Source: Pseudonocardiales bacterium | GTDB lineage: Bacteria; Actinomycetota; Actinomycetes; Mycobacteriales; Pseudonocardiaceae | Direction of reading: 5' to 3' | Length of the DNA stretch: 36,304 nt | Assembly: GCA_025465385.1 (NCBI GenBank) | Contig: JAODNG010000408.1 | Coordinates: forward strand, 1 to 36,304 | In this document: in pieces, positions 1-36,304 of the stretch | Position numbering within the stretch: position 1 is the stretch's first letter | Layout of the letters: every line of letters begins with the position of its first letter | Translations under genes and position numbers: made by a program | The notes under the pieces: model-generated | The model's database searches: none | Told to the model about the DNA's origin: nothing | Seen by the model: the letters and a program-made list of their open reading frames with translations, nothing else

Positions 1-2
1 GC

Positions 3-959
3 TACGACCTGGTCGGAGTACCCGAACTGGTCGCGCAGTCGCCGGACACCTGGGTGATCGGCGAGCTCGCCGACGTGGTGTCGATCGCCCGCTCGCTGGC
101 CGATGTCTGCGACCTGGAGGTGGTCCACGAGGTGCTCGACTCCACTGCCGGGTTCGCCATGCTCGACGGTGGCACGCTGGCCTTCAGCGGTCGGGACGGG
201 ACGCGGCACTGGGATGCGTTGTGCACCGTGATCGCGCAACGGTGGGATGAGGTGATCGATGCCGTCGACGGCGTGATTCGCAGCCCTGACGTCGACGCGG
301 CGGCGCTCGACGCGGCGGCGACCGAGCTCTCCGAGGCCGAGTCCGCGGTCGAGGCGCAGGAGACGGACCTGGCGGCTACCGCAGCCGAGACCGTCGGTGA
401 TCCTGCGCTGGCGTTCTGGTCGGAGGTCGGCATCGACCCGATCCGGATCATCAGTGATCTCGGTGATCACTACACGCTGCGCTGCTACCTCGACGACGCG
501 CCGGTCTTTCTCGGCAGCGGCGGACGCATCGACGTCTTCAGTTCGCCGCGTGCCCTGGTCCGCTACCTCACCGAACACCCGCAGGGCCACGACCTCGACG
601 CGGTGTCCACGTGGCCGCAGGTGACCAAGCGTGCCCAGGACCGTGAGCTTGTAGTGGCGGTTGACGACGGCAACACCTACGTGCTCGCCGGCTTGACCGA
701 CGACCTCGCCGGCGGTCCCGAGACGGTGGATCCCGGACAACTGGAGCTGGCTGTGGAACTGATCACCGACGCCGAGCGGTGGGCTGGCTCGGACGCCGCG
801 GACAAGGCGCTGGCCAGTTCGGAGCCACTGGGCTGGCTGGTCTCCTTCCTGGTGCGGCCGGACCCGACCCGGCTCGCGCCCAGCGCTCCCTTTGATGCCG
901 AAGCGGCCTCCTGGCGAAACCTCGTGGGCGGTTTCGAGGACCGGCTGCAGGTGCACTGA
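3..959 (+). CDS. conserved hypothetical protein, probably 5'-partial (frame open to the window edge; first in-frame GTG at 54)
   Basis: Frame 3 is open from nt 3 (YDLVGVPELVAQSPDTW-VIGELADV...) to TGA 957-959. The product is 301+ aa, acidic and Ala/Asp-rich but not low-complexity, with G/C-dominated third positions. No catalytic motif recognised. Confidence 0.6.
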   Translation, partial: YDLVGVPELVAQSPDTWVIGELADVVSIARSLADVCDLEVVHEVLDSTAGFAMLDGGTLAFSGRDGTRHWDALCTVIAQRWDEVIDAVDGVIRSPDVDAAALDAAATELSEAESAVEAQETDLAATAAETVGDPALAFWSEVGIDPIRIISDLGDHYTLRCYLDDAPVFLGSGGRIDVFSSPRALVRYLTEHPQGHDLDAVSTWPQVTKRAQDRELVVAVDDGNTYVLAGLTDDLAGGPETVDPGQLELAVELITDAERWAGSDAADKALASSEPLGWLVSFLVRPDPTRLAPSAPFDAEAASWRNLVGGFEDRLQVH

Positions 960-993
960 GTCTCAGGCGGTACGCCATAGTGCGATCTGGCCT

Positions 994-1024
994 GGGAGGT
1001 CACCACTGCGCAGCGTGGTCTCCC
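994..1024 (+). terminator. stem-loop downstream of the first CDS (possible intrinsic terminator, no U-tract)
   Basis: GGGAGGTCAC (994-1003) pairs with GTGGTCTCCC (1015-1024). That gives 10 bp including two G-U pairs and an 11-nt loop, starting 35 nt after the stop codon. Confidence 0.3.
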
Positions 1025-1137
1025 GGTTGCCGCAGCCGCTGCCGGGATGGTTAGGATTCGCGCCCACCAGGATCGGTCCGTTCCCCTTAGCGAAGGCCAA
1101 GCCCGTGACCAACACAGCGACGCAATCCTTCGATCGG

Positions 1138-2046
1138 ATGCGCAGCATGCTTGTGCGCGCCGCCGAGATCCGCGACAGCGAGCAGCAGCAGATCTTCGAC
1201 GCGCTGGACGAGATCCACGCCCGGCTGGCTCCGTTGGAGTCGCTGGGGTCTGTGCGCAAGCGGCTGTCGGAGATGCCGGACCGCACCGAGGTCAGCGTGC
1301 TGGCCGAACGGGTCGATGAAGCACTGTCGAAGCTGGAGGCTCAGGACAACGCCATCGCCGCGTTGTGCCGTGCCGTCGAGTCGATCGTGGACAAGCTCGC
1401 CACCCCGTTCGCCGAGCTCGGTGGACGGCTGGACGGGATGGCGGGCCGGTTCGAAGGCGTCGCCGGCCGGATGGACGGCCTGGAAGACCGGATCGCCGGG
1501 TTGCACAAGCGGATCGACGATCTGGATCACCACCTCGACCGGCAGGACGCCAGGCTCGATGGACTGCCTGCCGCCGTGCACGGACCGGTGCGCGAGCAGC
1601 TTGGCAGCACCGAGACCGGACTCCGTAGCCGGCTCGACGAGGTCGACAAGGGCGTGCACGAGTCGCTGGCGGGCGCGCTTGAGTCGGTCACCCATCGGCT
1701 CGACACTCTGTCCACCCGGCTCGATGGGTTGGAGGAAGGCGTCGGTGTCCGGATCGGCTCAGTCATCGAGCGCCTGGGGGTGCTCGATGGCGCGCTGGCC
1801 GACCGGCCCGATGTCGACTCGTTGTCCGGCCTGGTCCGGCAGGCGAACCAAGAGTCCGAGACCCGCTATACAGCCCAGTTGGACGAGGCGATGGCCACCT
1901 TCGCTGAAATCATCATGGGCGGTGGTGCGCCCGCTCCCCTCCCTGCCACCCCACCGCCGCCACCACGCCCAGCCCAGCGTCGGGTCCGCGCTCGCAAGGC
2001 GCCAGAGCCTGAGGAGAACGGCGTCGTCGTCGACGCCGCCTCGTGA
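1138..2046 (+). CDS. heptad-repeat coiled-coil protein with Pro-rich basic C-terminal tail (function unknown)
   Basis: The long ORF 892-2046 overlaps the preceding gene. Plausible starts are ATG 1138 (MRSMLVRAAEIRD...) or GTG 1105, which has GAAGG 10 nt upstream. Tandem heptads run from about nt 1423 (GRLDGMA GRFEGVA GRMDGLE DRIAGLH KRIDDLD HHLDRQD ARLDGLP), followed by more (HRLDTLS TRLDGLE ...). The tail reads APAPLPATPPPPPRPAQRRVRARKAPEPEE. Confidence 0.7.
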   Translation: MRSMLVRAAEIRDSEQQQIFDALDEIHARLAPLESLGSVRKRLSEMPDRTEVSVLAERVDEALSKLEAQDNAIAALCRAVESIVDKLATPFAELGGRLDGMAGRFEGVAGRMDGLEDRIAGLHKRIDDLDHHLDRQDARLDGLPAAVHGPVREQLGSTETGLRSRLDEVDKGVHESLAGALESVTHRLDTLSTRLDGLEEGVGVRIGSVIERLGVLDGALADRPDVDSLSGLVRQANQESETRYTAQLDEAMATFAEIIMGGGAPAPLPATPPPPPRPAQRRVRARKAPEPEENGVVVDAAS

Positions 2047-2082
2047 GTGGTAACCAGTGCTATAACACTGTTTCCCACTCAC
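2043..2082. terminator. composite hairpin between convergent genes (possible bidirectional terminator)
   Basis: GTGAGTGG (2043-2050) pairs with CCACTCAC (2075-2082), and an inner stem pairs CAGTG (2055-2059) with CACTG (2066-2070) around an AT-rich loop. The structure spans the stop of the coiled-coil gene and the stop of cdd. Confidence 0.4.
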
Positions 2083-2495
2083 AAGCTGAAGGCATCCGGT
2101 AGCAGGTCGCCCACTGGGCGGATGCCGTGTGGCGTGTCCACCAGGCAGCTCGGTCCGCCGAGCTCGTGGAGCAGCTGACGGCAACGTCCACACGGCATCA
2201 GCAGATCGCCGGTGCCGGAGCGGCAGGCCACCGCCACGAACCGGCCCCCACCTGACAGCCGCAGCTGCCCGGCCATCGTGCATTCCGCGCAGAGGGTCAG
2301 CCCGTAGGAGGCGTTCTCCACGTTGCAGCCGGTCACCATCCGGCCGTCATCGCACAGCCCGGCCGCGCCCACCTGCAGCCGCGAGTAGGGGCAGTAACTG
2401 AGCGCTGCGGCCTGCACCGCAGCGCAGCGCAGCGCGTCCCAGTCGATGTCCCTACCGGTGTCCCGGTTGGTGTGGCTGTTCACCCTGATGAGCAT
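2079..2495 (-). CDS. cdd: cytidine deaminase
   Basis: 138 aa. Zinc-binding signature C-A-E (LTLCAECTMAG) and PCGRCRQ (LLMPCGRCRQLLHE). The N-terminal region ...AALSYCPYSRLQVGAAG is typical of homotetrameric Cdd. Alternative GTG start at 2483. Confidence 0.9.
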   Translation of the reverse strand: MLIRVNSHTNRDTGRDIDWDALRCAAVQAAALSYCPYSRLQVGAAGLCDDGRMVTGCNVENASYGLTLCAECTMAGQLRLSGGGRFVAVACRSGTGDLLMPCGRCRQLLHELGGPSCLVDTPHGIRPVGDLLPDAFSL

Positions 2496-2544
2496 CCCCT
2501 ACCGGATCCTCACTCGCCGTCCGACTAACCTTCGCCGGGTGCGG

Positions 2545-3759
2545 ATGGTCCGATCCCGATTACTTGCTGCGCTGGTCGTTGCTCTCGGTGCAATGACCCT
2601 GCTCGGCGCGACACCCAGTGCAGCGCAGTCCGCGTGCTCCCCGCAGGTCGTCCCGCCGCCACCGGTCGACTCCTCAGAAGCCCCGGCTCCGGGTACTGCA
2701 CTTCCGCCGCCGATGTCGGTTCCCCACCGTCCTGTGGGGGGCCCCCGGATGGGCGAGTGCGGGCTGGTACTGCCCGCCGGTGCGCCCGCCCCCCCGGCGG
2801 GGATCAGCGCGATGTCCTGGCTGATCGCTGATGCTGACTCCGGTGACGTGCTCGCCGCCAAGAACCCCCACGCGCGCAACCGTCCGGCCTCGACGCTGAA
2901 GTTGTTCACCGCCCTGCTGGCCGCCGATCAGCTTCCCACCGATCGGGTCGTAGTCGGCACGCAGGCTGATGCCGACCAGGACGGCAGCCGCGTCGGCATC
3001 GGACCGGGCGGCCGCTACACCGTCCGGCAGCTGCTCACCGCCTTGTTCCTGGTGTCCGGTAATGACGCCGCCCATGCCCTGGCCGGTCAGCTGGGCGGGG
3101 TCACCGCGACCGTCGAGCAGATGAACGAGTTGGCCGCCCGGCTGGGTGCGCTTGATACCCGCGCCGCGACCCCGTCCGGATTGGACGGCCCGGGCATGAG
3201 CGCGTCAGCCTACGACCTGGCGTTGGCCTTTCGTCAGGTGCTGAGCCGACCGCTGCTGGTGGAGCTGATGGGAACCAGGCAGGCGAACTTTCCCGGCTAC
3301 GGCAAGCGGCCCGGGTTCGTGGTGAGCAACGACAACAAGCTGCTCAGCACCTACCCGGGCGCGATGGGCGGCAAGACCGGGTTCACCGACGACGCCCGGC
3401 ATACTCAGCTCGACGCCGCCCAGCGCGGCGGCCGGCGCCTGATCGTGGTGCTGATGCGCGGTGAGCAGCGGCCGGTGTCGATGTCAGAGCAGGCGGCCAG
3501 GCTCCTCAACTACGGATTCGCACTTGCTCCCGGTCGTCCAGTCGGTCAGCTGGTGGACCAGGCTCCCCCAGCCGAAACCGAGACCGGGCCGGACGGGGTT
3601 CCCGGTCCGCCAGGTGCCGGTGTGAACGCCGCGTCCCGGAACTCGACGGCCGGATTCGACCAAGGTGGCGCGCTGCTCCCGGTGACGCTGTGGATCGGCG
3701 TGGCGATCGCTGTGCTCGCGGCACTCGGTGCACTGGTCTGCCGCAAGCGTCACCGCTAG
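2545..3759 (+). CDS. D-alanyl-D-alanine carboxypeptidase (serine-type low-MW PBP), secreted with C-terminal membrane anchor
   Basis: SxxK (ASTLKLF), SxN (VSGND) and KTG (GKTGFT) motifs in the correct order. Signal-like N-terminus MVRSRLLAALVVALGAMTLLGA from ATG 2545. The track start at 2446 would overlap cdd. C-terminal TM segment LLPVTLWIGVAIAVLAALGALV. Confidence 0.88.
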   Translation: MVRSRLLAALVVALGAMTLLGATPSAAQSACSPQVVPPPPVDSSEAPAPGTALPPPMSVPHRPVGGPRMGECGLVLPAGAPAPPAGISAMSWLIADADSGDVLAAKNPHARNRPASTLKLFTALLAADQLPTDRVVVGTQADADQDGSRVGIGPGGRYTVRQLLTALFLVSGNDAAHALAGQLGGVTATVEQMNELAARLGALDTRAATPSGLDGPGMSASAYDLALAFRQVLSRPLLVELMGTRQANFPGYGKRPGFVVSNDNKLLSTYPGAMGGKTGFTDDARHTQLDAAQRGGRRLIVVLMRGEQRPVSMSEQAARLLNYGFALAPGRPVGQLVDQAPPAETETGPDGVPGPPGAGVNAASRNSTAGFDQGGALLPVTLWIGVAIAVLAALGALVCRKRHR

Positions 3760-5744
3760 ACGCGATCCGGTAAACCATCGAGTTCGGTGCCGTCGAGATA
3801 GGCCCGGGCTTGCAAGGTGAACAGTTCGGCGTACCCGCCGCCGCGGGCCATCAGTTCCTGGTGGGTGCCCTGCTCGGTGATGCGGCCGCGGTCCAAGACG
3901 ACGATCTGGTCGGCGTGGCGAACGTTGGCCAGCCGGTGAGTGATCAGCACGGTGGTCCGATGAGCCGCGGAACCGTTGCCCGCTGCGGCACCGGTCTGCC
4001 GCAGCGACTGAAAGGATTGGAACACCGCGTGCTCGGCACGGGCGTCCATCGCGGCGGTGGGCTCATCGGCGACGAGCAGGGGGGCATCCCGGTAGAGACC
4101 ACGGGCCACACTGATCCGCTGCCACTGCCCACCGGAGAGGTCGCATCCGTTCTGGAACTCTCGGGAAAGCACGCTGCCCCAGCCGCCCGGAAGGTCGGCG
4201 ACGACGGCGTCGGTGCCGGAGTCGAGCGCGGCGGCGGCCAGCACGCTGCCGTCTGGATCAGGGCGTTCCAACCGGCCGATGCGAACGTTGTTCTCGGCGG
4301 TCATCGGCCACTCGACGGGGTTCTGCAAGACGACGGCGACTTTAGAGTGCAGCTCACGCTGGTCGACCTTGGCGATGTCCACGCCGTCCCAACTCACCTG
4401 TCCCTCATCGGGCAGGTAGAGGCCGGTGATCACTTTGGCGAGGGTGGACTTACCCGAGCCGTTTTCTCCCACCAGGGCGACGACCTGGCCGCGCCTGATC
4501 GTCAAATTGATCCGATGCAGGGCTGGCTCGTCCTTGCCGGGGTAGCTGAAGGACACCTCACGTAACTGGATGAGCTGTGGATCGCGCGGCAGTCGCAGCA
4601 GGGCCGCGGGCCGGTGGTAGCCGCGGGCCTGGGCCAGACAGCTTGTCAGCATGTCGAGATAGAAGCTGTGCTCGAAGAGCCGGTTGGCCGAGAACACCGT
4701 GGTGGACACCGCCGTGCTCGCGGTGCGCATCGCGACCGCAGCCGCCCCGGCCAGGGCCAGCGGCATTTCCCCGGTGTAGAGCAGCGCGCCGAGCACCCCG
4801 TAGGCCAGCGCTGTGCCGATCCCTGCCAGAGCCCGCCCGACCAGCCGGATCGCGGTCTTGCGGTGTTCGACCCGAAGGGCCTCGGTGGTCACTCGGGATC
4901 CGATGCGACGGTGCTCGCCCAGCAGGGTGTCCTGGGTGGTGAAGGCTCGGACCTCGGCTGCCTGGCGCCGGCTGGTGATCATGTTGCCGGTGATCCCAAG
5001 CCGTCGCGTGCATGAGACCATCCGCACGAACGACTCGTAGGACAGCATCGCGGACCGCACGCTGGCCCAGCCATTGGGCGCCGCGGCCAGGAGCACCACC
5101 GGTGCGAGTACGGGGCTGAGCAGTCCGGCGGTGACGACCGCGGCGGTGAGCGAGATCGTCGAGCTGAGCAGGTTCCCGGCGTCGGTCACCCCCTGGCGGA
5201 CGCTGGAAATTCCCCGTCCGGACGTCCGACGCACCAGCTCCACGAAATCCGCGTCGTCGAAGGCAACCAGCTCCGTCCCGATCACCGCGGCATGCAGCTC
5301 GTCCTGAGCCCGCAGCTCCACCCGCGGAGCCAGCACCGCTTCAACGGCGCCGACCGCCGCGTCCAGCAGCCCCCGAGCCGCGTAGGAGGCCATCGCCAGC
5401 ATCAGCGCGGGGAGCGCCGCCAGCACCCGCTGCGGAGTCGGGCCCTGCTGCAGCAGCTGGGTGAACACGTTCGCCGTCGCCAACAACCCGAACGCCGTTG
5501 CACACCCCGACACCAGCTGGACAACGGCTGCCAGCAACGTCAATCGCGGCGAGGTCTGCCAAGCTAGACGCACCAGGACGCGCAATGCCACCGGTGCCGC
5601 ACGCAGCATCCGACCGGCGCTCGAACCGGCTATGTCCTCGCCGACCTTCGCCCACCACGGAGTCGTGAGGTCGTCGACGCCGATCAGCGTCGGCGTGCCC
5701 GGATTGGGTGAGGTTGGGCTTGCGGTACGCCGGAATCTCATCAT
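3756..5744 (-). CDS. fused permease/ATPase ABC exporter (type I exporter half-transporter)
   Basis: 662 aa. The N-terminal half is hydrophobic with multiple TM segments. The C-terminal half carries Walker [13 protein letters not shown] signature LSGGQWQR, Walker B LLVADEPT and H-loop LITHR. Confidence 0.9.
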
Positions 5745-5788
5745 GGCCTCCCAGCGGAAAGCATGCCTGCCGCGCTAGCGTGCGTCTC

Positions 5789-7066
5789 GTGAGTAACAGC
5801 ACCGATGTCCGGGCGGGGATCGTGGTCACCGGGACGGAATTGCTCACCGGCCTGCTCACCGACCGCAACGGTCCGTGGTTGGCCCAGCGGCTAGGTGAGT
5901 TGGGCGTCGAGGTAGCGCACCTGCTACTGGTCGGGGATCGGCCGGCGGATCTGGCCGCGGCTCTGCGGTTCCTCGCTGATCAGGGCATCGAGCTGATCGT
6001 CACCAGCGGTGGGCTGGGCCCGACCGCGGACGACGTGACCGCCGAGGTAGTCGCCGGATTCGCCGGGGTGGAACTCGAGCTCGACGAGCTGATGGAACAG
6101 CGGATCGCCGCGATCCTCGCTCGGTTCCGCCGCCTGTCGGGCTTCGATCCGGCAGGATTGCTGGCGGCGAATCGCAAGCAGGCGATGGTGCCCCGCGGCG
6201 CGCAGGCGCTTGACCCGGTGGGTACCGCACCCGGGCTGGTGGTACAGGTCGACGGCGGACCCACCGTGATCGTGTTGCCGGGACCGCCCCGAGAGCTGCA
6301 GACGATGTGGCCTACGGCCCTGGCCACCCCGGCCGTCAAAGCCGTGTTGGCCCGAACCCGGCCCTTCGAGTCCGCGCAACTGCGGCTGTTCGGGCTGCCC
6401 GAGTCGCAGATCGCGGTGACCCTGCGCGAGGTGGGCGAGACGCTGGACCTTACGCCGCTGGAGATCACCACCTGTCTGCGGCGCGCGGAACTGGTGATCG
6501 ACATCCGGCATCGGCCCGGTGCCGAGGCGATCCGCGATGCGCTCGTGGAACAGATCCGCGCCAGGCACGCCCGGTACCTGTTCTCGACCGACGGCGCGTC
6601 GCTGGACCAGCAGCTCGCCAGCCTGCTGCGGGGACGGCGGATCGGGACCGCGGAATCCTGCACTGGTGGCCTGCTCGCCGCCCGGCTGACGGAGCAACCG
6701 GGGTCGTCGGACTACGTCGCCGGCGGCGTGGTCGCCTACTCCAATGCCGCGAAGACCGAGCTGCTGGGCGTGGCGCCGGAACTGATCGAGCAGCACGGCG
6801 CGGTGTCACCGGAGGTCGCCCGGGCGTTGGCCGACGGGGCCCGGGACCGCTTCAGCGCCGACATCGGCGTAGGCATCACCGGGGTGGCCGGCCCCGGTGG
6901 CGGTACCGAGGCCAAGCCGGTCGGTTATGTGTGCGTGTGCGTCACCACCAGCGACGGCACGGCGCTGGCAAGCGACCCGGTGCTACCCGGCGACCGCGCC
7001 GAGATCCGCGATCGGTCTGTGACCGTCGCGATGCACCTGGTCCGGCGAATGCTGGCTACCGGTTGA
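5789..7066 (+). CDS. cinA: CinA-family protein (MoCF-type N-domain + nicotinamide-nucleotide amidohydrolase C-domain)
   Basis: N-domain [32 protein letters not shown] and C-domain [16 protein letters not shown]...GVAGPGGGT. The track start at 5708 overlaps the divergent ABC gene, so GTG 5789 (or GTG 5780) is more plausible. Confidence 0.87.
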
Positions 7067-7235
7067 GTGCCTGCCGGTCTGACTTGCTTTTCACGGCGGC
7101 GTAGGCGGCCGACCCGACGAACAGCACCGCACCGATAACCAGCGCCCAGATGAGGAACTTGAACACGACGCCCAACACCATGAACCCGATCCAGATCAGC
7201 GCGATGATCCCGAGCACCTTGAGCAGGGTCTGCAT
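7056..7235 (-). CDS. small (59 aa) two-TM membrane protein, not in the supplied ORF track
   Basis: Read by hand as ATG (7235-7233) ... TAG (7058-7056): [59 protein letters not shown]. 54 of 59 codons end in G/C. AGGAG lies about 8 nt upstream (ctAGGAGaccaccATG). The gene overlaps the cinA 3' end by 11 nt in convergent orientation. Confidence 0.6.
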
Positions 7236-7371
7236 GGTGGTCTCCTAGCGACACTGGGTAGGTCCGGTTTGTGAGGACCGTTCCTTCAGTACACACCTAA
7301 CCCAGGCGTGCGCGCATCGGGGTAAACCCCGGCCCGCTAGGTCAGGGTTTGATGGCGGGCACACAACGCCA

Positions 7372-8349
7372 CTAGCGCGGGACGTCCGGACGCGACCCGA
7401 CCACGACCTCGGGGACGCTCGCGCCAGCCTCCGCGGATGCCAGGTCTACCTGCGGTAGGTTCTTTGTAACCACGGCAGCCCACGCGGTGACGAAAAGTAG
7501 GAACCGGGAGACGAAGTAGGCGAACACCATCAGGCCGATCACCGGGCCGAACAGTTGCCCGGTGGGGCTGTTGGTGACGCTGTCCAGGTAGATGGCAAAT
7601 GCCTGTTTCAGCACCTCGAAGCCGACCGCCCCCAACCACGCGGCGCGGGTCGCGCTGCGCAGCGGTACCGGCTCCCGCGGCAGCCGCGCGATCACCCAAA
7701 GGAATACCAACCACATGCCGGCCACCGACGCCGCCACGGCGAGGGCGACGAGCACCAGCCGGGCACCGGGGATCTGCCCCAGTCCTAACGCGTTGAGCAC
7801 GACGCTGGCGAACGCGGTGCCGATACCGGTCAGCGCGAAGGACGCCATCAGCGCCAGTCCCAGGCCGAACAACGCCAGCAGGTCAAAGACCTTTGTGCGT
7901 AGGAAGCCGTCCGATTCGGACGGCTGCTCTCCCGTCCATTGGGCGGTGAGCGCCTCGCGGAGGTTGCCCATCCAACCCAGCCCGGAGTACAGCGCTCCGA
8001 CTAGACCTACGATCCCCACGCCTCTGCGTGATCTGATCGCCCCTTCAACGACCTGGTCGAGAGTCGCACCCAATCCCGCCGGCGCCGCGGAGTGGATCTG
8101 ATCCTGTAACTGGTGAAACAGTTGCGGGTCATCGGCGAGCACGAAACCCGCCGCCGCAAAGGCAATCATCAACAGCGGCACCAGCGAGAGCACACTGAAA
8201 AATGTGATCGCCGCGGCGTAATGGTCGCCGTGGTTGGCGGTGTAGGACTGGCCGGCGCGTACTAAATGGTCCAACCAGGAGTAACGCAGCCGGTATCGCT
8301 GCAGCAGGGATGGCTTGGCGTCCGTCTGCTGTGGACTGGTTCCCCGCAT
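7372..8349 (-). CDS. YihY/BrkB-family integral membrane protein
   Basis: 325 aa polytopic membrane protein. Family-typical N-terminus ...LVRAGQSYTANHGDHYAAAITFFSVLSLVPLLMIAF. Confidence 0.82.
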   Translation of the reverse strand: MRGTSPQQTDAKPSLLQRYRLRYSWLDHLVRAGQSYTANHGDHYAAAITFFSVLSLVPLLMIAFAAAGFVLADDPQLFHQLQDQIHSAAPAGLGATLDQVVEGAIRSRRGVGIVGLVGALYSGLGWMGNLREALTAQWTGEQPSESDGFLRTKVFDLLALFGLGLALMASFALTGIGTAFASVVLNALGLGQIPGARLVLVALAVAASVAGMWLVFLWVIARLPREPVPLRSATRAAWLGAVGFEVLKQAFAIYLDSVTNSPTGQLFGPVIGLMVFAYFVSRFLLFVTAWAAVVTKNLPQVDLASAEAGASVPEVVVGSRPDVPR

Positions 8350-8379
8350 GCACTCCTACGCTAGTCAGGCAATCCTCGG

Positions 8380-9450
<1,071 letters not shown>

Positions 9451-9765
9451 TCAGCCGCAGTCACTGTCCGCCGTCGGATCGAGGAAATCCTGCGCGGCCC
9501 AACGGCCCGGCCCGAGCTCGCGGAAGCCATTGCGAGTAACCCGGTCGGCGGACACCACCGCGCCCTTGTCAAACGTATCCACCACCGGTGCACCGCCGTC
9601 GGGACTCGATCGCACATTAAGCAAGTCCGCGGTGACCGTGACCGTGCACGGACCCGCACCGTTGCTGGTACTGGTGCTGCCAGGGTTGTTGCGGCTGTGT
9701 TCGGAGATCAGCAGCAGTACGCCCACCAATACGACTCCTAAGATGATCCACCGCTGCCTGGTCAA
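9451..9765 (-). CDS. membrane-anchored bacterial SH3-like domain protein
   Basis: 104 aa. N-terminal TM segment (WIILGVVLVGVLLLI) followed by an SH3b-like segment (VTADLLNVRSSPDGGAPVVDTFDKGAVV...RWAAQDFL). Confidence 0.6.
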   Translation of the reverse strand: MTRQRWIILGVVLVGVLLLISEHSRNNPGSTSTSNGAGPCTVTVTADLLNVRSSPDGGAPVVDTFDKGAVVSADRVTRNGFRELGPGRWAAQDFLDPTADSDCG

Positions 9766-9771
9766 ACCTAC

Positions 9772-11022
9772 CTACCTACTTTCCACCGGCGACGCTGTGA
9801 CGATCTCATACATGGCGTCCTGCAATCCCCGGTCGAGCTCATCGAGGAAGCCCTCGGTGGTCAGGAACGGGGTTTCCGGGCCGACCAGCAATGCCAGATC
9901 CTTGGTCATCTTGCCGCTCTCGACGGTGCCGATGCAGACTCGCTCCAGGGTCTGCGCGAACCGGGTTACTTCGGGAGTCGAATCCAGGGTGCCACGGTGG
10001 CGCAGGCCACCGGTCCAGGCGAAGATCGACGCGATCGGGTTTGTCGAGGTGGGCTTGCCCTGCTGATGCTGCCGGTAATGCCGTGTGACGGTGCCGTGTG
10101 CGGCCTCCGCCTCGACGGTCCGGCCATCCGGAGTCATCAGCACGCTGGTCATCAGACCCAGTGAGCCGTAGCCCTGCGCGATGGTGTCGGACTGCACGTC
10201 GCCGTCGTAGTTCTTGCAGGCCCAGACGTAGCCTCCGGGCCACTTCAGCGCGGCGGCCACCATGTCGTCGATCAACCGGTGCTCGTAGTGCAGGCCGTGT
10301 TCCTCGAAGTCGGCTTTGAACTCCGATTCGTAGATCTCCGCGAACACGTCTTTGAACATGCCGTCGTATGCCTTGAGGATCGTGTTCTTCGTCGATAGGT
10401 AGACCGGATACTCACGAGCTAGCCCATAGCGCAGCGATGCTCTTGCAAAATCCTCGATGGATTTGCGGTGGTTGAACATCCCGACCGCGACGCCGCCATC
10501 CTCGCCGAACCTCGCTACCTCTATCTCCAGCGGTGCCCGGCCGTCGTCGGGAGTGTAGGTGATCGTCACCGTGCCTGGTCCTGGAACGGTGAAATCGCTG
10601 GCCATGTACTGGTCGCCGAACGCGTGCCGGCCAATGATGATCGGCTCGGTCCAGTGCGGCACGAGGCGCGGGACGTTGGAGCAGATGATTGGCTCACGGA
10701 AGATCACTCCGCCGAGAATGTTGCGGACCGTGCCGTTGGGTGAGCGCCACATCTTCTTCAGGCCGAACTCCTCGACCCGCGCCTCATCGGGTGTGATGGT
10801 GGCGCATTTGACCCCCACCCCGTGCCTGGCAATCGCATGCGCGGCGTCGACAGTGACCTGATCGTCAGTAGCGTCGCGGTGCTGGATGGCAAGGTCGTAG
10901 TAGTCGAGGTTGATGTCGAGGTAGGGCAGGATCAGTTTGTCCTTGATGAACTGCCAGATGATCCGGGTCATCTCATCGCCATCGAGCTCGACGACGGTTC
11001 CCACTACCTTGATCTTGTCCAC
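9772..11022 (-). CDS. icd: NADP-dependent isocitrate dehydrogenase (eukaryote-like subfamily II)
   Basis: 416 aa with a GTG start and cAGGAGAg upstream. [34 protein letters not shown] and ...NYDGDVQSD...GTVTRHYR are typical of subfamily II NADP-IDH. Confidence 0.92.
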
Positions 11023-11056
11023 GAGAACGGACTCTCCTGTCGCGAATTACCACCGA

Positions 11057-12013
11057 TCATAGATCGCGCACGTCGGCCTGTTTAGCCGCGACGGCCTGCG
11101 CGGCCTGCTTGAGCTGCGCGAGCTCGCACGCGGTCAGCGGGATTTCCACCACTCGGTTTACCCCACGGCGACCCAGCTCGGCGGTAACGCCCAGGTAAAC
11201 ATCGGAGATCCCGTACTCGCCATCCAGCCAGGCACAGACCGGCAACACGGCACCGGAATCCTCATGCACCGCGCGCACCATGCGCGCCGCCGCGGCAGAC
11301 GGTGCGTAATACGCCGATCCGGTCTGGAGCAGGGCGATCACTTCGGCTCCGCCGTTTCGGGTGCGAGTGATCAGCTGTTCGATCTTGTCTGCGGGCAACA
11401 GGTCGGTCAGCGGTGCACCATCAACCGTGCAGGCGCTGGGCACTGGGACCATGGTGTCGCCGTGCGAGCCCAACGTCAGGGTGCGCACCGAGGACACCGG
11501 GACGGCGAGTTCCTCGGCGACGAAGTTGGTGAACCGCGCGGTGTCGAGCATCCCGGCTTGACCCATCACCCGGTGTTGAGGAAACCCAGTGACCAACGCC
11601 ACCAGCGCGGTCATCTCATCCAGCGGGTTGGACACCACGATGACGACCGCGTCGGGGGCGTGCTCGGCAACGTTCTCCGCGACCTGCCGGACGATCCGGG
11701 CGTTGACGTCGATCAGGTCCATCCGGCTCATCCCCGGCTTGCGGGGTACCCCGGCGGTGATCACAACGATATCGCTGCCGGCGATCGCGGCATAGCCGGA
11801 ACCATCGCGGCCAGTGGTCTGGCCGACGACTCTGGTCTCGAAGCCCTCCACCGGTCGGGATTGGTTCATGTCCAGCGCCAAGCCCTCCGGCCGGCCCTCG
11901 ATGATGTCGGTAAGCACGACCGTGTCGAACAGGTCGTATTCGGCCAGCCGCTGCGCAGTGGTCGAGCCGTAGAAGCCGGCCCCGATGACTGCGACCGTGC
12001 CGGAACGTGCCAT
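11057..12013 (-). CDS. mdh: malate dehydrogenase (LDH-like MDH)
   Basis: VAVIGAGFYGSTTA Rossmann motif, GVPRKPGMSRMDL, and catalytic-His region GSHGDTMVP. ATG 12013 is preceded by GGGAGGA 5 nt upstream. The track start at 12031 adds 6 aa. Confidence 0.9.
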   Translation of the reverse strand: MARSGTVAVIGAGFYGSTTAQRLAEYDLFDTVVLTDIIEGRPEGLALDMNQSRPVEGFETRVVGQTTGRDGSGYAAIAGSDIVVITAGVPRKPGMSRMDLIDVNARIVRQVAENVAEHAPDAVVIVVSNPLDEMTALVALVTGFPQHRVMGQAGMLDTARFTNFVAEELAVPVSSVRTLTLGSHGDTMVPVPSACTVDGAPLTDLLPADKIEQLITRTRNGGAEVIALLQTGSAYYAPSAAAARMVRAVHEDSGAVLPVCAWLDGEYGISDVYLGVTAELGRRGVNRVVEIPLTACELAQLKQAAQAVAAKQADVRDL

Positions 12014-12043
12014 CGATCCTCCCGTGATCAATTTCTGCTGAGC

Positions 12044-12331
12044 TCACCCTACGGTCAGCGGTCCTCCGGTGATCGTCAGCGCCACGGCGAGCATCAGCAG
12101 GCCGAAGGTGCCGTAGATCCCCACGTCCCAGGCGCGGCGGCGGATCCCGAGCAACCCGGTCCACTCAGGAGGGAGCACCGCCCGCAATCCCGCGGCCAGC
12201 AGCAGCGCACCGCCGATGATCACTGTGCCCTCCCGCCAGTGGTACTCCGTGATGCGCACCATGGCCAGCGCCATCACGGCCAGGACCAGACCAAACGCCA
12301 GCTGTGGCCGCAGGCTCGTCCGGGCGGTCAT
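12044..12331 (-). CDS. DUF3017-like small membrane protein
   Basis: 95 aa with three or four hydrophobic helices. A 4-nt overlap with the folD stop suggests coupling. A small membrane protein downstream of folD is a common actinobacterial arrangement (recollection). Confidence 0.6.
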
Positions 12332-13182
12332 GATGCACCGGCCCGCTCGGCGGCTTCGACGACGTTGACCAGCAACATCGCTCTGGTCATCGGTCCCACC
12401 CCGCCCGGAACCGGTGCCAGGTATCCGGCGACCTCGGCCACCGCCGGATCGACGTCCCCGGCCAGCCCGCCGTCGGTGCGGGTGATCCCGACGTCGACCA
12501 CGGCGGCCCCCGGCTTGACTAGATCAGCCGTGATCAGTCCGGGTCGTCCGGCTGCGGCCACCACGATGTCGGCGCGGGACACCTCGGCCGCGAGGTCACG
12601 GGTACCGGTGTGACACAGCGTGACCGTGGCGTTCTCGCTGCGCCGGGTCAGCAGCAAACCCAACGGACGACCGACGGTGATGCCGCGGCCGACAATGGTG
12701 ACCCGTGAGCCAGCCAGTGGTACGTCGAAGCGACGCAGCAACTTCACGATGCCGCGCGGGGTGCAGGGCAGCGGTCCCGGCTCACCGAGCACCAGCCGCC
12801 CCAAGTTGACCGGGTGCAGGCCGTCGGCATCTTTGCTCGGGTCGATCCGCTCCAGCACGGCACCGGTGTCCAGACCGGCTGGCAGTGGCAGCTGCACGAG
12901 GTAACCGGTGCAGGTCGGGTCCGCGTTCAGCTCGTCGATCACCGCGAACAGCTCGTCGGGGGTCGTAGTCGCAGGCAGGTCACGGCGGATCGAGGCGATG
13001 CCGACCTTCGTGCAGTCGCTGTGCTTTCCCCGCACGTAGGCATGCGAGCCGGGATCATCGCCGACGATGACGGTGCCGAGTCCAGGAGTGATTCCCTTGC
13101 CGCGCAGCGCAGCCACTCGGGTCCGCAGGTCCGCGAAGAGCTCGTCCCTTGTCGCTTTGCCGTCCAGTACCACCGCGGTCAC
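12328..13182 (-). CDS. folD: bifunctional 5,10-methylenetetrahydrofolate dehydrogenase/cyclohydrolase
   Basis: 284 aa with a GTG start. VLDGKA..., [56 protein letters not shown]. Confidence 0.92.
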
Positions 13183-13206
13183 GGATGCATCCTCGCATCA
13201 CGCCCG

Positions 13207-13821
13207 TTACGTCCCGAGATCCACCCGCAGCCCGTTCGCTGCGGCGAACCGGATCGCGGTGTCCACGTCGATCCGGGCGCCGATCAGCCGCGCCTGCACC
13301 AGGGCGTCGGCGTCCAGCCGGGCCCCGCGGAGGTCGGCGCCCTCCAGCCGGGCGCCTAGCAACCGCGCGCCGGTGAGGTCCGCTCCGGACAGGTCAGCGC
13401 CCCGCAGGTCGGCCTGCACCAGATTCGCCTCGGTCAGTTTGAGCCCGGCGAGCGCCACCTCGCGGAGATCGGCATGTCCGAGGCCGGTGAGACGCAGGTC
13501 GACTTCCCGCAGCGTCCACGGCCGCAGCCGGCAGTCGCTGAGTGTGCTGCCCAGCAGGGAGCAGTGTTCCAGCACCGAGTCGGTCAGCGTGGTGCGCTGG
13601 AAGGTGCAGCTGTGAAACGCCGTCGCGCGGTGCTGCGAGGCACCCAGGTCGGCGTGGGTGAAGTCGCAGCTGGTGAATCGGCAGCTGCGAGTGCACAGCC
13701 CACGCAGGTCGGCGTCGATGAACCGGCAGCCGACGAAGCAGCGCCCCTCCCACTCCTGGTCGGCGAAGACCGCGTCGGTGAAATCCGTCTCGGTGAAATC
13801 TTCTTCGACGATCTCGGACAT
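13207..13821 (-). CDS. mfpA: pentapeptide-repeat protein, MfpA-like (DNA-mimic gyrase-protection family)
   Basis: 204 aa, almost entirely A(D/N)LXX pentapeptides (ADLRGADLSGADLTGARLLGARLEGADLRGARL). The segments SQHRATAFHSCTFQRTTL...CRLRP and the C-terminal GARIDVDTAIRFAAANGL resemble my recollection of M. tuberculosis MfpA. The gene also lies between folD and dnaE2, as in that genome. Confidence 0.75.
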   Translation of the reverse strand: MSEIVEEDFTETDFTDAVFADQEWEGRCFVGCRFIDADLRGLCTRSCRFTSCDFTHADLGASQHRATAFHSCTFQRTTLTDSVLEHCSLLGSTLSDCRLRPWTLREVDLRLTGLGHADLREVALAGLKLTEANLVQADLRGADLSGADLTGARLLGARLEGADLRGARLDADALVQARLIGARIDVDTAIRFAAANGLRVDLGT

Positions 13822-13969
13822 GCCTGCACTTTCTCAGGCGGCCCGATACGGGTTCCTGGCCCACCCGGCCTCGCTTCCCACCATGATCACGGCCTGTGTG
13901 TCATAGACGACAACTGCGTCGCGCAGGGCACACCGATGGTGATCAACCTGCCACGCTGGATGACCGGTC

Positions 13970-16900
13970 TCATCGGAAGTCACGGGAGTTCGAGCGCACC
14001 CGCATGTCCAGCGCTGCGGCATGCTCAGCGAGCACGTTGATCACTCCTTCGGCGATCTGCAACCGGCCGCGCAGCAGCAGCGCCGGGCAGGCCCGCACGA
14101 TCGTGCGGTATCGCACCCAGAAACCCGGTGAGCAGATCACGTTCACCATGCCGGTCTCGTCCTCAAGATTCAGGAACGTGACCCCGCCCGCGGTGGCCGG
14201 GCGCTGCCGATGCGTCACCGCACCGGCGACCAGCACCCGCTGCCCGTCGTCGCGCTGTCCCAGCTGGGCGGCGGGCACCACACCTAGCCTGGCCAGGTCG
14301 GTCCGGAGGAACTGGGTGGGGAAGCTGTCCGGCGAGACCCCGGTGGCCCAGACGTCGGCCGCGGCGAGTTCCAGCGCGCTCATCCCGGGAAGCGGGGGCG
14401 CGATGACTCCAACTGCGGTGCCGGGCAGCCGGTCCGGACGCTGCGCGGCCACCGCACCGGCGGACCACAGCGCCTGCCGGCGTTGCGGGGTCAGCTCGTC
14501 GAACGCCCCACCGGTGGCCAGCGCCTCGGCCTGGGCGGTGGTCAGCCCCACCCGGTGCGCGACGTCAGCGATGCTGCGGTAGCGGCCGTGCGCCTGCCGT
14601 TCCTCGACCAACCGGGTGGCCAGTGGCTGGCCCATCGTGCGCACCATCGCCAGTCCCAGCCGCACCGCCTGCTCCGGTGCACCCTCCGCGGCTGGTTCCA
14701 GCCCGGCGTGCACCCCGCTGGCGTTGATGTCCGGAGCTCGGACGGTGACACCGTGCCTGCGGGCGTCGGCGATCAGCGACTGCGGGGAGTAGAAGCCCAT
14801 CGGCTGGGCTCGCAGCAGGGCGGCGCAGAACGCTGCCGGGTAGTAATGCTTGAACCAAGCACTGTAATAGACCAGCGAGGCGAAGCTGATCGAGTGGCTT
14901 TCCGGGAAACCGAAGTTGGCGAAGGCCAGCAGCTTGGCGTAGATCTTCTCGGCGAGCTCACCGCGGATCCCGTGCCGGGCCATTCCCTCGAACAGCCGCC
15001 CGCGGAGGCGTTCCATTCGCTCGGTGGACCGTTTCGCGCCCATCGCGCGGCGCAGCTCGTCGGCCTCGGCGGGGGAAAAGTCGGCGACGTCGATGGCCAT
15101 CTGCATCAGCTGCTCCTGGAACAGCGGTACCCCCAGCGTTTTGCGCAGCGCGTTCGCCAGCCGTGGGTGGTCGTAGTCCCAGGCCTCCTGGCCGTTGCGG
15201 CGCCGGATGTAGGGGTGCACCGAGTCGCCCTGGATCGGGCCAGGACGGATCAGCGCCACCTCCACCACCAGGTCGTAGAAGCACCGCGGTTTGAGCCGCG
15301 GCAGGGTGGCCATCTGCGCACGGGACTCCACCTGGAACACCCCGACCGAATCGGCCCGGGACAGCATCGCGTAGACGGCCGGGTCGGTTGGCTGCAGATC
15401 CGAAAGCCGCACCCGGTGCCGGTAGTGCCGCGCCACCAGATCGACCGCGTAGTGCAGCGCGGAAAGCATCCCGAGCCCGAGCAGGTCGAACTTGACCAAC
15501 CCGACAGCCGCACAGTCGTCTTTGTCCCACTGCACCACCGAGCGGTTCTCCCGCCGTGCCCACTCCACCGGGCAGACCTCAGCCACCGGCCGGGAGCAGA
15601 TCACCATGCCACCGGAGTGGATGCCCAGGTGCCTAGGGAATCCCTCCAGCTCGGTGGCTAGGGCTAGTACCGGTTCGGGGATCTCGGTGTCATCTGTGGT
15701 CCGATTCAGCGGCCCCCAGCGGTCGATCTGCTTGCCCCAGGCATCCTGGGTGCCGGTCGAATAGCCCAGCGCCTTGGCCATATCCCGCACCGCGGAGCGG
15801 GCCCGGTAGGTGATCACGTTGGCGACCTGGGCAGCGCAGTCCCGGCTGTATTTCTCATAGACGTACTGGATGGCCTCTTCTCGGCGGTCGGACTCGATAT
15901 CCAGGTCGATGTCGGGGTAGCCGTCCCGATCCGGGGCGAGGAACCGTTCGAAGAGCAGGTCCATCGCCACCGCGTCGACGCTCGTGATGCCCAACGCGTA
16001 GCAGACCGCGGAATTAGCCGCCGACCCGCGACCCTGGCAGAAGATGTCGGCTCGCCGGCAGAATCCCACGATGTCATGCACGATGAGGAAGTAGCCGGGG
16101 AAGTTTTTTTCCTCAATGACGGCCAGCTCATGTTCGATCTGGTGGTAGGCACCGGGACGCTCGTCGTAGCTGCCGTAGCGGGTGGTCGCGCCGACCCAGG
16201 TGAGTTCGCGCAGCCAGCTGGCCTCGGTGTGATCGTCGGGGACGGCGAACGGCGGCAGGTCCGGCGCCACCAGGTGGAGGTCGAAAGAGCACTCCCGGCC
16301 CAGCGCGGCGGCCCGTTCGACGACCCCAGGCCAGCGGGCGAACCGGTCGGCCATCTCGGCTCCGGAGCGTAGGTGTGCTGTTGCCGCGGCCGGTAGCCAG
16401 CCGTCCATCTCGTCCAGGCTGCGCCGAGCCCGGACCGCGGCCAGTGCGGTGGCCAGCCGGTGCCGCGAGGGGGTGGCGTAGTGCGCGGCGGTGGTGGCGA
16501 CGATATCCAGCCCTTGCGCCGCGGCCAGTGCCACGAGCGCGTCGTTACGCTCGGTGTCGTCCGGAAGCCCGTTGGCGGTGAGCTCGACGACGACATGTCC
16601 CGCGCCGAACAGCTCGGTCAGCCGGCGAAGCTGAGTGGCCGCGGCGGCCGGCCCCTCGCATTCCAGCGCTGCCCGCACTGCGGCCTTGCGGCAACCGGTG
16701 AGCACCACCCAGTGCCCACCCGCGGCGGCGGCTACCGCGTTGAGGTCATACACCGGCTTACCCTTCTCTTTCCCGGCGATCTGGGCGTCGCTGATCACCC
16801 GGGACAGCCTGCGGTAACCCTCGGGGTCGCGGGCCAGCACGAGCAGGTGCTCGCCCTGCGGGTCGGGTATCCCGTTCTGCGGTGAAGTAAGGCCGAGGCT

Positions 16901-17314
16901 GAGCTCCGCCCCGAATACGGTCTTGATACCCAGCTCCCTGGCCGCCTCCGCGAAGCGCACCACCCCGTACATCCCGTCGTGGTCGGTGATCGCGATCGCG
17001 TCCAATCCCAGCCGGGCCGCCTCTTCGACCAGCTCCTCGGGATGACTGGCCCCGTCCAAAAAGCTGAAGTTGGAGTGACAGTGCAGCTCGGCATAGGGAA
17101 TCCGCGGTTGAATCTCCGGGAGCTGGGTCTCTGGGAGCTGGGTCGAGGTGAGCAGTGACGGTGGCTCGTAGCGATCCCGGTGACGTGTCCACGCCGGACT
17201 GTCCCCCCCGTCACCGGGTTGCTTCTTGTCGCGGTTCCCGGATCTGCCGGCAGTCCGCCCGGACAGCGCCCGCTCCAAATCCGCCCACTGCACCGGCGGG
17301 TTGTTCCAGCCCAT
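13970..17314 (-). CDS. dnaE2: error-prone DNA polymerase III alpha-subunit paralogue DnaE2 (ImuC)
   Basis: 1114 aa. The N-terminus MGWNNPPVQWADLERAL and PHP domain YAELHCHSNFSFLDGASHPEELVEEAARLGLDAIAITDHDGMYG match DnaE2-type proteins, as do the overall size and the polIIIA core (GRGSAANS..., FDLLGLGMLS). Confidence 0.92.
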   Translation of the reverse strand: MGWNNPPVQWADLERALSGRTAGRSGNRDKKQPGDGGDSPAWTRHRDRYEPPSLLTSTQLPETQLPEIQPRIPYAELHCHSNFSFLDGASHPEELVEEAARLGLDAIAITDHDGMYGVVRFAEAARELGIKTVFGAELSLGLTSPQNGIPDPQGEHLLVLARDPEGYRRLSRVISDAQIAGKEKGKPVYDLNAVAAAAGGHWVVLTGCRKAAVRAALECEGPAAAATQLRRLTELFGAGHVVVELTANGLPDDTERNDALVALAAAQGLDIVATTAAHYATPSRHRLATALAAVRARRSLDEMDGWLPAAATAHLRSGAEMADRFARWPGVVERAAALGRECSFDLHLVAPDLPPFAVPDDHTEASWLRELTWVGATTRYGSYDERPGAYHQIEHELAVIEEKNFPGYFLIVHDIVGFCRRADIFCQGRGSAANSAVCYALGITSVDAVAMDLLFERFLAPDRDGYPDIDLDIESDRREEAIQYVYEKYSRDCAAQVANVITYRARSAVRDMAKALGYSTGTQDAWGKQIDRWGPLNRTTDDTEIPEPVLALATELEGFPRHLGIHSGGMVICSRPVAEVCPVEWARRENRSVVQWDKDDCAAVGLVKFDLLGLGMLSALHYAVDLVARHYRHRVRLSDLQPTDPAVYAMLSRADSVGVFQVESRAQMATLPRLKPRCFYDLVVEVALIRPGPIQGDSVHPYIRRRNGQEAWDYDHPRLANALRKTLGVPLFQEQLMQMAIDVADFSPAEADELRRAMGAKRSTERMERLRGRLFEGMARHGIRGELAEKIYAKLLAFANFGFPESHSISFASLVYYSAWFKHYYPAAFCAALLRAQPMGFYSPQSLIADARRHGVTVRAPDINASGVHAGLEPAAEGAPEQAVRLGLAMVRTMGQPLATRLVEERQAHGRYRSIADVAHRVGLTTAQAEALATGGAFDELTPQRRQALWSAGAVAAQRPDRLPGTAVGVIAPPLPGMSALELAAADVWATGVSPDSFPTQFLRTDLARLGVVPAAQLGQRDDGQRVLVAGAVTHRQRPATAGGVTFLNLEDETGMVNVICSPGFWVRYRTIVRACPALLLRGRLQIAEGVINVLAEHAAALDMRVRSNSRDFR

Positions 17315-17323
17315 GATGTGGAC

Positions 17324-18925
17324 CTAGAAGGGGGGCGGGTCGTCGCCGGATGGAGGGTGCGTGCCGGGTCGATGGTCGTGGGGATGGCTGGTGTAGCTGT
17401 GACCGGTGGGAGTGGTCCAGGTGATGGTGCTGTCGAGATGCTGCTCGACCTGCCAGCTGGGGGCATGGGTTTTGAGCCGGTGGTGATGGCGGCAACTGGC
17501 GTGCAGGTTGTGTTCGCTGGTGGTGCCGTCGGAGTGGTAGGGGATGGTGTGGTCGAGGTCGGCCCGGGCGGCGGGCTGACGGCAGATCGGATTGCGGCAG
17601 AACACGTCGCGAGCGCGGACGAAGTCCGCCAGGCTGGCCGGTGGGGTGTAGGTGGTGCGGCCGTAGTCGAGCAGGGTGCCCGAGACCGGGTCGGTCAGCA
17701 GTCGCCGCCAGGTGCCTTGCGCGGCGATCTCGCGGGCCAGCTCGGCGGGAATAGGTCCGTGGCCGACCAGTTCCCCAGGCTGTTCATTCAGTCCCAGCAG
17801 CATGGTGATCGGCACGATCACGGAGATCAGCGGTTTGCCCGGTCCGGTCGCGCGGGTGGGTTCGCAGCAATGGCCACCTGGGCTCGGTGCGTTGGCAGGA
17901 TTGGAGGAGCTGGCCTGGCTTGCGGAGTCGGAGACCGGGTCCGGTGTGGTCTCGGGAGATGCCGTACCGCTGGCATCGTCGGGACAGTCATCGTCAGGAC
18001 AGCGGCAGTCGCCGGAACACCGCTGGTCCATGCAGGAGCCGGTAGCTGCGCAGCGCCGTCCGGTGAGCAGCTCGACGAGCAGGTCGGCACGCCGAGCGTC
18101 CATCCCGCGGTCGTCGCTACCCAACCCGCGCGCAAGGTCACAGAGCCGCTGGTAGGCGGCGGTGGCGTCCGAAGCCGACAGCAACGCCCACAGTGACGCC
18201 ATGCCCTCCTCGTCGGGGGACACCACCACTCGTCGGTCCTGGCGCCGCCACTGGTGACGCTCGGCTGCCCCCTTGGGGTCGAGCGCCAGCACCGCACGGG
18301 TCAGCGCAGCCCGCAACTGAGCGATCGTCTGGGTCCCGGCGCGGCGCAACACCCGCGCCTCCAAGGCTCCCCGCAGCTCAGGAGCCAGCAGATAGCTGGC
18401 TTCAGTGATCGCCCTCGCCTTCAGCGAATCGATCGCCCCGGCCTCCCACGCGGCCAGAGTGCCGGGCAACTCCGCGACCAGGGTCTGGGCCATCACCAGC
18501 CGCCCGGTCGCGGTCATCCGCGACAACCGCAACGCCAAGGCCACCTCATCCGGAGCGAATTCACTGCATCGCGACGGGGTATCCGAATTGGTCGCCAGCA
18601 GATGATCTTCCGGGCGGCGTCGGGCGAACTCGGCCAGCAATACTGCCTGACGCGCCAACGCCCACGAGGCCACGCGATCGAATCCGATCACCGCGTCAAT
18701 CAACTCGCTATCGGACAGCGCAGCTAGATCAGCGCAGCCGTGATCCAACTCCAACGCCAGCCACCCCGACGGGGCGCACGCCGACACCGGCGGCTGGGCT
18801 GCCTCCGGTGGTCCCGAGGCCTCAGTCAGCCAGGCAGCCTCATCCAGCCAAGCCGGGTCGAAAGAGTCCTCATCGACCGGGATACCCACAACGGGCAGCT
18901 CCTCGACTTGACTCATATCGAACAT
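17324..18925 (-). CDS. DUF222-type HNH endonuclease (REP13E12-like family)
   Basis: C-terminal HNH module: FCRNPICRQPAARADLDHTIPYHSDGTTSEHNLHASCRHHHRLKTH. The upstream DUF222-like region is Ala/Leu-rich, and there is a Cys/Pro/Ser-rich insert. Preferred start is ATG 18925 (MFDMSQVEEL...), 7 nt after a TAGAAT -10 element; ATG 18916 is an alternative. The track start at 19060 would read through the promoter and operator. The stop TAG 17326-17324 lies 9 nt before the dnaE2 ATG. Confidence 0.85.
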   Translation of the reverse strand: MFDMSQVEELPVVGIPVDEDSFDPAWLDEAAWLTEASGPPEAAQPPVSACAPSGWLALELDHGCADLAALSDSELIDAVIGFDRVASWALARQAVLLAEFARRRPEDHLLATNSDTPSRCSEFAPDEVALALRLSRMTATGRLVMAQTLVAELPGTLAAWEAGAIDSLKARAITEASYLLAPELRGALEARVLRRAGTQTIAQLRAALTRAVLALDPKGAAERHQWRRQDRRVVVSPDEEGMASLWALLSASDATAAYQRLCDLARGLGSDDRGMDARRADLLVELLTGRRCAATGSCMDQRCSGDCRCPDDDCPDDASGTASPETTPDPVSDSASQASSSNPANAPSPGGHCCEPTRATGPGKPLISVIVPITMLLGLNEQPGELVGHGPIPAELAREIAAQGTWRRLLTDPVSGTLLDYGRTTYTPPASLADFVRARDVFCRNPICRQPAARADLDHTIPYHSDGTTSEHNLHASCRHHHRLKTHAPSWQVEQHLDSTITWTTPTGHSYTSHPHDHRPGTHPPSGDDPPPF

Positions 18926-18933
18926 GTGTTCGA
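18918..18933 (-). promoter_or_regulatory. LexA (SOS) box, perfect actinobacterial consensus
   Basis: TCGAAC-ACAT-GTTCGA is a perfect inverted repeat matching the mycobacterial/actinobacterial consensus TCGAAC-N4-GTTCGA. It overlaps the -10 element and contains the HNH ATG in its spacer. Confidence 0.75.
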
Positions 18934-18941
18934 TTCTACCA
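18933..18941 (-). promoter_or_regulatory. extended -10 promoter element TGGTAGAAT (leaderless-type promoter of the HNH gene)
   Basis: The minus strand reads ...cagaTGTGGTAGAATCGAACACATGTTCGATATG. TAGAAT fits TAnnnT and has a TGn extension. The ATG begins 7 nt after the hexamer, which is the expected TSS distance, and there is no SD. Confidence 0.5.
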
Positions 18942-19132
18942 CATCTGACGGAGGCTGCTTGGGCGTCGCAGTAGCCAGTTGCCCGCCGACGTAGGCAATC
19001 GGCCCGCGCGGGCAGCGCGTGATCCGGCTCAGGACTTCCGAAGTCACGGCCAACCGCCAACGCGGCTGCCCGTCGGACTCCAAAGAAGTTTCGGGTCCTG
19101 GTCGTCGAATCGGCAGGGCAGGATCCGTTGCT

Positions 19133-19893
19133 GTGAGCAATGGCGACCCGACGTTCGTGCTGGTGACCGGCTCGGGAGCGATGTCGTTCCGGTGGAACCC
19201 GCTGATCCGAGAACTTATGCTGCGCGGTCAGCGTGCCCTACCCATTGAGCTGCCCGGGCACGGGTTCGACACCGTGTTCCCTCCGGCTACGGCAGCCCCC
19301 AGGACCTCGACCAGCTCGCCACCGCCGCCTCACCGCTGGCCGGGCTGATCCTCGACGACTACGCCGAACACACCTTAGGCATCATTTGGCGGATCGCCGA
19401 GCACGGCCCCGGTCGTTCTAGTGGGCCACAGCCTAGGCGGCAGCACCCTGACCCGGGTCGCCAACACCGCCCCGGAACAGCTGGCCCGGATCGTCTACCT
19501 GAGCGCGTACTGCTGCGTCGCTTCCCCGATCGTGCTCGCTTACGCTCCGACCGCGCCAGCGCCTGACAGCCCGCTTGGACGGGCTCGGCGGATCTCCTTT
19601 CTCGGTCAACCCGGGCGTACCTGGGTCTCGCGGATCAACCCACGAACCACCGACCCCGACGTGCTTGCTGTGCAGCACGCTCTGCTGATGGCCGACCTGA
19701 ATCCGGCACAGGTGCCGGCGGTACTCGCCTACGCCACCCAACCCGACGAGCCGCTGCAGGTTGTCGTCACCGACGCCCGGTTGACCCCGAGACGTGGCGA
19801 CGGCTGCCGCGCACCATCGCAGCCAGCCACTATGCCCCGATCACACAACCCTCAGAGGTCGCCGACATCCTTACCGCCGCGAGTGCCGCCTAG
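19133..19893 (+). pseudogene. alpha/beta-fold hydrolase pseudogene (at least 3 frameshifts plus a probable internal deletion)
   Basis: The homology-like reading switches frames 2>1>2>1. Segment 1: GTG19133 VSNGDPTFVLVTGSGAMSFRWNPLIRELMLRGQRALPIELPGHGFDTVFPP. Segment 2 (from about 19288): YGSPQDLDQLATAASPLAGLILDDYAEHTLGIIWRIAEHGP. Segment 3 (from about 19412): VVLVGHSLGGSTLTRVANTAPEQLARIVYLSAYC... (GxSxG nucleophile elbow) ...DARLTP. Segment 4 (from 19789): ETWRRLPRTIAASHYAPITQPSEVADILTAASAA then TAG 19891-19893. The stretch between LPRT and the SH(Y)AP His region is much shorter than normal for the fold. Confidence 0.72.
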
Positions 19894-20025
19894 TAGAGGC
19901 CTCCGCCACGATCAGAAGCTGAAGCGGCCGAGAGCCGCCGCTGTTCGGTAAGCCGATCCTCCCCCGGAACACCAGCGCGGTCACAAGTCGCCACTAGTCA
20001 GGCTGTCCGTAGTTCGTCGAGCAAC

Positions 20026-20044
20026 GCGGCGATGAAACCGCCGC
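20026..20044 (-). terminator. GC-rich hairpin 12 nt downstream of the PAC2-family gene stop
   Basis: The minus strand reads GCGGCG-GTTTCAT-CGCCGC followed by GTTGCT. This is the first convincing hairpin downstream of the imuA'-imuB-PAC2 gene string. Confidence 0.4.
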
Positions 20045-20055
20045 AGACGTCCCTA

Positions 20056-20925
20056 CTACTCCCCTTGCTCGCCGCGGAGGAAGCGCTCGAGCTCGGCGGC
20101 GAGCTCGTCACCTGACGGAAGGTCCGAGAAGTCGAACGGTGCGGTCAATTCGCCGTCGAATGCGGCCTCGAGGCGGCGCACCAACGCACGGTATTCCTCG
20201 CTGTCGGCGATAGTCTCGTTGATTTGGTCTAACACACTGGCGGCGGCGGCATGCAAGTCTGCAGCGTCGAGCTCCAGCCCGGCCACGGCTGCCAGCGCCT
20301 CGACGAGCGCGGCGGAGGCCGCCGGGTACGGGACGCTAGCCAGGTAGTGAGGCACTCGCGCCCATATCCCGATGGCGGGAATGCCCGCGGCGGCAAAGCC
20401 TTCTTGGAGCGCGGTCTGGATCCCGGCCGGCATCTCCGCGGTGCCAGGCACCACTCCCACCTGCGCCGCGAGCTCAGCCGTGGTGGCGATCGCCATCAGA
20501 TTGACCGGACGGGTGTGCGGGACAGGAGCGGCGAAGGCACCGAGACCGACCACCAACCGCACTCCTCGCTGGGTGGCCAGGTCCACGACGGCCCGCACGA
20601 AGGCATGCCAGGCCATGTCGGGTTCGGGCCCCACCAGGACGAGGACATCTCTGCCTGCAGCATCCTGACCGACCCGCAGCTGGAGCTCGGGCCAGGTCAG
20701 GTTATCGACGACTCCGTCGCAGATCCGCAGGATGGGACGACGAGACCGGAAATCGATGAGCTCGTCCGCGTTGAAGGTCACCAGCACCTCTGTCGAGATC
20801 TTCTCAAGAGTGTGAGCGATCGCTGCTTGAGCTCCGAGGCCGGCGTCGACCCAGCTTTCCGTCGCGAGGAGCAGCACTGGCGACTCCAACGGGCGGTGAG
20901 AGTGCAACTCGTAGAGTGATGACAT
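20056..20925 (-). CDS. PAC2 (proteasome assembly chaperone 2-like) family protein
   Basis: About 289 aa. SPVLLLATESWVDAGLGAQAA..., VLVLVGPEPDMAWHAF..., PHTRPV..., GIWARVPHYLASVPYPAASAALVEAL..., with an acidic C-terminus. This pattern fits the actinobacterial PAC2-family proteins I recall. ATG 20925 is preferred; TTG 20934 and GTG 20928 are alternatives. Confidence 0.75.
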   Translation of the reverse strand: MSSLYELHSHRPLESPVLLLATESWVDAGLGAQAAIAHTLEKISTEVLVTFNADELIDFRSRRPILRICDGVVDNLTWPELQLRVGQDAAGRDVLVLVGPEPDMAWHAFVRAVVDLATQRGVRLVVGLGAFAAPVPHTRPVNLMAIATTAELAAQVGVVPGTAEMPAGIQTALQEGFAAAGIPAIGIWARVPHYLASVPYPAASAALVEALAAVAGLELDAADLHAAAASVLDQINETIADSEEYRALVRRLEAAFDGELTAPFDFSDLPSGDELAAELERFLRGEQGE

Positions 20926-20973
20926 CACCGCCAAGCCTATGCGTAGGCCCGATGCGGGCGCCGTCTGCCACCG

Positions 20974-22536
20974 TTACTCGTACATTCCCTCGACCTTCCA
21001 GCGACCCGTCTCGCAGCCCAGCAGGACCGCCAGCGGCCCGGCAGGTTCGGCGTCCAGGACCGCTTGCAATCGCGCGCAGCGCCGTCCTCCGCCAGGCTCC
21101 CACCAGCGCTCCTCGATCGGCCAGGGCCCGGCCCAGGCCAGCACCCGTCGCGGCGGGTCCCCGTCCACCGCGATCCGGTACGGCACGCTGGTGAGCTTTC
21201 CGCGTCCGCTCACCCCGACGACGCGTCCGGCATCGTCAAAAACCTCGGCGGCCAGCGGGCGGGCGGGCACCCGAGATGGGGACGGTGCAGGCAGCCGGCC
21301 GGGCCAGGGAGAATCCGCACCGTGCACCGGAGCCGGGTCTTCGCCCCAGGACCCCAGGCGTACCCGATCATGGGGATTCCGGCCGCCGCCGAGGACTCCG
21401 ATGAGTACTGCCTCGGGTCCGAGCATCCCCTGAACCCGGACCAGGGCCCGGCCGGCCCGCTCGTCGTCTTCCCCCGACTCCCCCCACAACCCTCGTTGCA
21501 GGGCCTGCCCACCGATCACCTCTTCCGGGATCAGCTGCAGCAGCGTGATACCCGCACCGCGGTGTGATCCGCGAGAGGTCAGCCAGCCGTCGAGCTGCCA
21601 ACGGACCCGATCAGCGATCCCGGATGTGGTCAGCGGCTCAGCGCAGCGCCACACCCGGTGTAGCTGCTCCTCGGCCTCGGTGCAGGCGCTGATTCCGAGC
21701 CGGATGCAGGCCAGACCGCGGGTGGCCAGTGCCTCGTGCAGTTGCTGAGCTGGTTCCCGGGAGGCGAATGCCGCCGCATCGACCCGGTCCAGCGGCGGGT
21801 CGAACCGGCGAGCGACGGTGAGATCGACCGGCGGGTGGCGGCGGGCCAGCGGGCGCTCGTCCAGCCCCTGGGCCAGCCGGTGCGCGCACACCCCGACGAG
21901 GCCGAACCGGGAGGCGACATCATCAACGGGTAGGGCGGCGAATGCACCGAGGGTGCGCAGTCCCAGCCGGTGCAGCAGGTCCACCAGCGCGGCCCGATCA
22001 GCGGCAGGCTGGTGTAGCTCGGCGATGCTCAAGGTGGCAAGAAAACCGGCCGAACCATCCGGTGGCACCAGCAGACCTCGATGCGCGGCCAAGGTCGCAG
22101 CGAACAGGCCGTCGGCGATACCGATCTGGCATTCCATCCCGGCCTGCGCGGCGACCACATCGACGATCCGTTCGGCCACCGCTGGTTCGCTACCGAAGTA
22201 CCGGGTCGGGCCCCGAGCCGGTACCGCGACCAGCCCCGGGCGCACCAACTCGACCCCGGGCGCCAGGGCCTCGACGGCGGCAACCACCGGCTCGAACACC
22301 CGGGCGTCCCGGTCCGGGTCGTCGGCGAGCACGACCAGCTCCGGGCACCGTCCCTGCGCCTCACGGCGGCGCTGCCCGCGACGCACCCCCTGTGCCCGGG
22401 CGACCGCCGAGCAGGCCAGCACTCTGTTCGCGGCTACCACCGCCGCCGGTGTCTGGGAAGCCAAACCCTCAGCGACTGCTCCGGCCACCACGGGCCAGTC
22501 CGGGCACCAGACCACCACCACCCGAGGCGGCCTCAT
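20974..22536 (-). CDS. imuB: ImuB, Y-family-polymerase-like mutasome adaptor
   Basis: 520 aa. The N-terminus MRPPRVVVVWCPDWPVVAG is typical of ImuB, with a Y-family-like fold region (ELVRPGLVAV...TRYFG) and a long C-terminal extension. The start overlaps the imuA' stop (ATGA). Confidence 0.87.
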   Translation of the reverse strand: MRPPRVVVVWCPDWPVVAGAVAEGLASQTPAAVVAANRVLACSAVARAQGVRRGQRRREAQGRCPELVVLADDPDRDARVFEPVVAAVEALAPGVELVRPGLVAVPARGPTRYFGSEPAVAERIVDVVAAQAGMECQIGIADGLFAATLAAHRGLLVPPDGSAGFLATLSIAELHQPAADRAALVDLLHRLGLRTLGAFAALPVDDVASRFGLVGVCAHRLAQGLDERPLARRHPPVDLTVARRFDPPLDRVDAAAFASREPAQQLHEALATRGLACIRLGISACTEAEEQLHRVWRCAEPLTTSGIADRVRWQLDGWLTSRGSHRGAGITLLQLIPEEVIGGQALQRGLWGESGEDDERAGRALVRVQGMLGPEAVLIGVLGGGRNPHDRVRLGSWGEDPAPVHGADSPWPGRLPAPSPSRVPARPLAAEVFDDAGRVVGVSGRGKLTSVPYRIAVDGDPPRRVLAWAGPWPIEERWWEPGGGRRCARLQAVLDAEPAGPLAVLLGCETGRWKVEGMYE

Positions 22537-23297
22537 CAGCCCACCGCTCTGATAGTCAGGTCCGCGAGCATCTCCTCCACCGGACCGCCGGGACCGGGCA
22601 GCAGCAAACGGGCAGTACGAGGCCGAGCCGCCGCACCGCGGCCGACCGCGCGCACCACGACCTCGCGGCTGCGCAGCCGTCCATGCCCGGCCTCCGCGCC
22701 ATGCCAGGCCTCAACACGGCAGTCCAGCTCGATGTCCGCGCCCGGCCATCGACCGAGCGGAAGCAATACCGATCCGCGCTGCCGGGCCCGGGCGGCCAGG
22801 GATCGCCGCGCGCCGGGCGATATCCGCTCAGTGCCCGCCAGCGCCACCAGGGCCATCCCGTCGAGCAGGGCCGCGGCCACTGAGGCCGGATCCGGCCCAG
22901 CTCGGGGGATCAGCGCCAGCCGCTGCAGCACCACTCCTGTCTCGGCTGCGGCCAACACGCCGAGATCTTCAGCGCCGATCACCGCAGCCCAGGCCCCCTG
23001 CGCGGTGGCCGCGGCCAGCAACGTCAGCAGCAACGCCATCGAGCCCTGCACCGCGACCACCGATCCCGGGCGCAGACCACCGGGCAGCAGCGGCGCGACC
23101 GGTTCGACTACCGGGAATGGCAGCCGGCCGCCCGGGACGTCGAGCCGCTCCTGCAGCGTCGACGCCGGGGCGACCGGTGCTCGGTGCAACACCGACGCGA
23201 CGCTCGCAACCGCCATCCGGCGGCCTCCTCCCAACGGTGGGTACGCGCTGACAACCGCACCCGGATCCGCTGCGGGGAAGGCAGCGTAGGGGAACAT
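22536..23297 (-). CDS. imuA': ImuA' (RecA/KaiC-fold-like mutasome component); start uncertain
   Basis: LLPGGLRPGSVVAVQGSMALLLTLLAAATAQGAWAAVIGAEDLGVLAAAETGVVLQRLALIP resembles ImuA/ImuA'-type proteins, and the gene lies directly upstream of and coupled to imuB. Two candidate starts exist. ATG 23297 sits inside the LexA box. ATG 23216 is preceded by GGGAGGAGG 7 nt upstream and would give 226 aa. Confidence 0.75.
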   Translation of the reverse strand: MFPYAAFPAADPGAVVSAYPPLGGGRRMAVASVASVLHRAPVAPASTLQERLDVPGGRLPFPVVEPVAPLLPGGLRPGSVVAVQGSMALLLTLLAAATAQGAWAAVIGAEDLGVLAAAETGVVLQRLALIPRAGPDPASVAAALLDGMALVALAGTERISPGARRSLAARARQRGSVLLPLGRWPGADIELDCRVEAWHGAEAGHGRLRSREVVVRAVGRGAAARPRTARLLLPGPGGPVEEMLADLTIRAVG

Positions 23298-23305
23298 ATG
23301 TTCGA
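23290..23305 (-). promoter_or_regulatory. LexA (SOS) box upstream of, or overlapping the 5' end of, imuA'
   Basis: The minus strand reads TCGAAC-ATAT-GTTCCC: the core GAAC-N4-GTTC is intact and the outer two bases of one half-site differ. It lies in the 68-bp divergent intergenic region. TACTAT (TAnnnT) is just upstream, with TTGACG 19 nt further upstream. Confidence 0.7.
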
Positions 23306-23365
23306 TTCATAGTAAACCCGAGCAGTCGGGCACCGTCAAGGTCACACCCGGGCACACTCGACGTC

Positions 23366-24184
23366 GTGGCGGGCTTCGACTGGATCTCCTTGTGCACCGA
23401 CTACGGCTGTGCGGACGGGTTCGTGGCCGCCTGCCACGGGGTGATCGCCCGGATCGCCTCGCATGCACGGGTTCTGGACGTGACGCACGCGATCACGCCG
23501 GGCGACGTGCGGCACGGTTCGGCAGTGCTCGCCGACACGGTGCCCTGGCTGCCACCGGCGGTGCATGTCGCGGTGGTCGACCCCGGGGTGGGCACGGCCC
23601 GGCGCGGGGTGGCTCTGCTCAGTGGCGACGCGGTGCTGGTCGGCCCGGACAACGGGCTCCTGGTCCCCGCGGCGCAGTCCCTGGGCGGCATACGCGCCGC
23701 TTATGAGCTCGTTGAGCCCAGCTACCGGCTGTCAGCCGTCAGCGCGACTTTCCACGGCCGGGACGTCTTCGCTCCGGCGGCCGCGCATCTGGCCTGTGGC
23801 GTTTCACCGGACGCTCTCGGCCCCGCGATCGACCCGACTTCGCTGGTGACACTTCCGGCGCCGGTGTGCCAGGTGGACGGCAATCGGATCCGCGCCGAGG
23901 TGGTGACGGTTGACCATTTCGGCAACGTGGCGCTGGCCGCAGGAGCAGCCGAGCTGGCCGCGATCGGCTTGTGGGCCGGGGCGTCGGTGACGCTGCGGTG
24001 GCCAGCCGGCGAGCAGCGGGTGCTCGTCGGAGTGACCTTTGGTGACGTGGCACAAGGGGAACTGATCCTGCTGATCGATTCGGCGGGACATCTCGCGGTG
24101 TCCCGTCGCGCAGGCTCGGCGGCGCACCACACCGGTCTGCAGCCCGGTGCCGTGGTCGAGTTGATCACTATCCCGACCGAATAG
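23366..24184 (+). CDS. SAM hydroxide adenosyltransferase / SAM hydrolase (DUF62, fluorinase-chlorinase superfamily)
   Basis: 272 aa with a GTG start. ISLCTDYGCADGFVAACHGVIARI, VVDPGVGTARRG, VGPDNGLL, TFHGRDVFAPAAAHLA. The Asp...Arg...His positions typical of the hydrolytic DUF62 branch are present. Confidence 0.82.
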   Translation: MAGFDWISLCTDYGCADGFVAACHGVIARIASHARVLDVTHAITPGDVRHGSAVLADTVPWLPPAVHVAVVDPGVGTARRGVALLSGDAVLVGPDNGLLVPAAQSLGGIRAAYELVEPSYRLSAVSATFHGRDVFAPAAAHLACGVSPDALGPAIDPTSLVTLPAPVCQVDGNRIRAEVVTVDHFGNVALAAGAAELAAIGLWAGASVTLRWPAGEQRVLVGVTFGDVAQGELILLIDSAGHLAVSRRAGSAAHHTGLQPGAVVELITIPTE

Positions 24185-25561
24185 ATGACGCTATATCGGC
24201 GCAGTAACGTAAATTCGGCTGACATGCACACCGCCGTCATCGGCGCGGGTCCGACCGGGCTCTACACCGCGATCGCCCTCGCCCGTCGCGGGCACGAGGT
24301 CACGGTCATCGATCGCGACCCCGGGCCTGACCGCGATGGATCGTGGAACCGCAAGGGCGTGATGCAGTTTCACCATCCGCACGGTTTCCGTCAGCAGGTC
24401 GTGGAGGCTCTTCTCGCCGAGATGCCGGAGGTCTGGGATGACTTGATCGCAGCCGGAGCTGCGCCGACCACGCTGCCCGATCAACCCGGGCGGGTGGTCG
24501 GGGTTCGCTGCCGGCGTCTGATCTTCGAACGGGTCCTGCGGTCAGCCGCCGAGGCGCAGCCCGGCGTCACGCTGTCCACCGGTCACGTCGATGACGTCTG
24601 CTGCGAGCGAGGACGCGCCGTCGGGGTCCGGATGGACAGCCACCAGGTGGACGCCGACCTGGTCATTGACGCATCCGGCCGAGCCGGCCAGTCCACCCGG
24701 ACCTTTCGTGGACCGGCCGAGGGCGGCGACTGTGGAGTCGCCTACGTGTCCCGGCAGCATCAGCTCTTGCCGGGCGCCCAGAACGGACCGATGAACGCTC
24801 CATTCGGGATGGTGGCCATCTACCCCGGTTACCTGGCGATCGTGTTCATCCACGACAACCGAACCTTCTCCACTCTCATCGCCCGGGCCAGCACGGACCG
24901 TCAGATGGCGGCCCTGCGATTCCAGGAGGTGTACGAAGCCGCCAGTCGCGCGATCCCTTCCCTTGCGGCATGGACCGAGCCGGACCGGTCCCGACCGATC
25001 ACCGCGGTCCTGCCCGGCGGGCGGCTGTACAACACCTACCGGGGGCAGCTCAACCACGCCGGTCAGGTCGCTGCGAACGGGCTGATCTTCGTCGGGGACG
25101 CCGTGTGCACTACCAATCCCTCGGTCGGACGGGGCGTTGCCACCTCTCTGATGCAGGCTCAACGGTTGGTATGCCTCCTGGACGACCACCGGCGCGACTT
25201 CACCTCGTGCTCCCTGGAGTTCGACCACTGGTGCGCCGAGAACATCAAGCCGTGGTTCTCCGACCACGTGTATTGGGACGCCGAGCTGATCCGGCGCTGG
25301 TCCGGGCACGACGTTGACCTCACCCGGCCGCTTCCCTCAGATTTGATCATGGCGGCCACCGCGGTCGACCCCGAGATGCTCAAGGTCGTCGGACCCTACC
25401 TGGCCATGCTCGCCCTGCCTGCCAGCCTCGCCGCCGTTGAACCACGAGCACGGGAGATTTACGCCAGCGGCTGGCGCCCACCCGTACCCGACGGACCCAC
25501 TCGCGACGAGCTGGCCGCGCTCGTCACCAGCGTCAGTGCGCGAAGTGCCGGGTGCCGGTGA
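24185..25561 (+). CDS. FAD-dependent oxidoreductase (group-A flavin monooxygenase / geranylgeranyl-reductase-like fold)
   Basis: The Rossmann motif [28 protein letters not shown] starts at the second Met (ATG 24224). It also has a DxxG motif (VIDASGRAG) and a GD motif ([17 protein letters not shown]). ATG 24185 abuts the upstream stop (TAGATG), so either 24185 or 24224 may be the start. Confidence 0.78.
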
Positions 25562-27086
25562 GGTAGAGCGGCACCCCAGCGGCCTCCGCGGCGGCGATCG
25601 AATCGGCGTCGCGGATCGATCCGCCGGGCTGTACCACGGCGCGAACCCCAGCGTCGAGCAGCACAGCCAGCCCGTCGGGAAACGGGAAGTACGCATCGGA
25701 AGCGGCCACTGAGCCGGCCGCCCGCCCGCCGGCTCGGGCGACCGCGAGTCGGGCGGCGTCCACCCGGTTCACCTGCCCCATCCCGATGCCGACAGTGGCC
25801 TGGTCCGCGGCGAGCAGGATCGCGTTGGAGCGCACCGCGCGGCAGGTCCGCCAGGCGAAGGCCAGGTCGGCCAGCGCCGTCTCGGTTACCGGCGCACCGG
25901 TAGCCAGCGTCCAGCGCGCCGGATCGTCACCGGGCGCGTCGATCGCGTCCCGGGTCTGCAGCAGTAGCCCACCGGACAGCGCCCGGAACTCGACACCGCT
26001 CCTGTCGGGGGGCGCAGCCAGCAGCAGCCGGAAATTCTTCTTGCGAGCGAGCACGTCAATGGCGCCCTCGGCATACGACGGCGCCACCAGCACCTCGGTG
26101 AACACCTCGCTGACCTGCTCGGCCAGCTCGACGGTGACCTCCCGGTTCACCGCGATCACGCCCCCGAATGCGCTCACCGGATCGCAGGCATGCGCCCTGC
26201 GGTGCGCGTCAGCGACGTCCCCGGCGGCCGACACCGCGATGCCGCACGGGTTGGCGTGCTTGATTATCGCGACGCAGGCGCCGTCGTGGTCGTAGGCGGC
26301 CCGCCAGGCGGCGTCGGCGTCGACGTAGTTGTTGTAGGACATCTCCTTGCCGTGCAGCTGCTGCGCACGGGCCAGCCCCCCGGTGCCACCAGCGGTGTAC
26401 AGCGCGGCCTGCTGGTGCGGGTTCTCCCCGTAGCGCAACGTCGTCGCGCGCCGCCAGGAGGCGCCTACCCAGGACGGAAACTCGCCCGAGTCCGATGATC
26501 CCATCCACGACGCCACGGCGATGTCGTAGTCCGCGGTGTGTCGAAATGCGGTGACAGCCAGCGCCCGGCGCTGCGCCAGGGTGAACCCACCTACGTCGAC
26601 GGCGTCCAGCACGTCGACGTATGCGACCGGGTCCACCACGACGGCGACCGAGGCGTGGTTCTTCGCGGCCGCGCGGACCATCGCCGGGCCACCGATATCG
26701 ATCTGCTCGACGCACTCGTCGAAACCGGCCCCGGCGGCCACCGTGGCCTCGAACGGGTACAGGTTGACGACCAGCAGATCGAACGGCGCGACGTCCAAGG
26801 CGACCAGCTGGGCAACGTGCTCGGGCTTGCGGGTGTCGGCGAGCAACCCCGCGTGCACCCGAGGGTGCAGAGTCTTGACCCGGCCGTCCAGGCACTCCGG
26901 GAAACCGGTGAGTTCCTCGATCCGGGTCACCGGCACTGCAGCGTTGGCGATCACGGTCGCCGTCGAGCCGGTGGAGACGATCTGGACCCCGGCCGCGTGC
27001 AGCCCGGTAGCCAGCTCCACCAGCCCGCTCTTGTCAGACACGCTGAGCAGCGCCCGGCGCACCGGCCGACGATCCTCGGTAGTCAC
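25533..27086 (-). CDS. purH: bifunctional AICAR formyltransferase / IMP cyclohydrolase
   Basis: 517 aa. The N-terminal MGS-like domain reads [17 protein letters not shown]...VSTGSTA, and the C-terminus reads ...[12 protein letters not shown]. The GTG start overlaps the purN stop (GTGA). Confidence 0.94.
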
Positions 27087-27706
27087 GGTAGTGAGACCTT
27101 TCGTCCGGTGACGGTGTACCCGTGGCGGGCCAGCTCGGCGACGACCTCCACCAGCAACCTGCGCTCCACAATCTTGATCCGCTCGTGCAGCCGCGCCTCG
27201 GTGTCATCCGGCAGTACCTCGACAGCGCGCTGGGCCAGGATCGGACCGGTATCCACCCCGGCGTCGACCAGGTGCACGGTCGCGCCGGTCACCCGGACCC
27301 CGTGCGCCAGCGCAGCGGCCACCGGATGCCGGCCGGGGAACGCAGGCAGCAGCGCGGGGTGGCTGTTGAGGATGCGACCTGCGAACCGATCTAGGAACGT
27401 ACGTCCCAGGATCTTCATGAAGCCGGCTGTGACAATCAGATCCGGCCGGTAGGCGGCGACGGTTTCAGTAAGCGCGGCGTCCCAGGCCACCCGGTCCCGG
27501 TGCTGGATCAGCTCGACGACGAACGTGGGTAGCCCATGATCGTCGGCGCGCTTAAGCCCGACGGTGCCGGTCCGGTCAGCGCCGACGGCGACGACCTGGG
27601 CGGGATAGTCCGGGCCAGCGGCGTCCAGCACCGCCTGCAGCAACGTCCCGGTACCGGACACCAGCACAACGACCCGGGTCGGGATCGGCAGACGGAGCTG
27701 ATGCAC
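27083..27706 (-). CDS. purN: phosphoribosylglycinamide formyltransferase
   Basis: 207 aa. [45 protein letters not shown]. The GTG start lies 2 nt after the menG stop. Confidence 0.92.
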
Positions 27707-27708
27707 GG

Positions 27709-28419
27709 TTAAGAGTACCCGTGAGCAGGCTTGACGGCCCGGTGCAGCGCAACGATGCCGCCGGTGAGGTTGCGCCAGTCAACGTCGACCCAGCCTGCGG
27801 CGGCCACTCGCTGCGCTAGCGCGGGCTGGTCGGGCCAGGCCCGGATGGACTCGGCGAGGTAGACGTAAGCCTCCGGGTTACTGCTGACCCGCCGGGCGAC
27901 CTCCGGCAGCGCGCGCATCAGGTACTCCAGGTACACGGTGCGAAACGGCCGCCAGATGGGAGTCGAGAACTCGCAGATCACCAGCCGGCCGCCGGGCCGG
28001 GTAACCCGGGCCAGCTCGGCCAGTGCGGCGTCGAGGTCCGCCACGTTGCGCAGCCCGAAGGAGATCGTGACCGCGTCGAATACTCCGTCAGCGAATGGCA
28101 GCGCCAGCGCGTCGGCTCCGACCAGCGGTACCTTGCGGTGCCGGCCGGCGCGCAGCATCCCCAGCGAGAAGTCCGCGGCCACGCACCACGCGCCGGCGCG
28201 AGCCAACTCTACGGTCGAGACCGCGGTACCCGCGGCGAGATCGAGCACCCGCTCCCCCGGCCCGGCAGCGACGTCAACCCGGGTACACCGTCGCCACCAT
28301 CGGTCCTGACCAAACGACAGGACGGTGTTGGTCAAGTCATAGCGGCGAGCCACCCCGTCGAACATCGCAGCCACGTCGCGGGGGTCCTTGTCCAACCCAG
28401 CTCTCGGCACAGCGCTCAC
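27709..28419 (-). CDS. menG: demethylmenaquinone methyltransferase (UbiE/MenG family)
   Basis: 236 aa. [32 protein letters not shown] motif VLDLAAGTA, and ...[10 protein letters not shown]...[10 protein letters not shown]. Confidence 0.9.
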
Positions 28420-28453
28420 CCTACGGTGACAGCCCCGGCCGTTCCGGTGCCGC

Positions 28454-29602
28454 TCAGTTGGCGGTGCCTGCTGGGCTGTTACTAGTGCCGATACTAGTGC
28501 CGAGCGCCTGGAGCATGCCGGTCACCGCGACAGGCCAGGGGAAGTCTTCGGCGCGCGCCCGGGCGGCCGCCCTGCGGGCCTCCTCGGGCGCATGGAGCAC
28601 CCAGCTGACCGCGTCGGCGAAAGCTCGGCCGTGATCCGCGACGGCGGCACCACAGCTAGGGCGGATGATCTCGGACAACGCCGAGGAACATGACACCACC
28701 ACGGGAGTGCCCGAGGCGAGCGCCTCCAGCGCCGCCAACCCGAACGTTTCGTGCGGCCCCGGCGCGAGGGATACGTCCGACGTGGCGAGCAGGGCAGCCA
28801 CATCACTCCGCTTGGGTACGAAGCCCAGGAAGGTGACCGGCAGTCCGGCGGCGCGCCGCTGCAGAGCCGCCCGGCATGGGCCGTCGCCGGCGATGACCAA
28901 CCGGATTCGCTGACCCGACTCGTGCAGTTCCGCGACGGTGTCGATGCAACGCTGCACGTGCTTCTCCGGAGACAGCCGCCCGCAATGCGCCAGCATTGCC
29001 TCGGCCCCCCGGCCCAGCTCAGCGCGCAGCGCCTCGTCCCGATGCCATGGCGCGAACGTGACCAGGTCCACGCCCAACGGGACCTGGACGACGTTGCGCG
29101 AGCCGATCCGATCGAACTCCTCGCGGGCGAATCCAGTGGTGCACACCACCGTGTCGTAGGAAGCCGCCATCCGGTGGTTGGCCCAGTCGGCCACGCCGCG
29201 AGCCGAGCGGCCGGGTAGCAGGAACTGGTGCAGCAGCCGGTCCAACCGTTCGTGGGCGATCACCACGCTGGGCACCCCGTGCGCGGCGGCCCACCGGCCC
29301 AGTCCACGCAGGGTGAGCCGGTCGGACACCTCGATCCGATCGGGACGCAGCCCGTCCAGCAATGCCCGGACCCGGCACGGATCGACCGCGCGATACCCAC
29401 CGGTGTACGGGATCTTCCCTGCGCGCAGCGTGATCCGCCTAACCCCGGTATGCAGTACCTCGTCGCTGCGCCGCGGTCCGGGTACCACCAGTACGACCTG
29501 GTGACCTGCTGCGACGTACCCAGCGCCCAAGTGGTGCAGGGCGGTGCGCAGGCCGCCGGAGCGCGGACCATAGAAATTCGCCAATTGGGCAATGAGCATC
29601 AC
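28454..29602 (-). CDS. GT4-family (GT-B) glycosyltransferase
   Basis: 382 aa. The N-terminus reads [17 protein letters not shown]. The C-terminal domain reads [10 protein letters not shown]...[20 protein letters not shown] (EX7E-type). The start (GTG 29602 or ATG 29599) overlaps the stop of the upstream GT gene. Confidence 0.85.
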
Positions 29603-30744
29603 GCCACCACCCGAGCATCGGCAGGCAATCCGGTGACCGCGGCGTAATGGCCGAGCAGTTCATCACAGACCGCCGGCCAGGTGCGCCGCAACACACTGCG
29701 ACGGGCTGCCGCACCGCACCGGATGCGAAGACCTGGATCGTCGACCAGGATGCGAACCGCGGCGCGCAGTGCGGCTCCGAACACTTCGTCAGCGCCCGAG
29801 TCGAAGGTCTCTGGAAGCAGGAAACCGGTGCCGCCGTGGGTCACCAGGTCCCGCGGACCGCCGGCGTCCGGGGCGATCACCGGCAGCCCACAGGCCAGCG
29901 CCTCCTGCACGGCCTGGCAGAACGTCTCGAAGGGCCCGGTGTGCACGAAGACGTCCAGACTGGCGTAGGCCTGCGCCAGCTCATCACCGGTCTTGAACCC
30001 CAGGAAGGCAGCACCGGGTAGCCGCCTGGCCAGCTCCCGGAGATCCGGGCCGTCACCCACCACGACGAGCCGGATACCAGGGACATCCTGCAGTGCGGAC
30101 AGCCGCAGGACTTTCTTCTCCGGCGCCAGGCGGCCGACGAAGCCGACGAGCACCTCGCCGTGCGGGGCCAGCTGCGCGCGGAGCCGCTCATCTCGACGAG
30201 ATGGGCGGAAATGATTGGTGTCCACCCCGCGCCCCCAGCGGTGCACCCGGGGCACCCCGTGCGAGGCCAGGGCGGTAACCGCGGAGGTCGACGGCGCGAG
30301 CGTACGGTCAGCCCCGCTGTGTAACCGCCGTGTCCAGCGCCACGCGGTACGGGCAGCGAACCCCAGCCCGTAGGAGTCGGCGAACCCGGCGATGTCGGTC
30401 TGGTAGACGGCCACAGTGGGAACTCCGAGCCGGCGAGCCGCCCACAAGCCGCGGGCCCCCACGATCACCGGGGAGGCCAGATGGACCACGTCCGGACCGA
30501 AGTGACGCAACGCGGTGAGCACCTTGCGGCTGGGAACACCGACCGGCACGGAGTCGACCACCGGCAGATCCACAGCCGGCACCCGCACCACGGGAGCGCC
30601 CTGGTAACTGTCCGGGCCCGCGCCCGGCGCGATGACCAGAGCTTGATGCTCGCAATGGATCAGATGCTGCACCACGTGGATCACCGAGTTGCTGACACCG
30701 TTGATAACAGGCAGAAATGACTCGGTCACTATCGCGACGCGCAT
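29599..30744 (-). CDS. GT4-family glycosyltransferase (MgtA/SQD2-like alpha-glycosyl/mannosyltransferase)
   Basis: ATG 30744 gives [21 protein letters not shown]..., then [10 protein letters not shown]...[29 protein letters not shown]. The track start at 30783 adds 13 unlikely residues. Confidence 0.85.
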
Positions 30745-30802
30745 GGCGCTGACCGTGCCAGGCCCGGGCTGGCGTAGCGGCACGTAACCATGTCGCAGCG
30801 CG

Positions 30803-30821
30803 GAACTCCTGGCGAACTCCT
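30803..30821 (-). repeat. two direct 8-mers (AGGAGTTC on the minus strand) spaced 11 bp, upstream of the GT-GT-menG-purNH gene string
   Basis: GAACTCCT occurs at 30803-30810 and again at 30814-30821 on the plus strand, 59-77 nt upstream of ATG 30744. Confidence 0.3.
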
Positions 30822-30867
30822 CGTACCTCGCCGACCCCGGGTGCGGGTGTCCCGCAAAACGCCAGAC

Positions 30868-31335
30868 TTATCGCGCACGGCCCTGGCGCCGGCGCAACCA
30901 CCAGCTAACTGGCGCGACTAGCACCCACAACGCCATGAGGATGATCGATGCTGGAGCCACGCCCTGCACCCAGGTGCGCCCAGCGACCCGCACGTGCCCC
31001 ATCGGGTCGGAGCTGTCATATTCCACCCGGACCAGCTGCCCCACCTGCAGCCCGGAAGGGTAGGCCAGCCCTGCATCGGGGCGGTACACCTTGCCGTCGG
31101 GCGAGGTGAACTGCACCAAAGTCCGTATCGACGTCACCGCGAGCACCTGGGCGGTGGCGTGCCCGGTGCGGGCGTCGATGGCCGCGTCATCGAGCGCTGC
31201 GCCGGCCAGCGCCAGCGTGATGAGGCCGGTCAGTAAGGCCGCTGCGGCAGGCAGCATCCACCACACCGGCCGTCGCCGGCGGTTGCGGGTCTGCCGTGGA
31301 GACCCGGTAACGGGCCCGGTAACCAGAGCGGTCAT
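30868..31335 (-). CDS. DUF3592-like membrane protein (TM - beta-rich domain - TM)
   Basis: 155 aa. Basic N-terminus, TM segment WWMLPAAAALLTGLITLALAG, central ATAQVLAVTSIRTLVQFTSPDGKVYRP...GQLVRVEYDSSDP, and C-terminal TM ASIILMALWVLVAPVSWWL. Confidence 0.6.
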   Translation of the reverse strand: MTALVTGPVTGSPRQTRNRRRRPVWWMLPAAAALLTGLITLALAGAALDDAAIDARTGHATAQVLAVTSIRTLVQFTSPDGKVYRPDAGLAYPSGLQVGQLVRVEYDSSDPMGHVRVAGRTWVQGVAPASIILMALWVLVAPVSWWLRRRQGRAR

Positions 31336-31416
31336 CGCTGGCCAGCTTAGCGGCAGTCACGACGGTAGATCGACGGGCAACACGCCTCCGGCGGCTAGCC
31401 CTAATACGCTGGTGGC

Positions 31417-32655
31417 GTGACCACCGCCCCGCTGACCGACCGGCTGGTCGTGCGCTCGCGTCTGGTGCCGGGCAGCGGTACCGATCTGCTCGACATGTTG
31501 CCCTCCCCTCGTGGGGTGCTGTCCTGGATCCGTGCCGGTGAGGGGCTGGTGGCCTGGGGCGAGGTGGCCCGGGTGTGCACCGAAGGGCCGCACCGCTTTG
31601 CCCGCGCCCAGGACTGGTGGGCGTCCTTCTGCACCCAGCTCGACACTCGGGATGAGGTCGGTCTTCCGGGCAGTGGCCCAGTTGCCTTCGCCAGCCTCGC
31701 CTTCGACGAATCCCCGGGCAGCTCGGTACTGGTGGTGCCGCGAGTGATAGTCGGCCGACGCGGCGACCAAACCTGGGTCACCGAGTTCGAGACCGGCCGG
31801 GCGACCGGTCCAGTGGTGCCGGTCAGCCGCCCCCGTGGCCTGCGGTACTTCGACGGTGAGCTACCGGTGACCGCATGGCGCGATGCGGTAGCGCGCGCGG
31901 TATCGCGGATGCGTGACGGCGCGGCACCGGCGAAGGTGGTCCTCGCGCACGACCTGCTCGCGGTCGCTGATGAACCGCTGGATCCCCGGTTCCTGCTCCA
32001 TGGGCTGGCCGCACGGTACCCGTCGTGCTGGACATTCGCCGTGGACCACCTGGTCGGCGCGACCCCCGAGTTGCTGCTGCGCCGGCGCGGCACCGAGGTG
32101 CTCTCGAGGGTGCTGGCCGGAACCACCTGGCCGCATGACGGTGCCAACGCCGGGGCGCTGGCCGTCGAACTACTCGCCTCGGCCAAAGACCACGATGAAC
32201 ACCGCTACGCGGTCGACTCACTGGCTCAGGCGCTGCGGCCGTTTTGCACCGAGCTGGTCGTTCCTGCCGTACCCAGCGTGCTGGAACTGCACAACGTGCT
32301 GCACCTGGCCACCGAGGTCCGCGGAGTACTGCACCCGCTGGGGCCGCCGCTGCTCACCCTGGCCGACGCTGTGCATCCCACTGCCGCCGTGGGCGGCAGT
32401 CCCACCCTGGCCGCGGTCAGCGCGATCGATGAGCTGGAGGCGATGGACCGCGGACGCTACGCAGGTCCGGTCGGCTGGGTGGATGCCGCGGGTGACGGCG
32501 AGCTCGGCATCGCACTGCGTTGCGCCCAAGTCGTCGGGCGGTTCGCCCGATTGTTCGCCGGCTGCGGAATCGTCGCCGGCTCCGATCCCGACTCCGAGGT
32601 CGCCGAAGCCGCCGCCAAGCTGGTCCCGATCCGCGACGCTCTGGAGGGCTCGTGA
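31417..32655 (+). CDS. menF: isochorismate synthase
   Basis: 412 aa with a GTG start. Chorismate-binding signatures: ATPELLLRRRG, RVLAGT, HRYAVDSL, LHLATEVRG, HPTAAVGGSP, DRGRYAGPVGW, GIALRCA, AGCGIVAGSDPDSE. Confidence 0.9.
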   Translation: MTTAPLTDRLVVRSRLVPGSGTDLLDMLPSPRGVLSWIRAGEGLVAWGEVARVCTEGPHRFARAQDWWASFCTQLDTRDEVGLPGSGPVAFASLAFDESPGSSVLVVPRVIVGRRGDQTWVTEFETGRATGPVVPVSRPRGLRYFDGELPVTAWRDAVARAVSRMRDGAAPAKVVLAHDLLAVADEPLDPRFLLHGLAARYPSCWTFAVDHLVGATPELLLRRRGTEVLSRVLAGTTWPHDGANAGALAVELLASAKDHDEHRYAVDSLAQALRPFCTELVVPAVPSVLELHNVLHLATEVRGVLHPLGPPLLTLADAVHPTAAVGGSPTLAAVSAIDELEAMDRGRYAGPVGWVDAAGDGELGIALRCAQVVGRFARLFAGCGIVAGSDPDSEVAEAAAKLVPIRDALEGS

Positions 32656-32695
32656 GTGCATAACGTGTTACGGCACATCCCACTCACCAGGCTCG

Positions 32696-34177
32696 TCAGC
32701 CCGGCGACGCCGGCGGCCGTCCCTGGCTGAGCAGCCACGTCTGCGCGACGGCATCGACGCTCTTGCCGGACACGTGCTTGACCAGGGCCAGGAAGTCCTG
32801 CACCGAACCGTTGCCACCGGCCCGCTCAGTGGCCCAGGCGCGCAGAGCGGCGAAAAAGTTCTGGTCGCCTAGCGTGGCTCGGATCGCCTGCAGTGCCATC
32901 CCGCCGCGCACATAGACCGCGTTGCTGAACACCGCGTCGGCGCCCGGAGCTCCCGGCGGGGTTCGCCAGAAGTCGTCGCCGGCGGGATGGCTGGCGTAGT
33001 TCTCCGCTGCCGTTTGTGCAGCGGTGGGGCCGCCGTTGCGTTCGGAGTACAGCCATTCGGCGTAGGTGGCGAAACCCTCGTTGAGCCAGATGTCGCTCCA
33101 GTGGCTCACCGAGACGCTGTCCCCGAACCACTGGTGGGCCAGCTCGTGCACCACCACCGTGACGTTCTGGCCGTCATCGAAGAACGTCGGCGCGTATACC
33201 GGACGGGTCTGGTCCTCCAGCGCGAAACCAAGGCCGGCGTCGGGGACCACCCCGCCGAGCTGGCGGAATGGGTAGGGGCCGAAGATCCCGGAGAGGAACT
33301 CGACGATCTGGGGCGTCTGTTCCACCGAGGCACGCGCCGCGTCCGCGACCGCCGGAGCGAGGGCCCGGTCGTAGGCAGCCAGGTACAGCCCGAAACGGGT
33401 GTCGCGGCGCACGATGTCGTACTTGCCGATCGCGACGAAAGCCAGGTACGTGGCCATCGGCTCGGTCTCCTGCCAGCGCCACTGCTGCAGGCCTGGCCCC
33501 GCCGCCTCCGGGCCACCGAGCAGAGCGCCATTGGATATCACCTGCAGACCGGCGGGAACGACGGCAGTGATCGTGAAAGTCGCCTTGTCCGATGGGTGGT
33601 CGTTGGAGGGATACCACCAGGCGGCGATATCCGGCTCGCCCACGGCGACGGCGCCGTCGGCGGTACGCACCCATGGAGAGTGCACCCCAGGTCCGCCAGA
33701 GACATTCGACGGCACCCCGGCGTAGGCGACCCGCACCGTCATCTGCGCTCCCGATGCCACGGGTGCCGCCGGGGTGACCTGCAGCTCACCACCGTCCTGA
33801 TGCATCATGGCCGGCTGGTCATTCACGGTGACCGCCGACGCGGGCAACCGGAGGTCCAGATTGAATCGGGACAGGCTCTCGGTGGCCGTGGCGGTAATCG
33901 TGGTGTGGCCCTCGAGCCGGTCGGTGGGCGGGTCGTAGCGAACTGCGATGTCGTATGCGGTGATGTCGTAGCCACCGTTGCCGGCGCGCGGAAAGTAGGG
34001 ATCCCCGATGCCGTCGGCGCCCACCGCCGGGGGCGCAGTAGCCACCGCCGTGGCCGACGGCGGCCGCGGGTGCGTCGCCGGAGCGGACTTCGAGGCCCGC
34101 CACGGGATTGCCAGCGCGACCAGCACCAGCAGCAGCGCCAGCACCGGCCCGATCAGCAATGCAATTCGCTTACGCAT
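32696..34177 (-). CDS. secreted/membrane-anchored M1-family zinc metallopeptidase (aminopeptidase N-like)
   Basis: HEXXH-X18-E is present (VVHELAHQWFGDSVSVSHWSDIWLNEGFATY), with a GAMEN-like GFALED. The signal/anchor is MRKRIALLIGPVLALLLVLVALAI from ATG 34177, with GGGGAGG 5 nt upstream. The track start at 34219 would overlap menD. Confidence 0.9.
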   Translation of the reverse strand: MRKRIALLIGPVLALLLVLVALAIPWRASKSAPATHPRPPSATAVATAPPAVGADGIGDPYFPRAGNGGYDITAYDIAVRYDPPTDRLEGHTTITATATESLSRFNLDLRLPASAVTVNDQPAMMHQDGGELQVTPAAPVASGAQMTVRVAYAGVPSNVSGGPGVHSPWVRTADGAVAVGEPDIAAWWYPSNDHPSDKATFTITAVVPAGLQVISNGALLGGPEAAGPGLQQWRWQETEPMATYLAFVAIGKYDIVRRDTRFGLYLAAYDRALAPAVADAARASVEQTPQIVEFLSGIFGPYPFRQLGGVVPDAGLGFALEDQTRPVYAPTFFDDGQNVTVVVHELAHQWFGDSVSVSHWSDIWLNEGFATYAEWLYSERNGGPTAAQTAAENYASHPAGDDFWRTPPGAPGADAVFSNAVYVRGGMALQAIRATLGDQNFFAALRAWATERAGGNGSVQDFLALVKHVSGKSVDAVAQTWLLSQGRPPASPG

Positions 34178-34196
34178 GGTTACCTCCCCGGCACTG

Positions 34197-34219
34197 ACCT
34201 TAAGCGCTGCCACCGACAA
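34197..34219 (-). promoter_or_regulatory. match to the mycobacterial RecA-independent (RecA-NDp / PafBC-type) DNA-damage promoter motif
   Basis: The minus strand reads TTGTCGGTG-GCAGCGCT-TAAGGT, against the published motif tTGTCRgtg-N8-TAnnnT. It sits in the last codons and stop of menD. The -10 element ends 19 nt before the peptidase ATG, so a TSS 6-8 nt downstream would fall at the SD GGGGAGG. Confidence 0.45.
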
Positions 34220-35882
34220 AGGGAGCGACAGCCGTCGCTACCGCGGTCCGGATCTGATCATGCAGCGCCCGCAGCCCGGACCGCTGCGTGGCCACCTCTA
34301 CAACCCGCAGGCCCCGGGCAGGGACTACTGCCACCTCCGCCAGTTCGCCGGCCGACGCCCGAACGTGCGGCACGTGATGCGCCGCGCACAGAGCCGCCAG
34401 ATCGGTGCCGTGCGGGGTGCCGAAGACCCGTTCGAAAGCGCAGGCATACTCCGGGGCTCCTTGCTCCAAGACCGCAAAGATGCCGCCCCCGTCGTCGTTA
34501 GCGACCACCACGGTCAGATCCGGACGGTCCTCATCCGGACCGGCCAACAGCCCGTTCGAATCGTGCAGGAACGTCAGGTCACCGACCAGAGCGTAACCCG
34601 GTCCGCCGTGCACCAGGGCCGCCCCGGTGGCGGTGGAGATCGTCCCATCGATGCCGGCGACGCCCCGGTTGGCCAGCACAGTCAGACCCGGCCGCGGCCG
34701 GGCGGCCAGCGACACGTCCCGGATCGGGTTAGACGAGCCAAGCAGCAGCAGCGCCCCGTCCGGCAGTGCGGCGACCAGCAACCGAGCCACCTCGAGACCG
34801 GTCGCTTCGGGACAGCTCTGCACGACGGACCTCACTGCGGCGGCGGCCGTCGCGTCAGCCTGCTGCCAGCTGTGCAACCACTCCGGATCAGGGGAACCGA
34901 CGCAGCGCAGCGCGGTGCCCACCGCGACCGCGGTAGCCGCGATATCCGTCCACTCCGGACGGTCGGTGAGAACGGTGACCGCAACCGTCGGGTCAGCGAG
35001 CAGCCGCTGCACTGACCGATGCAGGGTGGGGCGACCGAGCACCAGCACCTGTTCGGGTCGCAGCTGAGGGACCACCGGCGAGCCCAGCAGCCACGGCCCG
35101 GCTGCCAGCGCGTCCGGCCAGTCGGACGCGGTGGGCTCGGCTACCAGCGGTAGCCCTGGCGGCGCCGGTGGCGCGCCGTGACCGGCAACCACGAGCGTGC
35201 GCCGGCTTAGGTCGAGCTCCACCTCGACGCGCAGCGGTGAACCGGTCGACACCGCGGTCCAGGGCGCGCTGGTTGGCCGGCCTGGAAGAGCCGCCAACAC
35301 CTGCGGCGCAGAATCCTGGAGAGCCGCACTCGGCGGGGGCACCAGCGGCTCGCGAAACGGCACGTTGAGATGCACCGGTCCAGGGCCGCCGCCCAGAGCA
35401 CCCCGCGCGGTCGCGACCGTCCGGTCCACCGCGGATCGCCACTGGGTGTGCTGTGCACAGTCCGACGGTGCCGCCAGAGAGGGCGCCGCGCGCACCGCTG
35501 CGCCGAACAGGCCCGCTTGGCGCACCGTCTGGTTCGCCCCGGTCCCGACCAGCTCGGCCGGGCGGTCGGCGGTGACCGCCAGCAACGGGATTCCGGCGTG
35601 GTGGGCCTCCAACACCGCGGGGTGCAGATTCGCCGCCGCCGTCCCGGACGTGCACACCACCGGCACTGGCAGATTGGAACGCAGCGCCAAGCCCAGCGCC
35701 AGAAACGCTGCAGAACGCTCGTCGATCCGGACATGCAGCGTCAACCGCCCGGCCTGCTCGGCCGCATGCAGGGCGAAGGACAGCGGCGCGTTGCGCGACC
35801 CCGGACAGAGCACGGCGTGGCGCACCCCGCACCGCACCAACTCGTCGACCAGCACCGTGGCCAGCGCGGTGGACGGGTTCAC
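34200..35882 (-). CDS. menD: 2-succinyl-5-enolpyruvyl-6-hydroxy-3-cyclohexene-1-carboxylate (SEPHCHC) synthase
   Basis: 560 aa with a GTG start. MNPSTALATVLVDELVRCGVRHAVLCPGSRNAPLSFAL and the ThDP motif VGDLTFLHDSNGLL. Confidence 0.92.
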   Translation of the reverse strand: MNPSTALATVLVDELVRCGVRHAVLCPGSRNAPLSFALHAAEQAGRLTLHVRIDERSAAFLALGLALRSNLPVPVVCTSGTAAANLHPAVLEAHHAGIPLLAVTADRPAELVGTGANQTVRQAGLFGAAVRAAPSLAAPSDCAQHTQWRSAVDRTVATARGALGGGPGPVHLNVPFREPLVPPPSAALQDSAPQVLAALPGRPTSAPWTAVSTGSPLRVEVELDLSRRTLVVAGHGAPPAPPGLPLVAEPTASDWPDALAAGPWLLGSPVVPQLRPEQVLVLGRPTLHRSVQRLLADPTVAVTVLTDRPEWTDIAATAVAVGTALRCVGSPDPEWLHSWQQADATAAAAVRSVVQSCPEATGLEVARLLVAALPDGALLLLGSSNPIRDVSLAARPRPGLTVLANRGVAGIDGTISTATGAALVHGGPGYALVGDLTFLHDSNGLLAGPDEDRPDLTVVVANDDGGGIFAVLEQGAPEYACAFERVFGTPHGTDLAALCAAHHVPHVRASAGELAEVAVVPARGLRVVEVATQRSGLRALHDQIRTAVATAVAPFVGGSA

Positions 35883-36100
35883 AAGTGATCAGCATGCCCT
35901 GCGACCGGGTATACCGGGGGTAAGGGGCCACACGTCCGTCCTATCGGCGAGATCAACGTACAGCCTGCCTCACCAGCCGCCTTGACGGTGGCGACGGGTG
36001 TGCAGACCGTCAGAAACCCCACAGCGATCAGCACTGCGGCCAGCCGGCCGGGACTGCGAATGCGTGACGCCCTTCGGGTACTTCCGGGTACAGACGTCAC
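35879..36100 (-). CDS. possible small (73 aa) signal-anchored Cys-containing protein, coupled to menD
   Basis: GTG start with GAAAGG about 9 nt upstream. Basic N-terminus plus hydrophobic segment LAAVLIAVGFLTVC. Its stop overlaps the menD GTG (GTGA). By my count GC3 is only about two thirds, clearly lower than neighbouring genes, so coding status is uncertain. Confidence 0.35.
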   Translation of the reverse strand: MTSVPGSTRRASRIRSPGRLAAVLIAVGFLTVCTPVATVKAAGEAGCTLISPIGRTCGPLPPVYPVAGHADHL

Positions 36101-36240
36101 CGTTGCTACCTTTCAGAGCCGCTCCCCCGCTCCGGCGCAGCGCCCAAGACCGGACGCGGCTAGAACCGCCTCGCGCCCCAGCGGCTGCCCACTCACCCTC
36201 CGAGTGCGAAACAGTGTTCCAGCACCGAATGCCACTCACC

Positions 36241-36256
36241 GGCACGCTAGCGTGCC
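36241..36256 (+). promoter_or_regulatory. perfect 16-bp palindrome 2 nt upstream of the probable menB ATG (candidate operator overlapping a TAGCGT -10)
   Basis: GGCACGCT|AGCGTGCC. The embedded TAGCGT fits TAnnnT and ends 5 nt before ATG 36259. No SD is visible. Confidence 0.35.
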
Positions 36257-36258
36257 GC

Positions 36259-36304
36259 ATGGTCTCCGAGCTGTTCGAACCGTCTGCCTGGCGCCGCGTC
36301 GAGG
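36259..36304 (+). CDS. menB: probable 1,4-dihydroxy-2-naphthoyl-CoA synthase, 5' end only (runs off the window)
   Basis: Only 15 codons are visible: MVSELFEPSAWRRVE. They resemble the ...NPFDAKAWRLVDGF... segment I recall near the N-terminus of actinobacterial MenB. The gene is divergent from menD within a men cluster. Confidence 0.4.
   Translation, partial: MVSELFEPSAWRRVE

What the first reader, a model, noticed from the sequence alone, without database searches (positions are those of the whole stretch)
17315..18941. Perfect LexA box plus leaderless-type promoter drives a DUF222/HNH endonuclease gene that ends 9 bp before dnaE2
Seen: TCGAACACATGTTCGA (18918-18933) abuts TGGTAGAAT (extended -10). 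An ATG (18925) lies in the box spacer exactly 7 nt after the -10, with no SD, which is the geometry of a leaderless mRNA. The HNH ORF runs to TAG 17326-17324, and the canonical dnaE2 start (MGWNNPP..., ATG 17314) follows after 9 nt. I found no other GAAC-N4-GTTC between the box and dnaE2. Established: TCGAAC-N4-GTTCGA is the actinobacterial LexA operator and dnaE2 is a core SOS gene. As I recall, several REP13E12-family (DUF222/HNH) genes of M. tuberculosis are also damage-inducible. Inference: SOS control of the error-prone polymerase seems to be exerted through the promoter of a selfish-looking endonuclease gene, giving an HNH-dnaE2 bicistron. Either the nuclease inserted between dnaE2 and its operator and hitch-hikes on the SOS response, or it contributes functionally, for example by making breaks that feed mutagenic repair. 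I know of no description of this fusion.
Basis: partly seen in the sequence, partly recalled or inferred. Interest (0 to 1): 0.7.

Follow-up and report, generated by a model that had tools for sequence, protein, structure and literature searches.

The report
SOS-controlled nuclease gene promoter drives dnaE2
In a group of uncultured soil actinobacteria, the error-prone DNA polymerase gene dnaE2 appears to be switched on after DNA damage by the promoter of a selfish-looking nuclease gene lying just upstream, and relatives that have lost most or all of the nuclease gene still keep that promoter in front of dnaE2.

Summary
A perfect actinobacterial LexA box (18918-18933) is fused to an extended -10 (TGGTAGAAT). 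An ATG sits in the box spacer with no Shine-Dalgarno sequence. A 533-codon DUF222/HNH ORF ends 9 nt before dnaE2, and there is no other box between them.

Comparative data support a LexA-controlled HNH-dnaE2 bicistron. Sixteen lineages of uncultured Pseudonocardiaceae carry the same -10/box/start-codon module directly 5' of dnaE2.
- Eight have an intact HNH gene (dN/dS about 0.2-0.4).
- Three have 5' frameshifting deletions.
- Four keep only in-frame mini-ORFs of 12-41 codons that still stop 8-12 nt before dnaE2.
- One fuses HNH codons 1-3 straight onto the DnaE2 core.

The operator is not dnaE2's displaced one. Its geometry differs from canonical dnaE2 promoters, and dispersed HNH paralogues carry the identical module. 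So dnaE2 rides on the nuclease gene's own SOS promoter.

The ancestral state was probably an imuA'-imuB-dnaE2 operon. LexA control of this nuclease family (REP13E12) and of dnaE2 are each known. The captured-promoter operon was not found in the literature searched. No transcript or LexA-binding data exist.

The parts
18933..18941 (-). Extended -10 element TGGTAGAAT (TGn + TAGAAT). Its last T is also the first base of the LexA box.
   Evidence: Read directly. A TAnnnT hexamer ending on box base 1 is present in 20 of the 21 module-bearing loci aligned. Thirteen also have TGn, and the L007-type loci have a TTGC(A/G)(G/C) -35 instead.
18918..18933 (-). Perfect actinobacterial LexA operator TCGAAC-ACAT-GTTCGA. 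It overlaps the -10, the predicted transcription start and codons 1-3.
   Evidence: It is the only 0-mismatch match in the window. The 8-base core is expected 0.28 times per window. The box is perfect in 21 of 21 family loci aligned.
18923..18925 (-). ATG start codon at box positions 9-11, 7 nt after the -10. No Shine-Dalgarno sequence, so a leaderless mRNA is predicted.
   Evidence: ATG or GTG sits at the same box position in all orthologues. Of 120 homologues, 79 are called with an MF(D/E/G) or VFD N-terminus, and about 12 more contain the translated box IEH(M/V)F(D/E) internally.
17324..18925 (-). DUF222/HNH (REP13E12-like) nuclease gene, 533 codons plus TAG.
   Evidence: Pfam DUF222 E=1.7e-20. 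Public gene callers give the same 533-aa product. dN/dS is 0.19-0.43 among intact orthologues.
18044..18565 (-). DUF222 domain, best Pfam stretch aa 121-294. Predicted to be all-helical.
   Evidence: In the AlphaFold model, helices covering roughly aa 45-100 and 140-225 have pLDDT of about 77-97, with lower confidence for aa 100-140.
17471..17599 (-). HNH nuclease motif (C443, C448, D458-H459, N473, C478, H482, K485).
   Evidence: PF01844 20.9 bits against a cut-off of 21.4. PHROG HNH E=4.8e-6. The residues are invariant in 50 homologues, except K485, which is conserved in at least 90%.
17327..17347 (-). C-terminal tail GDDPPPF, which resembles the SSB C-terminal tip.
   Evidence: 107 of 120 homologues end in PPF. 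The mycobacterial SSB tip is FGGGDDEPPF (PMC7847540).
17315..17323 (-). 9-nt intercistronic spacer gtccacatc between the HNH stop and the dnaE2 start. No Shine-Dalgarno sequence and no terminator.
   Evidence: The spacer is 8-12 nt in 14 of 15 lineages, counting both long HNH genes and mini-ORF remnants. The simple scan found no terminator-like site.
13970..17314 (-). dnaE2, error-prone DNA polymerase III alpha, 1114 aa.
   Evidence: NF004225 at 1524 bits. PHP, DNA_pol3_alpha, finger and HHH_6 domains are present.
17105..17314 (-). N-terminal extension of DnaE2 (aa 1-70, MGWNNPP...), upstream of the core IPYAELHCH. Its length is hypervariable in this clade.
   Evidence: The extension is 70 aa here, about 82 in L007, about 92 in L106, 21 in L009, 9 in L090 and 3 in L011.
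23290..23305 (-). Second LexA box (TCGAACATATGTTCCC on the minus strand), upstream of imuA'. It is probably the ancestral operator of the cassette.
20974..23216 (-). imuA' (23216-22536, ATG preceded by GGGAGGAGG) and imuB (22536-20974).
   Evidence: NF058630 ImuA' E=5e-53. Pfam IMS family E=8.6e-17. Sequence read.
19191..20877 (.). Genes that interrupt the cassette: a PAC2 family gene (20877-20056, minus strand) and a decayed alpha/beta-hydrolase remnant (about 19191-19951, plus strand).
17433..17448 (-). Weak box-like sequence TCGAGCAGCATCTCGA (3 mismatches) inside HNH codons VEQHLD. Judged non-functional.
   Evidence: At most 3 mismatches in only 4 of 11 long-HNH loci, with no adjacent TAnnnT, and the region is deleted in the mini-ORF lineages.

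Best explanation
A DUF222/HNH gene of the REP13E12 type carries a compact SOS module of its own. The module is a -10 hexamer fused to a perfect LexA operator, with the ATG/GTG start codon inside the operator spacer. This fixes the protein's N-terminus as M-F-D/E. In a clade of uncultured Pseudonocardiaceae one copy of this gene sits immediately 5' of dnaE2, with its stop 8-12 nt before the dnaE2 start, and it supplies dnaE2's only recognisable promoter and operator.

Inferred mechanism: LexA bound to the box occludes the -10 and the transcription start. After DNA damage, RecA-stimulated LexA cleavage releases a leaderless bicistronic mRNA. Ribosomes start at the 5'-terminal AUG and terminate 9 nt before the dnaE2 AUG. 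dnaE2 is then translated by termination-reinitiation or coupling.

Inferred history: an ancestral imuA'-imuB-dnaE2 operon was interrupted by PAC2 and other genes. The nuclease cassette's promoter took over SOS control of dnaE2. The nuclease coding sequence is dispensable to the host and has decayed repeatedly to a short leader ORF or to nothing.

Shown here: the sequence architecture, its conservation and the deletion series. Inferred only: LexA binding, the transcription start site, co-transcription and translational coupling.
For: 1. Architecture is confirmed.
2. The same module is perfect in 21 of 21 family loci, with ATG/GTG at box positions 9-11. This includes four dispersed paralogues that are not near dnaE2: L108, L109, L111 and L113.
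3. The geometry differs from canonical dnaE2 promoters. In 47 of 73 informative species, dnaE2 has its own box (at most 1 mismatch) within 100 nt of its start, mostly at -25 to -57. In the common arrangement a TAnAcT -10 and a leaderless start follow the box.
4. Sixteen of the 73 informative dnaE2 loci, including most of the closest cultured Pseudonocardiaceae, have imuB directly upstream of dnaE2 and no box of their own.
5. The HNH-dnaE2 junction is conserved. The gap is 8-12 nt in 10 of the 11 lineages with a long HNH gene and 30 nt in L090, down to 60% HNH identity.
6. In 7 of the 11, including the window, there is no TAnnnT in the 400 nt before dnaE2. There is no conserved extra box, no RecA-NDp motif in the region and no terminator.
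7. A natural deletion series exists. L117, L115, L116 and L114 keep the module plus in-frame mini-ORFs of 33, 41, 19 and 12 codons, each ending 8-12 nt before dnaE2.
8. L011 fuses VFD in frame to the DnaE2 core IPYAELHCH. The 50 nt upstream of its box are 66-70% identical to L007-type HNH promoters, against 32-47% for other promoter types.
9. LexA control of most 13E12 genes and of dnaE2 is established in M. tuberculosis (PMC3381160).
Against: There is no transcript, TSS or LexA-binding evidence, and the organism is uncultured. Promoters for alternative sigma factors inside the HNH gene cannot be excluded by sequence alone.

Three lineages (L089, L091, L092) carry frameshifting deletions early in the HNH gene. 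These would break translational coupling, yet dnaE2 stays intact, so coupling may not be essential.

In L114 the box has one mismatch and the -10 is degraded.

The mini-ORF and fusion cases come from metagenome-assembled contigs and each is seen only once. A search for further L011-type proteins found none in the top 120 hits.

In L009 and L088 the module follows PAC2 within about 25 nt on the same strand, so read-through from upstream could contribute.
Confidence: 0.72

Rival explanations
1. The nuclease is a working partner of the mutasome. It would make nicks or breaks, or process stalled forks, to feed ImuA'-ImuB-DnaE2 synthesis, and the operon exists because the two proteins act together.
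For: Intact orthologues are under purifying selection (dN/dS 0.19-0.43). The HNH catalytic residues are invariant. The linkage persists down to 60% HNH identity. The family carries an SSB-tip-like acidic ...PPF tail that could dock on repair proteins.
Against: The gene is disrupted, reduced to 12-41 codons or deleted in 8 of 16 lineages, while dnaE2 and the promoter are kept. Close paralogues sit at unrelated loci. The same family is LexA-controlled in M. tuberculosis without being linked to dnaE2 (PMC3381160).
Confidence: 0.13
2. dnaE2 has its own promoter inside the 3' part of the HNH gene, possibly using the weak box-like site at 17433-17448. The upstream LexA box would then control only the nuclease.
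For: A site with 3 mismatches lies at -134 in the window and in L007, and has 2 mismatches in L088. L112 has a 3-mismatch site at -153. The simple scans used here cannot see promoters for alternative sigma factors.
Against: The site is not conserved in 7 of 11 long-HNH loci, and both mismatches in L088 fall in the GTTC core. In 7 of those 11 loci, including the window, there is no TAnnnT within 400 nt of dnaE2. The four mini-ORF lineages and L011 have deleted this whole region yet keep the 5' module.
Confidence: 0.07
3. SOS control of dnaE2 still comes mainly from the imuA' promoter (box at 23290-23305), through a long read-through transcript imuA'-imuB-PAC2-...-HNH-dnaE2.
For: All of these genes are on the same strand, and the ancestral arrangement in related Pseudonocardiaceae is an imuA'-imuB-dnaE2 operon. 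In L009 and L088, PAC2 abuts the HNH promoter.
Against: In the window, a 1.1 kb stretch with an opposite-strand hydrolase remnant intervenes. L106 has an opposite-strand TetR gene and L112 an opposite-strand glyoxalase gene. In L011, imuA'B are not upstream at all. A perfect second operator would be redundant.
Confidence: 0.06
4. The box and the -10 are chance or relic sequences with no regulatory role.
For: None beyond the lack of experiments.
Against: The 12 specified bases are perfect in 21 of 21 loci, although flanking synonymous divergence (dS) reaches about 0.9. Both exact GAAC-N4-GTTC cores in the window lie at the 5' ends of SOS genes.
Confidence: 0.02

Closest known systems
LexA-regulated REP13E12 (DUF222/HNH) genes of Mycobacterium tuberculosis (Rv0336, Rv0515, Rv1702c, Rv2100 and others)
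   Same: Same Pfam family (DUF222 plus a C-terminal HNH domain). Same TCGAAC-N4-GTTCGA operator at the gene's 5' end. Multicopy, dispersed and selfish-looking (PMC3381160).
   Different: In M. tuberculosis these genes are not linked to dnaE2, which has its own SOS box. Here one copy is fixed immediately 5' of dnaE2 and provides its only operator. I did not find the operator-embedded leaderless start codon (N-terminus M-F-D/E) described in the papers searched.
imuA(')-imuB-dnaE2 SOS mutagenesis cassette (Erill et al. 2006; Warner et al. 2010, both as cited in PMC3381160)
   Same: All three genes are present on one strand within 9.3 kb. A LexA box lies upstream of imuA', and DnaE2 and ImuA' match their NCBIfam models.
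   Different: The cassette is interrupted between imuB and dnaE2 by PAC2, a hydrolase remnant and the HNH gene. dnaE2 is re-promoted from a second, foreign LexA operator.
Canonical actinobacterial dnaE2 promoter (own box within 100 nt of the start, usually followed by a TAnAcT -10 and a leaderless start)
   Same: It is LexA-controlled and, by its geometry here, leaderless. The operator consensus is the same.
   Different: The element order is reversed. Canonical: box, then -10, then start. Here: -10, then box with the start codon inside it. In addition, an upstream cistron or mini-ORF lies between the promoter and dnaE2.
Leaderless lexA mRNA of M. tuberculosis (PMC2897130)
   Same: It is an SOS gene whose translation start coincides with its transcription start.
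   Different: That case was demonstrated experimentally. This one is inferred from geometry and conservation only.
Promoter donation by mobile elements (for example outward-facing IS promoters); named from general knowledge
   Same: A selfish element's promoter comes to drive an adjacent host gene and is retained after the element decays.
   Different: The donor is not a transposase-bearing IS. The donated promoter carries the same stress regulation (LexA) that the host gene needs, so regulatory logic is preserved rather than altered.

Membership tests
Actinobacterial LexA (SOS) operator | Palindrome TCGAAC-N4-GTTCGA | tested here: met
   0 mismatches at 18918-18933. Perfect in 21 of 21 related loci.
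Actinobacterial LexA (SOS) operator | Overlaps the core promoter of the regulated gene | tested here: met
   It shares a base with the TAGAAT -10 and covers the predicted +1. This is geometry only.
Actinobacterial LexA (SOS) operator | LexA binding and RecA-dependent damage induction | not testable with these tools
   Needs EMSA or ChIP, and expression with and without mitomycin C.
REP13E12 / DUF222-HNH family | DUF222 (PF02720) domain | tested here: met
   E=1.7e-20, 74 bits against a cut-off of 24.4.
REP13E12 / DUF222-HNH family | C-terminal HNH nuclease motif | tested here: met
   PF01844 scores 20.9 bits, just under the 21.4 cut-off. PHROG HNH gives E=4.8e-6. D458, H459, N473 and H482 are invariant.
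REP13E12 / DUF222-HNH family | Dispersed multicopy distribution | tested here: inconclusive
   Paralogues at unrelated loci occur in related metagenomes. Copy number in this genome could not be counted.
REP13E12 / DUF222-HNH family | Nuclease activity | not testable with these tools
   No solved homologue. The structure model is poor, with pLDDT 55.
imuA'-imuB-dnaE2 mutagenesis cassette | DnaE2, ImuA' and ImuB all present | tested here: met
   NF004225 at 1524 bits, NF058630 at E=5e-53, IMS domain present.
imuA'-imuB-dnaE2 mutagenesis cassette | Contiguous operon under a single LexA box | tested here: not met
   It is interrupted by PAC2, an opposite-strand hydrolase remnant and the HNH gene. 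A second box lies at 18918.
Leaderless mRNA | A/GTG start 6-8 nt after the -10, with no Shine-Dalgarno sequence | tested here: met
   7 nt separate TAGAAT from ATG. The position is invariant across orthologues, which alternate between ATG and GTG.
Leaderless mRNA | Mapped TSS coincides with the start codon | not testable with these tools
   Needs 5'-RACE or TSS-seq.
Homing endonuclease (intron-, intein- or free-standing phage type) | Located in an intron or intein, or beside a cognate cleavage site, with presence/absence polymorphism at one site | tested here: inconclusive
   It is free-standing and intergenic, not in an intron or intein. HNH synonymous divergence (dS) is about twice that of the flanking genes, which hints at cassette exchange. 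No empty target site was identified.

The most novel reading that the evidence does not exclude
The DUF222-HNH proteins, which include the unexplained REP13E12 family of M. tuberculosis, are SOS-triggered nucleases. In this reading they use an SSB-tip-like acidic ...DDPPPF tail to reach SSB-partner proteins at stalled forks or gaps, and they create substrates for the ImuA'-ImuB-DnaE2 mutasome. The HNH-dnaE2 operon of this clade would then be a functional module rather than an accident of insertion. The in-frame mini-ORFs would be retained because dnaE2 translation on a leaderless mRNA depends on termination-reinitiation.
Probability: 0.12. Interest if true: 0.8.

Novelty: new variant of a known kind. 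Interest (0 to 1): 0.5.

Why it matters

This locus shows a route by which that wiring can be rebuilt. When the ancestral imuA'-imuB-dnaE2 operon was broken, a selfish SOS-controlled nuclease gene supplied a ready-made LexA-regulated leaderless promoter. That promoter was then kept while the nuclease decayed. The full-length, frameshifted, mini-ORF and fusion forms act as a natural deletion analysis.

The work also exposes two family-wide features of the poorly understood REP13E12/DUF222-HNH proteins: an operator-encoded N-terminus (M-F-D/E) and an SSB-like C-terminal tail. Both give testable handles on their function.

Tried and rejected
- **Simple promoter and terminator scan of 13800-19200:** it found nothing, not even the HNH promoter, so it is uninformative for actinobacterial promoters that rely on the -10 alone.
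- **RecA-NDp/PafBC motif search:** no hit near the locus. The one perfect hit, at 34197-34218, precedes a secreted M1 peptidase and is probably chance.
- **imuA' as a second leaderless gene with its start in the box:** rejected. A strong Shine-Dalgarno sequence (GGGAGGAGG) precedes the ATG at 23216, and the -10 is offset.
- **L013, L014 and L079 extra boxes at about -1.5 to -1.9 kb:** in L013 (box at -1851) and L014 (box at -1857) these are boxes upstream of imuB. L079 has a divergent ORF there. None are HNH genes.
- **L054 (M. celeriflavum) divergent DUF222 gene sharing dnaE2's box:** rejected. It has its own degenerate box and start about 130 nt away.
- **Protein function of the nuclease:** the PDB sequence search gave nothing and PADLOC gave nothing. 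The AlphaFold model was poor, with mean pLDDT 55 and an unresolved HNH region. Foldseek against the PDB gave no match with E below 1.
- **Search for more L011-type DnaE2 proteins (MFD-IPYAELH):** none among the top 120 hits. That search did, however, lead to the mini-ORF loci.
- **Davis et al. 2002 (PMC135081):** not held in the library.
Full report
**1. Observation**

On the minus strand the window reads ...gatgTGGTAGAATCGAACACATGTTCGATATGAGT....
- The 16-mer TCGAACACATGTTCGA occupies 18933-18918.
- The extended -10 TGGTAGAAT occupies 18941-18933 and shares its last T with the box.
- The ATG at 18925 lies at box positions 9-11, seven nucleotides after the -10, with no Shine-Dalgarno sequence.
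- This ATG is in frame with an ORF that ends at TAG 17326-17324.
- Nine nucleotides later (17314), dnaE2 starts with MGWNNPPVQW.

GAAC-N4-GTTC occurs twice in 36 kb against 0.28 expected. The second copy (23292) lies upstream of imuA'. The full motif has no match with two or fewer mismatches between the box and dnaE2.

The upstream ORF is DUF222 (E=1.7e-20). Its HNH motif is marginal by Pfam (20.9 bits against a 21.4 cut-off). It is seen by PHROGs (E=4.8e-6), and its catalytic residues are invariant in 50 homologues. dnaE2 matches the error-prone polymerase model at 1524 bits.

**2. Surroundings**

The order on the minus strand is as follows:
- LexA box (23305-23290)
- imuA' (23216-22536)
- imuB (22536-20974)
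- PAC2 (20877-20056)
- a decayed alpha/beta-hydrolase remnant on the opposite strand
- the -10/box module
- HNH
- dnaE2
- a pentapeptide-repeat gene
- folD

The source is an uncultured Pseudonocardiaceae. Six public contigs encode the identical DnaE2 and have the same arrangement. L001 is 99.7% identical to the window over 23 kb.

**3. What dnaE2 normally looks like**

I fetched 80 dnaE2 loci from species-representative genomes. Of 73 informative ones:
- 47 have their own LexA box (at most one mismatch) within 100 nt of the MGW start, mostly at -25 to -57. These include Mycobacterium, Rhodococcus, Nocardia and a Pseudonocardia. In the common arrangement the box is followed by a TAnAcT -10 and about 6 nt, so dnaE2 itself looks leaderless and the box lies upstream of the -10.
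- 16 have imuB directly upstream of dnaE2 and no box of their own. These include most of the closest cultured Pseudonocardiaceae: Lentzea, Actinosynnema, Actinokineospora, Amycolatopsis, Saccharothrix and Saccharopolyspora. Where enough upstream DNA was available, the nearest box is 2.3-3.2 kb away, which fits an imuA'-imuB-dnaE2 operon.
- Only the window's own clade has the HNH gene in between.

**4. The module belongs to the nuclease family**

In all 21 family loci aligned, the box is perfect. A TAnnnT hexamer ends on box base 1 in 20 of them. The start codon is ATG or GTG at box positions 9-11, which gives M/V-F-D/E.
- Thirteen loci have a TGn extended -10. The L007-type loci have a TTGC(A/G)(G/C) -35 instead.
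- Four dispersed paralogues at 54-62% identity (L108, L109, L111, L113) are not near dnaE2 and carry the identical module.
- Among the 120 closest homologues, 79 are called with an MF(D/E/G) or VFD N-terminus, and about 12 more contain the translated box internally.

This geometry is the reverse of the canonical dnaE2 promoter. The operator therefore came with the nuclease gene and is not dnaE2's displaced operator. LexA control of most 13E12 (DUF222/HNH) genes is already established in M. tuberculosis (PMC3381160).

**5. The linkage is old and the junction is conserved**

In every locus but one where the DNA downstream of a closely related HNH gene is available, dnaE2 follows. The exception is the partial copy L097. 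The loci are the window species, L007, L009, L088-L092, L106/107, L110 and L112.
- The gap is 8-12 nt in all of these except L090, where it is 30 nt.
- This holds down to 60% HNH identity.
- A rough neighbour-joining tree puts the linked copies in one broad clade, with one free copy (P0058) nested inside it.
- Intact orthologues are under purifying selection, with dN/dS of 0.19-0.43 against 0.12-0.28 for dnaE2.

**6. No sign of an independent dnaE2 promoter**

- In 7 of the 11 lineages with a long HNH gene, including the window, there is no TAnnnT hexamer in the 400 nt before dnaE2.
- The only extra box-like site (17433-17448, 3 mismatches) lies in the codons VEQHLD and is not conserved.
- There is no RecA-NDp motif in the region and no terminator-like hairpin.

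**7. A natural deletion series**

- Three lineages (L089, L091, L092) carry different frameshifting deletions in the 5' third of the HNH gene.
- Four MAG contigs keep the -10/box/start module but have collapsed the gene to mini-ORFs: MFDKRSGGASLAGARCHEDWFDPTWLDPDPPPS* (L117, 33 codons), MFDKIGLADFVCARDLSCRNPICGQHAATAHPPLGDDPPPF* (L115, 41), MFEYRPEPQPPPGHDPPPF* (L116, 19) and MFDYPTKVERPF* (L114, 12).
- All four mini-ORFs are still in frame to a stop 8-12 nt before the dnaE2 start.
- In L011 (DnaE2 90% identical to the window's) the module is fused in frame, GTG TTC GAT | ATT CCT TAC GCT GAG, so the protein begins VFD-IPYAELHCH. The 50 nt upstream of its box are 66-70% identical to the L007-type HNH promoters, against 32-47% for other promoter types.

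So across 16 lineages the promoter, operator and start codon are what is conserved in front of dnaE2. The nuclease coding sequence is expendable in half of them. This is the strongest evidence available without RNA data that the module is dnaE2's functional SOS promoter.

All four mini-ORFs are in frame. For random deletions this would be expected about once in 81 cases. It suggests that termination just upstream of the dnaE2 start, meaning translational coupling on a leaderless mRNA, is under selection. The three frameshifted long genes argue that coupling is not absolutely required.

**8. Best explanation and rivals**

Most likely (about 0.7), an ancestral imuA'-imuB-dnaE2 operon was interrupted. 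A REP13E12-like cassette with its own LexA-repressed leaderless promoter came to lie immediately 5' of dnaE2. That promoter now provides dnaE2's SOS control through a bicistronic, or mini-ORF plus dnaE2, leaderless transcript.

The rivals are these:
- A true functional partnership between the nuclease and DnaE2 (about 0.13). Purifying selection and long linkage favour it, and repeated loss counts against it.
- An internal dnaE2 promoter (about 0.07).
- Read-through from the imuA' promoter (about 0.06).
- No regulatory function at all (about 0.02).

**9. Comparison with what is known, and novelty**

LexA control of 13E12 genes and of dnaE2, and the imuA-imuB-dnaE2 cassette, are all known. I found no description of the following in the searchable literature:
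- an HNH-dnaE2 operon;
- dnaE2 being driven from the nuclease family's operator;
- the operator-embedded start codon as a family trait.

I rate this a new variant of a known kind. It is an instructive case of promoter capture from a selfish SOS gene. It has moderate specialist interest and sits in uncultured organisms.

**10. Limits**

All functional steps are inferred. That covers LexA binding, the TSS at A18925, co-transcription and coupling. The mini-ORF and fusion cases are single metagenome-assembled contigs. The nuclease's biochemical role remains unknown, because the structure prediction and fold or sequence searches against solved structures gave nothing usable.

Noticed in passing
window 17327-17347 (minus strand); homologues P0001-P0120: The nuclease family ends in an acidic ...D-D/E-P-P-P-F tail. 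107 of 120 homologues end in PPF, and the window protein ends GDDPPPF. This closely resembles the mycobacterial SSB C-terminal tip FGGGDDEPPF, which recruits SSB partner proteins. It may be SSB-tail mimicry.
   Followed up: partly
L001, L106, L110 and L112, HNH gene compared with imuB, PAC2, dnaE2, pentapeptide and folD: Synonymous divergence (dS) of the HNH gene is 0.72-0.87. For the same close genome pairs (L001, L106, L110), most flanking genes are at about 0.30-0.38 and PAC2 is at 0.44-0.61. HNH dS does not scale with genome distance. This suggests the cassette alleles are older than the species splits, or are exchanged or converted from paralogues.
   Followed up: partly
window 17105-17314 (DnaE2 aa 1-70) and its orthologues: The DnaE2 N-terminal extension between MGWNNPP and the core IPYAELHCH is hypervariable in length: 92, 82, 70, 21, 9 and 3 aa in different lineages. 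Most of it therefore seems dispensable.
   Followed up: partly
window about 19191-19951 (plus strand): An alpha/beta-hydrolase gene between PAC2 and the HNH promoter looks decayed. It is split into several ORFs in the window, and its ends look out of frame even in the 252-aa call in L001. The window differs from L001 by a 1-nt indel here.
   Followed up: partly
L054 about 9835-9860 (Mycolicibacterium celeriflavum): A divergently oriented DUF222/HNH gene lies next to dnaE2 in a mycobacterium. It has its own degenerate box-embedded start (TAGATTCGTTCGTATGTTCGA, N-terminus MFDQL) and a ...KPPPF C-terminus. The module geometry therefore extends beyond Pseudonocardiaceae.
   Followed up: partly
window 34197-34218 (minus strand): A perfect match to the RecA-NDp/PafBC-type motif (TGTCGGTG-N8-TAAGGT) lies just upstream of a signal-peptide-bearing M1 peptidase gene. 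It is probably chance, since about 6 matches with up to 2 mismatches are expected per window.
   Followed up: partly
L011 1-9925: In the lineage with the fused promoter-dnaE2, the locus is rearranged. A RhuM-family gene and a Ser/Thr kinase replace imuA'B upstream of PAC2. About 6 kb carrying a permease, a GntR regulator and two HTH-TPR regulators lies between PAC2 and dnaE2.
   Followed up: partly
L013 8150 and L014 (box at -1851 and -1857 from dnaE2): Some imuA'-imuB-dnaE2 operons (Actinokineospora, Actinophytocola) carry a second perfect LexA box inside the 3' end of imuA', just upstream of imuB.
   Followed up: no
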